DNA of 64,000 nucleotides from a virus (taxonomy: Duplodnaviria; Caudoviricetes). The position numbers were made by a program, and so were the translations under genes. The notes under the pieces are model-generated. The model did not search any database, was not told the DNA's origin, and saw only the letters and a list, made by a program, of their open reading frames with translations. Shown one piece after another: positions 1 through 64,000 of the stretch (position 1 is its first letter; each line of letters starts with the position of its first letter). The DNA is taken from the IMG/VR virus record IMGVR_UViG_3300017911_002159, positions 1 to 64,000 of that record, one strand, 5' to 3'.

Positions 1-293
1 ATGCTTATGCTCTAACACCAGAAACAGCATCAAACATGTTAAAGCATCTTGAAGACGTAGGTCTTGTCTACGGTATTGATCATTATCTGTTTTTACATAA
101 TGAGTCTAGAGTTCCTATTTTAGCGGCAGATCCATATCCTGCTATTTGCTGGTCTAGAGAAAGTACAATGGATGACGTGGATGAAGAATCACCTGTGAGA
201 AGGGGTGTTTGGGCAAATCATAATGATAAAAATGTAATCAGTATGACAACGCCCGGTCTTCTAGAGGGTCTGGGCTGTCCGATATATGTCTAG
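1..293 (+). CDS. Glycosyltransferase family 25-like protein, C-terminal part (5' truncated by window edge)
   Basis: The frame is open from the window start and reads AYALTPETASNMLK...GIDHYL, resembling the GT25 'hAYxxxxxxA..L...PiD..l' motifs. Confidence 0.55.
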   Translation, partial: AYALTPETASNMLKHLEDVGLVYGIDHYLFLHNESRVPILAADPYPAICWSRESTMDDVDEESPVRRGVWANHNDKNVISMTTPGLLEGLGCPIYV

Positions 294-765
294 TGGTGGA
301 TCTGCTTCTAAAAGAAAAGGCTCAAGTTTCGAAAGAGAGATTGCTAACGATCTTACAAAAAGGCTTGGGGAAACCTTTATTCGAGTCCCTTATTCTGGAG
401 CTTTTATTGGCGGATCAAATTCCAAGAAAAAAGAAATTCTACATGAAGGTCAGATAAGAACTTTTAAGGGTGATATTATTCCCGGCCCTTCATATTCTAA
501 TTGGAATGTAGAGTGTAAATCATATAAAGATTTTACCTTTCATAGATTATTTTTAGACATACCTATACCTCAACTTGATCAGTGGATCGAGCAACTTATG
601 GAAGTTGCAGATGATGGTGATGTAAACTTACTCTTTATGAAATTTAATAGAAAGGGTAAGTTTGTTTTACACAACCTTAAGGACTTTGATTGTTACGGTA
701 TTGTTTACAAAGATGTTTGGAATTTTACTTCATACGAGAAATTTATAGAAGTTCTTTGCAAGTAG
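286..765 (+). CDS. Holliday junction resolvase (Hjc-like PD-(D/E)XK nuclease)
   Basis: SKRKGSSFEREIA...GDII...VECK motif set typical of phage Hjc-like resolvases. Confidence 0.75.
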   Translation: MSSGGSASKRKGSSFEREIANDLTKRLGETFIRVPYSGAFIGGSNSKKKEILHEGQIRTFKGDIIPGPSYSNWNVECKSYKDFTFHRLFLDIPIPQLDQWIEQLMEVADDGDVNLLFMKFNRKGKFVLHNLKDFDCYGIVYKDVWNFTSYEKFIEVLCK

Positions 766-797
766 TGCAAAAGTTATTCTCTTTATAAGTTATAAAT

Positions 798-846
798 TTT
801 TTACTTCTTTTGCCCTAATTATATGGGTAAACAAAAGGAGTAAAAA
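798..846 (+). promoter_or_regulatory. RBS-sequestering hairpin
   Basis: TTTTTACTTCTTTTG (798-812) pairs over 15 bp (one G-U) with CAAAAGGAGTAAAAA (832-846), which contains the SD of the GTG at 847. Confidence 0.6.
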
Positions 847-1011
847 GTGCTGAACTTCATTAACAATGTATCAAAAAAATTTAAAAGAAGAGATCCTAAT
901 TTTGATCACTACATTCATGTGGAGTTCAAAAAAGATATCTATGCAATGACCAAAGCTGGCTTATCTGAGAAACAAGCTGTGGATCAGATTAAGGGCAGGT
1001 TTTATGTTTAA
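847..1011 (+). CDS. Small hypothetical protein (54 aa, GTG start)
   Basis: Not in the ORF track; AAGGAG SD 6 nt upstream; MLNFINNVSKKFKRRDPNFDHYIHVEFKKD...GRFYV; overlaps the next start. Confidence 0.6.
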   Translation: MLNFINNVSKKFKRRDPNFDHYIHVEFKKDIYAMTKAGLSEKQAVDQIKGRFYV

Positions 1012-1171
1012 AAAAATTGCAGATAGATATTCACGTTTCAGTAAAAATTTTAAGATGACTCCTGAGGAAAGATATCTTTCTAAGAGCACAGATTTAGTTG
1101 ATCTGGAAAACAGACAGAGACAATTAATCTATGGGAGGAAACGTGATGGAGTATCTTTCTTCCATCATTAA
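1004..1171 (+). CDS. DUF3563-like small protein (55 aa)
   Basis: Manual translation MFKKIADRYSRFSKNFKMTPEERYLSKSTDLVDLENRQRQL...; the YL..stDl.DLE.R.R motif is characteristic of DUF3563. Confidence 0.65.
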   Translation: MFKKIADRYSRFSKNFKMTPEERYLSKSTDLVDLENRQRQLIYGRKRDGVSFFHH

Positions 1172-1226
1172 GAACACCTTTATCCCATTACTAATTTTTC
1201 TAGCAATTTTCGAAGGAGTTAAACCC

Positions 1227-1385
1227 ATGAGAGGTTTCAATCAGTGGGCGGAAAGACGTGGCCGTGAAGCTATTATCAGAGAATGGGGTTTGATTGCACC
1301 AGAATCTCGTAGAAACATAGTTGACACTTGGTTACAAGGTGGTAGTATTACTCAGACGGAAGCAAACCGTCTTTTAAAGAAGTAA
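1227..1385 (+). CDS. Small hypothetical protein (52 aa)
   Basis: ORF 1131..1385; AAGGAG SD supports the ATG at 1227 (MRGFNQWAERRG...). Confidence 0.6.
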   Translation: MRGFNQWAERRGREAIIREWGLIAPESRRNIVDTWLQGGSITQTEANRLLKK

Positions 1386-1387
1386 TT

Positions 1388-1464
1388 CCGCCCCTAGCTC
1401 AACTGGATAGAGCAACGGCCTTCTAAGCCGTAGGTTTTAGGTTCGAATCCTAAGGGGCGGGCCA
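1388..1464 (+). tRNA. tRNA-Arg (anticodon TCT)
   Basis: Cloverleaf: CCGCCCC/GGGGCGG acceptor stem, ACGGC-CTTCTAA-GCCGT anticodon arm, GTTCGAATC T-loop, encoded CCA. Confidence 0.95.
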
Positions 1465-1498
1465 CTCTGAGGATTTATATGAATTTATAAGGAATACT

Positions 1499-1930
1499 AT
1501 GTTTTTATACTTTTTAAGTGCCATTGGATTTGGCGCAACTTTTGCCGTTGGTGGATGGGTAGCTTGGGATTGGTACAATAATAGAAATGCCGATGAACAA
1601 GAAGAATCTGTTCCAGTTTTATCATATTATCATGACAATGAAATTTTAGAACACCCTCAAGCCGGAATTAAATATCTAGTAGGCGACGATCAGGGAATAG
1701 ATGCCCAAGAAACTTGGAACGCTGTGTCAGAATGGATCAGAGAAGACGATCCAAACATTTTTACTGGCGAATGGAGTTTGACCGTCACTTCATATAATGA
1801 TAGTGGTGTAATTGAAATTGCTGGTGATGCTTCAACACTCATTCAAGAAAGATATGAGAATGTTGAACTTCCATACGTAGATAATGATAGCAACTTGTAC
1901 TTAGCCACTGTAGATTTGGACTTTTCTTAA
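1499..1930 (+). CDS. Hypothetical protein with N-terminal membrane anchor
   Basis: Hydrophobic N-terminus (MFLYFLSAIGFGATFAVGGWVAWDWY) then an acidic domain; AAGGA SD. Confidence 0.7.
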   Translation: MFLYFLSAIGFGATFAVGGWVAWDWYNNRNADEQEESVPVLSYYHDNEILEHPQAGIKYLVGDDQGIDAQETWNAVSEWIREDDPNIFTGEWSLTVTSYNDSGVIEIAGDASTLIQERYENVELPYVDNDSNLYLATVDLDFS

Positions 1931-2946
1931 TGCATATTGAAATGGAAACAAAATTAGATTATTCTGATGTTCTTTTAAGACCAAAAAGGTCCACATTAGA
2001 ATCAAGAAAAGAAGTTGAGCTTAAAAGAACTTTTGAGTTTCCATATGCAAATTTTAAGATAGATGTAGTTCCAATCATTGCTGCAAACATGGACGGTGTT
2101 GGAACACTAATCATGTCTGAAAAACTGTTATCGTTTGATATGATTACAGCGATTAACAAATCTTATGATATTGAAAAATTGAAGGAATTCGAATCAAAAA
2201 ATGTTTCTATTCTGAATTGTATATCTGTTGGCATACAGGACTCTGATTTTGAAAAAATTGCTAAACTTAGAAAATATTTTCCAATTATCTGCATAGATAC
2301 TCCTAATGGATATATGGAAAAGTTTGTAGATTTTGTAAAAAGAGTACGAGATCTTTGTGGTTCTGAAAATATAATTATATCAGGAAATGTAGTTACTGCT
2401 GATCAAACACAGGAGCTAATCTTAAATGGATCTGATATTGTTAAAGTCGGTATTGGTCCCGGCAGTGTTTGCACTACTAGGATTGTTACTGGTGTGGGAT
2501 ATCCTCAGCTTTCGGCTGTCATTGAATGTGCCGATGCTGCACACGGGCTTAACGGCCACATTGTTGCTGATGGTGGCTGCACTTGTTCTGGTGATGTAGC
2601 AAAGGCATTTGGTGCTGGAGCAGACTTTGTGATGCTTGGTGGAATGCTTGCCGGTCACGATGAGGGTGGCGGCAACATTGTTGATGGTAAAGTTAGTTTC
2701 TATGGAATGAGTTCTACCACCGCTAATCAAAAACATTCGGGTGGGTTAAAGGACTATAGAGCTTCTGAGGGAAGAGAAGTCACTGTTCCATACAGGGGTC
2801 CAGTATCCAAAACTGTTCAGGATATTCTGGGTGGGGTTAGATCAGCCTGTACATATGTCGGTGCAAAGAAACTCAAAGATCTTCCTAAATGTGCCACATT
2901 TGTAAGGGTAAATAACCAGTACAACAAAACTTTTGCTGGAGAGTAA
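1930..2946 (+). CDS. guaC: GMP reductase
   Basis: DVLLRPKRSTL.SR, PIIAANMDGVGT, KVGIGPGSVCTTR, FYGMSS and RASEG motifs of GuaC type 1. Confidence 0.95.
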   Translation: MHIEMETKLDYSDVLLRPKRSTLESRKEVELKRTFEFPYANFKIDVVPIIAANMDGVGTLIMSEKLLSFDMITAINKSYDIEKLKEFESKNVSILNCISVGIQDSDFEKIAKLRKYFPIICIDTPNGYMEKFVDFVKRVRDLCGSENIIISGNVVTADQTQELILNGSDIVKVGIGPGSVCTTRIVTGVGYPQLSAVIECADAAHGLNGHIVADGGCTCSGDVAKAFGAGADFVMLGGMLAGHDEGGGNIVDGKVSFYGMSSTTANQKHSGGLKDYRASEGREVTVPYRGPVSKTVQDILGGVRSACTYVGAKKLKDLPKCATFVRVNNQYNKTFAGE

Positions 2947-2947
2947 A

Positions 2948-3459
2948 ATGAAAAAATATTTGGCTTTAAGTTTGTTTTTTGCTGCTGCTGCGTGTGCATC
3001 TCCAGCATCTGCACAATCTACTTGGGCTACCGTCACATCAGTTTCCCCAAATTGGGTAGACACAATCAAAAACGTACCTGTTGAGCAATGTAGTATTCAG
3101 AGAGTTCCTGTTTATGGACGGGTAAAGGGTAAAGGTGCTAGTGGTCTAGAAATTTTAGGCGGTGCTCTTTTTGGCGGACTGCTTGGTAAAGCTGTAACTG
3201 AAAAAGATGAGGGTGCAGCTATTGGTGGTATTCTTGGTGGTGTAGTAGCCGCAGAAGCTGGACGAGCCGATAAAATTGAAGTAGTTGGTTACGAGAACAA
3301 AAATATTTGTTATACTATTAACAAAGATATTGTAGAGTCTGAAATTATAAGCTATAAAATTGAGTATGAGTGGAATGGCTTTTATGGTCAGACTACAACA
3401 TCTTCGGCCTTTGTTCCCGGTGATGAAATTGAGGTAAGAGTTTCTTTAGTTCCTAAACA

Positions 3460-3469
<10 letters not shown>
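2948..3469 (+). CDS. Exported glycine-zipper 2TM protein (YcfJ/SlyB-like)
   Basis: Signal peptide MKKYLALSLFFAAAACASPASA; GGALFGGLLG...GAAIGGILGGVVA zipper; C-terminal Y..G..tt.....PGD.I.VRV strand. Confidence 0.75.
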
Positions 3470-3535
<66 letters not shown>

Positions 3536-3542
3536 TTTCTAG

Positions 3543-3550
3543 TATAAATA
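3543..3550 (+). promoter_or_regulatory. T4-type late promoter TATAAATA
   Basis: Exact consensus 19 nt upstream of the ATG at 3570; gp55 and gp33 are encoded in the window. Confidence 0.8.
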
Positions 3551-3569
3551 AAGGAAAACGGAGGCTTTA

Positions 3570-3833
3570 ATGTCAAAAGTAATCAAACCTTTATCTACAG
3601 AACTTGCTCTTAGTAGCTCAGTTGGGAACACTGTAAACTCTGCCACTATGGTAAGAGTTGTAAATTTGAGTGCTGGTGATCTTACGATTACTAGGTCTGA
3701 TTCCTCAAATACAAAAATTGGCACATTTTCTATGTTCACAGATAGTGAAGCATACGTAAGAAAAGATGCTACAGACGTACTGTTTGCATCTGGTGCCGGT
3801 GCAAATGCTACGAGCATTGCTATTCTCGATTAA
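3570..3833 (+). CDS. Hypothetical late protein, probably virion-associated
   Basis: Follows a late promoter with GGAGG SD; small beta-rich Ser/Thr/Ala protein. Confidence 0.65.
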   Translation: MSKVIKPLSTELALSSSVGNTVNSATMVRVVNLSAGDLTITRSDSSNTKIGTFSMFTDSEAYVRKDATDVLFASGAGANATSIAILD

Positions 3834-4567
3834 TGGTAGAGTCATTATTCTATCCAACTGATGATACCAAACTCAACATAGCAAGAGGTCTTGTTAGAAA
3901 GACTGATTCACTTTTTAAGTTTGGATATAATTCAGCTGTCGGCACATCATTCGAAACTGTTTGGGATGGTGGAGGGTCTTACTCGTATCCTACAGTAGCC
4001 AATACTGTAGTTGTTACATCAAATGGCGCTGCTAACGATTCTGGAGTAAAGGTAACTGTAACTGGATTAGATGCTAACTATGCAGATCTTTCAGAAGAAG
4101 TAACCTTAAATGCTTCAGGAACAGCTACTACTGGAAATACCTTTATCAGAGTATTCAGATCATTTAACAGCGGTAGTACCGATATGAATTCTACATCAGA
4201 TGATATGGTTCTCACCCATAGCGGAACTACAGTAGCTCAGTTTAATGGCTTCGATCAGCAAACCCTCATGGCTGTATATACAGTACCAGCCGGTAAGACA
4301 TTTTATCTTAAGAGACTAGTAGCTGGATGTGGGACAGAGTTTGTAGCATACAATACTATTGTTCTTAGATCTAGAAAACCTAATGGTGTGTTTAGAACTC
4401 ATAACAAAATCACACTGAGAAATCAGTTCGATGTTCAAGAGTTTGATGTTCCGCTTAAGTTTACAGAAAAAACTGATATAGAAGTTCAGGCGGACAGTTC
4501 AACAGGATCGTCTGAAATCTCAGTTAGCTTTGAAGGCATAATCTACGATGATCCGGAGTATTCATGA
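3833..4567 (+). CDS. Hypothetical late protein, probably virion structural beta-sandwich
   Basis: IARG...FKFGYN..VG...ETVW..GG.Y.YP pattern of a recurrent marine phage protein; coupled to the previous gene. Confidence 0.65.
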   Translation: MVESLFYPTDDTKLNIARGLVRKTDSLFKFGYNSAVGTSFETVWDGGGSYSYPTVANTVVVTSNGAANDSGVKVTVTGLDANYADLSEEVTLNASGTATTGNTFIRVFRSFNSGSTDMNSTSDDMVLTHSGTTVAQFNGFDQQTLMAVYTVPAGKTFYLKRLVAGCGTEFVAYNTIVLRSRKPNGVFRTHNKITLRNQFDVQEFDVPLKFTEKTDIEVQADSSTGSSEISVSFEGIIYDDPEYS

Positions 4568-5211
4568 CATTTTTAGTACACAATCTTCCCCCAACAAATG
4601 TATTTGTAAGAAAAGAATTTTTGTATGATCATGAAAAGGGTCATGGTGAATTAACACCGGGGATCTGGATTTCTGTAAAATCCACACAATACAAAGCTCT
4701 GTATTTTGAGACACTTCTCACAGAGTACGGTGCACTTTATGACAAGCTTCCAATCTCAGCGTTTGTGTGGAAAGAGGATATCAAGCAGCAAGACATGCTT
4801 CCTTTAGACGTTCTACAATTGTGGGATTGTTTTGATTATCATCTAACTGTAATTGAAAAGCCTATTCTTTCTCGATGTGAGTTTTTTGGGAAAGACAAAA
4901 AGATGCATCCGGGTGAATATCAATTTACTATTGATAACTGTCATCCTGATAAGGAAAGAGTAGATATTAATTTTTCTGAGCATGATCCAGAACATAAATC
5001 TTTTAATGTGATAGCTTTAGATAATGGACAGTTTGCAGCGCAGCCTAATAATAGAGTTATCTGGAGAGATAGCTCATTAACACCTGACAACCTAAAACAG
5101 CCAGACTTTAAAGTCTGCACACAAAACTACCGTGTTGAGACAGAGCCTAAATGGTCAGTAGGACATACTGATGAGTGGCAATACAAGACAAGGGAAGAAG
5201 CAAATGGCTGA
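4564..5211 (+). CDS. Conserved marine T4-like phage hypothetical protein
   Basis: FLVHNLPP..V.VRKE.LYD...GHGE, LQLWDCF, EHKSFN...LDNGQFAAQPNNR. Confidence 0.75.
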   Translation: MTFLVHNLPPTNVFVRKEFLYDHEKGHGELTPGIWISVKSTQYKALYFETLLTEYGALYDKLPISAFVWKEDIKQQDMLPLDVLQLWDCFDYHLTVIEKPILSRCEFFGKDKKMHPGEYQFTIDNCHPDKERVDINFSEHDPEHKSFNVIALDNGQFAAQPNNRVIWRDSSLTPDNLKQPDFKVCTQNYRVETEPKWSVGHTDEWQYKTREEANG

Positions 5212-5464
5212 TGATATTTTTGATTTTGGCTTTTCTGCTGTAGATGAGTCAGAGCTTGAATCATTTCAGAAAGCAGCGGCAGAAGCAGAAGAAGCTACAG
5301 CTACAGCATCAACTTATGAAGAGAAACTAAATAGTTTATACAATGCCATTGTACCGTTGTTAACTAATCTTAAAAAGAATCCAGAAAAAGATTATATTTA
5401 CTGGCCTAATAGATTGGAAAGAGTTGAAAAGTTCGAAGATCATATTTCTTCGATTGTTAAATGA
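5204..5464 (+). CDS. Conserved T4-like phage hypothetical protein
   Basis: MADDIFDFGFSAVDE...PLL.NLKKNPEKDYIYWPNR; start chosen at 5204. Confidence 0.7.
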   Translation: MADDIFDFGFSAVDESELESFQKAAAEAEEATATASTYEEKLNSLYNAIVPLLTNLKKNPEKDYIYWPNRLERVEKFEDHISSIVK

Positions 5465-5489
5465 AAAGGGGGCCGAAGCCCCCCTTTTT
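5464..5489. terminator. Bidirectional intrinsic terminator (cUUCGg on the minus strand)
   Basis: AAAA-GGGGGC-CGAA-GCCCCC-C-TTTTT between convergent genes; same hairpin as 55181-55196 in opposite orientation. Confidence 0.9.
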
Positions 5490-5530
5490 GATTTGAAGTG
5501 CATTTTGACGCACCTCAATATTTAGGATTA

Positions 5531-6082
5531 CTAATTTGCTAGAGGGTTGTCAAGAGCTTCTTGTATTTGAGACGATAATCTTTCGTCTAGCTCTTTGATT
5601 TTTCTATCTGTATCAGAATAAAGCTGATCTCTTTTACGGTCATATCGAACATCAGCCTCATCTATCATCTCTCTCACCTCTTTTTCAGAAGCCCTTACAT
5701 CATCTTTTAAACGATCTACAAGATCCTCAACTCTGGTCACGTCTTCCTTTAAATCATTACGTATATCTCTGGCATAATCTGTTGCCTGAAGAACTGCATC
5801 CTCAGTAGCGTTCATTTGCTGCTGCATTACTGAGATTTGTTCTTGAAAGCCTGAAAGATCTGGGGCTACGTAGGATTGAATTTGCTCCTTCATGTCCATG
5901 TAGTCGTTATAAACAGTAAAGGCACCGTAAAGACCACCAATAACTGTTGACACAACACCAAAGGCTGCACCTGCAGTTACAGCAGTAATTTTAACACCAA
6001 GAATTTTAAACTCTTTATTTTTAAGATTCTCAATGCCTTCTTCTAACTGCTCTAATCCTTCCCCCAGATCTTTCTCAGCCAT
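5531..6082 (-). CDS. Membrane-anchored coiled-coil protein
   Basis: TM segment near aa 30-57 followed by about 120 aa of heptad-rich sequence. Confidence 0.75.
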   Translation of the reverse strand: MAEKDLGEGLEQLEEGIENLKNKEFKILGVKITAVTAGAAFGVVSTVIGGLYGAFTVYNDYMDMKEQIQSYVAPDLSGFQEQISVMQQQMNATEDAVLQATDYARDIRNDLKEDVTRVEDLVDRLKDDVRASEKEVREMIDEADVRYDRKRDQLYSDTDRKIKELDERLSSQIQEALDNPLAN

Positions 6083-6412
6083 TTACTTCTTCATCCCTTC
6101 GATGCCTTCTTTGGCATAGAATGCAGCTACGATAGCAGCTACCGATACAAAGTATGTAGGTGCAATATCTTTAAGAAGACCAGATGCTGTCTCTTGTCCT
6201 AAGACAGAGGCGATAATAATAGCAAAAGGATAGAGCAGCATGCCAGCAAGAGCAAACCACGCCATACCTCTTTGAGCATCTTGTTTCTTGTCGTCATTTT
6301 CAATCTGAAGCATTCTTTCAGCTTTTGCCATTTCTTCATCTGTTACGATTCCGTCTCCGTCTTCGTCAAACTGATTGTAGATCGAATCTTTTTGTAATGT
6401 CTTAGCTGCCAT
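6083..6412 (-). CDS. EF-hand-like two-TM membrane protein (holin-like topology)
   Basis: DEDGDGIVTDEE Ca-binding-type loop, then two hydrophobic helices. Confidence 0.65.
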   Translation of the reverse strand: MAAKTLQKDSIYNQFDEDGDGIVTDEEMAKAERMLQIENDDKKQDAQRGMAWFALAGMLLYPFAIIIASVLGQETASGLLKDIAPTYFVSVAAIVAAFYAKEGIEGMKK

Positions 6413-6854
6413 CTTCTTCCTCCGTAAGTGTGACTATACCTTTATTGATTAATCTTTCACGGTTCATTTGATGTAATACTTCAATATCTTCCTTACTTTT
6501 ACCGAAGTAAGGAACAGCAAAACCTTCTTCAATCAACATTTCAGAAACACGATTTTCTTCGATGATGAAGTCACCAAGTATTCTGCCAAATTTGCCTTTT
6601 TTGTCTTCACCACTTTTATCAATTTCAGTTTTTAGAATTTGAATAGATCCAACAGGCAAAAGTTCTTTAAGTCTATCCTTACTAGCTAGACCAAAAACTT
6701 TTTCAACTTTGTCTCTTGTTCTGGATTCAGGAGTATCAATACCAATAATCCTGACTCTTTCTTTGTGCATCCACATGCCGAAACCTAAATCAATATCAAT
6801 ATCAACTGTGTCACCATCCACCACACGTAATATTTTTGATTTATATTCGTACAT
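6402..6854 (-). CDS. Thermonuclease (SNase-like)
   Basis: RVVDGDTVD.DIDLGF, RVRIIGIDTPESR and GKFGRILG motifs. Confidence 0.9.
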   Translation of the reverse strand: MYEYKSKILRVVDGDTVDIDIDLGFGMWMHKERVRIIGIDTPESRTRDKVEKVFGLASKDRLKELLPVGSIQILKTEIDKSGEDKKGKFGRILGDFIIEENRVSEMLIEEGFAVPYFGKSKEDIEVLHQMNRERLINKGIVTLTEEEDGS

Positions 6855-6855
6855 T

Positions 6856-7077
6856 TTAGCCGCCGATGCTGCCGAATGCAGACGTTAGTTGAGGCCCGAA
6901 TTGTGCTGCTGCCCAAAGCATTACACCAATGGCACCGACACCAATAAGAACCCACTTCATTTTCATATCATCGACAACCATTTTGATGCCGATTAATTCA
7001 TTGCTTAAAATTCTTAAAGACAATTCCATCTTGCCTTCTGGCATGTCCACAATTTCATTTTGATTTTCTTCTGCCAT
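6856..7077 (-). CDS. Small single-TM protein
   Basis: KMELSLRILSNELIG followed by hydrophobic WVLIGVGAIGVMLWAAA; AGGAG SD. Confidence 0.7.
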   Translation of the reverse strand: MAEENQNEIVDMPEGKMELSLRILSNELIGIKMVVDDMKMKWVLIGVGAIGVMLWAAAQFGPQLTSAFGSIGG

Positions 7078-7146
7078 TTTCTTTCTCCTTTTTCATAAGT
7101 CTACCCTGCATCACTATTCTCAATAGATATAATCTCATTAATTTTT

Positions 7147-7560
7147 TCATTGTGGGTAGAATTGTAGTTGTCTTAGTTGTTGTATTTCTTGCTCAAGTCT
7201 CATCACCTCAAGTTGCTTTTTTCTAAGCTCTAATTCATATAATCTATTACAATCTATTCTTGATTTAGGCTTTTGACCCAAGGGGATGGTGATACGAGCA
7301 AAAACACCCACATCCCCTGTTCTTGTAAAATCGTGGTTGTTGTCTATTATACCTGTCACACCAAATTCTAAATTTGTTGCAGATCCAATTGCATTAGAAC
7401 AATCAAGATCACCAGCTTTAAAACTATCAGATTGGTAGTTTCCGGGAGCTGCAGGTAAAGAAAGGTTTAAGGAGCTTGATTGGCCAAAGGCTGGAACAGT
7501 CAACATAATAATTATCCAAAATAGCACCATTGCCATTGTGATAAGTCTTTGTTTTTGCAT
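7147..7560 (-). CDS. Exported protein with two Cys and a C-terminal coiled coil
   Basis: Signal peptide ending PAFG; YQSD.F.AGDLDCSNAIG, ARITIPLG, RIDCN.LYELEL; start inferred at MQKQRL. Confidence 0.7.
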   Translation of the reverse strand: MQKQRLITMAMVLFWIIIMLTVPAFGQSSSLNLSLPAAPGNYQSDSFKAGDLDCSNAIGSATNLEFGVTGIIDNNHDFTRTGDVGVFARITIPLGQKPKSRIDCNRLYELELRKKQLEVMRLEQEIQQLRQLQFYPQ

Positions 7561-7565
7561 TAAGA

Positions 7566-7940
7566 TTATACCTTGGAGCATATTCTAGTATTCACTCCCG
7601 AAGATATATCTGTGTTAACTAAGAGCCGAGATGTAGTGCAGATGTATTCTATTCTGTCACAATCTTTTTCTCTGATATAAATTTTGATATTTTTTTGTTC
7701 AAGATAGCTTACATTTACTAATTTTTCCGTGGAAGCAAACGGGACAGGCCTCCAGTCTTCGTCAAACACTTCGATTTCGTAGAATTCAGAATCTTTTCTT
7801 TTGTTGAAAATCTTCATTGTGGTCACAACAATGTCGTCTAAGAATGAAGGTTCAAACTTAGGATAAGTTGGTGTCCACTCATGAGCTTTAGCTGTGGCGG
7901 AAAACAAAAATGCCGCCACAACCAACATGTAACGTATCAT
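7566..7940 (-). CDS. Exported Ig-fold protein, pilus-chaperone-like
   Basis: Signal peptide ending AKA|HEWTPTYP; 'MKIFNKRKDSEFYEIEVFD' resembles PapD-N strands; Cys pair near the C-terminus. Confidence 0.5.
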   Translation of the reverse strand: MIRYMLVVAAFLFSATAKAHEWTPTYPKFEPSFLDDIVVTTMKIFNKRKDSEFYEIEVFDEDWRPVPFASTEKLVNVSYLEQKNIKIYIREKDCDRIEYICTTSRLLVNTDISSGVNTRICSKV

Positions 7941-8437
7941 CAGTTGGCAATACATTCTGCTGTTACGTTAGCTACGTAGTTTCCTCCGGGGAAAGATTTT
8001 TCATATCCGTAAGAAACACTAGAGTCTACTTCAAACCATGTAGATCCAGCTACACTTAGATCATATTCCGTAACGTTATCATATTCTACCTTAGCAGCCT
8101 CGTATCCGGCCATACCTGTATCGGATGTAGAAGAAACTGTGACTTCCCCGTCCCAACTCAATGCATCAGAAAGAGAAGGCGAACTAGCAAATTCGTTTGG
8201 CCAAGAAATCTTGGCTGTATAATAGTCTGCAACGGTTACGTCATATCTAACAATTGGATCAATACCACCGTCTGCACTATCAGTGCTTAATTGGTCTGGT
8301 GTTGGGTTTCCGTAAACTCCAGCCACATCTGTATAGACTGTGCATTTAGAAGAAACGTTTCCTGAAATCGGAACACTTTCTGCAAATGCAGGGCTCGCTA
8401 CAAACAAGGTCAGAGCTGTTGAGATTATTTTTAACAT
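7940..8437 (-). CDS. Exported fimbrial-subunit-like protein
   Basis: Signal peptide ending AFA; N-terminal 'ISGNVSSKC' and C-terminal 'GGNYVANVTAEC' strand resemble chaperone-usher/Csu pilin termini. Confidence 0.55.
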   Translation of the reverse strand: MLKIISTALTLFVASPAFAESVPISGNVSSKCTVYTDVAGVYGNPTPDQLSTDSADGGIDPIVRYDVTVADYYTAKISWPNEFASSPSLSDALSWDGEVTVSSTSDTGMAGYEAAKVEYDNVTEYDLSVAGSTWFEVDSSVSYGYEKSFPGGNYVANVTAECIAN

Positions 8438-8456
8438 TTTTTTCTCCGTATGTTTC

Positions 8457-9350
8457 TCATTGATATTGAGAGCGGACCATTAATTTGTGTTTGGCATCTG
8501 AAGCCAACTGTCTCAACGCCCCTTTATTATCAGGCAAATCTTTGTCTTCAATTACAACACTATCTTCTAAAATATAAGTATCTGGATAATCTATATTAAT
8601 GTATGGTTCGATAAATGATTGATTCATTAACTGCAAAAAAATTTTATTTTGTATACTTACGTCAATTAGTTCAGGTATTTCAGAATCTAAACGAAAACGT
8701 TCTTCAAAATCATCTTGTACTTCTTCTTCACGAACAATTTTTTCATCTTTTAGTTCAATTTCTTGTTCTAGTTGATACTGAACCCATTCGTCATAGTAAG
8801 GATCATCAACAGATACATTTTCTAAAGAAGCCAAGTATTTATATAATGCATCCATGTAACCGGGGCATTGGGGATTAGCTAATGGGTTTGTGCAAATAAT
8901 TTGTTCTTCACCGATGTCCATTCGATATAAGTAAATAACTGAAGCATCACTTACTGTTCCGTTACCATCAACAGCAATTTCTCCATCGCCCCATAAAGTT
9001 GCATCACTTCCCGGAAACCTGAAAAACTTTTGTATTGAGTTTCCGGGCAATCCAGACCAATCGTCCACCTCTTCAAAAACGTATCCACCGTTTATTTTAT
9101 CTTCATTTCTAACGTAAACCGTAACATCTTCACCAGCATCTTTAGTCATAACATAATAGTATGTTATGCCGTTAATTTGTAAGGATACGTTTGGTGCAGA
9201 ATAGTCGGGGAGCACACCGTTCATAGACCAAGTTAGACTTTCGTCTATGGCGTTGTTAGTTGCTCCGTAGATTGTGTCAGAGTAGCAGTATGGCGAGAAG
9301 ACCAATAACGATAGTGCCACCAATAAGAGTTGTCCTAGTCTCTTTATCAA
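8457..9350 (-). CDS. Exported hypothetical protein
   Basis: Signal peptide-like N-terminus; C..PL.NPQCPGY motif; acidic region; ends H..MV.SQY. Confidence 0.7.
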   Translation of the reverse strand: MIKRLGQLLLVALSLLVFSPYCYSDTIYGATNNAIDESLTWSMNGVLPDYSAPNVSLQINGITYYYVMTKDAGEDVTVYVRNEDKINGGYVFEEVDDWSGLPGNSIQKFFRFPGSDATLWGDGEIAVDGNGTVSDASVIYLYRMDIGEEQIICTNPLANPQCPGYMDALYKYLASLENVSVDDPYYDEWVQYQLEQEIELKDEKIVREEEVQDDFEERFRLDSEIPELIDVSIQNKIFLQLMNQSFIEPYINIDYPDTYILEDSVVIEDKDLPDNKGALRQLASDAKHKLMVRSQYQ

Positions 9351-9837
9351 TGTCTATACCTCCGGATTGTGAGTCTGGTCTTAGATCTCTATTATCTGGA
9401 TCTTCCCAAGATTCTTTTGCTTCTTCACCGATTTTTCCATCAAATGGACAAGGAGTACCTGCATCCATCATTGCTTGAAAAACTCTAGGATCTTGACACA
9501 TCACTGAAACTGCAGCCACTTTCATACCCATATTATAAAGTGTGGTTGCATTTTTTAATTTTTCACAGTTCATATCCCTAATAGTCATTCCAGAAGAGAT
9601 GCCAAGAATTTGAGTTTGAACAGCACCAGACACACCTACGGTACAGAGATCTGAATTCGAAGCACTGATTGTTGGTGAAACAGCAGAGGGTGGTGGAGAA
9701 ATGACTGTTGTTGTCGATTCACTTGTAGTGTCTACAGTGCTTTCGTTATAGTTTTCAGTCACTATTGGATCATTTTGAGATAAGGCAATATTAGGTATAA
9801 AAAAAAGCACTGCTAAGAGTAGCAGTTTTCTAAACAT
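9277..9837 (-). CDS. Exported Cys-rich protein with C-terminal membrane anchor
   Basis: Signal peptide; PPPSA.SP...DLC..GVSGAVQTQILGIS.G...D.NCE.LK...GMKVAAVS.MCQD.RV..AM..AGTPCP; hydrophobic C-terminus. Confidence 0.75.
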   Translation of the reverse strand: MFRKLLLLAVLFFIPNIALSQNDPIVTENYNESTVDTTSESTTTVISPPPSAVSPTISASNSDLCTVGVSGAVQTQILGISSGMTIRDMNCEKLKNATTLYNMGMKVAAVSVMCQDPRVFQAMMDAGTPCPFDGKIGEEAKESWEDPDNRDLRPDSQSGGIDIDKETRTTLIGGTIVIGLLAILLL

Positions 9838-9846
9838 TATGTCTCC

Positions 9847-10710
9847 TTAGATATCAAACAATTTTCTAGATGAAATTACTTCAAAAAAGGTTTTGCTCTT
9901 TATACTGTTTAGGTTGTTATAATTTTTAAGAGAAATGTCTGAGTAAGTTGGTCTGTAGTGAAGTGTTCTCTCATTTGGAATACAGAGAAGTTGACCAGTG
10001 GTTCTCATAGATTTTCTTCTCTCATCGATCCTAATTGGATTCATTTGAGGGTCTTTCTCGGGTCTAGATGATAAAACCTGCAGCATATCTTCAGGTGTTT
10101 TAATAGACTTCAATTGCTTCATAACAATTTTCATTCGGCTTTCAGAAGATATTCTTGAAGCCTTTTCATGCTCATTGTCTTTATTGTTTTGATAACCAGC
10201 CCACGGCATATCGATGCCATGATTAGTTCTTACAATTCCGTCATTCTTGCTTAATTTTTTAAAGGTGTACTCATACTTTTTGTTTGGACCATGATAGTCT
10301 CTGAAAGCACCTTCAAGAATGTAACAATCATTGGGATCTGCAATAATTGTATTGCCGGGAATCTGAAGTTTAATAAGTGTGTTTAGTGCTGCCTTTGCAG
10401 TCTTTTTAAATAGTGCAGTTCTAATTCTAATGCCGTCAGGGGCATAATAGGTTCTTTCGGACTGATCATCAGATGCTGCTGCAGCACCTTCTTTCTCATC
10501 TTTTTTGACCATAATTGAAGCGGACAGAATAGCAACACCGTGCTCGTTTACACCCTCAGTGTAACGAGTTTTGTCATCTTGCATGTAAAGTCTTTGGACA
10601 CCGTTTCTATTAGACTGCTTGATTGAAACAAGAGGCTTATAGTTACGGTCTCTATTTTTTGCAATTACCCAACCATAATCAGGCAAATGTTTAGCCACAA
10701 CTACACACAT
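9847..10710 (-). CDS. N-terminal nucleophile (Ntn) hydrolase, C45/NRDE-like
   Basis: AGGAG SD gives start MCVVVAK (Cys2 nucleophile); KNRDR, EGVNEHGVAI, RTNHG and S..R motifs. Confidence 0.7.
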   Translation of the reverse strand: MCVVVAKHLPDYGWVIAKNRDRNYKPLVSIKQSNRNGVQRLYMQDDKTRYTEGVNEHGVAILSASIMVKKDEKEGAAAASDDQSERTYYAPDGIRIRTALFKKTAKAALNTLIKLQIPGNTIIADPNDCYILEGAFRDYHGPNKKYEYTFKKLSKNDGIVRTNHGIDMPWAGYQNNKDNEHEKASRISSESRMKIVMKQLKSIKTPEDMLQVLSSRPEKDPQMNPIRIDERRKSMRTTGQLLCIPNERTLHYRPTYSDISLKNYNNLNSIKSKTFFEVISSRKLFDI

Positions 10711-10721
10711 AATGACTCCTG

Positions 10722-10752
10722 TTGACATTAAATAAGTTCACTGTTATTTATT
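10722..10752. promoter_or_regulatory. Divergent promoter pair: sigma70-like TTGACA-N17-TATTTA (+) overlapping late AATAAATA (-)
   Basis: TTGACA at 10722-10727 and TGn-TATTTA at 10745-10750; the reverse complement of 10745-10752 is AATAAATA, facing the minus-strand operon. Confidence 0.55.
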
Positions 10753-10770
10753 CAAAATAAGGAGTTTAAA

Positions 10771-11013
10771 ATGAATAACTATATTTTATACACACAACCA
10801 GATTGTTCGTTTTGTACTAAAGCAAAAGCTTTGATAGAGCAAAAAGGTCACACTTACACAGAAGTAGTCGTCGGTAAAGATATTACTAAAGCACAATTAT
10901 TTGAGATGTTTCCTGAAGCAAAAACTGTTCCCATTGTAGTTTTAGATGGTCAGAAAATTGGTGGTTATCAGGAATTGACAGAATCTGTTCAAAAAATGTT
11001 ACTTAAGGGATAA
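10771..11013 (+). CDS. grxC: Glutaredoxin
   Basis: CSFC active site, TVP and IGGY motifs. Confidence 0.9.
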   Translation: MNNYILYTQPDCSFCTKAKALIEQKGHTYTEVVVGKDITKAQLFEMFPEAKTVPIVVLDGQKIGGYQELTESVQKMLLKG

Positions 11014-11014
11014 A

Positions 11015-11974
11015 ATGACTGAAATTGAAAGAAATGAGTTAAGTAAAAATTCTATGGGTGGCACAGAGCTTATGGCTATGGGCCTGATGGAAAGACTAGA
11101 TGAAAATTTAAAAGATAAGTTTCAAATTATTTGTTCACGTGTCAGAGATATCGATGAAAATAAAAACCCTATTCTCTGGCTCCACGATCTTCCTAATGAC
11201 CCAGAATCTCACCATCTTGCAGATAAAGAAAGCAGAGATAGGTTTGCTAAGTTTGTTTTTGTTTCTAATTGGCAAATGAATGAATATATTCATACATATG
11301 GTCTTGATTGGGATCAGTGTTATGTAATCAAGAATGCAATCGAGCCTATTGAGTTTAAAGAAAAACCTAAAGATGGAATTGTTAGGTTAGTATATCACTC
11401 AACACCACATCGTGGATTAGAACTTCTTGTTCCAGCTTTTGAGTTTCTTTCTGAGAAACATGATAATATTGAATTAGATGTTTACTCCAGTTTTGATCTT
11501 TATGGTTGGCCAGAACGAGACAAGCCATATCAAGAATTGTTTGAGAGATGTAATCAACATCCTAAAATTCATTATCACGGCACACAGCCTAATGAAGTGA
11601 TCAGAGAAGCACTTAAGAAGGCAGACATCTTTGCTTACCCGAATATTTGGCCAGAAACATCATGTATCTGTGCAATTGAAGCCTTGTCTGCTGGATGTCT
11701 AGTTCTTTCTCCTAACTATGCTGCTCTTCCAGAGACTACTGCATCGTGGGGAATTACATATCAATGGACGCCAGATGCTAACAAACATGCAAATATTTTT
11801 GCAGGCATTCTTGATAATATGATCAGCACCCTTACCGATAACAAAGAAGATGCTGAATATATGGTTACCCAACAAAAACTTTATTTTGATAATTTTTACT
11901 CATGGGACGTAAGAATGCAGGAGTGGAATCAACTTTTAAATAATATTTTATGGGAAAGAAATGAACTCAAATAA
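11015..11974 (+). CDS. Glycosyltransferase, GT-B fold (family 4-like)
   Basis: GGTE, WLHD, VFVS.WQ, YHSTPHRGL, ETSCI.AIEA..AG motifs. Confidence 0.85.
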   Translation: MTEIERNELSKNSMGGTELMAMGLMERLDENLKDKFQIICSRVRDIDENKNPILWLHDLPNDPESHHLADKESRDRFAKFVFVSNWQMNEYIHTYGLDWDQCYVIKNAIEPIEFKEKPKDGIVRLVYHSTPHRGLELLVPAFEFLSEKHDNIELDVYSSFDLYGWPERDKPYQELFERCNQHPKIHYHGTQPNEVIREALKKADIFAYPNIWPETSCICAIEALSAGCLVLSPNYAALPETTASWGITYQWTPDANKHANIFAGILDNMISTLTDNKEDAEYMVTQQKLYFDNFYSWDVRMQEWNQLLNNILWERNELK

Positions 11975-12383
11975 CGTTGTAACATTTAAAAATTCTAGAA
12001 TCGAAGCACCTTCAAAAAATCCTGATAGTAGTGCTGCTCAATTAAGATCTTCGTATTGTGATGAAATGGCTAATGAACTTTTTGGTATAGTAATGAGAAT
12101 AATTGAAAGAAGTGGCCATATGGACAATGTTGATACAAGTGATGAAGGTTTTTTTGATGAACTACAGCCAAGACTCACTATGGTCAAAGAGGCATTATAT
12201 TCAGTTTTTTGTCTATTAGAGAATGTAGATTATGATCTAAGTACGGTATTTGATAATTTGTTCAAGCCTTTAGGATATACTGAGGGTGATTTACAGACAC
12301 ATCTCTTCGTTACTGTAGATGATAAATATAGAGACTATCTGATTGAAATGACTAAAAAATATATTAAGGAAAACAATGGTTAG
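11961..12383 (+). CDS. Hypothetical protein
   Basis: ORF coupled to both neighbours; NNVV.F N-terminus common in T4-like genomes. Confidence 0.65.
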   Translation: MNSNNVVTFKNSRIEAPSKNPDSSAAQLRSSYCDEMANELFGIVMRIIERSGHMDNVDTSDEGFFDELQPRLTMVKEALYSVFCLLENVDYDLSTVFDNLFKPLGYTEGDLQTHLFVTVDDKYRDYLIEMTKKYIKENNG

Positions 12384-12795
12384 AAAAAGTATTTCTGAAA
12401 TCCTTCATGAAATTGGGGAGCACACCTCTTTTCATGATCGAGTAAAGGCAATGAGAAGCTACAGAAGCAATGAGCCTTTGAGAACAGTTCTTAAGTATGC
12501 ATTTGATCCAAGAATTAAATTTAACTTGCCTGAAGGTGCACCTCCATATCGAGAAAATGATTTTCCTGATCAAGAGGGTATTCTTTATTATGAAGCTAGA
12601 AAAATGTATCTATTTGTTGAAGGCGGAAACCCAAACCTGAAGCCTCTAAAAAGAGAAGAATTGTTTATTAGACTTTTGGAAACTGTAGACAAAGACGATG
12701 CAAAAATTTTAATTGGAATGAAAGACAAAGATATTCCAGTAAAAAATATAACCCAGAAACTAACAGAAAGAGCATTTCCGGATTTATTTAAATGA
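12376..12795 (+). CDS. Conserved T4-like hypothetical protein
   Basis: FDP.I.F.LPEG.PPY..N, LY.FV.GGN..L...KRE.LFI.LLE; usual position upstream of phoH. Confidence 0.75.
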   Translation: MVRKSISEILHEIGEHTSFHDRVKAMRSYRSNEPLRTVLKYAFDPRIKFNLPEGAPPYRENDFPDQEGILYYEARKMYLFVEGGNPNLKPLKREELFIRLLETVDKDDAKILIGMKDKDIPVKNITQKLTERAFPDLFK

Positions 12796-12947
12796 AAAGA
12801 AGATCTAATAAAAAATCTGATGTTGTCTATGAAGAGTTCATGGACGAATATGATGATTTCAATCTCCAAAAATATAAAAGACAGAAAAACCTAAACAGGA
12901 AAAAAGAAAAATCATATGATGACAACTACTATGATGAGTGGAATTGA
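12792..12947 (+). CDS. Small charged hypothetical protein (51 aa)
   Basis: Manual translation MKRRSNKKSD...YDEWN; ATGA and TGATG overlaps at both ends. Confidence 0.55.
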   Translation: MKRRSNKKSDVVYEEFMDEYDDFNLQKYKRQKNLNRKKEKSYDDNYYDEWN

Positions 12948-13180
12948 TGCCATTTTTTGTATTTAAAAATAAAGATACCGATGAAGTTTTCACTAAACTC
13001 ATGTCTTTTAAAGATATTGACGAATTTTTAAAAGAAAATCCTAATTATGTTCAACAGTTAACTGCCCCCGGAATTGCTGATCCTCACTTGATGGGTCGGA
13101 TTAAACCTGATGATGGCTTTAGAGACATTCTTAAAGAAGTCAAAAAGAATCATCGTGGCAGCAAAATCAATACATTTTAG
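12947..13180 (+). CDS. Small conserved T4-like protein (FmdB-like, no Cys)
   Basis: MP.F.F.NK.T.E......S....FLKENP...KPDDGFRD.L..VKK.H.GS.INTF. Confidence 0.7.
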   Translation: MPFFVFKNKDTDEVFTKLMSFKDIDEFLKENPNYVQQLTAPGIADPHLMGRIKPDDGFRDILKEVKKNHRGSKINTF

Positions 13181-13186
13181 GATCAC

Positions 13187-13912
13187 ATGGCTAGAAAGAT
13201 TAGGCAGAAGCAGGCCACTTACATTCGAGAACAAAAGAAAATTTCTTTTGAAAAGACATTAAATCTTGAAAACATTAGGCCTAAAACAGAAAATCAAAAA
13301 AAGATTTTCAGTTGTTACTATCAAAACAAAAATCTTTTGGTGCACGGTCTTCCGGGTACGGGTAAAACTTTTTTAAGTTTGTATCTGGCTTTGAGAGACC
13401 TATTGCAATCTAAACTGTGTGAAAAAATAATCATAGTTAGAAGTGCTGTTGCTACGAGGGACATTGGATATTTGCCCGGTTCCTCACGTGATAAAATGAG
13501 AGTTTATGAGGCACCTTACGAAGAAATCTGCTCTAAATTATTTGGCAGAGATGATGCTTACAATCAGCTTAAAATTAGAAAGATGATTGAGTTTCATCCG
13601 ACCTCATATATTAGAGGCATTACCTTTGATGATGCTGTCATTATCATTGACGAGGTACAAAATTTAAACGATCATGAAATCTCGTCCGTTATCACAAGAA
13701 TGGGTAACCGGTCTAAAATCTTGATGTGTGGAGATTTTAGACAATCAGATTTTGTAACTAACAAGACTGAAGTAAGTGGCATAAATAATCTTTTTAAGAT
13801 CATAAAGCTTATGCCATCTTTTTCTCATGTCGAGTTAGGTGTGAATGACATTGTGAGAAGCGGTATTGTCAAAGAATACATAGAAGCTAGGAATGAACTA
13901 GGTCTTGTTTGA
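13187..13912 (+). CDS. phoH: PhoH-like ATPase
   Basis: GLPGTGKT Walker A, IGYLPG, YIRG.TF, IIDE.QN, GD..QSD, DIVRS. Confidence 0.92.
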   Translation: MARKIRQKQATYIREQKKISFEKTLNLENIRPKTENQKKIFSCYYQNKNLLVHGLPGTGKTFLSLYLALRDLLQSKLCEKIIIVRSAVATRDIGYLPGSSRDKMRVYEAPYEEICSKLFGRDDAYNQLKIRKMIEFHPTSYIRGITFDDAVIIIDEVQNLNDHEISSVITRMGNRSKILMCGDFRQSDFVTNKTEVSGINNLFKIIKLMPSFSHVELGVNDIVRSGIVKEYIEARNELGLV

Positions 13913-14567
13913 ACATGAAAAACTTGAGTGGCAAGAAATAGAATCTTTTCAAGAAGACGGCAAAAGATTCTACAGAACGCCATCTGGGAAAAAATATCCC
14001 TCAATGACTACAGTCCTTTCTATGCTTTCTGCAAAGAGTATTGCAGCATGGAGAAAACGTGTTGGTGATGAGGTCGCCAACAAAGTTTCTGCACAAGCAT
14101 CTAGACGTGGAACACTGATTCACAAACTTTGTGAAGATTACGTGAATAACGTTGAGATTGATTACAAAAAGCTTATGCCTTTTGATCGTCAAAATTTTAT
14201 GAAACTAAAGACGGAAATAGATTCTAATATTGGAAAGGTGTATGGGCAAGAGATCCCACTCTACTCTGATTTTTTAGAGATTGCTGGTCGAGTAGATTGT
14301 ATTGCTGAGTATGACGGTAAACTCAGCATTATCGACTACAAGACTTCTTCTAAAGAAAAGAAAAGAGAAAATATTAAAAACTATTTTATGCAAGCTGCTG
14401 GGTATGCAGTTATGTTTGAAGAACTTTTTAATATTCCAATTACCAATCTTGTCATCCTGATGTCAGTCGATCACCAAGATCCTTTGACCTTTATTGAAAA
14501 GAGAGATGACCATATTTTTGATCTGATTGAATTAAGAAAAAAATATAAAGAGAAAAATAATATATGA
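13905..14567 (+). CDS. PD-(D/E)XK exonuclease (Cas4-like phage exonuclease)
   Basis: YPS.TTVL, RGT.IH, AGRVDC...IIDYKTS, QAAGYA. Confidence 0.85.
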   Translation: MFEHEKLEWQEIESFQEDGKRFYRTPSGKKYPSMTTVLSMLSAKSIAAWRKRVGDEVANKVSAQASRRGTLIHKLCEDYVNNVEIDYKKLMPFDRQNFMKLKTEIDSNIGKVYGQEIPLYSDFLEIAGRVDCIAEYDGKLSIIDYKTSSKEKKRENIKNYFMQAAGYAVMFEELFNIPITNLVILMSVDHQDPLTFIEKRDDHIFDLIELRKKYKEKNNI

Positions 14568-14797
14568 AAAATAATTTAGAAACATACAGAAACTTCGGCA
14601 TGGCCGTTGAAAATATGGTCCTGAACTCAGACATAACTTACATGGAAGCAATCATGGAATTTATGAAAAAGGAAAATATTGAAGAAGACGTTCTTTATAA
14701 GATGATAAAAAAGAACCCAGTTCTGAAGATAAAGCTTGAACTTGAAAGCCAAGAGTATAATCTTTTGCAAAAGGATGCAAATACGGCTTTACAGTGA
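14564..14797 (+). CDS. gp33: Late transcription co-activator gp33
   Basis: Size, YMEAI and LK.KL..E....NLL pattern; synteny exo-33-59-32. Confidence 0.8.
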   Translation: MKNNLETYRNFGMAVENMVLNSDITYMEAIMEFMKKENIEEDVLYKMIKKNPVLKIKLELESQEYNLLQKDANTALQ

Positions 14798-15390
14798 AAC
14801 CCTTCAAATGTTATCAACTTTATTTGGCGTTGAAAAGACACTTCACAACTGATAAATATGATTTTTTTAAGTATAAAGGAAAAGTAAGAGCAAATGAGCA
14901 ATCGTTCGAAAATCGTAAAGACAACTATCTCTTTGTTAAGATGGCCCTTCGACAAGATGTACTCCATCTCCTTGTCTCTACACTCGCTAATCATCCAAAT
15001 TTCTACGTCACTGACATCCTCTCGGAACGGGGTGACGAAGTATGCAAAGGTTGGAAAAAGTACCAGCAAAGCTTCGACTACAACTTCAAAGAAGAAATCA
15101 AGCAGTACAAAAACTTCGACCAAGCAATCAAAGTCCAAGAAGGCTACCCAGAAATAATATCTGATTTTATATCCGGGAAAATTTCGTTAGACACAATTTC
15201 TACAGTTGACAAGATTATTGACGGCTGTGCATATTGGTCTCGTCATCTCAAAGATCCTCTTTGGGAAGACATAAATAGGCAGTTGATGAAATATAGACCT
15301 TTCGTCAACGTCAATACACAAACATACAAACGTTATATCTATGAAATCTATGGTGGACAAAATGAAATACAAAAAGGAAAATACGAATGA
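14794..15390 (+). CDS. gp59: Helicase loader gp59
   Basis: Y..YLALK.HFT...YDFFKY.GK...F..RKD, ISL.T, KY.PF. Confidence 0.9.
   Translation: MKPFKCYQLYLALKRHFTTDKYDFFKYKGKVRANEQSFENRKDNYLFVKMALRQDVLHLLVSTLANHPNFYVTDILSERGDEVCKGWKKYQQSFDYNFKEEIKQYKNFDQAIKVQEGYPEIISDFISGKISLDTISTVDKIIDGCAYWSRHLKDPLWEDINRQLMKYRPFVNVNTQTYKRYIYEIYGGQNEIQKGKYE
14894..15157 (+). CDS. Candidate overprinted gene in the +1 frame of gp59 (basic, Ser/Thr/Lys-rich)
   Basis: 87-aa ORF whose limits coincide with a local switch of gp59 to C-ending codons; AAGGA upstream. Confidence 0.4.
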   Translation: MSNRSKIVKTTISLLRWPFDKMYSISLSLHSLIIQISTSLTSSRNGVTKYAKVGKSTSKASTTTSKKKSSSTKTSTKQSKSKKATQK

Positions 15391-16256
15391 GCTTACAAGA
15401 ACTCAAGTCGAAGCGGAAAACCAACTTCGAAGCTCTGACTAAAAAGCTAGACCAGCTTAACGGCAACATCCCACAACAATCTGATGATGATATCTACTGG
15501 AAACCAACAGTAGATAAAATGGGAAATGGCCATGCCATTATTCGGTTTTTGCCTGAACCGAAAGGCGAAGATGATCCATTTGTTCGGATTTGGGATCACG
15601 GATTCCAAGGACCGGGTGGCTGGTACATCGAAAAGTCTTTGACTACCCTAAACCAAAAAGACCCTGTTTCTGAGTATAATTCCAAGCTTTGGAATTCCGG
15701 CAAAGAGCAGGATAAAGATACTGCACGTAAACAAAAAAGACGTTTGCAGTTTCATGCCAACATTCTTGTTGTCAAGGATGCTGAAAATCCGGAAACCGAA
15801 GGTAAAGTCTTCCTTTACAAATTCGGTAAAAAGATTTTTGATAAAATTAACGATATGATGAATCCTCAGTTTGATGATGAGGAAGCTGTGAATCCGTTCG
15901 ATTTTTGGAGTGGAGCTAATTTCCGTCTAAAAATTCGACAGGTCGATGGATATAGAAACTACGATAAGTCAGAGTTTGATTCTCCGGCACCTCTTTCTGA
16001 AGATGATTCAGAACTTGAGGCTATCTGGGAAAAACAACATTCTCTGAAAGAACTTGTTTCTGAAGATAAGTTTAAATCCTATGATGAACTTAAGGCACGT
16101 TTAGACAAAGTTCTGAACATTCAATCCTCTTCTGCTTCGCCATCTGTTGCTGAAGAAGAAACGCCTCCTTGGAAAGAAGAAACCAGCACCCCTTCTGCTA
16201 AAGAAGATGATGATGACGGTCTTTCTTTCTTCAAATCTCTGGCTGAAGACGACTAG
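15387..16256 (+). CDS. gp32: Single-stranded DNA-binding protein gp32
   Basis: WKP.VDK.GNG.A.IRFLP, HGFQGPGGWYIE.SLTT, GKVFLYKFGKKIFDKI, RNYDKSEF, acidic tail. Confidence 0.97.
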   Translation: MSLQELKSKRKTNFEALTKKLDQLNGNIPQQSDDDIYWKPTVDKMGNGHAIIRFLPEPKGEDDPFVRIWDHGFQGPGGWYIEKSLTTLNQKDPVSEYNSKLWNSGKEQDKDTARKQKRRLQFHANILVVKDAENPETEGKVFLYKFGKKIFDKINDMMNPQFDDEEAVNPFDFWSGANFRLKIRQVDGYRNYDKSEFDSPAPLSEDDSELEAIWEKQHSLKELVSEDKFKSYDELKARLDKVLNIQSSSASPSVAEEETPPWKEETSTPSAKEDDDDGLSFFKSLAEDD

Positions 16257-16263
16257 AGTTTAA

Positions 16264-16286
16264 GGCGGGGTCACTGAGATCCCGCC
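16264..16286. terminator. GC-rich hairpin at a convergent gene junction
   Basis: GGCGGGGTC-ACTGA-GATCCCGCC; no good U-tract. Confidence 0.45.
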
Positions 16287-18475
16287 GCCCCTAACAGGGA
16301 GCCTGTATTGTGGCTCCCTAAATCATTTGCATTAGTGTGTATTCCCGGAACATAAAGTCCAGTTACGTTTGTTCCACCTTGCATTGGCTCTCCCTGTGCA
16401 CCTCTAGGAAGACTTTGGTTACCGCTGTAATCAGGATACATAGGCATTCTACCATTTCCAACAAAACCATAATCGTAGCTTGGAATTGCTGGAGCATTAA
16501 TGTACTCAAAGATGTCTGATATAGAATTATCAGAATCAAAAAAGTCTGTTACAGCAGAAGCAGCTAATAATCCCGCAGCACCACCAAAGTTTCCGGTCAA
16601 TCCGGTAGCTAGAGCTAAAGGATTGCCTCTTCCTATTGTGGAAATTTGTGTAAGTACATCACCCAAAACTGGAATTTCAGATAGTCCAGAAGACTTTAAC
16701 ATTTCATCAACAAAGTTAAACACAGGCTCACCAGCCACCTTAATCATACTTTGAAGTTCGTTAAATCCATCTTCACCTAGAGCTATCCTTGTAGCAGCAA
16801 AGGCTCCTGCACCAGCAGCAAATCCACCAAACATACCACCACCTAGCAATGAAGATAAACCAGCTACGGCTCCTGTAGTTCCTAATAAAGTGATAATTTC
16901 TTTATTATTGGTAAAGAAATCAATGATAGCTTTTAATGTTGGGTTAGATTCAATAAAATCATCAAGAACAAGCCCACCAGCAGATTCTCTTAATTTTTTT
17001 ACTTCTTCTGGATTCTCTGATCCAAGAACTAGTGTTCTTGTATCCGCCTTGCCCAAACCAATTTCACCAGCAATCTCACTTACAGCCATTTCTCCTAGTC
17101 TTTCTTGAACTTCTTCCGAAGTACCACGTAAAGGATCAAGCTGTGGTAAAGATTCCAACATTGTTTGTATTTGTGGATTTTGTAAAATTTCATCAATAGG
17201 TTTTGTTAAATTGCCAGCCAACTCTCCATACTCTGCATATTCTTTGTTAAACCTACCTAATATATTATTAATACCTTCAAATGTTTTATTTTGTTGATTA
17301 ACATTTTCTGACAAAATTCCCGGAGCATATGCTTTAATTAAATCAGAGCCTTCTGTTGGATTAAAAAGTATAGTTTCAAGTGGTGTCACTATACCTGATG
17401 TCTTTTGAAGAGTTTGATCAAGTTGTTCGAGTGCATCTATTTTTACGTTTGACTCTTCTGCTGCAGTGTAGATAGCTCTTAATCTGTCAAAGGCTCCCAT
17501 TTGGTCAAAATCTAAAAGTGATTCAAATTGTGGAGCTAAGACCTTTACAAGTTCTCTATTTTCTTGTGCAAGAGAAATAGATTCTTGAATTCTACCAGCC
17601 AGAGTGTCGGGGGCGGAGATTCTACTTATAGCAGATGTGATTGTTGGGATGCCTCCGCCTTGGAGACCCGGCCCTACTATTTCTTTTGCAAGTGTAGCAA
17701 CTTGTGGAATATCACCAAGGCTTTGACTAAGAACACCACTAACAGCAGACTCAACCCTTCCGGGAAAAAACCTAGTAGCTAGGTTTACCGCTGTACCTGC
17801 TACTGCTCCCGTCACTGATTCAACTTTTTCTTCTAGCACCGGATATCCGGTATCTCCACCATATCCAGTACTCATATTAGTGGAGTAAGATGTTGGTTCT
17901 GATAAAGGTGGTCTGGTGTCAGGAAATGCAGGAGGCTCAATTCCGAATTGATTTACCCAATTCATTTCTCGTTTTATTATACCGGCACCGTAATAATTTG
18001 CACCATCATCTTTTGATTTATTATAAAAAGTTTCGTTACCTGAACCGTAATTAATTACTTTCCTTACGTCACCTAATTCTTGAGCTTTTTTAGCAACTCC
18101 AGCAGAGCCGTTGTGCATGGCAAAATTACTATCATTAGAACCTGCAAAGACCTCATCTAATCTATCTTTAATTTTTTCTCTTAAAGCTTCATTGTTTTCA
18201 ATTCTTTTAATCTGTCTTTCTATGCTGTTTGTGTTTACAGGAGCATAGTAACCGCCACTATATTCTTTTTCTAAAGATCTTCCGTAAGCATCGGAACGGT
18301 TCATCAGAGTTTCTAAAACTGCTCTTTGAGCTTCTGCAGACGATTCACCAACTTCAGCTATGGTTAAAGCAAGTATTTTAATTAAGAAATCACTGTTTTC
18401 GTCACCAAAAAGCTCATCTTTAAATTTTGCTCTAAGTGAACTTAGTTTTGATTTATGTGATTCTGTTTGTGCCAT
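16271..18475 (-). CDS. Tape-measure/hub-like protein with an N-terminal SleB-like cell-wall hydrolase domain
   Basis: ALTIAEVG......AV.E...NR motif of Hydrolase_2; long helical body; Gly/Ala-rich TM-like segments; lies downstream of gp26/gp51. Confidence 0.6.
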   Translation of the reverse strand: MAQTESHKSKLSSLRAKFKDELFGDENSDFLIKILALTIAEVGESSAEAQRAVLETLMNRSDAYGRSLEKEYSGGYYAPVNTNSIERQIKRIENNEALREKIKDRLDEVFAGSNDSNFAMHNGSAGVAKKAQELGDVRKVINYGSGNETFYNKSKDDGANYYGAGIIKREMNWVNQFGIEPPAFPDTRPPLSEPTSYSTNMSTGYGGDTGYPVLEEKVESVTGAVAGTAVNLATRFFPGRVESAVSGVLSQSLGDIPQVATLAKEIVGPGLQGGGIPTITSAISRISAPDTLAGRIQESISLAQENRELVKVLAPQFESLLDFDQMGAFDRLRAIYTAAEESNVKIDALEQLDQTLQKTSGIVTPLETILFNPTEGSDLIKAYAPGILSENVNQQNKTFEGINNILGRFNKEYAEYGELAGNLTKPIDEILQNPQIQTMLESLPQLDPLRGTSEEVQERLGEMAVSEIAGEIGLGKADTRTLVLGSENPEEVKKLRESAGGLVLDDFIESNPTLKAIIDFFTNNKEIITLLGTTGAVAGLSSLLGGGMFGGFAAGAGAFAATRIALGEDGFNELQSMIKVAGEPVFNFVDEMLKSSGLSEIPVLGDVLTQISTIGRGNPLALATGLTGNFGGAAGLLAASAVTDFFDSDNSISDIFEYINAPAIPSYDYGFVGNGRMPMYPDYSGNQSLPRGAQGEPMQGGTNVTGLYVPGIHTNANDLGSHNTGSLLGAAGSQ

Positions 18476-18657
18476 TATCTTCTAGCCGCTTCCTGTTCTT
18501 CTTTTTTTCTTTCAAGGTAGTCAATCAGCATAGATGAATATAATTCAAGTTCATAAGGTATTAAGTTTTCTAAATCTGTGATACTGTATTTGTGATGCTG
18601 AGCCATATTAAAAATTAACTTGTAGTAATTTTTAAGATTGTTATGACCCAACAACAT
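18475..18657 (-). CDS. gp51: Baseplate hub assembly protein (gp51-like)
   Basis: L.NYY...F.M.QHHKYS..DLEN.IPYE...Y..ML; follows gp26. Confidence 0.75.
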   Translation of the reverse strand: MLLGHNNLKNYYKLIFNMAQHHKYSITDLENLIPYELELYSSMLIDYLERKKEEQEAARR

Positions 18658-19349
18658 TAAAAAAAACTGTTGATACCCTTTAATTTAGTAGATTTGTTTG
18701 TGCCTTCAGAATTTACCCATTTAGCTTCAACCTCAACCGTAGGCATCTTAGAAATAAATTCACGACACTTATCAATATCAGCCACACTCAAAGAATCAAT
18801 AAAGTCTGTTTTCTCTTCATCTGAGTAGTTTCCAAATTCGTAGTTTTCATCCTCATGAAACACAGCTTTGATGCTGTACTTCAGAGTGTCAAAGAATGAG
18901 TCTACGTCATTTTCTGTGGACACCTTTGAAATTTCATCAAGAGTAGGATACTTCATAATTAATGCTGTCGTATCATTAATCTTGATGCTGTTTTTAGCTT
19001 TTGGAGCTTTAATTTGAATATCAGCTAATTCAATAGACGCCTTAACTTTTTTCTCTGTATCGGGGTCGTTGATTTCTACTTCAACAGAGCCGCCAATAGA
19101 GTTAATTCTAAGTTGTACAAATAGATACTCAATATCATAGTAAGGCAATTTTAGAACATCAATCTCCTCGTCAACAATACAACCCTGCACTACTTGATTC
19201 AGAGATAAGAAAATTTGCTCTTTGTCTTGTGATTGTTTTGCAAGAAGAAGAATTTTTTCTTCTTTAACCAAAAAAGGTCTCATCAAAATTTCACGTTCAA
19301 GAGATGGAACCTTCACTTTAAAGGTAGGTACATTAATCTTAGGTAACAT
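18657..19349 (-). CDS. gp26: Baseplate hub subunit gp26
   Basis: LPKI..P.F...VPS......RPFLVKEEKILL.A, DIEYLF.QLR..S.G, MKYP. Confidence 0.92.
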   Translation of the reverse strand: MLPKINVPTFKVKVPSLEREILMRPFLVKEEKILLLAKQSQDKEQIFLSLNQVVQGCIVDEEIDVLKLPYYDIEYLFVQLRINSIGGSVEVEINDPDTEKKVKASIELADIQIKAPKAKNSIKINDTTALIMKYPTLDEISKVSTENDVDSFFDTLKYSIKAVFHEDENYEFGNYSDEEKTDFIDSLSVADIDKCREFISKMPTVEVEAKWVNSEGTNKSTKLKGINSFF

Positions 19350-19365
19350 TTTTCATCCTTATAAA

Positions 19366-19965
19366 TTAAAATCTAGGCCTTTCAATAACCTTTGGGCTTG
19401 ATTCTGGAAATGGAATTCTATCAGTAAAGTTGCCTTCACCAAACTGTGCAAACGGACTGGACCCACCACCAAAGGCAGACATCGAGTAAGATCTGTAAGT
19501 TAAAGTACAAGCTACAGATGCAATCGAGTCTCCACTGCTCCAGTCTAGACTAACATCAGATAGAGACGAAATAAAACAATCATGTAGGTTATATTTTGTT
19601 ACAACTTTACCACTTTGATTGTAGTGTATAATTTGAGCCGAAGATTCATACTCGGAAGGATATCCTACTGCACCATCTGGATCTACAACGCTGTCCATCA
19701 TCTGGTTTAGGGCCGACAAACATCTTCCCTCGTTGTCTAAAATAAATGTAAATGGTGCAGAAGAGTATGCTCTTGTTACAGGTCTTTGAATAGGTCTGTA
19801 AGGACCGTTGCTGAAAGTGTCTGTGCCGATGCTAGAGCCGGGTAGAATTGCAGAGGATACTTGAAATCTCAGATCACCAAAGCTTGCAAAGAAAACTTCA
19901 AAGAGAGCAGACTTAGCAAAGTCTCCCTTAAAATGTCCCTTAAATTCCTCGATACTAAATCCCAT
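19366..19965 (-). CDS. gp54: Baseplate tail-tube initiator (gp54/gp19-like)
   Basis: Tube-fold pattern LPG....T, Y...Y, Y.L...F....DV.LDW; position between gp2 and gp26. Confidence 0.7.
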   Translation of the reverse strand: MGFSIEEFKGHFKGDFAKSALFEVFFASFGDLRFQVSSAILPGSSIGTDTFSNGPYRPIQRPVTRAYSSAPFTFILDNEGRCLSALNQMMDSVVDPDGAVGYPSEYESSAQIIHYNQSGKVVTKYNLHDCFISSLSDVSLDWSSGDSIASVACTLTYRSYSMSAFGGGSSPFAQFGEGNFTDRIPFPESSPKVIERPRF

Positions 19966-19967
19966 AT

Positions 19968-20630
19968 CTAAACCTTATTAAGTGATTCTTGTTGTGCAGT
20001 TGCAGCAAGACCCGGATTAGGAGATGCTGCTCCTCTGGCAAACATTTCTACAGGCAAGAATAAAGCAATGTCCCACTCAAGAGAATTCACCTCAAAAAAG
20101 GGTGACTGTAAGTGATTGAACAAATACTTTTTTACACATGGTTTAAACATACCAAATCTTGAAGCCGCCTTTAGAATATCATAACTAATACGAAGTTTTG
20201 TTTTTTCATCATAATTTTTATCACTGGATAAAGTATAAAGTGCATCCATCAAACTTGCACGTGCCAATAGAGGTAGGTAGTGCAAATTAATTCCCATTAT
20301 TCCGTTATTTATGACATCGATAGGAAAAATCATTGGAAGTCTATCATGATACGGTAAAGTTTTAAACATCTTTGGAAAGTATCTAAAAAGATACATTTTT
20401 CCTATTATTGGTGTAGATGTCATTCTTTTTTCATTGGTAAAAATAGTTTTCTTAGACGTTTGGCCTGACATGTAACCAAAGCCTCTGTAATATTCCCTTG
20501 CTCTCTTTGTTTTAACAGGAACTATTTCTTGTTCCAAACCTTCTAACAGAATTGTGTGAAACACGTCTCTTGGTCTTTGACCAATTATTCTCTCTACTGT
20601 TTTTTGAAAACTATCTAACGTTATAGCCAT
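19968..20630 (-). CDS. gp2: DNA end protector gp2
   Basis: GKMY.F.Y.PK...TLPY.D..P.IFP, GINLHYLP, KPCVK.YL..H, EWDIALFLP. Confidence 0.92.
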   Translation of the reverse strand: MAITLDSFQKTVERIIGQRPRDVFHTILLEGLEQEIVPVKTKRAREYYRGFGYMSGQTSKKTIFTNEKRMTSTPIIGKMYLFRYFPKMFKTLPYHDRLPMIFPIDVINNGIMGINLHYLPLLARASLMDALYTLSSDKNYDEKTKLRISYDILKAASRFGMFKPCVKKYLFNHLQSPFFEVNSLEWDIALFLPVEMFARGAASPNPGLAATAQQESLNKV

Positions 20631-21067
20631 TAGATGCCTAACTCATTTTCAGTCAGGATTTGAAATTTCCACTTTCTGTCTTTGCAGAAGTTTTCAGCAG
20701 CCTTCCATTTAGATTCATTGATGGCGTAAGTTTTTACTTTGTTTACATATTGTTGGGTCATTTTAGACTGCTTTTCTGGTTTTTTGGTTTGATAATTTGG
20801 TTTGATTTCAACTACCAAGACATCAATACCACCGGCATTATTTTTCTTTTTAACATAAAAGTCTGGAAAATATCTTCTAATCTTTCCATCAACAGGACTT
20901 TTGTATGGTATAAAGAATTCTTCCGATGACCATTCCAACACACTTGGATTTTCGTCTAAGTAGCCCATAAACATCTTTTCCCAAGAACTCCTATAAATAA
21001 TTCGAGTGGGATCACCTTTGTATTTCTTGTAGTTTTTGGGTTTAAATAAACCTTTTTTAGCAGCCAT
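20630..21067 (-). CDS. gp4: Head completion nuclease gp4 (TnsA-like)
   Basis: G.FKPKN.KKYKGD...IIYRSSWE, W.SEE..IPY, RYFPDF, EIKP..QT, N..KW.AA; start at MAAKKG. Confidence 0.93.
   Translation of the reverse strand: MAAKKGLFKPKNYKKYKGDPTRIIYRSSWEKMFMGYLDENPSVLEWSSEEFFIPYKSPVDGKIRRYFPDFYVKKKNNAGGIDVLVVEIKPNYQTKKPEKQSKMTQQYVNKVKTYAINESKWKAAENFCKDRKWKFQILTENELGI
20992..20999 (+). promoter_or_regulatory. T4-type late promoter TATAAATA (inside antisense gp4) driving the gp48 operon
   Basis: Exact consensus about 90 nt upstream of the gp48 start. Confidence 0.7.
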
Positions 21068-21089
21068 AAAAATATTTAGTAGGAATTTA

Positions 21090-22304
21090 ATGGTACAAGT
21101 AACCAAAAGCACAGCAGATGCAATCACGGATGGCGCTAGGCTAGTAGGTAGAACTACAAGTGGTGGAGTTGTCAGAACAAGAACTAAGGCTGAAATCGAG
21201 GCTGACTCAAGGAAATTTTCTTCCTCTTCCGGGAAGGATAACAAGGGAAGATCTACGAGAAGCAATCGAAGAGAGCCGCCTGAGGTTGTAGATATTCGAG
21301 ATGTCGGGTCTAAAAATCAGGATTTCAATGGAGATACCATTGTTGTCGTGGAGAATGTTTTTAGCAAAGACACTGATGATTCTAGAACAACTCTGGCTGA
21401 GTATTTAAACAGACAAGGTATTGAAGTTACTGAGTCATCTGTGAGAAACTTGGCTTTGAGAGGGCCAGTTACCTTTGCACAAAATTTTGCTGAACAGTTT
21501 TCAAGTGGTGCTTTAAGGCTTGAAGACCCTACTCTTGCTGGATTAGGTTTTGGTGGAGGCAGTGCAGGTGGTAGAGGACAAGCCTCTGGTATGTCATCTC
21601 TTTCCAGCATTCACGGTCTCCCTATTCCTGATAATTTGCAAGAAGCTCTTAGAATTGGTTATGATTCTAAAAGCCAAGGGGTAACTGCACATTTACAGAA
21701 CGCTGTGTTCAACTCAATAAATGCTGGTCTTCAAACATTAGCAGCAGATGGCGGCACTGCCAGTGATGCCTTTGCTTCGGCTCAAGCAGAAATCGAAAAA
21801 AGATTTCAGAATATTCCAAACTATTTGGAAGGTGGCGCAGCATTAAACAATCTTATTGGTGCTTTGTTCAACATGGCCGGTGTTGGCAGCAACTTTAATA
21901 CAGCTTTCAACAACACAATGGTTCAGCAATTTTCTGGCGTATCTCCAAGATCCTTTACGTTCCAGTGGAGACTTTACGCCGAAGATGCTGCACAAACTTC
22001 AAAAATCTTTAGAACTATTCAAATTTTTAAAATGATAAGTCATCCAAAGATTGTAGATGAGTTTCTAAAAATTATTCAGTTCCCTATGAAAATTAAGAAG
22101 TTTGACATTAGATCTCCTAACGGCTTGGTAATTTTCCCAATATTTGAGTCTGTTATTACTGATGTCGTTATCGACTACAGCGGTTCAGGAGCACCAACAT
22201 TCTTCAAGTCTGGTGCACCTACGTCTATCAACTTGTCATTAACACTCACAGAAATTACGAGTGCAACTAGAGATGACTATGCAGCTAACCCACCGGGATT
22301 CTAA
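21090..22304 (+). CDS. gp48: Baseplate tail-tube cap gp48
   Basis: LP.P..L......Y, F.GV.PRSF.F.W.L, V..DYS, G.P..I.L.L.L.EI; start at MVQVTK. Confidence 0.8.
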   Translation: MVQVTKSTADAITDGARLVGRTTSGGVVRTRTKAEIEADSRKFSSSSGKDNKGRSTRSNRREPPEVVDIRDVGSKNQDFNGDTIVVVENVFSKDTDDSRTTLAEYLNRQGIEVTESSVRNLALRGPVTFAQNFAEQFSSGALRLEDPTLAGLGFGGGSAGGRGQASGMSSLSSIHGLPIPDNLQEALRIGYDSKSQGVTAHLQNAVFNSINAGLQTLAADGGTASDAFASAQAEIEKRFQNIPNYLEGGAALNNLIGALFNMAGVGSNFNTAFNNTMVQQFSGVSPRSFTFQWRLYAEDAAQTSKIFRTIQIFKMISHPKIVDEFLKIIQFPMKIKKFDIRSPNGLVIFPIFESVITDVVIDYSGSGAPTFFKSGAPTSINLSLTLTEITSATRDDYAANPPGF

Positions 22305-22307
22305 GAG

Positions 22308-22856
22308 ATGTCAAAAGGCTTATTTAAAAACTATCCTATCATTAACTACGATGGCAAGTTGTCTAGAAACTTAATGGTTTCATCTAAGTTTGTTAAAGAT
22401 ATTTTTAACAATCCAGTATCTTTTATTAAGTATACTGTTAAAAACGATGAGTCTCCTGAAGAGGTTTCTTTTAAATTTTATGATAGTATCTTTTTTTCTT
22501 GGGTTATTTTGTTAGCAAATCAAATTGTGGACGTGCACAGCGAATGGCCTAAAACATACAAACAATTTACAAATTTCTTAATTCAAAAATATGGATCTGT
22601 GCCTGCATCTAAAGAAAGAATTCTACACTACAAAAATTCAAAGTATAATTTTTTTATTAATTCTGCTACTTACTCAAGATATGCTAATAGTGACTTTGTA
22701 GATGCTACTATTAAAGTAGACAGAACCGGATGGGAACCTGTGACTGCTTTTGATCATGAAGAGGAAAGAAATGATAACTTAAGAAATATTCAAGTTATCG
22801 ATCCAAGTTTTATACCTCAAATAAGAACAGAGGTGGAAAGACTATTTAATGAATGA
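22308..22856 (+). CDS. gp53: Baseplate wedge gp53 (LysM-like)
   Basis: F...P.I.Y, Y.V...E.PE.VS..FY.....WVILLAN.I.D...EWP, KYGS, E...N...R.I. Confidence 0.9.
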   Translation: MSKGLFKNYPIINYDGKLSRNLMVSSKFVKDIFNNPVSFIKYTVKNDESPEEVSFKFYDSIFFSWVILLANQIVDVHSEWPKTYKQFTNFLIQKYGSVPASKERILHYKNSKYNFFINSATYSRYANSDFVDATIKVDRTGWEPVTAFDHEEERNDNLRNIQVIDPSFIPQIRTEVERLFNE

Positions 22857-24123
22857 ACATAATCAACAGAATCTTTTTACAAAAGGCAAACCGTTTGAAG
22901 TTCACATATCTTCTCTATTTGGCGGAGAGATAAGGGAAATTTCAAAGGAGTGTGCTTACTTTTCTATCTTTTCGTCTTTAGATTCGCCGTTCATGGCTGT
23001 AAGTGCACTGATTGCAGATGATGATGCAATCTTTTCTGATCTTAGAGTTGATGGTGATAAAGGTTTGTTGGTTAAGGCAAGGGCAGGTAATGGCTCTTCA
23101 ATTGGTGGCAACTTTCATATCAACACTTACGGGAACACTCCGCAAAACAACCGTAAATCTCAGGCAGTTTTGGTAGGCTGTATTTCGCCAGAGCATATTC
23201 ATAATGCAAGCCAAAAGGTTCAAGAATATCAATTTTGGTATAATCCCAAACCAATATCCGACCTCATTAGATTTGTTTTTTACAAATACCTTAAGGTTCC
23301 TTTGTTCTCTACGGCTAGTGCTCCAGCAACTAATCCTGCAGTGAATATCAACATACCTAAAATGCACCCTATGGAGGCTATATCTTTTTTAAACGAAAGA
23401 GCACAGGGTTCTGGAAAAAATTTATACGCCATTTATCAAAAGTTTAATGCCAGAGGAACACCAAGATATTTTTATGATGATGTAGCTTCTTTGTCCTCAC
23501 AGGCGGCAAAATGGACATTTGCTTTGACTGAAAGCAACGGCGGTGCAGAAAACGATGACATAATTGATAAAGCGTACAAAGCTGGTCAGCCAATCAGTAA
23601 AATTCTTCATTATCAATCAGAATCTCATTTCAATGCACACGACACTATAAAACAGGGCTATCCTTCAAGAACATATATCAAAATGGATTTCATAAACAAA
23701 ACTGTAGAGAGTTTTGACGATTATGATCAACATACTTTGATAGGCAAGAAACAGATGCCTTTAGTTGTTGCACTAGCAAATAGTAATGAAGACATTTATG
23801 GCAACAGAGCTATTTACGAACCATTTAACGGCGATTCATCTTACTACACTGATCCTATCTTGGAGAAATCATTTCACAAATCTAAGCCAGTAGCATCTTC
23901 TTTTTTAGGAAAGAGGGTGACAATCACAACTTATGGATGTCCGGAAGTTAATCCGGGAGATAAAGTTTTCTTAGCTGTGCCAGAGTTTGTTTCGGAGCCT
24001 GAGAGAGATCCTGATAAACAATATGCTAAAGAATATTTGGTCTATTCAGCACAACATCATGTGATAAGAAGTGGCGAGTTTACTTCTAAATATGAATTAA
24101 TTAGTGATGGGCAAATGCAATGA
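22849..24123 (+). CDS. Baseplate hub protein (gp27-like)
   Basis: Position between gp53 and gp5; IP...P.EAI.FL, G...V.PG..V...P, YLV...H pattern. Confidence 0.6.
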   Translation: MNEHNQQNLFTKGKPFEVHISSLFGGEIREISKECAYFSIFSSLDSPFMAVSALIADDDAIFSDLRVDGDKGLLVKARAGNGSSIGGNFHINTYGNTPQNNRKSQAVLVGCISPEHIHNASQKVQEYQFWYNPKPISDLIRFVFYKYLKVPLFSTASAPATNPAVNINIPKMHPMEAISFLNERAQGSGKNLYAIYQKFNARGTPRYFYDDVASLSSQAAKWTFALTESNGGAENDDIIDKAYKAGQPISKILHYQSESHFNAHDTIKQGYPSRTYIKMDFINKTVESFDDYDQHTLIGKKQMPLVVALANSNEDIYGNRAIYEPFNGDSSYYTDPILEKSFHKSKPVASSFLGKRVTITTYGCPEVNPGDKVFLAVPEFVSEPERDPDKQYAKEYLVYSAQHHVIRSGEFTSKYELISDGQMQ

Positions 24124-24584
24124 GCACAACACATCTGCAAGGAAATAAACCCGGTGGATTAAATGGTTTCCAGTCTGATTTTTATGGAAACGATTTTACT
24201 TGGTTTATTGCCTTTGTCGAGAAAACATATGATGCTGAAGATGATTATGACAAGTTGAATAGAGTTGCTATTAGAATTTGGGGTTTACATGATTTTGAGG
24301 CCACCATTGATGAATTGCCGTTAGCACAAGTTTTGATGCCGACAACTTTGGGCAATGTCCATGATATCGGAGGAATCTTTGGGCTTGAGGTTGGTTCTAT
24401 GGTTTTTGGATTTTGGTTGGACAGACACAAACAGCATCCAGTAATTGTTGGTTCTTTAGTCGGTAAGACATCAGAAGATGATGTTGTTGATGACGTGTCT
24501 TCGTTGGTTCAAACGCCGGGGGTGACGCCATTTACTCCTCTGCCAACGGCTGAACCGCCTACACCTACAGACGTATTAGTATGA
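24120..24584 (+). CDS. gp5: gp5 N-terminal OB-fold domain as a standalone ORF
   Basis: F.WF...VE...D...L.RV.IRI.G.H......LP.A..LMPT, VGS.VFGFWLD..KQ.P.I.GS. Confidence 0.8.
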   Translation: MSTTHLQGNKPGGLNGFQSDFYGNDFTWFIAFVEKTYDAEDDYDKLNRVAIRIWGLHDFEATIDELPLAQVLMPTTLGNVHDIGGIFGLEVGSMVFGFWLDRHKQHPVIVGSLVGKTSEDDVVDDVSSLVQTPGVTPFTPLPTAEPPTPTDVLV

Positions 24585-24593
24585 GAAAAAAAC

Positions 24594-25148
24594 ATGAATG
24601 CTCAATCTTTCAATTTCGATGTCGGCGTAAAAAGCTACAAAAAGAATAGACTCATTGTAAACGAGATTCATCTGTTGAATGAAATTTTGTTTTGTATGGA
24701 AAAGACAAACAAAAAGATATTTAACATCAGTGTTATTTCATATGTAAACGATGACTCTAATAAACTAAAAAACTTTTTTGATGTAAAAAGAGATCTTAGT
24801 GCTTCAAATTTTGAAAAGGTTTTTAATTATTACATCAATAAAAAAGGCAATCTAGTTACTGATGTTGAGTTGGGAGACGAAAGTTATTTCTTTGAAGGTC
24901 CAGACAATAAAGTAAACGTAACAGTGTGTTTGTCGGGAACTAAAAAGCATCCGTCCAACAATAGTTCAGCAACAAAAATATACAATTTTGATCAGCTAAA
25001 AACATTAAATAAAATCTTAAAAACATTCAGACAAAATACAGAAAGTGTTTTGTATAGCAACTTAGAAATATCTAGTGACATCTTAAAGCTTAGTGGATCT
25101 GGCTTTGATATTAATCAATTTGTGAAAGAAAGAGGTCTCAATGAATAG
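24594..25148 (+). CDS. Degenerate N-acetylmuramoyl-L-alanine amidase-like protein
   Basis: NYYINKKGNL, VTVCLSG, ..DQ.KTL..ILK, S.FD...F echo T7-lysozyme/Amidase_2, but the Zn-binding His/Cys are not evident. Confidence 0.45.
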   Translation: MNAQSFNFDVGVKSYKKNRLIVNEIHLLNEILFCMEKTNKKIFNISVISYVNDDSNKLKNFFDVKRDLSASNFEKVFNYYINKKGNLVTDVELGDESYFFEGPDNKVNVTVCLSGTKKHPSNNSSATKIYNFDQLKTLNKILKTFRQNTESVLYSNLEISSDILKLSGSGFDINQFVKERGLNE

Positions 25149-25713
25149 AAAATATTTTCCACCCGAACCACCTCAGGGTTACGGAAGAGAGATGCCAGTT
25201 GAGGTAGGTGCTGATGAAGAAGTAAAAATGGTGCCTGAACCTGTAATCTCTCCAGAGCCAAAGGTTGAGTATCCTTACAATAAAATCACAAAGTATTCCA
25301 ACGGTCACAAGATTGAATTTAACACAACGGAAGGTTCTGAATATATTAACATTCAACACGGAAATAATGAAACCAGAATAACTCTTTTTGCTGACGGCAA
25401 TTTAGAAATTATTCAAAAGAACGGTAATAGACATGATGAAGTCAATGGTGATTACAAAGTTCTCGTTGAGAATGATTTAGTTACTGAAAGTAAAACCAGA
25501 ATATCCAAACAAAATTCAGTTCTAAATGATTCTAAGGGTGTTCATTATATCAAATCTGGAGAAATTATAGTGTTGGATGCACCAACTGTTTTGATAAAGG
25601 GTGAACTAAAGATTGAATCTTCCTCATCTAGCACAAAGACCAAAGATAATGATAGCAAAAAAACTGGTTACGATCCATTTGCTGATGAAAATGATTGGGA
25701 GGGTGCAGCATGA
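25141..25713 (+). CDS. gp5 C-terminal beta-helix fragment
   Basis: YPYNK....GH.IEF..T.G.E.I...H, then V.GD....V.. repeats. Confidence 0.75.
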   Translation: MNRKYFPPEPPQGYGREMPVEVGADEEVKMVPEPVISPEPKVEYPYNKITKYSNGHKIEFNTTEGSEYINIQHGNNETRITLFADGNLEIIQKNGNRHDEVNGDYKVLVENDLVTESKTRISKQNSVLNDSKGVHYIKSGEIIVLDAPTVLIKGELKIESSSSSTKTKDNDSKKTGYDPFADENDWEGAA

Positions 25714-26411
25714 ATTTAGAAACACAAAATTCTTTTGGCCCAATTGCACAATTTAATACCTTTGATTTAGAGATAGTAAAAAGAAATAATTTTGCTGTTG
25801 TTCCGCAGCATCTGAAGATTTCAGTAGATAAAGATATTTCCATACTGAAAGACCCTAAAAATATAAGAATCTCTAATCACTACTATGCAGATAGTTTTAT
25901 TGATTTCCCTTTACACACCAACAATGTATTCTCTGCCAAAAAACCGAAATTTGAAACTATTGCACTAACTGGACCTCCAGATTCATTTACTCAAACCAAC
26001 ACCAACATTATCACTTGGGAGGAAGATGAATTACGTTTGCCGCAACACGCCTTTTCAAATGATGAAGTCTATAGAAATTTACAAAGATTGTGTTTAGAAA
26101 TTTTAGATCCTTTATTTCTATTACTAGGAGAAAGAGCAGAAATAAAAGAGGGCGTAATTTTTAGAGAAAGTGTCAGTGGTGTAGCTGGTGATTCATTTTT
26201 CTTAGAACAGGCTAAAGGTAATGCTGTAGTTTTTGGTTTAAAAAATGACTCCGATAACACTAAATTAAATAAATGTCGTGATTTTATAAAAGAATTTTCA
26301 TTGTTTGATCAAATGTTTTTGGATTACAGTAGTCGTCTTTACGATCAGTCTACTATTGCAGTCTCTGTAAATGATAAAAAAAGAAACCAAATATTTAAAA
26401 GGTACAAATAA
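25710..26411 (+). CDS. Degenerate peptidase M15-like baseplate protein
   Basis: RIS.HY, NL..LC.EILDPL, G.AV pattern of M15 domains; SxH and D ligands appear replaced. Confidence 0.45.
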   Translation: MNLETQNSFGPIAQFNTFDLEIVKRNNFAVVPQHLKISVDKDISILKDPKNIRISNHYYADSFIDFPLHTNNVFSAKKPKFETIALTGPPDSFTQTNTNIITWEEDELRLPQHAFSNDEVYRNLQRLCLEILDPLFLLLGERAEIKEGVIFRESVSGVAGDSFFLEQAKGNAVVFGLKNDSDNTKLNKCRDFIKEFSLFDQMFLDYSSRLYDQSTIAVSVNDKKRNQIFKRYK

Positions 26412-26821
26412 TGGAAAGTCCGATTGTCAAAGACATTTACTTTTCTGATATTGATACTCAATTTACTCAGAACCCCGTAAGTGATGATGTAATTTCTCTA
26501 AAAAATTATGAATCTATAAAAAGATCTGTAAGAAATATTATCAGTACGAATAAAGGTGAAAGACCTTTAAATCCAGATTTTGGATCAAATGTTCGTTCTC
26601 TTCTTTTTGAACCTGACAGTGATCTTATTAGAATAGCCCTTGAGCAAGAGATTATTATTCAATTAAGAAATTTTGAACCACGGATTGAAATAGTCTCGGT
26701 TGTAGTCACCAACACTTCAGCAGAAATTGACAATAACGAACTTAATGTTGAGATTCAATTTACTCCGATAAATAGTCAGGAGACAGTAACTCTTAATGTT
26801 ATTCTAGAAAGAGCACGATAA
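26411..26821 (+). CDS. gp25: Baseplate wedge gp25
   Basis: SDID..F..NPV..D, SIKRSVRNII.T..GERP.NPDFGS, FEPR. Confidence 0.95.
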   Translation: MESPIVKDIYFSDIDTQFTQNPVSDDVISLKNYESIKRSVRNIISTNKGERPLNPDFGSNVRSLLFEPDSDLIRIALEQEIIIQLRNFEPRIEIVSVVVTNTSAEIDNNELNVEIQFTPINSQETVTLNVILERAR

Positions 26822-28590
26822 TGGCCGACAAGTATCTATCAACAGCAGAACTTGATTTTGATTCTTTAAAATCTGATTTTATAAAGTTTTTACAAAGTCA
26901 AAGTCAGTTCAAAGATTTTAACTTTGAAGGTTCCAACTTATCGACCATTTTAGATCTTCTTACTTACAACACACACATCAATGCTTTTTACCTTAATCAG
27001 ATCGGAACCGAATCGTTTCTTGATACAGCCTTGCTCAAAGAATCTGTAGTATCACATGCTAAAGAACTTAACTACGTGCCTAGATCTAGAAACTCTTCTA
27101 GAGCTACAATTAACATTTCTTCTACTGGAAATGTTGATGATGGCACCAAGACTATTAATAAGTTTACTACATTCACCACTAATTTAGGATCTAACACACT
27201 TACTTTCTCTACAGACAGAGACATTGTAGCAGTGAATGATGGAACAGGATCTTTTATTGCAAACAATGTTAACATTTTTGAAGGTACTGTTGTAACAGAA
27301 TTTTTTGATGTTACTTCCGCTAACACAAAGGTGGTGGTTTCTTCGGCAAACGTTGATATTGATAGTTTTGATGTTGTTGTACAAAACAGTGCATCTGATT
27401 TATCTAATACACAATTTACAAAGGCTGAAAACCTTTTTGAGCTTACCCCCACCTCTCCTGTATTTTTTGTTCAGGGGTTTGGCCAAGACAAGTATGAGAT
27501 TCAATTTGGTAACGATATAACTGGCAAAAAACTTACAGTAGGAAACATTATTCGGTTAAGATATCGAGAAACTGTCGGTGAAGAAGGTAATAATGCAAAG
27601 GTTTTTCTTTCTTCAGATCCCACAATAACACCAACAACAGTGGCCAATTCGTCTTTGGGCGCTGAAAGAGAATCGATTGATTCTATCAGATTTAATGCAC
27701 CACGTGTTTTTTCAACACAAGATCGAGCAGTAACTGTTGAAGACTACAAGTCACTCGTAAAAAATAAGTTTCCTACAATTCAAACATTAAATGTTGTTGG
27801 CGGCGAAAAACTGAATCCGCCAAGATTTGGTAAAGTTGTGGTGATCCCTAAACCATTCAACTCTACAGTTGCAAGTCAATCTCTCAAAGACTCTATTGTA
27901 GATTTTCTAAGAGAAAAGGCTTCTATTAGCACAGAAGTTATCACTGCAGATCCCAAATTCATTATTTTAGATATTGTTTCTGATGTTAGATATAACTCTA
28001 CACAAACATCGAGATCGGCTGATGAAATTAAAACAGAAGTGACTAACAAAATTGTATCTTTCGGCACCACTAATTTGTCGGAGTTTGATAAGGATTTTAG
28101 ATTTAGTAAGCTGTTAGGCACAATTGATGGCGCTGATTCGGCAATACTTTCTAACAACACAAAAGTAAGACTAACTAAAGAAATTTCTCCTGCATCTACC
28201 GTTACAAACGATTTTGTTTTAGACTTTAGTAATGAAATTAAGAAGGGTAGTTTAACATCTACTTTATTCACAAAAACAATTAATGGCGTGACCTTTGAAA
28301 CTTCGATGCAAGACAACAATGGAACCGTTCAATTGATTTCATCATCTAGAGGTTCTAAAGAGATTATAGATTTTGATGCTGGTACTATTGATTATGAAAG
28401 CGGTCAAATTCTCTTAAATTCATTTAAACTTGATGGTTACTTTACGAGAGGAAGAGTAGCACTAGGCGATAGAGTTCAATTGTTTGTTGAGGGTACAACG
28501 CCCGATATCATTGTAGAGCAGGATCAAATAATTCAAATTCAGACATTAAATATTTCTGTTAACGTTTCAGGGCAAATAACTGATGACTAG
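26821..28590 (+). CDS. gp6: Baseplate wedge gp6
   Basis: LDFD.LK...FL..Q..F.D.NFEGS, LL.YNTH, SHAK.L.YVPRS, Q.RAVT..DY, G.IDY..G. Confidence 0.95.
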   Translation: MADKYLSTAELDFDSLKSDFIKFLQSQSQFKDFNFEGSNLSTILDLLTYNTHINAFYLNQIGTESFLDTALLKESVVSHAKELNYVPRSRNSSRATINISSTGNVDDGTKTINKFTTFTTNLGSNTLTFSTDRDIVAVNDGTGSFIANNVNIFEGTVVTEFFDVTSANTKVVVSSANVDIDSFDVVVQNSASDLSNTQFTKAENLFELTPTSPVFFVQGFGQDKYEIQFGNDITGKKLTVGNIIRLRYRETVGEEGNNAKVFLSSDPTITPTTVANSSLGAERESIDSIRFNAPRVFSTQDRAVTVEDYKSLVKNKFPTIQTLNVVGGEKLNPPRFGKVVVIPKPFNSTVASQSLKDSIVDFLREKASISTEVITADPKFIILDIVSDVRYNSTQTSRSADEIKTEVTNKIVSFGTTNLSEFDKDFRFSKLLGTIDGADSAILSNNTKVRLTKEISPASTVTNDFVLDFSNEIKKGSLTSTLFTKTINGVTFETSMQDNNGTVQLISSSRGSKEIIDFDAGTIDYESGQILLNSFKLDGYFTRGRVALGDRVQLFVEGTTPDIIVEQDQIIQIQTLNISVNVSGQITDD

Positions 28591-30979
28591 TAGGTTTACA
28601 AGAAGTGAAAAATCTACGAAGCATTTTGTAAGGTCTCAGTTTCCAGATTTTTTTCTGGACGAGGGCGAAGGCATTGTTGACTTCATTCACGCCTATTACG
28701 ATCACCTTTCGGCCAACACGGGAAACAAGATTAGAGATCTCCAATTTCAAGGAGATATCGATACCACATCTAACACCAATCTGATTCGATTTAATAACAA
28801 GTATACCTTTGGTTCTGGTAGATTTATCAAAGAACTTCCGGCTGTTATTACTGGTGATTTGAGATTTATCATCAAACATATTAAAGATCTTTACAGATCT
28901 AAGGGTACAGAAAGAGGCATAAAACTATTTTTTAGATTAGCCTTTAACGATAACCCTGAAATTTTTATTCCGGGCCAGTATCTTTTTAGGCCTTCTGACT
29001 CTAAATTTAACAGACCTGATGTTATAGAAGTAAGTTTGGGTGATGGAAATTCATTTAGTGATTTAACAGCACTACAAGGCACAGAAATTGTCGGCTCCGT
29101 ATCAGGTGCTTCGGCTATTGTTAAAAATGTATATAGAAAGAAAAATGGTAAATTTCTTAATAACTATATTGAATTAGATCGGCCTCTTGGTAAATTTAAG
29201 ACTGGTGATGCTATCACTGCTAGAGGAGCCTCTAGATCTGTAATAGTAAATGCTCCATCGGTATCCGGTCCTATCGACAACCTTATTATCGAGGATGGGG
29301 CTGATAATGTTCCTCTCGGAACAGTCTTTAATGCAAAGCCTAGATCTGATGGATCTCAACTTAAAGTATCTGTTACAGAACTAGATAAGGTTCTTGGTAC
29401 ATTTTTCTTAAGAGGCGTTACTGGATATGGTTATTCAACCAAATCCAATGTAATTATTACTAGAGCACCCGGTGAGGCCACTAACATCGATAGAGGTAAA
29501 TTTTCAGTAGCTATTGATAATCCGTATTCTACTTATAATGTAAATGGAGATCTTATCAGAGCATTTGAAGCTCAGACTATAGGATCAGCCAATATTAATG
29601 GGATACAATTAGATGGAACTGGTTCAGCTAATCTAACTAGTGGCGGTATAGAAGATATTTTATCATTAGAAGAAAGAACATATGGTCTAATTGACACAAT
29701 AGAGATCAATGAAGTTCCTAAGAACTACAATGGCGTAGCCTCTCCGTTTGTAGCAATAAAGGATATTACTTTCTCTGCAAATCAAGCGGGTAATGCTTCT
29801 ATCTCTGGAACATTGTTGAATGCTTCTGAAGAAGTTTTTGCCAACTCACTTATAAGAATAGCAAACACTTTATCTGGCAACGTGTCAGTAACAGTATCTA
29901 ACAATAAGGTTATTGGGGTCGGTACATCATTTGATACCGATTTCTCTGAGCATGATGTGATCAAAATTATGAATGATGATGGTCTGCCAACATTTCATAA
30001 TGTAGAAAGCATTTCTAACAGCACGTTTATGACCATAATGCAAGACTCACCCTATACCTTATCAGGCAATGATTACACTAAAGGATTTTTGAATTACATC
30101 AAATTAATTGACAGTAATGGCAAAACTTTTGTTAGAGTAGTAAATAATTTTGTAGATAGTAATACGGTGTATCTCGATGATAAAATTCTTACAGATGAAC
30201 TAGCAAGTAATCCTTCTTATACTTTTAGAATTGGCTACAATACAGCCAATGTAAACTTTAGCCCTTTAAATGATAAATTAAAAAGAAGAGTAAAAGAGGG
30301 AACTACCTTCACTGACGTTGATAGTGGTGTAAATGCTAATTTTACTTATAAAATTACTTCTGCCCTAAACTCTGTAGGTAATGTAAATATTCTGAGTAGT
30401 GGATTTGGCTATACTGATAAGTCAGATATTTCTATGAGATCTGAAGACCTGACACCGTTTATCAACATCATTGACAGAGAGGGCGCTGGGTCTGGAGCTA
30501 CTGCTATACCAACTTTATCTGATGGAAAGATAACTTCTGTATTAGTTCTTACTGGAGGATCAGGATATATTTCTCCAGTTGTTACTGCTGAGGGTGGTAC
30601 AGGATCTGGTGCTAAGTTTACAGCAACAAATATAGGCGGCGTTGTTACAGACATTCAAGTAACTAATCAAGGAAATAACTACGTTTCATTTAAAGACATT
30701 CTTGTGAAGGTTGATAAAGGCGGTCAGTCAATTCTTGAGGGAAGGCATACAAGCATTAACTCTGAATTAAATTCTAAAATTAGACTGACGGACAGTAATT
30801 ATTGGCAGGAATTTTCATACGAAATTGATTCAACAATTGATAGTGAAAAATATAAAGATACAGTTGATGGTTTAGTTCATATGGCGGGAAGAAAGTTTTT
30901 CACTAAGAACGTAATTAAGGACAGCGCTACTAGCTCTTTAAGAATATTAGAGGAGAGTGCCGCTAACACCGGCATTTAA
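28583..30979 (+). CDS. gp7: Baseplate wedge initiator gp7-like
   Basis: QFP.F......F..AYY, IK.LY.SKGT..., DS.YWQEFSYEI, VH.AG..FF. Confidence 0.85.
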   Translation: MTSRFTRSEKSTKHFVRSQFPDFFLDEGEGIVDFIHAYYDHLSANTGNKIRDLQFQGDIDTTSNTNLIRFNNKYTFGSGRFIKELPAVITGDLRFIIKHIKDLYRSKGTERGIKLFFRLAFNDNPEIFIPGQYLFRPSDSKFNRPDVIEVSLGDGNSFSDLTALQGTEIVGSVSGASAIVKNVYRKKNGKFLNNYIELDRPLGKFKTGDAITARGASRSVIVNAPSVSGPIDNLIIEDGADNVPLGTVFNAKPRSDGSQLKVSVTELDKVLGTFFLRGVTGYGYSTKSNVIITRAPGEATNIDRGKFSVAIDNPYSTYNVNGDLIRAFEAQTIGSANINGIQLDGTGSANLTSGGIEDILSLEERTYGLIDTIEINEVPKNYNGVASPFVAIKDITFSANQAGNASISGTLLNASEEVFANSLIRIANTLSGNVSVTVSNNKVIGVGTSFDTDFSEHDVIKIMNDDGLPTFHNVESISNSTFMTIMQDSPYTLSGNDYTKGFLNYIKLIDSNGKTFVRVVNNFVDSNTVYLDDKILTDELASNPSYTFRIGYNTANVNFSPLNDKLKRRVKEGTTFTDVDSGVNANFTYKITSALNSVGNVNILSSGFGYTDKSDISMRSEDLTPFINIIDREGAGSGATAIPTLSDGKITSVLVLTGGSGYISPVVTAEGGTGSGAKFTATNIGGVVTDIQVTNQGNNYVSFKDILVKVDKGGQSILEGRHTSINSELNSKIRLTDSNYWQEFSYEIDSTIDSEKYKDTVDGLVHMAGRKFFTKNVIKDSATSSLRILEESAANTGI

Positions 30980-30983
30980 AGAT

Positions 30984-32876
30984 ATGGGACTTACTACAAG
31001 ATCACTTTCTCATAATTTAGGTATGGTAACTGAGCTTTCTACTTATGCTCAGAATGTTTACATTTTCGTCTCAAAAACTCATGATAATCAAGATGAAAAC
31101 GTAAAAGAGTTAGCTAATGTTGAGAACTATTATACTTCTATTCACAATCCTATTAGGGAAATGGTTTTTGGCAAGAAAATCAAGCCCGGTGATGTAGCTC
31201 CTGTAATAGAAAGATATAATTGGGCCTCTGGCACGGTTTATCAAGAATTTTACAACAAATCCAATACAATTTTTACTGTTGAGTCTGGCTCTACAGAACA
31301 GTCAATGTTTATCTACACCTCTGGTGGAAGCGTATACAAATGTATTGATAACAACAGTGCTGCTGAATCTACAGTAGAGCCTACACATACAGATCTTACG
31401 CCAAGAGAAGAATCTGATGGGTACAAATGGAAATATATGTACTCGGTTCCTTCTGGTTCCAAATTTATCACAAGTGAATATATTCCAGTAGTTGCAAATT
31501 CTACTGTTCAAATCAATGCAACAGCAGGTATTGATAGAGTTTTTCTCGAAAACGGCGGAAAAAATTATACATCATCTACTAATGGCGAAGTTCAATCCAC
31601 TATTTCTTCTTCTAAATTTATTATTGAAAACAATTCAATTGCCAACTCGACTGGTGGTCAAGTAACTTTAACGGATGATTATTTCAACAATTCATCTATT
31701 CTTCTCTTTGAACCGGGAGCAAAAGACAGCGGAAGTTTATTTACTATCAATGACTACAAGCATTCATCTTTCGAGATTACTATTGACGGAACACACACTT
31801 TTACTGGTTCAACTAAATATGAAATTTCACCTAGAGTAAGAATTGTAGGTGATGGAGCTAATGCTACGGCGATTGCTACAGTAAATCAGTCTACCAAAAC
31901 CATTACTGGAATTGAGGTTAAAACCACCGGAGATTCATACTCTTTTGCTAATGTAATTATTGACGACTCTACAGGGACTGGAGCTAAAGCTGAGGCGGTG
32001 ATCCCTCCCAGAAAGGGTCATGGTTTTGATCCTCATGAAGAATTAGGCTCTGATAAAATCATGTATGCTGTTACTGTAGAAGGTAATGAGTCTAACACAA
32101 TTACAGCCAACCTTCAAAATGGCTTCAGAACTGTAGGTCTTATTTCCAATCCTTCTCCAGCCAATGTAGCATTTACAGGAACAGTATCGGTAAGTAGTGG
32201 CCAAAACATAGTTACAGGTTCTGGGACCAAGTTTACCACGGACTCTGTATTTACGAATCCAAATTTAAACAACGTTGCAGGACTAACTGTAAATACTATC
32301 AGCACAGCAGTCCTTTCTAATACTGCTGCTTCCAACACGGCTAAAGCCAATACTTTAGTAAACCTTTTCAATGAGTTTAATAAACAAATCGTAGGACAGG
32401 GCGTATCTACCGATACTATTTTGGTTGAAGGGCCAGACTTTGATGAAACTGCTGATGTGTTAAGTGTAACTTCTGATACGGTGTTACATGCAAGAATCCC
32501 ATTTGCTGGTACTTACTCAGGAGTTGGTTATAGAAAAGTTTACAAAGCTAATACATTCAATAACATTATCAGACTTACAGTTGATCAAGCTAATTTATTC
32601 TCAAATGGTGAGGTAATTACGTCTACAGATAAGGATCATTTTGGAACTCTGGTAAACCAATCGGCAAATACTCTGGTGATTGTTGGTACTAAATTTCCTT
32701 CTGGCATAAATGTTGTTGGAAGTGTTTCTGAATCAACAGCAAACGTGGTTTCAGCAGAAGTTTCTAATTCTTACATTGACGGTTTATATGGTCATACATT
32801 GTATATAAATAATGTACTGAAGGTGTCGAAGAACGACACAAGCAATGTAGAATTCAAAATTGTAGTTAAGGTTTAA
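30984..32876 (+). CDS. gp8: Baseplate wedge gp8-like
   Basis: RYNW.SGT.Y, VYKCIDN.....ST.EPT, DGYKWKYMY, I.GDG..A.A, P..GHG, LYINN. Confidence 0.88.
   Translation: MGLTTRSLSHNLGMVTELSTYAQNVYIFVSKTHDNQDENVKELANVENYYTSIHNPIREMVFGKKIKPGDVAPVIERYNWASGTVYQEFYNKSNTIFTVESGSTEQSMFIYTSGGSVYKCIDNNSAAESTVEPTHTDLTPREESDGYKWKYMYSVPSGSKFITSEYIPVVANSTVQINATAGIDRVFLENGGKNYTSSTNGEVQSTISSSKFIIENNSIANSTGGQVTLTDDYFNNSSILLFEPGAKDSGSLFTINDYKHSSFEITIDGTHTFTGSTKYEISPRVRIVGDGANATAIATVNQSTKTITGIEVKTTGDSYSFANVIIDDSTGTGAKAEAVIPPRKGHGFDPHEELGSDKIMYAVTVEGNESNTITANLQNGFRTVGLISNPSPANVAFTGTVSVSSGQNIVTGSGTKFTTDSVFTNPNLNNVAGLTVNTISTAVLSNTAASNTAKANTLVNLFNEFNKQIVGQGVSTDTILVEGPDFDETADVLSVTSDTVLHARIPFAGTYSGVGYRKVYKANTFNNIIRLTVDQANLFSNGEVITSTDKDHFGTLVNQSANTLVIVGTKFPSGINVVGSVSESTANVVSAEVSNSYIDGLYGHTLYINNVLKVSKNDTSNVEFKIVVKV
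32804..32811 (+). promoter_or_regulatory. T4-type late promoter TATAAATA within the gp8 3' end
   Basis: Exact consensus 66 nt upstream of the large structural gene. Confidence 0.7.
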
Positions 32877-32877
32877 G

Positions 32878-35800
32878 ATGTCAGATATCAATACCAATCT
32901 TAATAGATCCCCATACTTTGACGATTTTTTAGAGAACAAGAAGTTCTACAGAATTCTTTTTAAGCCGGGTTCTGCTGTGCAAGCAAGAGAGCTTTCTCAG
33001 CTTCAAACTATTTTGCAGAAGCAGATTAATAGATTTGGCTCTCACGTTTTTAAAAACGGGTCTATTGTTGATGGTGTAAATCCAAAGGTAATTGATCAAG
33101 CACATGTTGTAAGATTGAAAAATGCTTTTTCTAACAACACTGTTGTAGATCTTGATGCCATCCTTAATTCTTCTAACAACTTAATTTTAACATCTCAGTC
33201 TAGTGACGTAGAAGCTAAGATTCTCTTTCAGCAAGACGGATCTCAAGCAGATACGCCCAATACAAAAAGGTTGTATGTTGTATATACAAACGTAGATGAT
33301 ACAAATACAAAAACAGCAGTTGGTAATGTATCTATCGTAGAAAACTCCAATACTGTAACAGGTACTGGCACTTCGTTTAACAACTATGCAGTTGGCGATT
33401 ACTTTACCATATTTGAAACTCCTAACAAAAGAAGAGTTTCTTTTCAAGCCAAGATTGACAATATTGCCAACAATACATCCCTTACATTAAACAGAAAGCT
33501 GTCCTTTGCTAACAGCAGTGTGAGTTCAAACAACTTTACTATTCATAGAAACTTAACAAAGTTCGGTGTTCTCGGTACTGCGGACTCCCCCGAAATTTTG
33601 GAGGTTGTTGACAGAACTGTAAGAAATTCACAAGCCAATTCTGTAAACACTTCTGTTTCTGCAAACACCTTCCTCTTAGGTTTCTCTGTAGCAAATACAG
33701 AAACTTTGAGAGTTACAGTTAACGGTCAGGAGCAAACACCGACTGTTGATTACACTCCTAACACCACTCACGTAGTGTTAAAGTACAATCTTCAAAACAG
33801 TGACGAAATTACATTTATTGAAGCACTTAATACTGTTAAGTATACTGGTCTTCAATGTTTCAAATCTGGATCTGTAGCCACTTCTGAGAGAGCCACTGTA
33901 GTTTCTAATCAGGAAGGCGTTATTTTCCATAAAGGCCAATTCTTAAATATTGATCCCGGATTTGTTGTAGTATCTGATAATGTTGAGGGAGCTAATGATT
34001 CTATTGTTGCCGTGGATTCAAATGAATCTATTGTTACCTTTAAGGCAGATCCATCACTTCTCGACAATGCTGCAGGATTTTCTAACGAGGTTGCACCGGG
34101 AGCAGATAGACTTAAGTTAGATCCTCTTTTAGTATCTGCTAACACATCTAATCTTATTAATAAAGAAGCAGTTGCTGTTCTCGTAAACTTCAATGACGAA
34201 GGTGAAGTTCTATCCGAGAATAGAGAACCACAGTACAATATTCTTGGTGATCAACTTGCCAAGAGAAATACAGACCATGCTGGTAGCTTTACTGTAAAGA
34301 GATTTACAGTTGACACAGAAGCTGCTTCTGCAAACAATGAAAACTTCAAGATTGTTGTAGAACCCGGATTAGGTTACATCAACGGCTACAAAGTAGAGAC
34401 TTTGGCTCCTATCTCCGAAACAATTACCAGAGGAACCAACACTCTTCAAAGAGAAGATTTTGAACTTGGTATTAATTATGGCAACTATGTAAGAGTAAAA
34501 GAATTTAATGGCAACTTTGCTCCTTATGATAGAGTTACCTTTGTTCACAATGGAGCTAATCAGGGATACTTCCCAGCTTCTAACACCACATTCTTAACAA
34601 GTCTTTCTAGCTTTACTCCTGCTTCCTCGAACAACGTAGGTAGAGCTTATGTAAAGTCAGTAGAATTGGAGTCCGGTACTCCGGGTGCTCCAAATGCTAT
34701 CTACAGAATTCACCTGTTTGGTATCGAGCAGTCAGCCAATGATTCGATCTTAAATGCAAGAACCATTGTTACCAACGATACTGTAAAGGGTGGTGCAGAC
34801 ATCATTCTTAATGACAGTGACAATGCTGTTATTACTGAGATTGGAGAGCTTCCTCTCGATGCCTTTGGTGAGGCTGGTGTAAGATCTTACACGGACTCTA
34901 CAAGCACTTTTGACAATAACTTTACTGTAAGAAAGTTTGCTTCTGTGACTGACACTTTAAATGCCAATGGTTTCTTAATTGTTGACGTTGACGATGAAAC
35001 CGATCTTTCTGGTAATAATGCAATTGGTACATATACGACTTCAGAAGTAAACGATCTTGTACTTTCAAACGTAGGCAGTGAGATTTCTTGTAACTCCCTT
35101 GGAGTAACTACATCCTCTGGTAACGTGATTACTTTGTCTTCTGCATTTGGCGACAAAATTCATGTTGGCGATATTGTGCAGATTGACTCTGGCAATAAAG
35201 TTATTGTTACAAAGGTAAATTCTACTACAGAGATTCAAACAAATATTGATAGTACTGATACTACCGGTACACTTAAGAAGATTATACCTGTAGGTAAGAC
35301 TATTCCTGTGGACTCGGACATGGTGTCTACTAGTCAAGTAGATAACACTTTAGTAATCAATATTCCAATTCTGAATAACAGTAACTATACTGGTTCTACT
35401 ACCGTGAGAGCAACTTACGAGTTTAACGGTAGAGATTACAAGCCGTTCAACAAAGACGTAAAGAAAAATCTCTATAGAAGAATCAACACTGCTAACAACT
35501 CTGCCAACTCGATTGGCCCTTGGGATTTAGGTGTGGTTGATGTTCATAAGGTAACTGGTGTTTGGGTTCTTACAAATAAGAACAACGGTAACGCCAACGA
35601 CACGTTTACCGACTCTGATCTAACGGCTACCACTAACAGAGTTAATGGCGGATTCTTTGAATTTGATTCTGGTCAGCGTGATCATTTCTATGATTATTCT
35701 ACCCTTCACCTGACCAATAAAGGTAGATTTAAAAACTATGTTACTTCTAACAACACCATTGTTGTTAAGTTAGACGCCTTTACATTAGACAACAATGATG

Positions 35801-38800
35801 GTGAGGGATACTTAACTGTAGACTCTTATCCAACAACTACGTCTACAACAGCAAACACAACAACCATTAAGTTCGAAGAGATTCCTACTTACATCACTTC
35901 TAATGGTGATAAAGTAGCTCTTAGAGATGTTGTAGATTACAGACCTAGATTTAACAACAAAGAGCAAACTAATCTTCTTACCGGAGTAGCTAATACATCT
36001 ATCGTAGATGTCAGCAACGTTAAGGATAAAGATTCTGCCAAATCTTCTGGCAACAGTAAAAACTCATTCCTCATCTTTAAGAATGATACTGAGTTTGTTT
36101 CTGACTATAAGATTAACGTTGGTAAGAAGGCTGATGTTTATATCGGAGAGACAGGCACGTTAACAATCTCTGTTGCTAACAACAGCATTACCCCTGCTCC
36201 TGAAGTTCCAAAAGCCATGAGAATTGGATCTGTAGACGTAGCGCCTTTCCCTTCTCTTACCAGAGAAGAATCTACTGCCGCTAGAAACATTTACAGCGGT
36301 GGAAAGTTAAATGATAAGAGAACTGAGTTTGACGTTTCTAACTATAGAATAATTGTCGATCAGTTTAATATCAGAAGATACACTATGAAGGATATTGGTA
36401 CTCTTGATCAGAGAATCCAAAATCTTGAATACTATACATCTTTAAATGCTCTTGAATCTGATACGTTTAACAAACAGTTTAAAAATTCTTCTGGTGTAGA
36501 AAGATTTAAAAATGGTATTTTTGTAGAACCATTTATTTCTCATCAGTTTGGTGCAACAAACGACAATGAATACAGAGTATCGATTGATAAAGATCTTGGA
36601 CACTTTAGACCAAGCTTTGCTGAGGTTCTTGTAGATAACTTTACACCAGAAATTGTTTCTGGAAATGTAAATGTGTTTGGACATAGAATTATGTACAATC
36701 ACTCTGAAGTAGATTTCATCAAACAAGACAAGGCTACAAAAGTAAGACCTGCTGCACCTTTAGCTATTAGATTTGATGGTGAGCTTCAATTATTCCCTGA
36801 ATATGATGTAGGTACAGATTCAGAGAATGTTGGTAGTGTAATTATTAATCCCGATGCTCAGCCTCCTGTGCAAGAAGGCACAGTCACAACTTTTGGTAAT
36901 TGGAGAACTCGTAGAACATCTGGTCGTCGTAGAAGAATAATTAGTACTAGAAATGTGACTACTGTAACGACCACGGTGGATGAGACTCTAGAGTCTTTTG
37001 GCGAACGTGTAGTTGATGTTACGGTTACGCCGTTCATTAGAGAGCAGGCTATTAGATTTAGAGCTACTGGTCTCAGACCCAACGAACAACACTCTCTGTT
37101 CTTTAATGGTGTAAATGTAAACGAACATGTTGTACCAGCTAGATTCTCTATTCAACCAGTCTTAACTGTCACTGGACTTACAAATCCGATAAGAATTAGT
37201 AATCTACCTGATGGCGTCATCAACGATAAATTAGTATCTGATCAAATTTCTTCAAATCCTGATGTAGCGTCTACTCGTTTTGCTAGGGTTGGTGATAGAG
37301 GATTCCCTCTGATAACCAATAGATCTGGTTCTGTATCAGGACAATTCTTTGTGCCAAAGGACACGTTCCTCCAAGGCGATAGAAATATGTTGATTGCAGA
37401 TATTGAAGATTTGGATACTGAATCTGATGCTATTCTTTCTTCTGCTTCTAAAATGTTCCATTCCAACAGAATTGGCGTTAAGAGTGAAGAGCTTCTTGAA
37501 AGAAACTTCGAAGTTCAAACTAGAACCAGAAGAAGAAATCAAACTAGAAACAACAATGATCCTATTGCACAGACATTCTATGTAAGAGGGGATAATGATT
37601 TTACAGAAGATGGCATCTTTGTTAGTTCTATCGACATATTCTTTAAGAGAAAGTCTGCACGTAGAGGATCTGCAGTTAATGTTTATGTCTGTGAATTAGA
37701 GAATGGCTACCCCAACACAGAAAAAGTGTATGGAGCTTCTAAGGTAAAGCTGTCTGCAGGAAGAGTTAGTGTTTCTGATGATGCATCTGTGGCCACGAAC
37801 TTTAAATTCTCTCATCCTATTTTCTTGAAAAAGGACAGAGGATATGCCTTTGTAATCAAACCAGACGGTGACGACCCAGATTATGATGTTTACTTCTCTA
37901 AACTTGGTGGGTCTGACATTACTACTGGTACGGCTGTAAATTCTCAGCCTTATGAGGGCATTGCATTCCTTGGTGCTAACCAAGACACATGGTCTGCTCT
38001 TCAGGATGAAGATATTAAATTTACTTTAAAGAAGGCAGTGTTTGAGACTGGCGCAGCAACTGTAAGAATGGTGCCTAGAAACTTTGATAGGGGTGAGTTT
38101 GAAGACATTACATTCTTTAACAATAAAACCTCAATTCAAGTTGGTGATTTAGCATACGGAATGACAAATGCTAATAATGATCCAAACTTAACGGTTGCCA
38201 ACGTAAATACATCTATTGTTGGTATAGTATCGTCAATAGACGATATTAACAATCTTGTTAGAATTGCTCCTTCTTCTGGCAATTTTACAACGTCTGCAAC
38301 TAAGACGTTTAACACCACTAGACTTGATGGAACAACAAAATCTACTACAAAGCATAAGCTGGCTTTCTACAGACCTAGAGATCTTCTCACAGAAACTGAA
38401 ACATTAAATCTTGATAGGTTTGTGGGTACTTCGTTTATCTCTTTAGAGGATCACGAATTTAGTACAATTGTTCCACAGTTTACAACTCAAACTTACAGTA
38501 AGTCTTCAGTTGACTTTGATTTTGTTTACAACATTTCTAATACGTCTTCGAAGACATTTGCTATTCCAAATGAAGATGAGTACGAACATACAGACAATCC
38601 ATTAGTTCTGAGATCTAGAACAAATGAAAAGCTGAAGCTTGGTTCTGCTACAGGCAATAGTTCCTTCTATATTGATATTAGTATGAACAATGGCACCACT
38701 AAAACTTCGCCAATGATTGATACTAGAAGAACTCTTCTTTCTGCTGTTGGAAACTTGACTATTACACCTGATGATTCAGCAAACAACTTCATTGATGGTA

Positions 38801-39399
38801 CATCTGTAAGCACTGAAACATCTGCAAGTATTTACAGTGAGATTTTCCCCGGTCTTGGCGAAACCAACGTAAGATATATTTCTCAGCCAATTACTTTGGC
38901 TGATGGTCAAGATGCAGAAGACCTTAGAGTACTAGTGTCTGCATTCAAGCCACCAAGAGCTAAGATGTATGTGTTTGGTAGATTCGTAAACCAATATGAT
39001 AATCTTGATGATGTTCTGTTTACTCCACTTAAAGATCTTACTCCTGAACTCAATTCGACTAGAAATGATAGAGAAGATATTAAAGAATTTGAATTTAGAA
39101 TGTTTACCAGAGACGAAATCAACGATACTGAGTGGGTGAAGATCTTTAATGATACAACAGGTTCAGACTATGCATTTAAGTACACAAATGAGTATACTTC
39201 TAATAGCTTAATTGCAACTGATGCAACTACAGGTATAGCTAGTTACTTTAGAGATGGAACAACTTATGATACTTTCAAGATTTTCCAACTCAAGATTGTG
39301 ACTTATGCAACAATCGACACAGTTACAGGGTTTGGTACTAAGAATTCTTCTAACCCAGCAATTATTGAGAATGTAAGAGCTATAGCATTACAGGTATAG
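32878..39399 (+). CDS. Large virion structural protein (VrlC/DUF4815-like)
   Basis: NLN.SPYFDDF...K.FY.ILFKPG.AVQARELSQLQTILQ.Q, APGADR, RYTM.DIG.L..RI.NLEYYTSL, DP.AQTF. Confidence 0.88.
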   Translation: MSDINTNLNRSPYFDDFLENKKFYRILFKPGSAVQARELSQLQTILQKQINRFGSHVFKNGSIVDGVNPKVIDQAHVVRLKNAFSNNTVVDLDAILNSSNNLILTSQSSDVEAKILFQQDGSQADTPNTKRLYVVYTNVDDTNTKTAVGNVSIVENSNTVTGTGTSFNNYAVGDYFTIFETPNKRRVSFQAKIDNIANNTSLTLNRKLSFANSSVSSNNFTIHRNLTKFGVLGTADSPEILEVVDRTVRNSQANSVNTSVSANTFLLGFSVANTETLRVTVNGQEQTPTVDYTPNTTHVVLKYNLQNSDEITFIEALNTVKYTGLQCFKSGSVATSERATVVSNQEGVIFHKGQFLNIDPGFVVVSDNVEGANDSIVAVDSNESIVTFKADPSLLDNAAGFSNEVAPGADRLKLDPLLVSANTSNLINKEAVAVLVNFNDEGEVLSENREPQYNILGDQLAKRNTDHAGSFTVKRFTVDTEAASANNENFKIVVEPGLGYINGYKVETLAPISETITRGTNTLQREDFELGINYGNYVRVKEFNGNFAPYDRVTFVHNGANQGYFPASNTTFLTSLSSFTPASSNNVGRAYVKSVELESGTPGAPNAIYRIHLFGIEQSANDSILNARTIVTNDTVKGGADIILNDSDNAVITEIGELPLDAFGEAGVRSYTDSTSTFDNNFTVRKFASVTDTLNANGFLIVDVDDETDLSGNNAIGTYTTSEVNDLVLSNVGSEISCNSLGVTTSSGNVITLSSAFGDKIHVGDIVQIDSGNKVIVTKVNSTTEIQTNIDSTDTTGTLKKIIPVGKTIPVDSDMVSTSQVDNTLVINIPILNNSNYTGSTTVRATYEFNGRDYKPFNKDVKKNLYRRINTANNSANSIGPWDLGVVDVHKVTGVWVLTNKNNGNANDTFTDSDLTATTNRVNGGFFEFDSGQRDHFYDYSTLHLTNKGRFKNYVTSNNTIVVKLDAFTLDNNDGEGYLTVDSYPTTTSTTANTTTIKFEEIPTYITSNGDKVALRDVVDYRPRFNNKEQTNLLTGVANTSIVDVSNVKDKDSAKSSGNSKNSFLIFKNDTEFVSDYKINVGKKADVYIGETGTLTISVANNSITPAPEVPKAMRIGSVDVAPFPSLTREESTAARNIYSGGKLNDKRTEFDVSNYRIIVDQFNIRRYTMKDIGTLDQRIQNLEYYTSLNALESDTFNKQFKNSSGVERFKNGIFVEPFISHQFGATNDNEYRVSIDKDLGHFRPSFAEVLVDNFTPEIVSGNVNVFGHRIMYNHSEVDFIKQDKATKVRPAAPLAIRFDGELQLFPEYDVGTDSENVGSVIINPDAQPPVQEGTVTTFGNWRTRRTSGRRRRIISTRNVTTVTTTVDETLESFGERVVDVTVTPFIREQAIRFRATGLRPNEQHSLFFNGVNVNEHVVPARFSIQPVLTVTGLTNPIRISNLPDGVINDKLVSDQISSNPDVASTRFARVGDRGFPLITNRSGSVSGQFFVPKDTFLQGDRNMLIADIEDLDTESDAILSSASKMFHSNRIGVKSEELLERNFEVQTRTRRRNQTRNNNDPIAQTFYVRGDNDFTEDGIFVSSIDIFFKRKSARRGSAVNVYVCELENGYPNTEKVYGASKVKLSAGRVSVSDDASVATNFKFSHPIFLKKDRGYAFVIKPDGDDPDYDVYFSKLGGSDITTGTAVNSQPYEGIAFLGANQDTWSALQDEDIKFTLKKAVFETGAATVRMVPRNFDRGEFEDITFFNNKTSIQVGDLAYGMTNANNDPNLTVANVNTSIVGIVSSIDDINNLVRIAPSSGNFTTSATKTFNTTRLDGTTKSTTKHKLAFYRPRDLLTETETLNLDRFVGTSFISLEDHEFSTIVPQFTTQTYSKSSVDFDFVYNISNTSSKTFAIPNEDEYEHTDNPLVLRSRTNEKLKLGSATGNSSFYIDISMNNGTTKTSPMIDTRRTLLSAVGNLTITPDDSANNFIDGTSVSTETSASIYSEIFPGLGETNVRYISQPITLADGQDAEDLRVLVSAFKPPRAKMYVFGRFVNQYDNLDDVLFTPLKDLTPELNSTRNDREDIKEFEFRMFTRDEINDTEWVKIFNDTTGSDYAFKYTNEYTSNSLIATDATTGIASYFRDGTTYDTFKIFQLKIVTYATIDTVTGFGTKNSSNPAIIENVRAIALQV

Positions 39400-39400
39400 A

Positions 39401-39595
39401 ATGGACTTAACTAATCACAGGAGAGATGAAAAATCTAACGCCATACTAAGTGTAGATAATTCATCTCTCGCTGCCTACAAAGCAGCAAGGGCTAAAGAAA
39501 AACAAATAAATAACGTAATGGAAGAGGTCCAAGATCTCAGAGTAGAATTGACAGAAATAAAGAACATGCTAAAGGCACTAGTAAATGGCAATTAA
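39401..39595 (+). CDS. Small conserved protein following the VrlC-like gene
   Basis: RD..S.AIL..D......YK..R...coiled coil. Confidence 0.75.
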   Translation: MDLTNHRRDEKSNAILSVDNSSLAAYKAARAKEKQINNVMEEVQDLRVELTEIKNMLKALVNGN

Positions 39596-41699
39596 CATAT
39601 CTAATACTACACCTACTAATACGTTTGAGTTCTGGAGACTCAGAACGAATGATATGGCCAATGCCTTTAGACTGAAAGTGGTTAGCACTTCTTCTAACGC
39701 TGCTCCCGGTAGTGCAGCAATCACTGGGACTTTCTCAGGTCTAAATTTAAAAGCTAACGGTACTACTCAATCTACAAGTAAGACTACAGGTGCATTACAA
39801 TCCAGAGGTGGTTTGGGTGTTTCTAAGAATGCTCATATTGGCGGTAAGCTGGTTGTAACAGGAATTAGTAATACAGCTAACTTAAATGTTGCTGGAACAG
39901 TTTCTGCCACACTGTTCTCAGGAAACGGGTCTTCACTTACTTCTGTAGATGCCGAAACACTTGACGGTAAAGATTCAACCGATTTTGTTTCGAATACATT
40001 TGCAATTGCTACTTTTGCTACGAACAACTATGTTCAGTCTGATACGTTTAAGTCTGATATTGGCGTAGTATCGAATAACTACGTTGAAGGAAGATTTACA
40101 TCCAACAGTTTTGCTAAAGCTACTTTCACTTCTAATAACTATGTAGATGGAAGATTTACTTCTAACAGTTTTGTAAAGGCTACCTTTACATCTAATAATT
40201 ACGTTGATAATCAGCTTAGCACAAGAATTGGTATTAGAGCTACTAACACGTATGTAAAATCTACCTTCACTTCTAATAACTACGTTCAAAATAGATTTAC
40301 TTCGAACAACTTTGCTAAAGCTACATTTACATCTAATAGCTATGTAGATGGAAGGTTCACATCAAACAACTACGTTGACGGAAGGTTTACTTCCAACAAT
40401 TTTGTTAAAGCAACTTTTACATCTAATAACTACGTTGATAATCAGCTAAGCTCTAGAATTGGAATCCGGGCTACTAACACTTACGTAAACTCCACATTCA
40501 CTTCTAACAATTATGTGGATGGTAGATTTAGTTCTAACAATTATCTTTCTACAGTAGTTGGCATTAGAGCTACAAACACATTTGTAAAATCTACTTTTAC
40601 ATCTAATAACTATGCTAAGACTACATTTACGTCTAATAGCTTCGTTAAAGATACCTTTGTATCTAATAACTACGCTACAGACAGTTTCTTAAGATCCAAT
40701 GCTGACGATACTGCAACTGGTACAATTACCTTTAGCACAACTACCAACTTCTCTTCCGTTGCTAATGTAACTAACGGAACAATGAAGCTGCCCAATACAG
40801 CCAACATTTCTATTGGCAACATGGCATCAAACTCTAACAAATACTTAAGAGTTAATGGTGACGGTTCTGCATTAGTGTTTGCCGATTCGACTGTTGCTAA
40901 CACTGGTGATATTGGTGATATTCAAATTAACTATGCAGGTATCTCAAATGCTGATGTATTAGTATATGATGAGAATACTCAAAAGTTTGTTAACCGACCT
41001 AGATCTCTTATTGATGTTACATCTATTGATGATATCGATGATGTAAATATAACTCAATCGAGAGGTGATCTTTTAGTAAGAGTAGTAAGCACTTCTAACT
41101 CCTCTACGTTTGCTAATACTTCTAATGGTTTCATTACTGGTAGATTAGACTCATTTTCTGAGACAGAACTTACTGGTTTGACATCCAACTCTGTTGCTCA
41201 TACTTCGACCTCCAATTCATTCCTGCAGGTTTTTGTAAATGGTGTGAGATTGGGCAACGCAGACTTTTCTACAAACACATCACATGTAGGTTTGACCTCT
41301 GATTTAGTATCCAGTGATATTATTTCCATTGTTGAATTTAATCCACATGCATTTGTCGTCGGAGATGGCACTCCATCCGAGTTAAACCAGCTTAACTATT
41401 CTGACTTACGGTTAAAGTCTAATGTAGAAATTTACGAAGCATCATCTTCTGTATTTGATATTAATACATATACTTACTACTGGAAAGATACTGAAAGATT
41501 CCATGATAGGCAAGAAGTAGGTTTCGTAGCTCAAAATCTTGAAGAATATATTCCACAAGTTGTTACTGAAAACAGTGATGGTGAAAAGATGGTTGACTAC
41601 GGCAAAATGACTGCGGTTCTTCTGTCCACAATTCAACAGATGAACAAGAGAATAGAAGCTCTTGAAGAAAAAGCATTCTGCACGTGTCCGGAGGAATAA
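39585..41699 (+). CDS. Tail fibre with decamer repeats and C-terminal intramolecular chaperone (peptidase S74)
   Basis: T..TFE.WR..TN N-terminus; TGAL...GGLGV; SDLRLK.N, Y.WK, GF.AQ.LE...P.VV, VDY.K....L...IQ. Confidence 0.85.
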   Translation: MAINISNTTPTNTFEFWRLRTNDMANAFRLKVVSTSSNAAPGSAAITGTFSGLNLKANGTTQSTSKTTGALQSRGGLGVSKNAHIGGKLVVTGISNTANLNVAGTVSATLFSGNGSSLTSVDAETLDGKDSTDFVSNTFAIATFATNNYVQSDTFKSDIGVVSNNYVEGRFTSNSFAKATFTSNNYVDGRFTSNSFVKATFTSNNYVDNQLSTRIGIRATNTYVKSTFTSNNYVQNRFTSNNFAKATFTSNSYVDGRFTSNNYVDGRFTSNNFVKATFTSNNYVDNQLSSRIGIRATNTYVNSTFTSNNYVDGRFSSNNYLSTVVGIRATNTFVKSTFTSNNYAKTTFTSNSFVKDTFVSNNYATDSFLRSNADDTATGTITFSTTTNFSSVANVTNGTMKLPNTANISIGNMASNSNKYLRVNGDGSALVFADSTVANTGDIGDIQINYAGISNADVLVYDENTQKFVNRPRSLIDVTSIDDIDDVNITQSRGDLLVRVVSTSNSSTFANTSNGFITGRLDSFSETELTGLTSNSVAHTSTSNSFLQVFVNGVRLGNADFSTNTSHVGLTSDLVSSDIISIVEFNPHAFVVGDGTPSELNQLNYSDLRLKSNVEIYEASSSVFDINTYTYYWKDTERFHDRQEVGFVAQNLEEYIPQVVTENSDGEKMVDYGKMTAVLLSTIQQMNKRIEALEEKAFCTCPEE
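39981..40700 (+). repeat. About 20 imperfect 30-nt coding repeats (F-T-S-N-N-Y/F-V-x-x-R/T)
   Basis: FTSNNYVDGR / FTSNSFVKAT / IRATNTYVKST units with synonymous divergence. Confidence 0.9.
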
Positions 41700-42440
41700 A
41701 TGGCTACTCCAACATCGAATACAGACTTTAAAGAATTTTGCCTTAGAAAATTAGGTAAAGGAGTAATTGAAATCAACGTGAGCAATGCTCAGGTTGACGA
41801 TAGAGTTGATGAAGCTGTTAACTTTTATCAGGATTATCATTTTGATGGTACTGAGAGAGTTTACTACAAATATCAAATTACTCAGGATGATAAAGATCAG
41901 GGATATATTACTTTACCCAATAACATTATTGGTGCAGTAAATATGTTTGATATTGGTGATGAAGACAATACCAACAATCTCTTTAACATAAGATATCAAA
42001 TTGCACTCAACGATTTGTATACTCTTACATCTCAGTCTCTTGTTCCATACTACATGGCATTCCAACACCTAGAATTGTATGAGCAGATTCTAGTTGGTAA
42101 GCAGCCTATAAGATATAATAGACATGTAAACGAATTTCATATTGACATGGATTGGGACAAACTAGCTGTTGGTGAATATTTAATTATTGAAGCTTATCAG
42201 GTAATAGACCCCGATCAATACACTAAGATGTATGGAGATTATTGGCTTCAAAGATATGCTACTGCCCTGATTAAAATACAGTGGGGAGAAAACCTCAAGA
42301 AGTTTCAAGGTATGCAAATGCCCGGAGGAATGGTCATGGATGGCGTCTCTATATACAATGAAGGAGTTAGAGATAAGGAGCAGTTGGAAATGGAAATGAG
42401 AACATCTTATTCTCTTCCAGCAACTGATATGATTGGCTAA
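41700..42440 (+). CDS. gp13: Neck protein gp13
   Basis: CLRKLG..VIEINV...QV.DR.DEA..F..YHFDG, K.QWG.NL.KF.G..MPGG. Confidence 0.95.
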   Translation: MATPTSNTDFKEFCLRKLGKGVIEINVSNAQVDDRVDEAVNFYQDYHFDGTERVYYKYQITQDDKDQGYITLPNNIIGAVNMFDIGDEDNTNNLFNIRYQIALNDLYTLTSQSLVPYYMAFQHLELYEQILVGKQPIRYNRHVNEFHIDMDWDKLAVGEYLIIEAYQVIDPDQYTKMYGDYWLQRYATALIKIQWGENLKKFQGMQMPGGMVMDGVSIYNEGVRDKEQLEMEMRTSYSLPATDMIG

Positions 42441-43168
42441 TGACAAGAAATGCTTTCTTTAATCAGTACTCTACCTCTACAGAACAAAATCTTCTTGAAG
42501 ATCTGATCATCGAGAGCATACAAATCTATGGTTTTGATGTAAATTATCTTCCTAGAGTTTCTTTAAACACTGATTCAATTTACACTCAATATACTAGTTC
42601 AGCTTTTATTGATGCTGTACCAGTCGAGATGTATGTAAAGAATGTTTTGGGATTTGCTGGTGAAGGAGATTTTGTATCTAGATTTGGATTGGAAATAAGA
42701 GATCAAGTTACTTTCACGATTGCAAAGAAGAGGTTTGATGTTGAAGTAGCTAACGCCTCTTTTGTAAACACATACTCTTCTGCTAATGTGTTTATTTCTA
42801 ATTCTAATTATACTGATGAAGCTATTACCATCAGTAGGCCAAGAGAAGGTGATGTACTTTATTTTCCTCTATCAAACACGTTTTTTGAAATAAAATTTGT
42901 TGAACATGAGGAAGTATTTTATCCTCTAGGTAAACTCCAGACATTTGATTTAAGATGTGAAACTATGGAATATGGTGGACAAATTTTTGCTACTGGTAAC
43001 ACAACTCTAGATAACTATATGTCTGGATTGTCTCTTGGTGTTGTTTCTGGCAACACAGATTCTGGAGCTAACAATGTAGCAGGAGCAATAAACTTCGATA
43101 TTCAAAGTGAGTTTGATCAAATAGTAGACTTTACTGAAAACGATCCGTTTGCAAGTGGACAGTACTAA
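42440..43168 (+). CDS. gp14: Neck protein gp14
   Basis: EQ.L.EDL.IESI.IYG.D..Y.PR, FG.EIRD, RP.EGD..YFP, FEIKFVEHE, DF.E.DPF. Confidence 0.95.
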   Translation: MTRNAFFNQYSTSTEQNLLEDLIIESIQIYGFDVNYLPRVSLNTDSIYTQYTSSAFIDAVPVEMYVKNVLGFAGEGDFVSRFGLEIRDQVTFTIAKKRFDVEVANASFVNTYSSANVFISNSNYTDEAITISRPREGDVLYFPLSNTFFEIKFVEHEEVFYPLGKLQTFDLRCETMEYGGQIFATGNTTLDNYMSGLSLGVVSGNTDSGANNVAGAINFDIQSEFDQIVDFTENDPFASGQY

Positions 43169-44013
43169 TGCTAGGACATATCTTTTTTCACGATCTTATA
43201 AGAAAGTATGTTGTTACTTTTGGTACACTGTTTAACGACATTAAGTTAAGAAGAACCAATAGGCTTGGTGTTGTTGCTCAGACCATTGAGGTTCCTTTAA
43301 CATATGGTCCAAGAGACAAATTTGTTACAAGATTACAGCAAGATTCGGATTTAAATTCACAGGTAGGAATTACTCTTCCAAGAATTTCTTTTGAAATTGT
43401 AAGAATGGGTTTTGATCCATCAAGACAACTGCCATCTACAAACAAAATTATACATGATGGTGCAGCAAATAAAGTAAAAAGAGTTTTTACTTACGTGCCA
43501 TACGATATTCAATTTTCTTTGAACATTTACACAATGACAAACGAAGATGGTGTTAGAATTGTTGAGCAGATTTTACCATTTTTTATTCCTCAGTTTACTC
43601 CTACAGTTCAGCTTTTGGAAGAACCAGATATCAAAATGGATCTGCCAATAATTTTAAATGGGGTCACCACTCAAGATCTATATGATGGATCTTTTGATCA
43701 AAGAAGAGTTTTAGTTCATACTATGGACTTTTTAATGAAGGCTTACATGATTGGGCCGGTGGTTGAGAAACCTTTAATTCTGTTTGCTAACACTAACTTT
43801 AGAATTGATGGTTTCAATCAAACTATTGGGTCTGCTAATACTGATGTAGAGGCATTCAAAATCAGACCCGGCCAGTTTGCAAACGGTGATCCTACCAGCA
43901 ATGGTGCTCTTTCTGTTGCAGCAAATACCATTTTGCCAAATTCCAATTTTGGTTTTATTACTACATTCTCTTCAAGTGTTATGGCTAACGATTCGGTGAT
44001 TACAATAGGATGA
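43168..44013 (+). CDS. gp15: Tail sheath stabiliser gp15
   Basis: F....IRKYV..FG.LFNDI, VPL.YGP..KF, LPR.SFE, VPY, IVEQILPFF.P. Confidence 0.95.
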   Translation: MLGHIFFHDLIRKYVVTFGTLFNDIKLRRTNRLGVVAQTIEVPLTYGPRDKFVTRLQQDSDLNSQVGITLPRISFEIVRMGFDPSRQLPSTNKIIHDGAANKVKRVFTYVPYDIQFSLNIYTMTNEDGVRIVEQILPFFIPQFTPTVQLLEEPDIKMDLPIILNGVTTQDLYDGSFDQRRVLVHTMDFLMKAYMIGPVVEKPLILFANTNFRIDGFNQTIGSANTDVEAFKIRPGQFANGDPTSNGALSVAANTILPNSNFGFITTFSSSVMANDSVITIG

Positions 44014-44387
44014 ATAAAAAACAATTAAATGAAGTTTTGAATATACAGGAAACGGTTGAATTACAACCAACCTCTCAAGATGATGATGAAGAAATTGATA
44101 GTGAATATCTTTATACAAAACAAAATCTACATCACATCATTGATCGAGGCTCTGATGCTTTAGAAGAAATGCTAATGATAGCAAAGCAGACTGAGCAGCC
44201 ACGTGCATTTGAGGTAGTTTCGACACTTCTTAAAACTTTATCTGATGCTAACAAAGATTTATTAGAGCTTAAGAACAAACAAAAAACATTAAAAGGTGAA
44301 AAGAATGCACCGAAGAATGTTACTAATGCATTGTTTGTTGGTAGTACAGCAGAGCTTCAGAAAATGATTAAGGAAGCTAAAAAATGA
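44010..44387 (+). CDS. gp16: Terminase small subunit gp16
   Basis: PRAFEV, NALFVGSTAELQK. Confidence 0.93.
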   Translation: MNKKQLNEVLNIQETVELQPTSQDDDEEIDSEYLYTKQNLHHIIDRGSDALEEMLMIAKQTEQPRAFEVVSTLLKTLSDANKDLLELKNKQKTLKGEKNAPKNVTNALFVGSTAELQKMIKEAKK

Positions 44388-45979
44388 GTGAGGATAGAAA
44401 AGATGCCTATCTTGGCAACATGAACCTTAAAAGGTCTGGTGTTGAGGTAGAATATACTCAAGAAGAAATGCAAGAGTATATTAAATGTGCTCAAAACCCA
44501 TTATACTTTTTTGAAAACTACATAAAAATTGTTAATGTTGATAAGGGCTTAGTTCTTTTTCAGCCTTACGATTTTCAGAAAGAAATTATTGATCTTGCTG
44601 TAAAAGAAAGATTTGTAATTTGTAAGTTGCCAAGACAGTCAGGTAAAACAACTACGATTGCAGCAGTATTGCTTTGGTATGTTTTGTTCAACGAAAGTTT
44701 TAGTATTGCTATTCTTGCCAATAAAATGCAGCAGTCACGTGAGATTTTGGGAAGAATTCAACTTGCTTATGAACATTTGCCAAGATGGTTGCAGCAAGGT
44801 GTTCTTGAATGGAACAAAGGTAATATTGAATTAGAAAACGGATCTAAAATTCTAGCATCTGCTACATCCTCGTCTGCTGTTCGTGGTGGTTCTTTCAACC
44901 TCATTTACATGGACGAGCTTGCATTCGTATCTCCTAACATTCAAGAGGAATTCTTTGCCTCGGTTTATCCTACAATTTCTTCGGGTAAAACATCTAAAAT
45001 TTTAATTACATCTACACCAAATGGTTTGGATATGTTCTACAGAATCTGGTCTGATTCTGAACAGGGGAAAAACTCTTACAAAAGAGTGCAGGTAAATTGG
45101 TGGGATGTTCCGGGACGTGATGAAAAGTTTAAAGAAGAAACTATTGCTAACACGTCTGAAGAGCAATGGCGTGTGGAATTTGAGTGTGAATTCTTAGGTT
45201 CTCAGTTTACTCTTATTGATCCTAAGTTTTTAAGACAAATGTATCCAGAAAAACCTAAAACATTTAATGATAGAACAGCCATTTACGAAGAACCAGAAGC
45301 AAATAAAATTTATGTTATGACTTGTGACGTAGCTAGAGGCGTCAATCTTGATTACTCTGCTATTTCTGTAGTTGATGTCACCCAAGTTCCTTACAAAATG
45401 GTTGCTAGATTCAAAGCTAACAATGTTACAGTACAAGAGTTTCCAAAAATCATTTATGAACTTGGTATGAAGTATAATGAAGCTTTTTGTATGGTTGAAA
45501 TTAACGATGTGGGACAACAGGTTGCTGATATTTTGGAAAGAGATCTTGAATATCAAAATTTAGTATCGACCTCATTCAAAGGAAGAGGTGGTGTCAAAAT
45601 CAGTTCTGGTTTTGGTGGGGTAAATATGGTTAACGGCCTAAGAACTACACTCAAAACTAAAAAAATTGGTTGTTCAAACTTAAAAACCTTAATTGAAAAC
45701 AAAAAATTACTTGCAAATGATTTTGAAGTTATTAGTGAACTTTCTACATTTATTTCTAATGGACAGTCTTTTGCAGCAGATAAAGGTAAAAATGATGACA
45801 TTGTAATGACACTTGTGATGTTTGGGTGGATGACAACACAAGATTACTTCAAGGATCTTACTGATACAGATTATGTAAAAAATTTATTAGAAGAAAAAAA
45901 GGAAGATATGGATACAATGCTTCCTTTTGGGTTCATCGATTCAGGAAATCCTTTTGATGATGACGGCTTCAGGTTGTGA
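44384..45979 (+). CDS. gp17: Terminase large subunit gp17
   Basis: RQSGKTT Walker A, DELAF, STPNG, D.ARG..DYS, DD.VM; no intein or intron seen. Confidence 0.98.
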   Translation: MSEDRKDAYLGNMNLKRSGVEVEYTQEEMQEYIKCAQNPLYFFENYIKIVNVDKGLVLFQPYDFQKEIIDLAVKERFVICKLPRQSGKTTTIAAVLLWYVLFNESFSIAILANKMQQSREILGRIQLAYEHLPRWLQQGVLEWNKGNIELENGSKILASATSSSAVRGGSFNLIYMDELAFVSPNIQEEFFASVYPTISSGKTSKILITSTPNGLDMFYRIWSDSEQGKNSYKRVQVNWWDVPGRDEKFKEETIANTSEEQWRVEFECEFLGSQFTLIDPKFLRQMYPEKPKTFNDRTAIYEEPEANKIYVMTCDVARGVNLDYSAISVVDVTQVPYKMVARFKANNVTVQEFPKIIYELGMKYNEAFCMVEINDVGQQVADILERDLEYQNLVSTSFKGRGGVKISSGFGGVNMVNGLRTTLKTKKIGCSNLKTLIENKKLLANDFEVISELSTFISNGQSFAADKGKNDDIVMTLVMFGWMTTQDYFKDLTDTDYVKNLLEEKKEDMDTMLPFGFIDSGNPFDDDGFRL

Positions 45980-45992
45980 CAATACTGATTTA

Positions 45993-46000
45993 AATAAATA
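45993..46000 (+). promoter_or_regulatory. Late promoter variant AATAAATA upstream of gp18
   Basis: ATAAATA core in the intergenic region; similar sites at 50207-50214 and 52684-52691. Confidence 0.7.
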
Positions 46001-46036
46001 AGCTGGAGTGCAGTTTCTTAATCTAAGGAGAATACG

Positions 46037-48070
46037 ATGGCATTTTTAGTCAGTCCGGGAATTCAGGTCAGAGAATTTGACCTTACCACCGTAGTCCCTG
46101 CAGTAGCCACCACGGAAGGTGCTATTGCCGGTGTTTTTCAATGGGGACCAGTAGAACAGAGAGTTTTAGTAAGCAGTGAAAAAAATCTTGCAAGCCGTTT
46201 TGGTGAGCCAACAGCAGATAACTTTGAAACATTCTTTACCGCTGCTTCTTTCCTAGCATATGGCAACCAGCTTTACGTTTCTAGAGCAGTTGATTCCACA
46301 GCATTTAATGCAACGGCAAACGTAGGTGTTGTTGCAAATACTTTAGTAAGAAATGATGATCACTACGAGTCTCTTACTTTTGGTGACTCAGATCTTCTGT
46401 ACATTGCAAAGTATCCGGGTTCGTTGGGCAACAGTCTTCAGATTTCTGTTTGTGATTCTGCAGATGCTTATTCCAACAACCACACTAATGATGATTCCGA
46501 TACTACAGTTGCACTTAAGTTTACTACAGGCGCTAATACAGCTAACCTTGATATTATCAACAATGTTGACGGTTTTGCTACCGCCAACACTGAAATGAAT
46601 ACTATTAGAGGTAAACTGAATGTAGGCGATCTTCTTGAGATTGGCAACACAACCTTAGGCACTCAATTTATCAGAATCACTGAAATTGGATCTGCTTCCA
46701 GAATTGGATCGTCCAACACTTACACTGCTACAATCAAGCTTTCTGAAAAAATGTCTCTGATTTCAGACATTACGATGGATACAGTCAAGAGAAGATGGGG
46801 CTTCTTTAACCTCTTTGATTCTGCACCGGGTACTTCTGACTATGTTGCTGACAGACACTCTGGTGGTGAAGGTGCTAGGGATGAAGTTCACGTAGTTGTT
46901 TTAGACGAAGATGGCGATATCACTGGCCAGAAGAGAACAGTTCTTGAAACATTCTCGAACCTTTCTAGAGCTACTGATGCTAAGACTCCTGATGGTTCTG
47001 CCAACTACTACAAAACAGTCTTAAACACTTCTTCCGATTGGGTTTGGTGGGCTAATGATAGATCTGGAGCAGCTTCGGCTACGGCAGCTAACATTTCTGC
47101 TTCAACAAATGAAGATCCACTTTATCAGTCGTTTACACAAGGTGCGGGTGAAGGTGACGAAAGCACAGTTTCTTTAGGTGCACTTCAAACAGCATCTGAT
47201 TTGTTTGCTGATCCTGAAAAGGTAGATATTTCTATCTTTATGCAAGGTAAAGCTAGAGGTGGTACTAACGGCACGGCTTATGCTAACTACCTCATCGACA
47301 ATGTTGCTGAAAAGAGACTTGACACAGTTGTAACTATCTCTCCTGAAAGAGCCGATGTTGTAGGCAACAGGATCAATCCTGCGGATGATATTGTTACTTT
47401 TAGAAATAGTCTAAGATCTTCGTCTTACGGTATTTGTGATACCGGCTATAAGTACATGTATGACAAGTACAATGATGTGTTTAGATATGTTCCTCTCAAC
47501 GGTGATATTGCTGGCCTGATGGTCAGAACTGATAACCAGAGAGATCCTTGGTATTCGCCAGCAGGTTTCAATCGTGGTGAACTTAAAAACGTTGTGAGAT
47601 TAGCCTTTAATCCAAATCAGGCGGAAAGAGATGTACTTTACAGAGCAGATGTAAACCCTGTAGCTACTTTCAGAAATCAGGGCAACATTCTGTTTGGCGA
47701 CAAAACACTTCTGGGCAGACCTTCTGCATTCAGCAGAATCAATGTTAGAAGATTGTTTATTGTACTTGAAAAGGCAATTTCTACCGCCGCCAAGTTTACT
47801 CTGTTCGAACTGAATGATGAATTCACTAGAGCACAGTTTGTATCTCTGGTTGAACCGTTCTTAAGAACTGTAAAAGGCCGTAGAGGTATTACAGACTTTA
47901 GAGTAGTTTGTGACGAATCCAATAACACTGCAGAGATTATCGACAGAAATGAATTTGTCGGTGACATCTACATCAAACCTGCAAGATCTATTAACTTTAT
48001 CCGACTCAACTTTGTGGCTGTCAGAACAGGTGTGGCATTTGAAGAGATCGTCGGAAGATTTGGAGGATAA
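46037..48070 (+). CDS. gp18: Tail sheath gp18
   Basis: SPG..V.E.DLT, F.WGP, PWYSPAG.NRG, FGDKT, RINVRRLF, IKPARSINFI.LNF. Confidence 0.98.
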   Translation: MAFLVSPGIQVREFDLTTVVPAVATTEGAIAGVFQWGPVEQRVLVSSEKNLASRFGEPTADNFETFFTAASFLAYGNQLYVSRAVDSTAFNATANVGVVANTLVRNDDHYESLTFGDSDLLYIAKYPGSLGNSLQISVCDSADAYSNNHTNDDSDTTVALKFTTGANTANLDIINNVDGFATANTEMNTIRGKLNVGDLLEIGNTTLGTQFIRITEIGSASRIGSSNTYTATIKLSEKMSLISDITMDTVKRRWGFFNLFDSAPGTSDYVADRHSGGEGARDEVHVVVLDEDGDITGQKRTVLETFSNLSRATDAKTPDGSANYYKTVLNTSSDWVWWANDRSGAASATAANISASTNEDPLYQSFTQGAGEGDESTVSLGALQTASDLFADPEKVDISIFMQGKARGGTNGTAYANYLIDNVAEKRLDTVVTISPERADVVGNRINPADDIVTFRNSLRSSSYGICDTGYKYMYDKYNDVFRYVPLNGDIAGLMVRTDNQRDPWYSPAGFNRGELKNVVRLAFNPNQAERDVLYRADVNPVATFRNQGNILFGDKTLLGRPSAFSRINVRRLFIVLEKAISTAAKFTLFELNDEFTRAQFVSLVEPFLRTVKGRRGITDFRVVCDESNNTAEIIDRNEFVGDIYIKPARSINFIRLNFVAVRTGVAFEEIVGRFGG

Positions 48071-48075
48071 GATAA

Positions 48076-48672
48076 ATGACATTTAACATCAACGCTTTTA
48101 GAGAAGAGTTGGAATTTGGAGGTGCAAGAGCCTCCTTATTCTCCATCGAACTTCAAAATCCGGTGGATGGCCGTGGCGATGATAAAATTAGGTTTATGGC
48201 TAGATCTACAGCTATTCCTACCTCGTCTATTGGTTTCAGCGAGATCCCTTACTTTGGCAGAACTATCAAAGTTGCTGGTCAAAGAAGATATGATGACTGG
48301 CTTATCACAGTGATCAACGATGAAGATTTCGTTGTAAGACATGCACTTGAAGCTTGGCACAACTCTTTGAATTCACATGAACCAAACATTAGAGATGCTA
48401 ATTACGAGAGACCAGAGTCTTATAAAAGAGATGGTTCTGTAATTCAGTACTCCAAGTCTGGTGAAATTCTTAGAAAGTATAAGTTTGTAGGCTGTTTTCC
48501 GTCTGACATCACAGCGATTGGCTTAGATTGGGCGCAGTCTGATGTAATTGAAGAATTTCAGGTAAACTTTAAATACGATTATTGGTTACTTGATGAGCAA
48601 GTTAGTGCTAGAACAAATGTAAATACACCCGGCAATGAAGGTGAATTTGTAGCCGAAGGCAGAGCACTCTAA
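48076..48672 (+). CDS. gp19: Tail tube gp19
   Basis: GGAR..LF, P.S.IG..E.PYFGR..K.AG.R....W..TVINDEDF, IEEF.V.F.YDYW. Confidence 0.95.
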   Translation: MTFNINAFREELEFGGARASLFSIELQNPVDGRGDDKIRFMARSTAIPTSSIGFSEIPYFGRTIKVAGQRRYDDWLITVINDEDFVVRHALEAWHNSLNSHEPNIRDANYERPESYKRDGSVIQYSKSGEILRKYKFVGCFPSDITAIGLDWAQSDVIEEFQVNFKYDYWLLDEQVSARTNVNTPGNEGEFVAEGRAL

Positions 48673-48688
48673 CTTAAGGTATTAAATA

Positions 48689-50215
48689 GTGGAAATTTTT
48701 GGTTTCAAAATTGAACGTCTCCAACAAAACGGAGACGATAAAACTATCAAGACGTTTACTCAGCCGGAGTTTGATGATGGCGCAGTCACCATCAGCACCG
48801 GCGGGGTATACGGTACTTATGTGGACCTTGACGGTTCCGTAAGAAATGATGTTGAGCTAATCAATAAGTACAGAGAAATGATCATGCAGCCAGAAGTTGA
48901 GGTGGCTGTTGATGATATTATTAATGAGGTTATCAATCCTGATGAGGCTGGTGATACTCTAAGAATTTCTTTGGATAAAGTAAATTTATCAGAACAAGTA
49001 AAAAATATCATCTATGCTGAGTTTGAACAGATTGTTGATCTTTTAGAGTTTCGTGAGAAATCCTATGAGATTTTTAGAAAATGGTACGTTGATGGCAGAT
49101 TGTATTTTCACGTTGTTATTGATGAAAAAAGACCGGAGCTAGGCATTCAAGAGCTTCGTTACGTGGACCCTAGAAAAATTAAAAGGGTTGTTGAGTTTCA
49201 AGAGAAACGTGACGAAAAAACAAATCACTCTGAAAAAAGAATTAAGAACGAGTACTACGTTTATAGCAATGAGGGGTTTGTTGGTAGTAATGTATCGGCT
49301 ACTCCACAAACTGCATCTACAATTAAAATCTCTCCAGATTCCATTGTATATTGTGACTCCGGTATTATGGACAGGGCCAACAAAATGGTGCTGTCTCATC
49401 TTCATAAAGCTATCAAGCCTGTAAATCAGCTTAGAGCTTTGGAAGATGCTGCTGTCATTTATAGACTTGCTAGAGCACCAGAAAGAAGAATCTTCTACAT
49501 CGACGTTGGTAACCTTCCTAAGATGAAGGCAGAACAATATCTCCGTGATATGATGCAGAAGCATAAGAACAAACTGGTTTACGATGCATCCTCTGGTGAG
49601 ATCAGAGATGATCGTAAGTTTATGACTATGCTTGAAGACTACTGGTTGCCTAGAAGAGAGGGTGGCCGTGGTACGGAGATTGGTACTCTTCCCGGCGGCA
49701 ATAACCTTGGCCAGATGGAAGATATTCTTTATTTCCAAAAGAAACTTTACAGAGCACTTAATGTTCCTGTTTCGAGAATGGAAGCTGAAGTGTCTTATAC
49801 ACTTGGTAGAGCTTCTGAAATCAATAGGGATGAAGTTAAGTTTCATAAGTTCGTAAAGAGATTAAGAGTTAAGTTCAATGAGTTCATTTACAGATGTCTT
49901 AAGACCCAATTGGTTTTAAAGGGCATTATGAACATCTCTGAATTTGAGGCTATCAAAAAACAAGTTCTTGTCAGATACAACGAAAACAATTTCTACACTG
50001 AACTTAAAGAGAACGAAATTCTCCGTGAGAGAATGATGACTATGCAGCAAGCAGAGCAGTACAACGGTAAATACTTCTCTTCTGACTACATCAAAAGACA
50101 TATTCTTAAGCAATCCAATGCTGAGATTGAAAGAATTGCTCTTCAGAACATGCAAGAAATGTCTCAAATGCAGCAAGCAAGACAAAAAAACATGTATGAA
50201 GAAGATGATAAATAA
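48689..50215 (+). CDS. gp20: Portal protein gp20
   Basis: WYVDGR, YRLARAPERRIFYIDVGNLPK.KAEQY, EDYWLPRREGGRGTEI. Confidence 0.98.
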   Translation: MEIFGFKIERLQQNGDDKTIKTFTQPEFDDGAVTISTGGVYGTYVDLDGSVRNDVELINKYREMIMQPEVEVAVDDIINEVINPDEAGDTLRISLDKVNLSEQVKNIIYAEFEQIVDLLEFREKSYEIFRKWYVDGRLYFHVVIDEKRPELGIQELRYVDPRKIKRVVEFQEKRDEKTNHSEKRIKNEYYVYSNEGFVGSNVSATPQTASTIKISPDSIVYCDSGIMDRANKMVLSHLHKAIKPVNQLRALEDAAVIYRLARAPERRIFYIDVGNLPKMKAEQYLRDMMQKHKNKLVYDASSGEIRDDRKFMTMLEDYWLPRREGGRGTEIGTLPGGNNLGQMEDILYFQKKLYRALNVPVSRMEAEVSYTLGRASEINRDEVKFHKFVKRLRVKFNEFIYRCLKTQLVLKGIMNISEFEAIKKQVLVRYNENNFYTELKENEILRERMMTMQQAEQYNGKYFSSDYIKRHILKQSNAEIERIALQNMQEMSQMQQARQKNMYEEDDK

Positions 50216-50235
50216 AGGAAACAAAGGAGATAGTC

Positions 50236-50643
50236 ATGTCTAGAGTAAAAAATATTATTCATGCCATTGCTGAAGACAACCTTGGTGATGCTATGGAGAC
50301 CTTTAAGTCTGTCATGGCTTCTAAACTCATGGAAAAAATTGAAGACCGTAAGGTTGAGGTTCAAAGAGAAATTTCTGAGTCATACCCAGAAATTTTTGAT
50401 TCCAAGTCTGATGAAGAAGCTGTTGACGATCACACCGTAGAAATCTCTGAGCCTGTTCCAAATATGGATATGGACGTTGCTGTTGAGCCAGAAGGTGGTC
50501 ACAGAGAAGCAGACTACGATGGTACTGAAGACGAAGAAGTTTACGAAGAAGAAGAACCAAAACCAGACTTTTTAGATTTAGATAAAGATGGTGATAAAGA
50601 AGAACCTATGAGTCAAGCTGCTGCAGACGCAGAAGAAGAATAA
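50236..50643 (+). CDS. gp67: Prohead core protein (gp67-like) with acidic extension
   Basis: II.AI...NL..A...F...M..K....IE..K pattern directly after the portal; KPDFLDLDKDGDKEEPM EF-hand-like motif. Confidence 0.65.
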   Translation: MSRVKNIIHAIAEDNLGDAMETFKSVMASKLMEKIEDRKVEVQREISESYPEIFDSKSDEEAVDDHTVEISEPVPNMDMDVAVEPEGGHREADYDGTEDEEVYEEEEPKPDFLDLDKDGDKEEPMSQAAADAEEE

Positions 50644-50652
50644 GAGGTTAAA

Positions 50653-52035
50653 ATGGCTGATTTTAAAGACACTTCATATTACAAAGAGGGTTCCATTAAA
50701 GGTGATGGTAAACTAGCTTCAGGCTACCGAGTTGTTGGCTCTTGGGCTGGCAACCAAAGGGGTGTTGTTTCTGGTGATATCTACGACTCTAAATTCGGTC
50801 CCGGAACTTCATCAGTTCCAGTTTTTGCTAAAACTAGCGCTGTACTTGCTTTAAATAAATTAAACATCAACAATGAAGAAAAATGGCAAATTACAATTGG
50901 TAAAGTGCCGTCAAAAAATTTCTCAGGCGGTAACTCTACATATGCACCAGAATTGATTAATGGTGATGGATTTATTTTTAGGTTCAGAATCAAAGATTAT
51001 AATTACACTGTTGGTGATAGTGATGAACTTTTACGTGGTTTGATCGAAGCAGGCTTTAACAAAATTAATATGGGTCTGAAAGGTACTGACAAAGTTGTAT
51101 ATGCAGCACGTGCAGGAACTGGTCTTTATCTTTCTGGCACTTCCGTTGAAGCTTCTAAAGAATCTCACCCGGTTTACAGACTGCATAAAATGGTAATCGG
51201 TGGTAAGTACATGCTTATTCATTCCGATGCTATGAAAAAGCTTCCAATCTCTCCAAAAAGGTATTTTACAAATTTCAAAACTTTAGTTCATAGAGCACCA
51301 TACTTGGCTGGTCCATTACAGCAAAAACTTTTCTACGTTGACAGACAAGATGAAATCTACGGCGATAATTCCGGTAGAGAACCTGTAAGAGGTATGGGTA
51401 TTAGTGTTGCTGCACTTTCTAGTCTTATTGATGATTACTTAGCTGATAGACTTGACGACGAAAGAATTGATAATTTTAGCCCACGTTTAGTTGAGATTTT
51501 GCAAAAGTATGGTGTGATGGGTTATCAGGAGCCTACGCCACAACCAACTATTCCAGATTCTGGAGATGATACTGGTGGCTTTGGAACCGGCACAATCGGT
51601 GACGATATTACACAGGCTGGTGACGAAATTCAAAAAAATATGAATGTTGTTCAAAGATTTATTAATCTGTTCAACAGTACAATTGGAATGGGTACTCAAC
51701 TCAAAAACATTTGGAATACTGTTACTGCTGCTCTGATTGCAAAGCAAGGTGCAGGATTTTTAGGTCTGACTACTTTAGGTGCAGGCTTATCAATTTCAGC
51801 ACTTGTTGCCTTAGGTATTGGTGGCCAATTTGCTTTTAGAAAATATCTGAAAAACAGAAAGAATCTTAGACAAGCAAGAGAAGCTTCTAGAGACAGGCAG
51901 CTTATGAGAGAACTTGGTATTGCAACTGAACCTCTCAAGAAAAATGCTTCCGATGAAGAACTTCAGGCTCTTATTCGTGAACTTGAAAGACAGGAGTCTA
52001 GAGATCCACAAACAAGAAAGTTGTACGACCTATGA
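50653..52035 (+). CDS. Unknown 460-aa protein in the prohead-core operon, with a C-terminal hydrophobic hairpin
   Basis: Occupies the gp68 slot; globular N-domain, Pro linker, then GAGFLGLTTLGAGLSISALVALGIGG and a basic helix. Confidence 0.8.
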   Translation: MADFKDTSYYKEGSIKGDGKLASGYRVVGSWAGNQRGVVSGDIYDSKFGPGTSSVPVFAKTSAVLALNKLNINNEEKWQITIGKVPSKNFSGGNSTYAPELINGDGFIFRFRIKDYNYTVGDSDELLRGLIEAGFNKINMGLKGTDKVVYAARAGTGLYLSGTSVEASKESHPVYRLHKMVIGGKYMLIHSDAMKKLPISPKRYFTNFKTLVHRAPYLAGPLQQKLFYVDRQDEIYGDNSGREPVRGMGISVAALSSLIDDYLADRLDDERIDNFSPRLVEILQKYGVMGYQEPTPQPTIPDSGDDTGGFGTGTIGDDITQAGDEIQKNMNVVQRFINLFNSTIGMGTQLKNIWNTVTAALIAKQGAGFLGLTTLGAGLSISALVALGIGGQFAFRKYLKNRKNLRQAREASRDRQLMRELGIATEPLKKNASDEELQALIRELERQESRDPQTRKLYDL

Positions 52036-52688
52036 AGTTAATCACCGAATTAAATGAACAAGTTTCTTTTCTTAAAGAAAACAAAACAGGCAAGCCAGAA
52101 TATTTTTTAGAAGGCATTTTTATTCAAGGTGAGAAAAAGAATAAAAATGGAAGGGTCTATCCTATTGAAATTCTTCAAAAAGAAGTTGCCAAATATAAAG
52201 ATGAACTCGTTTCTAAAAAGAGAGCATTTGGTGAGTTGGGTCACCCTGATGGTCCTACTATTAATTTGGATAGAGTTTCACACATGATTGTGGAAATCGA
52301 ACAGGACGGCAACAACTTTATTGGTTCTGCAAAAATTCTTGATACTCCTAACGGTAAGATTGTTAAGGCTCTTATTGATGAGGGTGCAACACTTGGTGTC
52401 TCAACAAGAGGCATGGGTTCTTTGAAATCACGTGGTGAGTTTCAAGAAGTTCAAGATGATTTTTCTTTAGCTACAGCAGCAGATATTGTGGCAGATCCTT
52501 CTGCTCCTGATGCTTTTGTTAATGGTATTATGGAAGGTGTTGAGTGGGTTTGGCATAATGGTGTTTTAAAGGCTTCTGCTATTGAGAACTACCGAGATAT
52601 CATTGAAGAAAAATCAAGTTCGAGAGAGCTTACACAAGAAGCTAAACTATCTCTTTTCGAAGATTTCCTCAAAAAGTTATCTAAATAA
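52032..52688 (+). CDS. gp21: Prohead protease gp21
   Basis: MKLITE, N.NGR.YP, GELGHP, INLDRVSH, GVSTRGMGSL, DIVADPSAPDAFV. Confidence 0.97.
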   Translation: MKLITELNEQVSFLKENKTGKPEYFLEGIFIQGEKKNKNGRVYPIEILQKEVAKYKDELVSKKRAFGELGHPDGPTINLDRVSHMIVEIEQDGNNFIGSAKILDTPNGKIVKALIDEGATLGVSTRGMGSLKSRGEFQEVQDDFSLATAADIVADPSAPDAFVNGIMEGVEWVWHNGVLKASAIENYRDIIEEKSSSRELTQEAKLSLFEDFLKKLSK

Positions 52689-52714
52689 ATATACTCAATA
52701 AAGGAGTTTTAAAA

Positions 52715-53788
52715 ATGGCACGAAGAAAAAAAGTTGTTGAATCAACAAATATTCCTCCAGTAGAGGAACCAACACCGGATCTGTCCTCTTCTCGGGTTGT
52801 GGCTGTACAAACGCCATCTAAGAGACCGCAGGATCAGGATCAGGGTGAAGGCATGTCTAGAGCTGAAAAGAACTCTGCAGTTATTAATGCAGTTCTTACA
52901 GCAGATGATGCAAAAGTAAACCAGATCTTAGCTACAGTTGCTGAACCTGCGCCAGAAGCTACAGAGGCGAAGCCTGAAGATAAGAACGAAGAAATTCCAG
53001 ATGAGTCGGCTGCAGTAAACCAGTCCACCATCATGGCTAAAGAAGCTGTTGATACTATTTTTGCGGGTGAACAGCTTTCCGAAGAAATTATGCATAAGGC
53101 GGCTGCTATTTTTGAAGCTACCATCAAACAAAAGATGGAAGAAGTAGAAGACGAAATTATTGCAGAACTTTCTGAAGATTTTGATTATCAGTTCAATCAA
53201 GAAGTAGAAGCATTAACCGAGTCCGTTGACAATTTCCTTAACGATTCTGTTCAAGAATACATGATCGAAAATAAGCTTGTCCTTGATAACGGCATCAAGG
53301 GTGACCTCTACGAAAGCATGATTACCGACATTTCTAAAGTGATCAAGTCTTACAACATTGCAATTGATGACACACAAGTTGAAATGGTCCAAGAGGCTTA
53401 TGGTGAAGTAGATGAGCTTAAGGAAAAGTTAAACGAACAAATCAAAAAGAACATGAACCAGAGATCCCACATCAACGAGCTTGAGAAGGCTCTGGTTTTT
53501 GAAGCAATTTCTGTTGATCTCTCTCTTATGCAAAGAGAAAAACTTAAGAGACTGGCAGAAAATGTTGATGCTGAAAATGCAAATGAACTGAATAACAAGT
53601 TAGTAGCATTAAAAGAAACTTTTATTGGCAATGAGTTTGACACAGCATCTGTACTTAAAGAAGCAAGATCTTCTGATGCATTTTATATGGATGAACAAGT
53701 TGAAGTTGAGCAAAATGATAAATACATCGACGGAAACATTAAAAAATACGTTGATGCAGTTTCAAATCATGTTAAAAAAACAAAGTAA
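52715..53788 (+). CDS. gp22: Prohead scaffold gp22
   Basis: LSEE...KAA.IFEA, EN.L....GIK....E, acidic coiled coil; between gp21 and gp23. Confidence 0.88.
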   Translation: MARRKKVVESTNIPPVEEPTPDLSSSRVVAVQTPSKRPQDQDQGEGMSRAEKNSAVINAVLTADDAKVNQILATVAEPAPEATEAKPEDKNEEIPDESAAVNQSTIMAKEAVDTIFAGEQLSEEIMHKAAAIFEATIKQKMEEVEDEIIAELSEDFDYQFNQEVEALTESVDNFLNDSVQEYMIENKLVLDNGIKGDLYESMITDISKVIKSYNIAIDDTQVEMVQEAYGEVDELKEKLNEQIKKNMNQRSHINELEKALVFEAISVDLSLMQREKLKRLAENVDAENANELNNKLVALKETFIGNEFDTASVLKEARSSDAFYMDEQVEVEQNDKYIDGNIKKYVDAVSNHVKKTK

Positions 53789-53800
53789 TAGGAGTTACAA

Positions 53801-55150
53801 ATGAGCTTACAAGAACATGTTGTAAATAAGTGGTCTCCTCTGCTTGATCATCCAGATCTTCCAGAGATTGAAACCGGCCACAAGAGAAGTGTCACAGCAC
53901 AACTTCTCGAAAATACCGAGAGATCCCTGATGGAGCAAGCAGGTTTTGCACCACAGTCTCTCTTAGAAGCTGCCCCTGCCAACGCTATGGGTTCTTCTTC
54001 GTCTGTTGCTGGCGACGGTAACGTAGACATCTTCGATCCAGTACTTATTTCTCTGGTTCGTCGTTCCATGCCTAACCTCGTTGCTTACGACATTTGTGGC
54101 GTACAGCCAATGACTGGTCCTACAGGTCTGATCTTTGCTATGAGATCCAGATTTGATTCTCAGACTGGCGATGAGGCTCTGTACAACGAAGCAAACACTG
54201 GTTTCTCTTCGAACCCAATTGCTGCTCACGACAACGCTGTTGACGGTAACGCTGGCCAAAACCTTGGTGACCTTCCAACAGGTGAGTCGAACACTTACAA
54301 CTTCCAAGCTGGTATGTCTACTGCTGATGCTGAAGCACTCGGCGGTAACACCACCTACTCGATTCCAGAAATGGCATTCAGCATTGAGAAAGTGTCTGTG
54401 ACTGCTAAGTCCCGTGCACTGAAAGCTGAATACACAATGGAACTGGCACAAGACCTTAAGGCAATTCATGGTCTGGACGCTGAAACTGAGCTTGCAAATA
54501 TTCTGCAGGCTGAGATTCTGGCTGAAATCAACCGTGAAGTTGTCAGAACTATTAACCTGACCGCTGTTTCTGGTGCACAGAACAACGTTGCATCGTCCGG
54601 TACTTTCGACATGGACGTTGACTCCAACGGTCGTTGGATGGTTGAGAAGTTCAAGGGTCTGATGTTCCAGATCGAACGTGAAGCTAACAAGATTGCAAAA
54701 GACACCCGCCGTGGTAAGGGCAACATTCTGCTCTGTTCGTCGGACGTAGCTTCTGCTCTGCAAATGGCTGGTGTTCTGGACTACGCTCCTGCTCTGAACT
54801 CCAACAACCTTCAGGTTGACGACACAGGCCAGACTTTTGCTGGTGTCCTGAATGGTCGTATCAGAGTATACATCGATCCATACTTCACTGGCTCCGGTGC
54901 AAACCAGTACATGACCGTAGGCTACAAGGGTGCTAATGCCTTTGATGCTGGTCTGTTCTACTGCCCATACGTGCCACTGCAGATGGTAAGAGCAGTTGGT
55001 GAGAATAGCTTCCAGCCAAAGATCGGCTTCAAAACCCGTTACGGTATGGTTGCTAACCCATTTGCTGAAGGTGCTACCGCTGGTTCTGGTGCACTGACAC
55101 AAAACACCAACAAGTACTACAGAAGAGTAACTGTTGCTAACTTGATGTAA
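53801..55150 (+). CDS. gp23: Major capsid protein gp23
   Basis: DPVLISLVRR.MPNL.AYDICGVQPMTGPTGLIFAMR, SRALKAEY..ELAQDLKAIHGLDAE, FQPKIGFKTRYG. Confidence 0.99.
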   Translation: MSLQEHVVNKWSPLLDHPDLPEIETGHKRSVTAQLLENTERSLMEQAGFAPQSLLEAAPANAMGSSSSVAGDGNVDIFDPVLISLVRRSMPNLVAYDICGVQPMTGPTGLIFAMRSRFDSQTGDEALYNEANTGFSSNPIAAHDNAVDGNAGQNLGDLPTGESNTYNFQAGMSTADAEALGGNTTYSIPEMAFSIEKVSVTAKSRALKAEYTMELAQDLKAIHGLDAETELANILQAEILAEINREVVRTINLTAVSGAQNNVASSGTFDMDVDSNGRWMVEKFKGLMFQIEREANKIAKDTRRGKGNILLCSSDVASALQMAGVLDYAPALNSNNLQVDDTGQTFAGVLNGRIRVYIDPYFTGSGANQYMTVGYKGANAFDAGLFYCPYVPLQMVRAVGENSFQPKIGFKTRYGMVANPFAEGATAGSGALTQNTNKYYRRVTVANLM

Positions 55151-55176
55151 ACGAAACTGCACAAATACATTATGAT

Positions 55177-55203
55177 AAAAGGGGGCTTCGGCCCCCTTTT
55201 TTT
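55177..55203 (+). terminator. Intrinsic terminator with cUUCGg tetraloop after gp23
   Basis: AAAA-GGGGGC-TTCG-GCCCCC-TTTTTTT. Confidence 0.93.
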
Positions 55204-55204
55204 A

Positions 55205-55212
55205 TATAAATA
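55205..55212 (+). promoter_or_regulatory. T4-type late promoter TATAAATA
   Basis: Exact consensus right after the terminator, 24 nt before the ATG at 55237. Confidence 0.85.
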
Positions 55213-55236
55213 GTCATAGATAATGCTGGAGGTCTT

Positions 55237-56622
55237 ATGTCTTACTCGAAAAATTTTATTAGAGAATTTAGTATATCACTTCCCGGTGGCAGCAGCGGTT
55301 CAAAGGCCCCCGGTACTATTTTTGGATTTGGTCAAAATATTGACATAGCTGGTCCTGCAGCATTTGTCTCAAAAAAAGCAACACAAGCTGCAATTGATAC
55401 AGCTACCTCAAGAGAAAACTTACTTAAGTTAGGTGCTGCTGCCTTAGTTGCTGGGGGAGCTTTAGGTTTAAGTGCAGGTCTTGGTGGTAGACTTGCAAAC
55501 TTAGGAAGAAAGAAAGAAATTGAAGAAGATAGAGCATCTTCTCAGCAAGGTTACGAGGCACAAATAAATCAAGCTATTGCAGCGGCAGACCCAAGTGATT
55601 TGGATCCTGCACAAAATGCAGCAAGAATTGCAGGGCCAGAGGGTCAGAAAGCAGTAGACGATGCTCTTAGATATGCAAATCCTGATACAACGAAGGGTGA
55701 GCAAGGTTTAAATCCTGTATCTAGGGCTGCTATTTCACAAGCCACAGGAATTAATATAGGCAAATTACCTAGAGCAGGAACTTTAGGCGGTGGAGATTCG
55801 GGAAATCCTCCTGCAGGTGTTGCCGTTGCTACAAGGGCTGCTGCTAGAGCAGCCGCAGATGCTAGAGATGCATACAACGATCCCTCTACAGGCTATAAAA
55901 AAACAATTGATCAAACAATAGCTAATATTAGAGGAACAAGATTCAATCCAACAGGTGGTGGTGGAACTAATCCAAGCATAGATTCTGACAGTCCTACTGT
56001 TAGAACCGTAGGTAATGCTATTTTAAATTCACCTATTGGTAAAGAGGGTGTAAGACAAGCTAAAATTGCACAAATTGGCACTCGAACAGGGGCTAAATCT
56101 CCAGATACTTTCATGGCTACAAGACAAAATACTGGTGTCGATAGAGAAGTTTTAGACCCTTCATCATCTAATCTAAGAAATATAGCTTCTGCAGGTGCAA
56201 AAGTATTTGGGTCAAATGTTTCATTGCCTTCAGGTGATGAAGCTGCTTCAGCTATTCAATCGTTTAATCCAGCAGAATTGATGGGTCAAGGTGCAAGTGT
56301 ACTCTCTGGAGTTTCGAAATCAGCACAACCGTATATTAAGGCATATGGTGGTAATCCACTTAATTTAATTGGATTAGGAAGTAACTTTAGACCTTCTGTT
56401 GGTGATATAGCTGCTATGAGAGGCGAGTTAAGATCTAATTTAGCTCCAATTGCTAAATCTATTAACAGATCCATTGGTGATGCTGGCGGACAGTCAGGTC
56501 TTAACCCTGCTTTCGATTATATCAGAACTACTAAACCTGAAGATATTGCAAATGCAAGCCAACAATTCGGTGCAAATCCAACAAGATTTGCCAGAGCACA
56601 AAGAAATCTCGGAGCAAAATAA
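55237..56622 (+). CDS. Putative internal head protein A (Gly/Ala-rich, CTS-like leader)
   Basis: MSYSKNFIRE leader; hydrophobic LGAAALVAGGALGLSAGLGG followed by RLANLGRKKEIEEDR. Confidence 0.7.
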   Translation: MSYSKNFIREFSISLPGGSSGSKAPGTIFGFGQNIDIAGPAAFVSKKATQAAIDTATSRENLLKLGAAALVAGGALGLSAGLGGRLANLGRKKEIEEDRASSQQGYEAQINQAIAAADPSDLDPAQNAARIAGPEGQKAVDDALRYANPDTTKGEQGLNPVSRAAISQATGINIGKLPRAGTLGGGDSGNPPAGVAVATRAAARAAADARDAYNDPSTGYKKTIDQTIANIRGTRFNPTGGGGTNPSIDSDSPTVRTVGNAILNSPIGKEGVRQAKIAQIGTRTGAKSPDTFMATRQNTGVDREVLDPSSSNLRNIASAGAKVFGSNVSLPSGDEAASAIQSFNPAELMGQGASVLSGVSKSAQPYIKAYGGNPLNLIGLGSNFRPSVGDIAAMRGELRSNLAPIAKSINRSIGDAGGQSGLNPAFDYIRTTKPEDIANASQQFGANPTRFARAQRNLGAK

Positions 56623-56960
56623 TGAGTTATTCTAGAAGTTTAATTAGAGAAGTTACGGTTACAGCCACAAAAACCCAAGGCCCAACAATTGGACAAACTG
56701 GAACCACAGATGTTCCAGCTAGTCCTCTAGATGCTGATAAATTTAATGTAAGTGGTTTAGGTGCTGCTGGAGCAGATGCTCTAACAAAGACAGTAAGAAA
56801 CATCGGTTCCGATTTGTTTGGTACAGGTGGCATTTTTACAAAACCAAAAAATATTGCAATTGCTGCTGCTGTCCCGTTGTCAATTGGAGCATTGAGTTCG
56901 GTTGGTAGAAGAATTGGTAATATTGGTCGTAGAAGAGAAGAAGACAGAAGGTTCAGATAA
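56622..56960 (+). CDS. Putative internal head protein B (paralogue of the N-terminal part of A)
   Basis: MSYSRSLIRE leader; IAIAAAVPLSIGALSSVG followed by RRIGNIGRRREEDRR. Confidence 0.7.
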   Translation: MSYSRSLIREVTVTATKTQGPTIGQTGTTDVPASPLDADKFNVSGLGAAGADALTKTVRNIGSDLFGTGGIFTKPKNIAIAAAVPLSIGALSSVGRRIGNIGRRREEDRRFR

Positions 56961-57286
56961 TGTATAGCCGTAAACTTCTCAAAGAATTACAAGAAGCTGG
57001 TAAAGATGATCTTTACTACAGACAAGTAGATTTTGACCCCTATGCACCAAGATACACTGTTCCACAGTTAGCAACAACCGCAGGTGGTATAGCAGGAACA
57101 ACCCTTGGTTCTCAGCTAGGTATGAGATTGGGCCAGTCTACAGGTATTCCCGGTGCTGGACTTGCAGGGTTAGGTATTGGTGGTGCTCTTGGCGGTGCCT
57201 TAGGTTCTATTGGTGCTTACCAACTAGCAAAGGCTGCAAGACCTAAAAAGAAGAAGCAAAAGAAACTGATACAGTATTATAGATAA
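56960..57286 (+). CDS. Putative internal head protein C (glycine zipper)
   Basis: MYSRKLLKELQE leader; GxxxG zipper GLAGLGIGGALGGALGSIG; KKKKQKK tail. Confidence 0.7.
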   Translation: MYSRKLLKELQEAGKDDLYYRQVDFDPYAPRYTVPQLATTAGGIAGTTLGSQLGMRLGQSTGIPGAGLAGLGIGGALGGALGSIGAYQLAKAARPKKKKQKKLIQYYR

Positions 57287-57822
57287 TGTCAATTTCAGAA
57301 TCACAACCAGCATCTTTAAACTATATTCAACCGAATAATTTTACTTTTCGGATTAAAAGACTTCCTGACTTAAATTTCACAATTCAGTCCTGTAATGTTC
57401 CCGGCATTTCTGTTGGTAGAGTTGATCAGCCTAACCCTGTTCAGGGTGCACCTTTACAGGGCGACAGAATGTTTTTTGCAGATCTTTCGGTTGCTTTTCT
57501 TGTAGATGAAAACTTAAAAAACTACCGTGAGATTTTTACTTGGATGAGCAGAATCACAAACCAAAGTTGGCATCCCGGTTCTTATCATTACAAAACTTTA
57601 AGAGATGCACAGCCGGGTGATGATGTTGGTTTATTCTCTGATATCACAATGAATATCTTGACTTCTGCAAAAAATCCTAATATAAGATTAAAGTTTACTG
57701 ATGCTTTTCCTATTCAGTTGTCTGATTTAATCTTTGACTCTCAATCAGATCCTTCTGCATTTGCAAAAGCACAAGTAGTATTTACTTATAAGGATTATGA
57801 TTTTGAAGTCGTTGGTGGTTAA
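57286..57822 (+). CDS. gp3: Tail tube terminator gp3
   Basis: NY..P.NF.F.I...P...F..Q..N.PGI, F.VDE.L.NY.EI..W, F.DAFP..LS.L.FD. Confidence 0.9.
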   Translation: MSISESQPASLNYIQPNNFTFRIKRLPDLNFTIQSCNVPGISVGRVDQPNPVQGAPLQGDRMFFADLSVAFLVDENLKNYREIFTWMSRITNQSWHPGSYHYKTLRDAQPGDDVGLFSDITMNILTSAKNPNIRLKFTDAFPIQLSDLIFDSQSDPSAFAKAQVVFTYKDYDFEVVGG

Positions 57823-58256
57823 TGAAGATAGATGACATTTATGATTTGTGGAGAGAAGACAGTTATTTTGAACGTGATGAACTGACAGAAGAAACTCTTA
57901 AAATCCCACAACTACATTCTAAGTATCTCAGAATTTTATCTGGTGAAAGAATCAGACTTAAAATGTTAGAGTCTGAAAGCAAAAAACTCTACAAAAATAA
58001 GCATGAGTACTATCGGGGTGATCTTGACGAAGATACTCTGAAGGAAAAGGGTTGGGAACAAAACCCCCTTAAAATCCTTAGACAAGATTTGGATATGTAT
58101 ATCCAACAGGACCAAGACATGTCAGAAATTTCATCGAAGATTGAAATGCAAAAAGAGAAAGTGTCTATTTTGGAGTCTATTTTACAACAAATAAATAATA
58201 GAGGGTATCAGATCAAATCTATTATTGATTGGGAAAAATTTAAAGCTGGTGTATGA
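57822..58256 (+). CDS. uvsY: Recombination mediator UvsY
   Basis: W..DS......L..E.L.IP.LHSKY, YY.G, R.YQIK..I.W.KF.AG. Confidence 0.93.
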   Translation: MKIDDIYDLWREDSYFERDELTEETLKIPQLHSKYLRILSGERIRLKMLESESKKLYKNKHEYYRGDLDEDTLKEKGWEQNPLKILRQDLDMYIQQDQDMSEISSKIEMQKEKVSILESILQQINNRGYQIKSIIDWEKFKAGV

Positions 58257-59677
58257 TTAATATTGAAAAGATAAACGATGTATATATTAGAATAGATTGT
58301 GAAGAAGACGTTGCTTACGAGCTAAGTGACAAGTTTACCTTTGATGTTCCCGGTGCAAAATTTTCTCCAGCTTACAAGAAAAAGCTTTGGGACGGTAAAA
58401 TACGTTTATTCAACATAAGAAAAAGAACTATTTACGCTGGATTAGTAGAAACAGTAAAAAGTTTTTTTGACGAGAAAGAATATGAATATAACGTAGGTTT
58501 TGATTACGATTCTTCAAAAATTGATTTTGAATCTCTTATCAAAGAAATAAATCTACCAGATAATATTCAACCCAGAGACTACCAAAGAAAAGCTGTAGAA
58601 CATGCAGTGTCAAAGTCCAGAGGACTTTTGCTGTCTCCGACAGCATCTGGTAAGTCACTTATCATCTATATTCTTACTAGATTTTATGAGAGTAAAACTC
58701 TTATAATTGTTCCTACTACTTCTCTCGTTTATCAGATGAGAGATGATTTTGTTTCTTATGGATATGACATAGATAAGATTCACTGTATCATGGCAGGACA
58801 AGATAAGGTTACTGATAAGCCTATCGTTATATCAACTTGGCAATCTATCCATAAGTCTAATAAAGATTTCTATGATCCTTACAAAGTCATTATAGGCGAT
58901 GAAGCTCACTTGTTCAAGGCAAAATCTTTAACAACGATCATGGAAAAAACTGTTTCGGTCCCTTACAAGTTTGGGTTTACCGGAACACTGGATGGATCTC
59001 AGACCAACAAGCTTGTTTTAGAAGGACTTTTTGGGTCTGTCTTTAGGGTGACAACGACAAAGGAGTTGATGGATTCAAACTACCTAGCCAATGTTGGTGT
59101 CAAGTGTATAACACTCAACCACCCCAAAGAAGCTAGAAACCTTGTCAAAGGTTCTACGTATCAACAAGAGATCGATTATCTTTGCATCAACCCACAAAGA
59201 AATAATTTTATAAAAAATCTTGCATTATCTTGTAATGGTAATACACTGGTTCTGTTTCAGATGGTCGAGAAGCAAGGGAAGCTGCTTTACGATCTTATTA
59301 AAGAAAATGGTAGGGATGTTTTTTATGTTGATGGCAACACAAAGGCTGAAGACCGTGAGAGTGTTAGGAAGTATGCAGAGGAGAATCAAAATGTGATTAT
59401 TATCGCCTCCTATGGCGTTTTTAGTACGGGAGTAAACATCAAAAATTTGCATAACGTGATTTTTGCCTCTCCCTCAAAATCAAGAATCAGAAACCTACAA
59501 TCTATCGGTAGGGGTCTGAGACGGTCTTCGGAAAAGGATAAGGCGGTTGTCTACGATATTTCAGATGATTTAAGACAGAGAAACAAAGACAACTACACAC
59601 TTCAACATTTCAAAGAGAGATTGAGAATTTATTCTGAAGAAAAATTTAAATTTAAAGTGTATGAGTATAAATTATGA
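58253..59677 (+). CDS. uvsW: SF2 DNA helicase UvsW
   Basis: WDGKIRLF, PTASGKS, DEAH, GFTGT, QSIGRGLR. Confidence 0.97.
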   Translation: MINIEKINDVYIRIDCEEDVAYELSDKFTFDVPGAKFSPAYKKKLWDGKIRLFNIRKRTIYAGLVETVKSFFDEKEYEYNVGFDYDSSKIDFESLIKEINLPDNIQPRDYQRKAVEHAVSKSRGLLLSPTASGKSLIIYILTRFYESKTLIIVPTTSLVYQMRDDFVSYGYDIDKIHCIMAGQDKVTDKPIVISTWQSIHKSNKDFYDPYKVIIGDEAHLFKAKSLTTIMEKTVSVPYKFGFTGTLDGSQTNKLVLEGLFGSVFRVTTTKELMDSNYLANVGVKCITLNHPKEARNLVKGSTYQQEIDYLCINPQRNNFIKNLALSCNGNTLVLFQMVEKQGKLLYDLIKENGRDVFYVDGNTKAEDRESVRKYAEENQNVIIIASYGVFSTGVNIKNLHNVIFASPSKSRIRNLQSIGRGLRRSSEKDKAVVYDISDDLRQRNKDNYTLQHFKERLRIYSEEKFKFKVYEYKL

Positions 59678-60165
59678 CAAAAAAGAAAAAGTCGGTAAAT
59701 TATATCGACAACAAAACATTTTACAGAAGATTGGTCGAATATCAGGAAGAGTGTAGAAACGCAGAGGACATGCCTATAATTCCTAATGACATTGCTATTT
59801 GTATTAGTGACATTGCAAATCGTCTTGCCACCAAACCAAATTTTTCTGGATACATTTTTAAAGAGGATATGATTGGTGACGGCATTGAAAATGCATTGGA
59901 TGCTGTGTTAAAGTTCAATCCTGAAAAATCTGAAAATCCATTTGCTTATTTCACACAAATAATCTGGTATGCTTTTCTCAGAAAAATCGAGAAGGAAAAA
60001 AAGCTTCTTCTAATCAAGAAAAAATACTATGATCATAAGTACATCAATCAGGAGCTTGTGGACTACTCACTCTCGGACAAGACCAAGATTCCTTACTCAG
60101 ACACTTATGTTCAAAACGACTACATGGATGATCTAGAAAAAAGGCACGACGAAAAGAATGGCTAA
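59674..60165 (+). CDS. gp55: Late sigma factor gp55
   Basis: NY.DNK.F, IA..L..KPNF.GY.F.EDMI.DGIEN, FNPEKS.NPFAYFTQI.WYAFLR.I.KEKK. Confidence 0.96.
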   Translation: MTKKKKSVNYIDNKTFYRRLVEYQEECRNAEDMPIIPNDIAICISDIANRLATKPNFSGYIFKEDMIGDGIENALDAVLKFNPEKSENPFAYFTQIIWYAFLRKIEKEKKLLLIKKKYYDHKYINQELVDYSLSDKTKIPYSDTYVQNDYMDDLEKRHDEKNG

Positions 60166-61207
60166 AATTGCCTTGATAGCTGATACACACTATGGTGTCA
60201 GAAATGATAACGTGAATTATTATGAACACTTTTCTAAGTTTTTTGATAACATTTTTTTCCCGTACCTCAAAGAACACAAGATTCAAAAGGTTGTTCATTT
60301 AGGTGATGTTGTAGATAGAAGAAAGTACATCAACTTTCTCACAGCACATCATCTTAGAAAATCTTTTCTAGAGCCGTTGGAAGATCTAGGTATCGAGACT
60401 GACATCATCGTTGGTAACCACGATACCTACTATAAAAATACAAACGAAATAAATGCAATTGATGAGGTTGTTAGAAGATACTCAAACGTAAACTTCTACA
60501 AAGATCCTATTGAAGTTGATTTGCTGGGTATCCCGACACTTTATCTTCCTTGGATCTGTAACCAGAATCGTAAAAGTAGTATCGACCTTATCAAGACCAC
60601 TGATGCCAAACTCTGCATAGGTCATCTAGAAATCGAAGGCTTTTTGATGCAGCCGGGGCAGGTCAATAAGGAAGGCATAAATCCTTCGATGTTCGACAAA
60701 TTCAACAAAACACTGTCTGGTCATTTTCACTTAAGATCTTCAAATAAAAACATTTACTATCTTGGTTGTCCCTACCAGATGAACTGGTCAGACTATGGCT
60801 TGGTAAAAGGATTTCATATCCTAGACTCAGAGACACAAGATCTAGAGTTCGTAAAAAATCCTTATGATATGTACACAAGGATAACTATCGACTCACCATT
60901 CAAAGCTGAAAAGTATCTTAACAAGCAATCTATAAAAGATCACTACGTCAAAATTGTAATTAAAGAAAATATTGACGGAATTGTTCTTGATGATTTTGTT
61001 TCTAAAGTTGAGGCTCTATCACCGTATGAGGTTAAGATCGTTGATGAGACTATGGTTCATCAACGTGAAACCATCGATATCGAACACCTTGAGGATACGC
61101 AGCAAATTATATCTAACTACATAAAATCAATTGACACTTCAGTAGATGATGATAAGCTCACTGACAAAATTCTTGACTTATATCATAGAGCTATGAATGC
61201 TGAGTAA
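60158..61207 (+). CDS. gp47: Recombination endonuclease subunit gp47 (Mre11/SbcD-like)
   Basis: DTHYG, HLGD..DRRK, GNHD, GHLE, SGHFH. Confidence 0.96.
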   Translation: MAKIALIADTHYGVRNDNVNYYEHFSKFFDNIFFPYLKEHKIQKVVHLGDVVDRRKYINFLTAHHLRKSFLEPLEDLGIETDIIVGNHDTYYKNTNEINAIDEVVRRYSNVNFYKDPIEVDLLGIPTLYLPWICNQNRKSSIDLIKTTDAKLCIGHLEIEGFLMQPGQVNKEGINPSMFDKFNKTLSGHFHLRSSNKNIYYLGCPYQMNWSDYGLVKGFHILDSETQDLEFVKNPYDMYTRITIDSPFKAEKYLNKQSIKDHYVKIVIKENIDGIVLDDFVSKVEALSPYEVKIVDETMVHQRETIDIEHLEDTQQIISNYIKSIDTSVDDDKLTDKILDLYHRAMNAE

Positions 61208-62922
61208 TGCATATTGAATTTAAAAATGTTAGATGGAAAAATTTTCTCAGTACAGGCAACGTTTACACAAATGTTGATCTGAACAAACACAAAACACGTC
61301 TGATTATTGGCAGCAATGGCTCTGGCAAATCTACAATTTTAGATGCCTTAACCTTTTGCTTATACAACAAACCTTTTAGAAAAATTAACAAGCCTCAGTT
61401 GATAAACTCTATCAACAAAAAAGATTGTTCTGTGGAAGTTGAGTTTGATACGGGCGGTCATAAATACAAAGTATCAAGAGGAATAAAGCCCAACTTCTTT
61501 AACATCGAGAGGGATGGGAAACTTCTTGATCAAGACGCTGCCACAAAAGATTTTCAAAACATTCTAGAAAGAAACATTCTAAAGCTTAACTACAAGTCGT
61601 TTTGCCAAGTTGTTGTGGTTGGATCTGCTTCCTTTGTTCCTTTTATGCAGCTTACTGCAGCCTCTCGTAGAGAGGTTATCGAGGACATTCTAGATATTAA
61701 GATATTCTCTAGAATGAGTTCACTCGTAAAGGATGATGTTACATCTTTGAAAAATGCTATCACTGATAATGTCTCAAAAAGAAATTTTCAGGAAGAAAAG
61801 ATTAACATGTTCAAAGAGTCTCAGAAAAAATTAGAACGAAACACTGAAGAACTTATAGAGAAACACAACAAAAAGATTGATGAAGTCGGCACAAAAATTA
61901 AAGAAATTCAAGAGCAAGTAGATATTTTAGTCGATGAAGTTTCTGGTTCTGCAGATATTGAGAAAGAGAATGCTGATCTTCAAAAAAATCATAGAGAAAT
62001 CGAGAAACTTGAAACTTCTTTAAACGTAAAGATAAACAACTTAGAAAAGATTATAAACTTCTACGATAACAATGAAGACTGTCCTACCTGTCGGCAAACA
62101 ATTGAGGACAGCTTTAAACTTAAAGAACAGAGCAATAGTAGAAAAAAGTCTGAAGAGTGTAAAGAAGCACTTAAATCTTTGTCACAGAAGAATGAAAAGG
62201 TTCAGGAAAGAATATCTTCTATTGCTAGTCGTTTAAAAGAAATCTCACGTAAAAATTCTGAGATATCTGAAAAGAATAATCAAATTTCTTTTTACAACAA
62301 CAATATCAAAGAAATTGTTAGTGAGGTTCAAAGACTTCAAGAAGATAAAAATGTCATCAGAAATGATGCAAAGCTTGCTGAGCTAGAGAAAGAATATAAA
62401 GATCTAAGATCACAATATTCTTCTTTGAAAGATGAGGCAAAGGTTCTTGAGGTAGCTGTTTCTTTATTGAAGGACTCGGGTATCAAGTCTTCAATAATAA
62501 AACAATATATTCCTGTGGTGAACAATCTTATTAATCAGTATTTGCAGTCTATGGACTTTTTTGTAAAATTTGAACTGGATGAAAATTTTGCAGAAACAAT
62601 ACTGTCTCGTCACAGAGATATTTTTAGCTATGAATCTTTTTCCGAAGGTGAGAAGTTCAGAATTGATCTGGCTCTTCTGTTCACTTGGAGAAAGATAGCT
62701 AAGCTGAAAAATAGTGTATCGACCAATATCCTAATTATGGATGAAGTTTTTGATTCGTCTCTTGACTCTAGTGGGACGGACGATTTTATGAAACTGATTA
62801 ACGATACCGACGAAATGTCAAACATTCTGATCATCTCACATAAGGGTGATCAGTTACATGATGCTTTTGATAATGTTATGAAATTTGAAAAGATGAAAGG
62901 ATTTAGTAGGGTGGCTGCATGA
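61207..62922 (+). CDS. gp46: Recombination ATPase subunit gp46 (Rad50/SbcC-like)
   Basis: G.NG.GKST, CPTC zinc hook, FSEGEK, DEVFDSSLD, ISH. Confidence 0.97.
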   Translation: MHIEFKNVRWKNFLSTGNVYTNVDLNKHKTRLIIGSNGSGKSTILDALTFCLYNKPFRKINKPQLINSINKKDCSVEVEFDTGGHKYKVSRGIKPNFFNIERDGKLLDQDAATKDFQNILERNILKLNYKSFCQVVVVGSASFVPFMQLTAASRREVIEDILDIKIFSRMSSLVKDDVTSLKNAITDNVSKRNFQEEKINMFKESQKKLERNTEELIEKHNKKIDEVGTKIKEIQEQVDILVDEVSGSADIEKENADLQKNHREIEKLETSLNVKINNLEKIINFYDNNEDCPTCRQTIEDSFKLKEQSNSRKKSEECKEALKSLSQKNEKVQERISSIASRLKEISRKNSEISEKNNQISFYNNNIKEIVSEVQRLQEDKNVIRNDAKLAELEKEYKDLRSQYSSLKDEAKVLEVAVSLLKDSGIKSSIIKQYIPVVNNLINQYLQSMDFFVKFELDENFAETILSRHRDIFSYESFSEGEKFRIDLALLFTWRKIAKLKNSVSTNILIMDEVFDSSLDSSGTDDFMKLINDTDEMSNILIISHKGDQLHDAFDNVMKFEKMKGFSRVAA

Positions 62923-63413
62923 AATTAGAAATTGTCGATAGAAAACATCCTTTGTTGACTACAAAGCTTGATCCGTTTGATTTTAACAACCCGATTCATG
63001 ATCCTAAAGAATTAGCTATTGAGATGGTTAATGTTATCAGAAAATATAAACTGGTGGCATTATCTGCTAATGAAGTTGGCATAAACACAAGATTGATAGT
63101 TTTGGATACAGATCCAATCTACGCCATGTTCAATCCGATGATTACAAACACTTTTGGCGAAGAGGTCTATCTGGAAGAAACAGATATCTCTAGGTCTGAT
63201 ATTGTTTGTAAAGTCAAAAGACCTTCTTCGGTTAGGGTAAGATTTCAAGATATTGAATCTGCATTTAATGCACAAAAGTTTGCTGGGCTTACAGCAAGAA
63301 ATCTTTTACATCATTTAGACAATATCGACGGAGTAGTTTTTTACAACAAGGCCACAGCCTTCCATCGACAAAAAGCTCTTAAGAACATGAAAAAACTATC
63401 AGGTGTAAAATGA
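62919..63413 (+). CDS. def: Peptide deformylase homologue, catalytic motifs degenerate
   Basis: HP.L, LSANEVG...R, FNP.I, V.RP..V.V.FQD, G..AR...H..D...G scaffold; EGCLS reads ETDIS and HExDH reads HHLDN. Confidence 0.75.
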   Translation: MKLEIVDRKHPLLTTKLDPFDFNNPIHDPKELAIEMVNVIRKYKLVALSANEVGINTRLIVLDTDPIYAMFNPMITNTFGEEVYLEETDISRSDIVCKVKRPSSVRVRFQDIESAFNAQKFAGLTARNLLHHLDNIDGVVFYNKATAFHRQKALKNMKKLSGVK

Positions 63414-63706
63414 CAGAGTTTAAGTTTGATGAAGATAAGATTCTTGATGAAGTTTATCATTATCTTTCTTCGACCTATAGCCAACACTATACGTCTAATA
63501 AGTCGAACATTCAGGCAGTCGATATCTGGAATTCGTTAGGAACTCTAGAAAGCACAGCACGTGATAATGCCTTAAAATATTTGCTTAGATACGGAAAAAA
63601 AGATGGTAAGAACAGAAAAGATTTGCTAAAAGCAATTCATTATATTGTGCTTATGATTTACACTTTGAATGAGGAAGAACAAGATGTTACTACACCCCAA
63701 ATCTGA
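63410..63706 (+). CDS. DUF3310-like protein
   Basis: QHY......Q..D, NALKYL.RYGKK.G....DLLKAIHY. Confidence 0.8.
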   Translation: MTEFKFDEDKILDEVYHYLSSTYSQHYTSNKSNIQAVDIWNSLGTLESTARDNALKYLLRYGKKDGKNRKDLLKAIHYIVLMIYTLNEEEQDVTTPQI

Positions 63707-64000
63707 ATTTACTAATTCTAAAATTACAGAGATTCAGGAAGAAGATTCACAACCTAATGCCGTAGATATTCGTCTCGATGAGGTAAAACGAATTGATTCT
63801 TCGGTTTTCAGCTTAGACGAAGATGGTGGAAAGACACACCGTATTCTGACTGATATGCCTGTTCAGGATGATGGTTACTTTGTTCTTCCGCCCGGTTCAT
63901 ATCAAGTACAAATGAAGAATCAAATCACTGTTGGTGAAAATGAATCTGGCGTTGTGATCAGTAGATCAACTTTGATTCGAAATGGTATATATTTGGTTTC
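63684..64000 (+). CDS. Trimeric dUTPase/dCTP deaminase family protein (3' truncated by window edge)
   Basis: Manual translation MLLHPKS...QPNAVDIRL...LPPGSY...ISRSTLIRNG, open to the window end. Confidence 0.8.
   Translation, partial: MLLHPKSEFTNSKITEIQEEDSQPNAVDIRLDEVKRIDSSVFSLDEDGGKTHRILTDMPVQDDGYFVLPPGSYQVQMKNQITVGENESGVVISRSTLIRNGIYLV

Follow-up and report, generated by a model that had tools for sequence, protein, structure and literature searches.

The window, 64,000 nucleotides forming positions 1 to 64,000 of a 119-kb record from an uncultured, marine T4-like phage (IMGVR_UViG_3300017911_002159), contained three conserved and translationally coupled open reading frames (ORFs A, B and C), flanked by gp23 upstream and a gp3-like gene downstream (Table 1). 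The three ORFs, with their coordinates and N-termini, were as described in the original prediction, and with dN/dS values of 0.17-0.27 for the slot genes they are real coding genes. The major capsid protein was nearest to those of cyanophage-, Pelagibacter- and Methylophilales-type marine myoviruses, the nearest isolate sharing ~70% identity. The MSLQE motif of gp23, earlier listed as fitting the gp21 cleavage rule, is unlikely to be the gp23 maturation site: SLLE56/AAPA is a better fit, and the Pfam Gp23 domain begins at residue 76.

The perfect late promoter motif announced behind the gp23 terminator was present. Although the TATAAATA octamer occurred in the window at chance level (5 occurrences vs 4.8 expected), its position, together with those of the hairpin and of GGAG, was conserved across five related loci. 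The assignment of the three genes to an operon of their own had to be abandoned, as every junction, including C/gp3, consisted of an overlapping ATAATG and no terminator preceded gp3; being translationally coupled to C, the gp3-like gene belongs to the same late transcription unit. The counterpart of the gp55-like late sigma factor in a related locus (L004) gave a weak Sigma70_r2 match.

Table 1. Features of the gp23-gp3 region and leader-bearing ORFs elsewhere in the record
Feature	Position	Strand	Description or basis
gp21-like prohead core serine protease	52032..52688	+	presumed processing enzyme; Pfam Peptidase_S77 1.1e-33; phrog_207 5.9e-81
gp22-like scaffold	52715..53788	+	Pfam T4_CASP 3e-43
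gp23 major capsid protein	53801..55150	+	Pfam Gp23 2.3e-149
gp23 intrinsic terminator	55177..55204	+	10-bp G+C-rich hairpin (55177-55200), then T-run; kept in 5 related loci
T4-type late promoter motif	55205..55212	+	TATAAATA; position kept in relatives
GGAGG	55228-55232	+	downstream of TATAAATA
ORF A	55237-56622	+	461 aa, N-terminus MSYSKNFIRE
Leader of A	55237..55266	+	MSYSKNFIRE, putative capsid-targeting sequence ending I-R-E; orthologue comparison
Extra B-type module fused into A	55267..55527	+	residues 11-97; alignment gap, homology
Hydrophobic anchor of the extra module	55420-55476		LLKLGAAALVAGGALGLSA
A body	55528..56622	+	residues 98-461, start DRASS; basic, Gly/Ala/Asn/Pro-rich; optional module, this clade only
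ORF B	56622-56960	+	112 aa, N-terminus MSYSRSLIRE
Hydrophobic anchor of B	56850-56906		
ORF C	56960-57286	+	108 aa, N-terminus MYSRKLLKELQE
Glycine zipper of C	57083-57214		
Basic tail of C	57239-57283		RPKKKKQKKLIQYYR
gp3-like protein	57286..57822	+	gp19/tail-tube fold; phrog_45 1.1e-32
gp55-like late sigma factor	59674-60165		synteny with Mosig and Melnitz
Leader ORF, 154 aa	83370-83834		MKTYQQLKEE; same record
Leader ORF, 240 aa	83834-84556		MSYSKDVLRE; same record
Leader ORF	85311-85790		MSYSRMAIQE; same record
Probable leader ORF	85792-86214		same record
Leader ORF	107357-108343		MISYSQLTEE; same record
Leader ORF	108340-108720		MKTYNNMLNE; same record

In the leader of A, residues M1, S2, Y3, S4, K5, I8 and E10 were invariant in seven orthologues. 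The extra B-type module that follows it comprised, in order, a variable part, the hydrophobic anchor LLKLGAAALVAGGALGLSA, GRLANLGRKK and a junction site I-E-E, and was missing from all six orthologues, where the alignment showed a gap of ~80 residues. The orthologues possessed a second [IV]xE immediately N-terminal of DRASS, precisely where the A of the window holds the module. The first 90 residues of A were homologous to the B-slot modules of two relatives (P0016, E 5e-7; P0039, E 2e-12). The motif said to be shared by A and B, G-R(L/I)-(A/G)N(L/I)GR(K/R)(K/R)..EEDR, is real. The A body had a dN/dS of 0.24, and mature A would measure ~364 aa. Searches with A returned no match by tblastn against 50,697 phage records and only its own cluster in a profile search against 1.84 billion representatives; AlphaFold2 gave no confident fold (pLDDT 37), and neither A nor B matched Pfam or PHROGs.

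ORF B possessed the leader, a variable part and the hydrophobic anchor, followed by GRRIGNIGRRREEDRRFR, and was fused to C in many relatives; the fused B-C protein had no tblastn match in the 50,697 phage records and no usable AlphaFold2 model (pLDDT 43.5). ORF C, the conserved module of the locus, carried its own leader MYSRKLLKE(LQE), a conserved DLYYxQVDxDPYAPxYT core, the glycine zipper and the basic tail RPKKKKQKKLIQYYR. Its description as a long GxxxG zipper with a basic tail was borne out, with 9 GxxxG motifs vs 2.8 in shuffles and a significant periodicity. C also gave a weak match to phrog_22557, to which PHROGs assigns no function.

Leader family of the record

The leader, of consensus M(S)YS[KR]xx[LI]xE, was not limited to A, B and C: at least nine otherwise unrelated ORFs of the record carried it, and the modules of the gp23-gp3 slot are part of this larger family. 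Two variants, MKTYQQLKEE and MKTYNNMLNE, were close to the capsid-targeting sequence (CTS) of T4 IPII and IPIII (MKTYQEFIAE, read from NC_000866), MKTY being common to both and MKTYQ to one. In the T4 CTS, positions 4 and 7 are needed for targeting, and positions 8 and 10 for processing (PMC9026906). In the leaders of the record, Tyr occupied position 3 or 4 and I/L position 8, the residue at 7 was hydrophobic, and Glu stood at 9 or 10, with cleavage-type ends (IRE, IRE, LKE, LRE, IQE, LKE, LNE and LTE) at residues 7-10. In this they resemble a CTS-type sequence, defined as a short (10-19 aa) N-terminal propeptide that is conserved among otherwise unrelated proteins of one phage, ends in the gp21 motif L/I-x-E (rule from PMC9026906) and has hydrophobic or aromatic residues at the targeting positions, and genes for the gp21 protease (Peptidase_S77) and the gp22 core scaffold were present in the phage. 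Leader codons differed among paralogues (Ser TCT/AGT, AAA/AGA), indicating that selection acts on the peptide and ruling out a nucleotide-level element. A bacteriocin double-glycine leader was also ruled out, as GG and a C39 transporter were both lacking. Candidates for a recurrent N-terminal decapeptide ending in [LI]xE were also present in Melnitz.

The leader-bearing cargo, A, B and C included, was basic (pI 9.3-10.9). Four members (B and the 159-, 140- and 126-aa ORFs) had no [LI]xE other than the leader site, and A and C possessed none apart from leader or junction sites. Concerning the core proteins, gp22 had 12 [LI]xE sites vs 6.2 expected, gp22 and gp21 both being approximately two-fold enriched. 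The 240-aa MSYSKDVLRE protein had no match in a scan of viral contigs, and the 154-aa MKTYQQLKEE protein had one homologue only, near-identical to it. The 240-aa and 328-aa leader ORFs encoded strongly hydrophobic helices (ΔGapp 1.4-1.8) that could divert these members to the membrane ahead of packaging. An endolysin-like gene (phrog_894, weak, E 0.0016) adjoined the second leader cluster.

Modularity of the gp23-gp3 slot

Across 22 related loci, the slot was modular: C was kept, A was optional and missing from most of the related loci with near-identical gp23, and modules were either fused or separate. The related contigs stemmed from coastal marine samples. B-type modules carried a variable stretch between the leader and the conserved hydrophobic anchor. 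Since A contains an additional module of this type, the trio of the original prediction stands as three ORFs but really consists of four modules, in a locus that is variable and shuffled.

Conservation of the leader in homologues, on which the prediction hinged, was found in each separately translated slot ORF of the 22 loci, while all fusion junctions retained an [LIV]xE site. One 38-nt indel, bearing a stop, an ATG and MYS[RK]xL, separated the fused from the split form of B-C, and L.E was invariant 10-13 residues upstream of DLYY in 17 of 17 rows. A sequencing frameshift was ruled out as the origin of the split form, the same 38-nt state being found in diverged loci. With an [LIV]xE at each junction, the fusion or splitting of modules leaves the predicted mature products unchanged. 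As judged from these alignments, the fusion/fission pattern supports a probable targeting to the prohead core with cleavage by gp21.

Proposed packaging and its alternatives

Overall, A, B and C are probably capsid-targeted internal head proteins, whose CTS-like leader would be cut by gp21 and whose mature pieces would be packaged and ejected. The shared leader, the MKTY variants and the junction sites lent substantial comparative support to the capsid targeting and gp21 cleavage originally predicted, and from them we infer packaging, cleavage and injection. The decapeptide M(S)YS[KR]xx[LI]xE would act like the T4 CTS and draw the new protein into the gp22/gp21 scaffold core, and the gp21-like protease would cleave after [LI]xE, a rule that is T4's and may not be that of this gp21. 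The basic mature pieces would remain in the head with the DNA and exit via the tail at infection, in the manner of T4 IPI-III and Alt. As the leader is most likely a head tag that is then removed, the proteins are probably injected with the DNA. The slot would constitute a small polyprotein system, made of an optional A body, B-type modules (a variable head, a conserved Gly/Ala anchor and GRRIGNIG) and the glycine-zipper C. The mature parts of A, B and C showed no homology to known internal proteins in Pfam, PHROGs or a tblastn search of 50,697 phage records.

The position of the genes within the head block, beside gp21, gp22 and gp23, would also suit transient prohead-core (scaffold-accessory) components like T4 gp67/gp68, without a post-ejection role in the host, for which the leader would give core entry, and the Gly/Ala segments and basic patches would help to pack the core or condense the DNA. 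The DNA could be neutralised by basic tails, just as T4 internal-protein lysines contact DNA phosphates (PMC3012670), hydrophobicity was below the level of a classical transmembrane (TM) helix, and the foldless AlphaFold2 results are compatible with flexible packing proteins. This alternative is nevertheless rather unlikely: A, B and C, unlike gp22 and gp21, were not [LI]xE-enriched and would thus come through maturation as ~100- and 364-aa polypeptides, too big to exit a sealed capsid save via the tail. A structural core component would not be expected to have a hypervariable module, and A is optional. Exterior decoration or cement proteins analogous to Hoc/Soc are suggested by the adjacency to gp23 and by the long, conserved and apparently extended or disordered A body, some cement proteins being extended or disordered. 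They are very improbable here, as A was missing from most related loci with near-identical gp23, many non-capsid ORFs shared the leader, decoration proteins are not characterised by hydrophobic anchors or poly-Lys tails, and no Pfam or PHROG decoration match was found.

It is also improbable that A, B and C are expressed late for the membrane of the infected cell, as holin/antiholin, lysis regulators or superinfection-exclusion factors, and are never packaged, their common N-terminus then having some other role (in translation initiation, stability or membrane targeting, for instance). Their small size, hydrophobic segment and very basic C-terminus (KKKKQKK) are classical holin features, a late promoter was present, Stenotrophomonas phage DLP_6 has a protein annotated as a holin at its comparable gp20-gp21 position, and the second leader cluster has its endolysin-like neighbour. 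However, no endolysin adjoined within the gp23-gp3 slot, and among a bona fide TM helix, a charged C-terminus and endolysin linkage, the charged C-terminus alone was present. The hydrophobic segments were weak or marginal (Hessa ΔGapp +3.6 to +5.3 kcal/mol), which speaks against efficient translocon insertion. Moreover, at least nine paralogous leaders are too many for lysis genes, the leader resembles the T4 CTS and ends in a protease motif, its codon divergence excludes a nucleotide-level initiation element, and fusion and fission with a retained L.E would be left unexplained.

Concerning the membrane, each of A, B and C had, as claimed, a hydrophobic Gly/Ala stretch with a basic patch behind it. 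The pI values of the three proteins were 9.7-10.9. The Pfam glycine-zipper families (PF13441, PF13488 and PF05433) gave no hmmscan match at E<=0.1, and the ESM Atlas returned weak glycine-zipper structural neighbours only (TM-score 0.28-0.47). The reading of the proteins as membrane-active injected effectors is only weakly indicated. Given packaging, it is possible, if doubtful, that the marginally hydrophobic glycine-zipper segments enter the host inner membrane after ejection as a channel, a depolariser or an anchor. In a fuller scenario, which we hold to be unlikely, the clade would package a shuffled glycine-zipper set via a CTS ancestral with T4, released by the prohead protease, to form an inner-membrane DNA-entry channel or to depolarise. 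The peptides would be injected ahead of or with the DNA and then oligomerise in the host inner membrane, the hypervariable part of B-type modules tuning the system to the host. If true, this would put forward a candidate molecule for the inner-membrane channel that the phage induces in T4-type infection.

If the packaging reading of A, B and C is right, the T4 capsid-targeting mechanism would be conserved far past the T-even phages, with MKTYQ-type leaders in a marine-type myovirus, and the head cargo of uncultured phages would be predictable from sequence alone. With its fused and split forms, the locus would amount to a natural experiment separating the two halves of the leader, the targeting half being needed by a free N-terminus only and the cleavage half being retained at every junction. 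The cargo type (marginal glycine zippers and poly-basic tails) would contrast with the soluble, anti-restriction type of protein known from T4, and suggests that injected proteins of contractile-tail phages may act at the membrane.

Comparison with known systems

The GxxxG periodicity of module C is shared with Gly-zipper_YMGG (PF13441), Gly-zipper_Omp (PF13488) and Rick_17kDa_Anti (PF05433), families of bacterial envelope lipoproteins with signal peptides, which were carried by the Atlas structure neighbours at scores below same-fold level. A functional analogy for membrane-inserting cargo is offered by podovirus ejection proteins (T7 gp14/15/16; P22 gp7/16/20), which PMC8402733 and PMC8954989 describe as expelled before or with the DNA and building a trans-envelope conduit. 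These differ in belonging to short-tailed phages, in being much larger, and in having neither a T4-type CTS nor homology to the three proteins. To cross the envelope, a contractile-tail phage is already equipped with a tube and a tape measure.

The system had been presented as undescribed, which is too strong as a concept, since gp47 of the Salmonella giant phage SPN3US, with which phiKZ-like inner-body/ejection proteins are grouped, already provides an example of a head protein that is matured by a protease and has a predicted TM helix. A prohead protease related to gp21 cuts it after x-E. The propeptide is inferred to direct it to the prohead, and the mature part, which contains the predicted TM helix, to be ejected and to contact the host membrane; among relatives, the gene position is strongly diverged (PMC5694885). 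SPN3US differs in its propeptides of 79-111 residues, its A-x-E motif, its one large protein and its phage group, and gp47 is unrelated in sequence to A, B and C.

Compared to T4 IPI-III and Alt, the cargo here consists of Gly/Ala anchors or glycine zippers with poly-basic tails, whereas that of T4 is soluble and globular. The locus lies between gp23 and gp3, the modules occur fused in a polyprotein-like manner with putative internal cleavage motifs between them, and the mature parts share no sequence similarity with those of T4. Both systems have in common a 10-residue N-terminal tag ending in [LI]xE on otherwise unrelated basic proteins, the MKTYQ shared by MKTYQQLKEE and T4 MKTYQEFIAE, late expression, encoded gp21 and gp22 homologues, and a variable, lineage-specific cargo such as that of T-even IP loci (PMC9026906).

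Gene layout downstream of gp23

The window, the first 64 kb of the IMG/VR virus record G000 (119,120 bp, completeness ~66%), belongs to a marine T4-like myovirus, and its head block runs in the order gp20 portal, gp67/68-like gene, 460-aa ORF, gp21, gp22 and gp23. As originally noted, three genes (A, B and C) lie behind a gp23 terminator and TATAAATA, a layout borne out by the positional conservation of the hairpin, TATAAATA and GGAG in five related loci. The count of TATAAATA in the window is uninformative by itself, being close to expectation (5 occurrences vs 4.8 expected). All four junctions across A, B, C and the gp3-like gene are overlapping ATAATG and no terminator was found ahead of gp3; the trio thus opens a late transcription unit continuing into gp3, and does not form the late operon of its own that had been proposed. 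Pairwise dN/dS values (A body, 0.24; B, 0.23; C, 0.17-0.26; gp23, 0.16 for comparison) indicate genuine genes. Against the related locus L004, the A body showed a dS of 0.25, far below that of the adjacent gp23 (0.64), which suggests that the A module was exchanged recently between lineages.

The 460-aa ORF, between the gp67/68-like gene and gp21, possesses the strongest TM-like segment in the head block (FLGLTTLGAGLSISALVAL, ΔGapp 0.7), after which come a basic helix and, at the C-terminus, a conserved ...RKLYDL tail. Its orthologues (L004, 512 aa; L012, 313 aa; L015, 402 aa) keep the tail and vary at the N-terminus. A leader resembling the T4 capsid-targeting sequence (CTS) is absent from this ORF, which might encode a membrane-bound prohead-initiation factor or a C-terminally targeted cargo. 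A 363-aa protein with a weak endolysin match (phrog_894, E 0.0016) ends in a C-terminal TM helix and a basic/coiled tail, matching the tail architecture of the 460-aa ORF. In addition, the N-terminus MSKKLLLGKE / MSKVKKLLLG, common to a 115-aa second-cluster ORF and 460-aa-ORF orthologues, could reflect another N-terminal tag that recurs, or else recombination.

Features of the gp23-gp3 interval, leader family and related loci
Feature	Location	Strand	Length or match	N-terminus or remark
734-aa ORF	window 16271-18475	-	734 aa	
460-aa ORF	window 50653-52035		460 aa	
gp23	53801-55150			
Terminator hairpin	55177-55200			G+C-rich, with T-run; 3' of gp23
TATAAATA	55205-55212			then GGAGG
A	55237-56622	+	461 aa	MSYSKNFIRE
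A body	55528-56619			
B	56622-56960	+	112 aa	MSYSRSLIRE
C	56960-57286	+	108 aa	MYSRKLLKE
gp3-like gene	57286-57822		phrog_45, 1.1e-32	after C
363-aa protein	G000 81175-82266 (L008 1176-2267)		363 aa	
Second cluster	G000 83026-87817 (L008 3027-7818)	-		outside window
Second-tag carriers	G000 83026-83373; L012 359-1300; L004 2258-3796			MSKKLLLGKE / MSKVKKLLLG
Leader ORF	G000 83370-83834	-	154 aa	MKTYQQLKEE
Leader ORF	G000 83834-84556	-	240 aa	MSYSKDVLRE
Leader ORF	G000 85311-85790	-		MSYSRMAIQE
Probable leader ORF	G000 85792-86214	-		MCQACNEAIKE
Probable leader ORF	G000 100499-102883	+		MKNFSSLKEE
Distant leader pair	G000 107357-108720 (L009 2358-3721)			
Leader ORF	G000 107357-108343	+	328 aa	MISYSQLTEE
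Leader ORF	G000 108340-108720	+	126 aa	MKTYNNMLNE
Melnitz block	L018 12203-19789 (MZ577097.1)			

Leader family and modular organization

The leader claimed for the trio is indeed present in A, B and C, but an N-terminal pattern scan of all ORFs of G000 showed that it is not confined to them. Tyr occupies position 3 or 4 of these leaders, position 7 is hydrophobic, I/L stands at 8 and Glu at 9 or 10. The leader-bearing proteins are uniformly basic (pI 9.3-10.9). T4 IPII and IPIII begin with MKTYQEFIAE (NC_000866), and in T4 the ten CTS residues alone suffice for packaging, positions 4 and 7 mainly governing targeting, and 8 and 10 processing (PMC9026906). Paralogues use unlike leader codons (Ser TCT vs AGT, Lys/Arg AAA vs AGA), so conservation acts on the peptide. 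In B and three other members (159, 140 and 126 aa), the only [LI]xE, the gp21 cleavage motif, is that of the leader, and A and C have none apart from leader or junction, whereas gp22 and gp21 possess 12 and 9 sites (6.2 and 3.8 expected, respectively). This division resembles T4, in which the scaffold is cut to pieces while cargo is merely trimmed.

The second cluster consists of tightly packed genes encoding four leader-bearing basic proteins with Gly-zipper or TM features, a KTSC-domain protein (PF13619, 1.3e-18) and a DUF3008 protein (PF11450, 2.4e-9). Its 154-aa member had a single, near-identical homologue among 5.8 billion clusters. The distant leader pair, far from the head genes, is embedded in an apparent sugar-modification gene cluster; its 328-aa protein combines a coiled coil with C-terminal hydrophobic helices.

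Across 22 related loci, the gp23-gp3 slot was filled by fused B-C, B + C, A' (A orthologues lacking an extra module of the window's A) + fused B-C, A' + B + C (L025) or, in the window only, a B-type module fused to A, + B + C; module C is conserved and A optional. The expected conservation of the leader was found in every separately translated slot ORF, each opening with M(S)YS[KRN]xx[LI]x[ED]. The A orthologues (379-383 aa, 81-88% identity) keep the leader, lack the counterpart of window-A residues 13-92, and have a second [IV]xE (IEE, ISE, IYE, VYE, IKE) immediately before DRASS; the 80 extra residues show homology to the module at the N-terminus of P0016 (E 5e-7) and P0039 (E 2e-12), two proteins in which that module is fused to C. 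B-type modules share a Gly/Ala anchor and GRRIGNIG, with strong divergence between leader and anchor. L004 and L006 have B and C joined in a single protein of 207-208 aa, and fused and split forms differ by a single 38-nt indel containing extra basic codons, a stop, an overlapping ATG and MYS[RK]xL. An assembly error was ruled out, as diverged lineages have the same split state. L.E is invariant 10-13 residues ahead of DLYY in 17/17 sequences with the C module. Of the tag, a module riding on another's N-terminus thus retains just the cleavage half, while one translated alone has all of it, as a targeting-plus-cleavage signal predicts; from these sequences, the pattern would be hard to explain otherwise.

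Hydrophobic segments and competing readings

The hydrophobic segments of A, B and C (Kyte-Doolittle 1.66, 1.59 and 1.44; summed Hessa ΔGapp +3.6, +5.3 and +3.8 kcal/mol, respectively) are marginal compared to clear TM helices elsewhere in the genome (-1.5 to +0.7), and a protein with such segments could remain soluble, both in the cytoplasm and within the head. With a strict, post-hoc definition, such a segment occurs in 4/9 leader proteins vs 4/153 other ORFs (Fisher P = 3e-4). C contains 9 GxxxG motifs vs 2.8 in whole-protein shuffles, and 9 vs 4.6 in its Gly-rich part (P about 0.009). No match to Pfam glycine-zipper families was found, and Atlas neighbours with such families had low TM-scores (0.28-0.47). 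AlphaFold2 pLDDT (A, 37; fused B-C, 43.5) allowed no fold assignment. Among 1.84 billion representatives, the only relatives of A were those in its own 50% cluster, and neither A nor B-C had a match in 50,697 phage records. Three Gly/Ala segments of the same marginal type (e.g. IITLLGTTGAVAGLSSLLG) also occur in the 734-aa ORF, taken from its position as a putative tape measure or hub protein.

Capsid targeting with gp21 processing is probably the best explanation for A, B and C. Following T4 precedent, packaged proteins surviving maturation would be ejected with the DNA. Membrane insertion, provided that they are packaged, is a plausible but tentative proposal, based on composition and periodicity. 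A role as core or DNA-condensing proteins that are never ejected appears unlikely. Late membrane or lysis proteins that stay unpackaged are less likely still, and decoration proteins on the capsid exterior very improbable.

Comparison with known systems

The nearest isolates by MCP identity were Stenotrophomonas DLP_6 (70.7%) and Methylophilales phage Melnitz (65.5%), followed by cyanophages. DLP_6 has an annotated exonuclease gene between gp23 and the gp3-like gene, whereas in Melnitz and Pelagibacter phage Mosig (from DNA search) gp3 directly follows gp23; judging from gene order, filling of the slot by A/B/C is specific to this clade. In Melnitz, a gene block (12.2-19.8 kb) encodes hypothetical proteins, most of them basic, whose CTS-like N-termini end in [LI]xE (MKKFSEIIE, MKKFSELTSELIE, MQGFKTFLSE, MLTLINFSKYITE), and no hydrophobic segments were found among them. 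They are candidates for soluble internal head proteins in a cultured phage of the marine T4-like type, and marine T4-likes may thus commonly have CTS-like tags, mostly with soluble cargo.

The mechanism of T4-type CTS targeting is already known, and injected membrane cargo is less novel than first proposed: SPN3US gp47 is processed by a gp21-related protease, its mature part includes a predicted TM helix, and ejection and contact with the host membrane are inferred for it (PMC5694885), a conceptual precedent for protease-matured, membrane-directed head cargo. What is new is the class of putative cargo, the modular, polyprotein-like organization of the locus and its location beside gp23.
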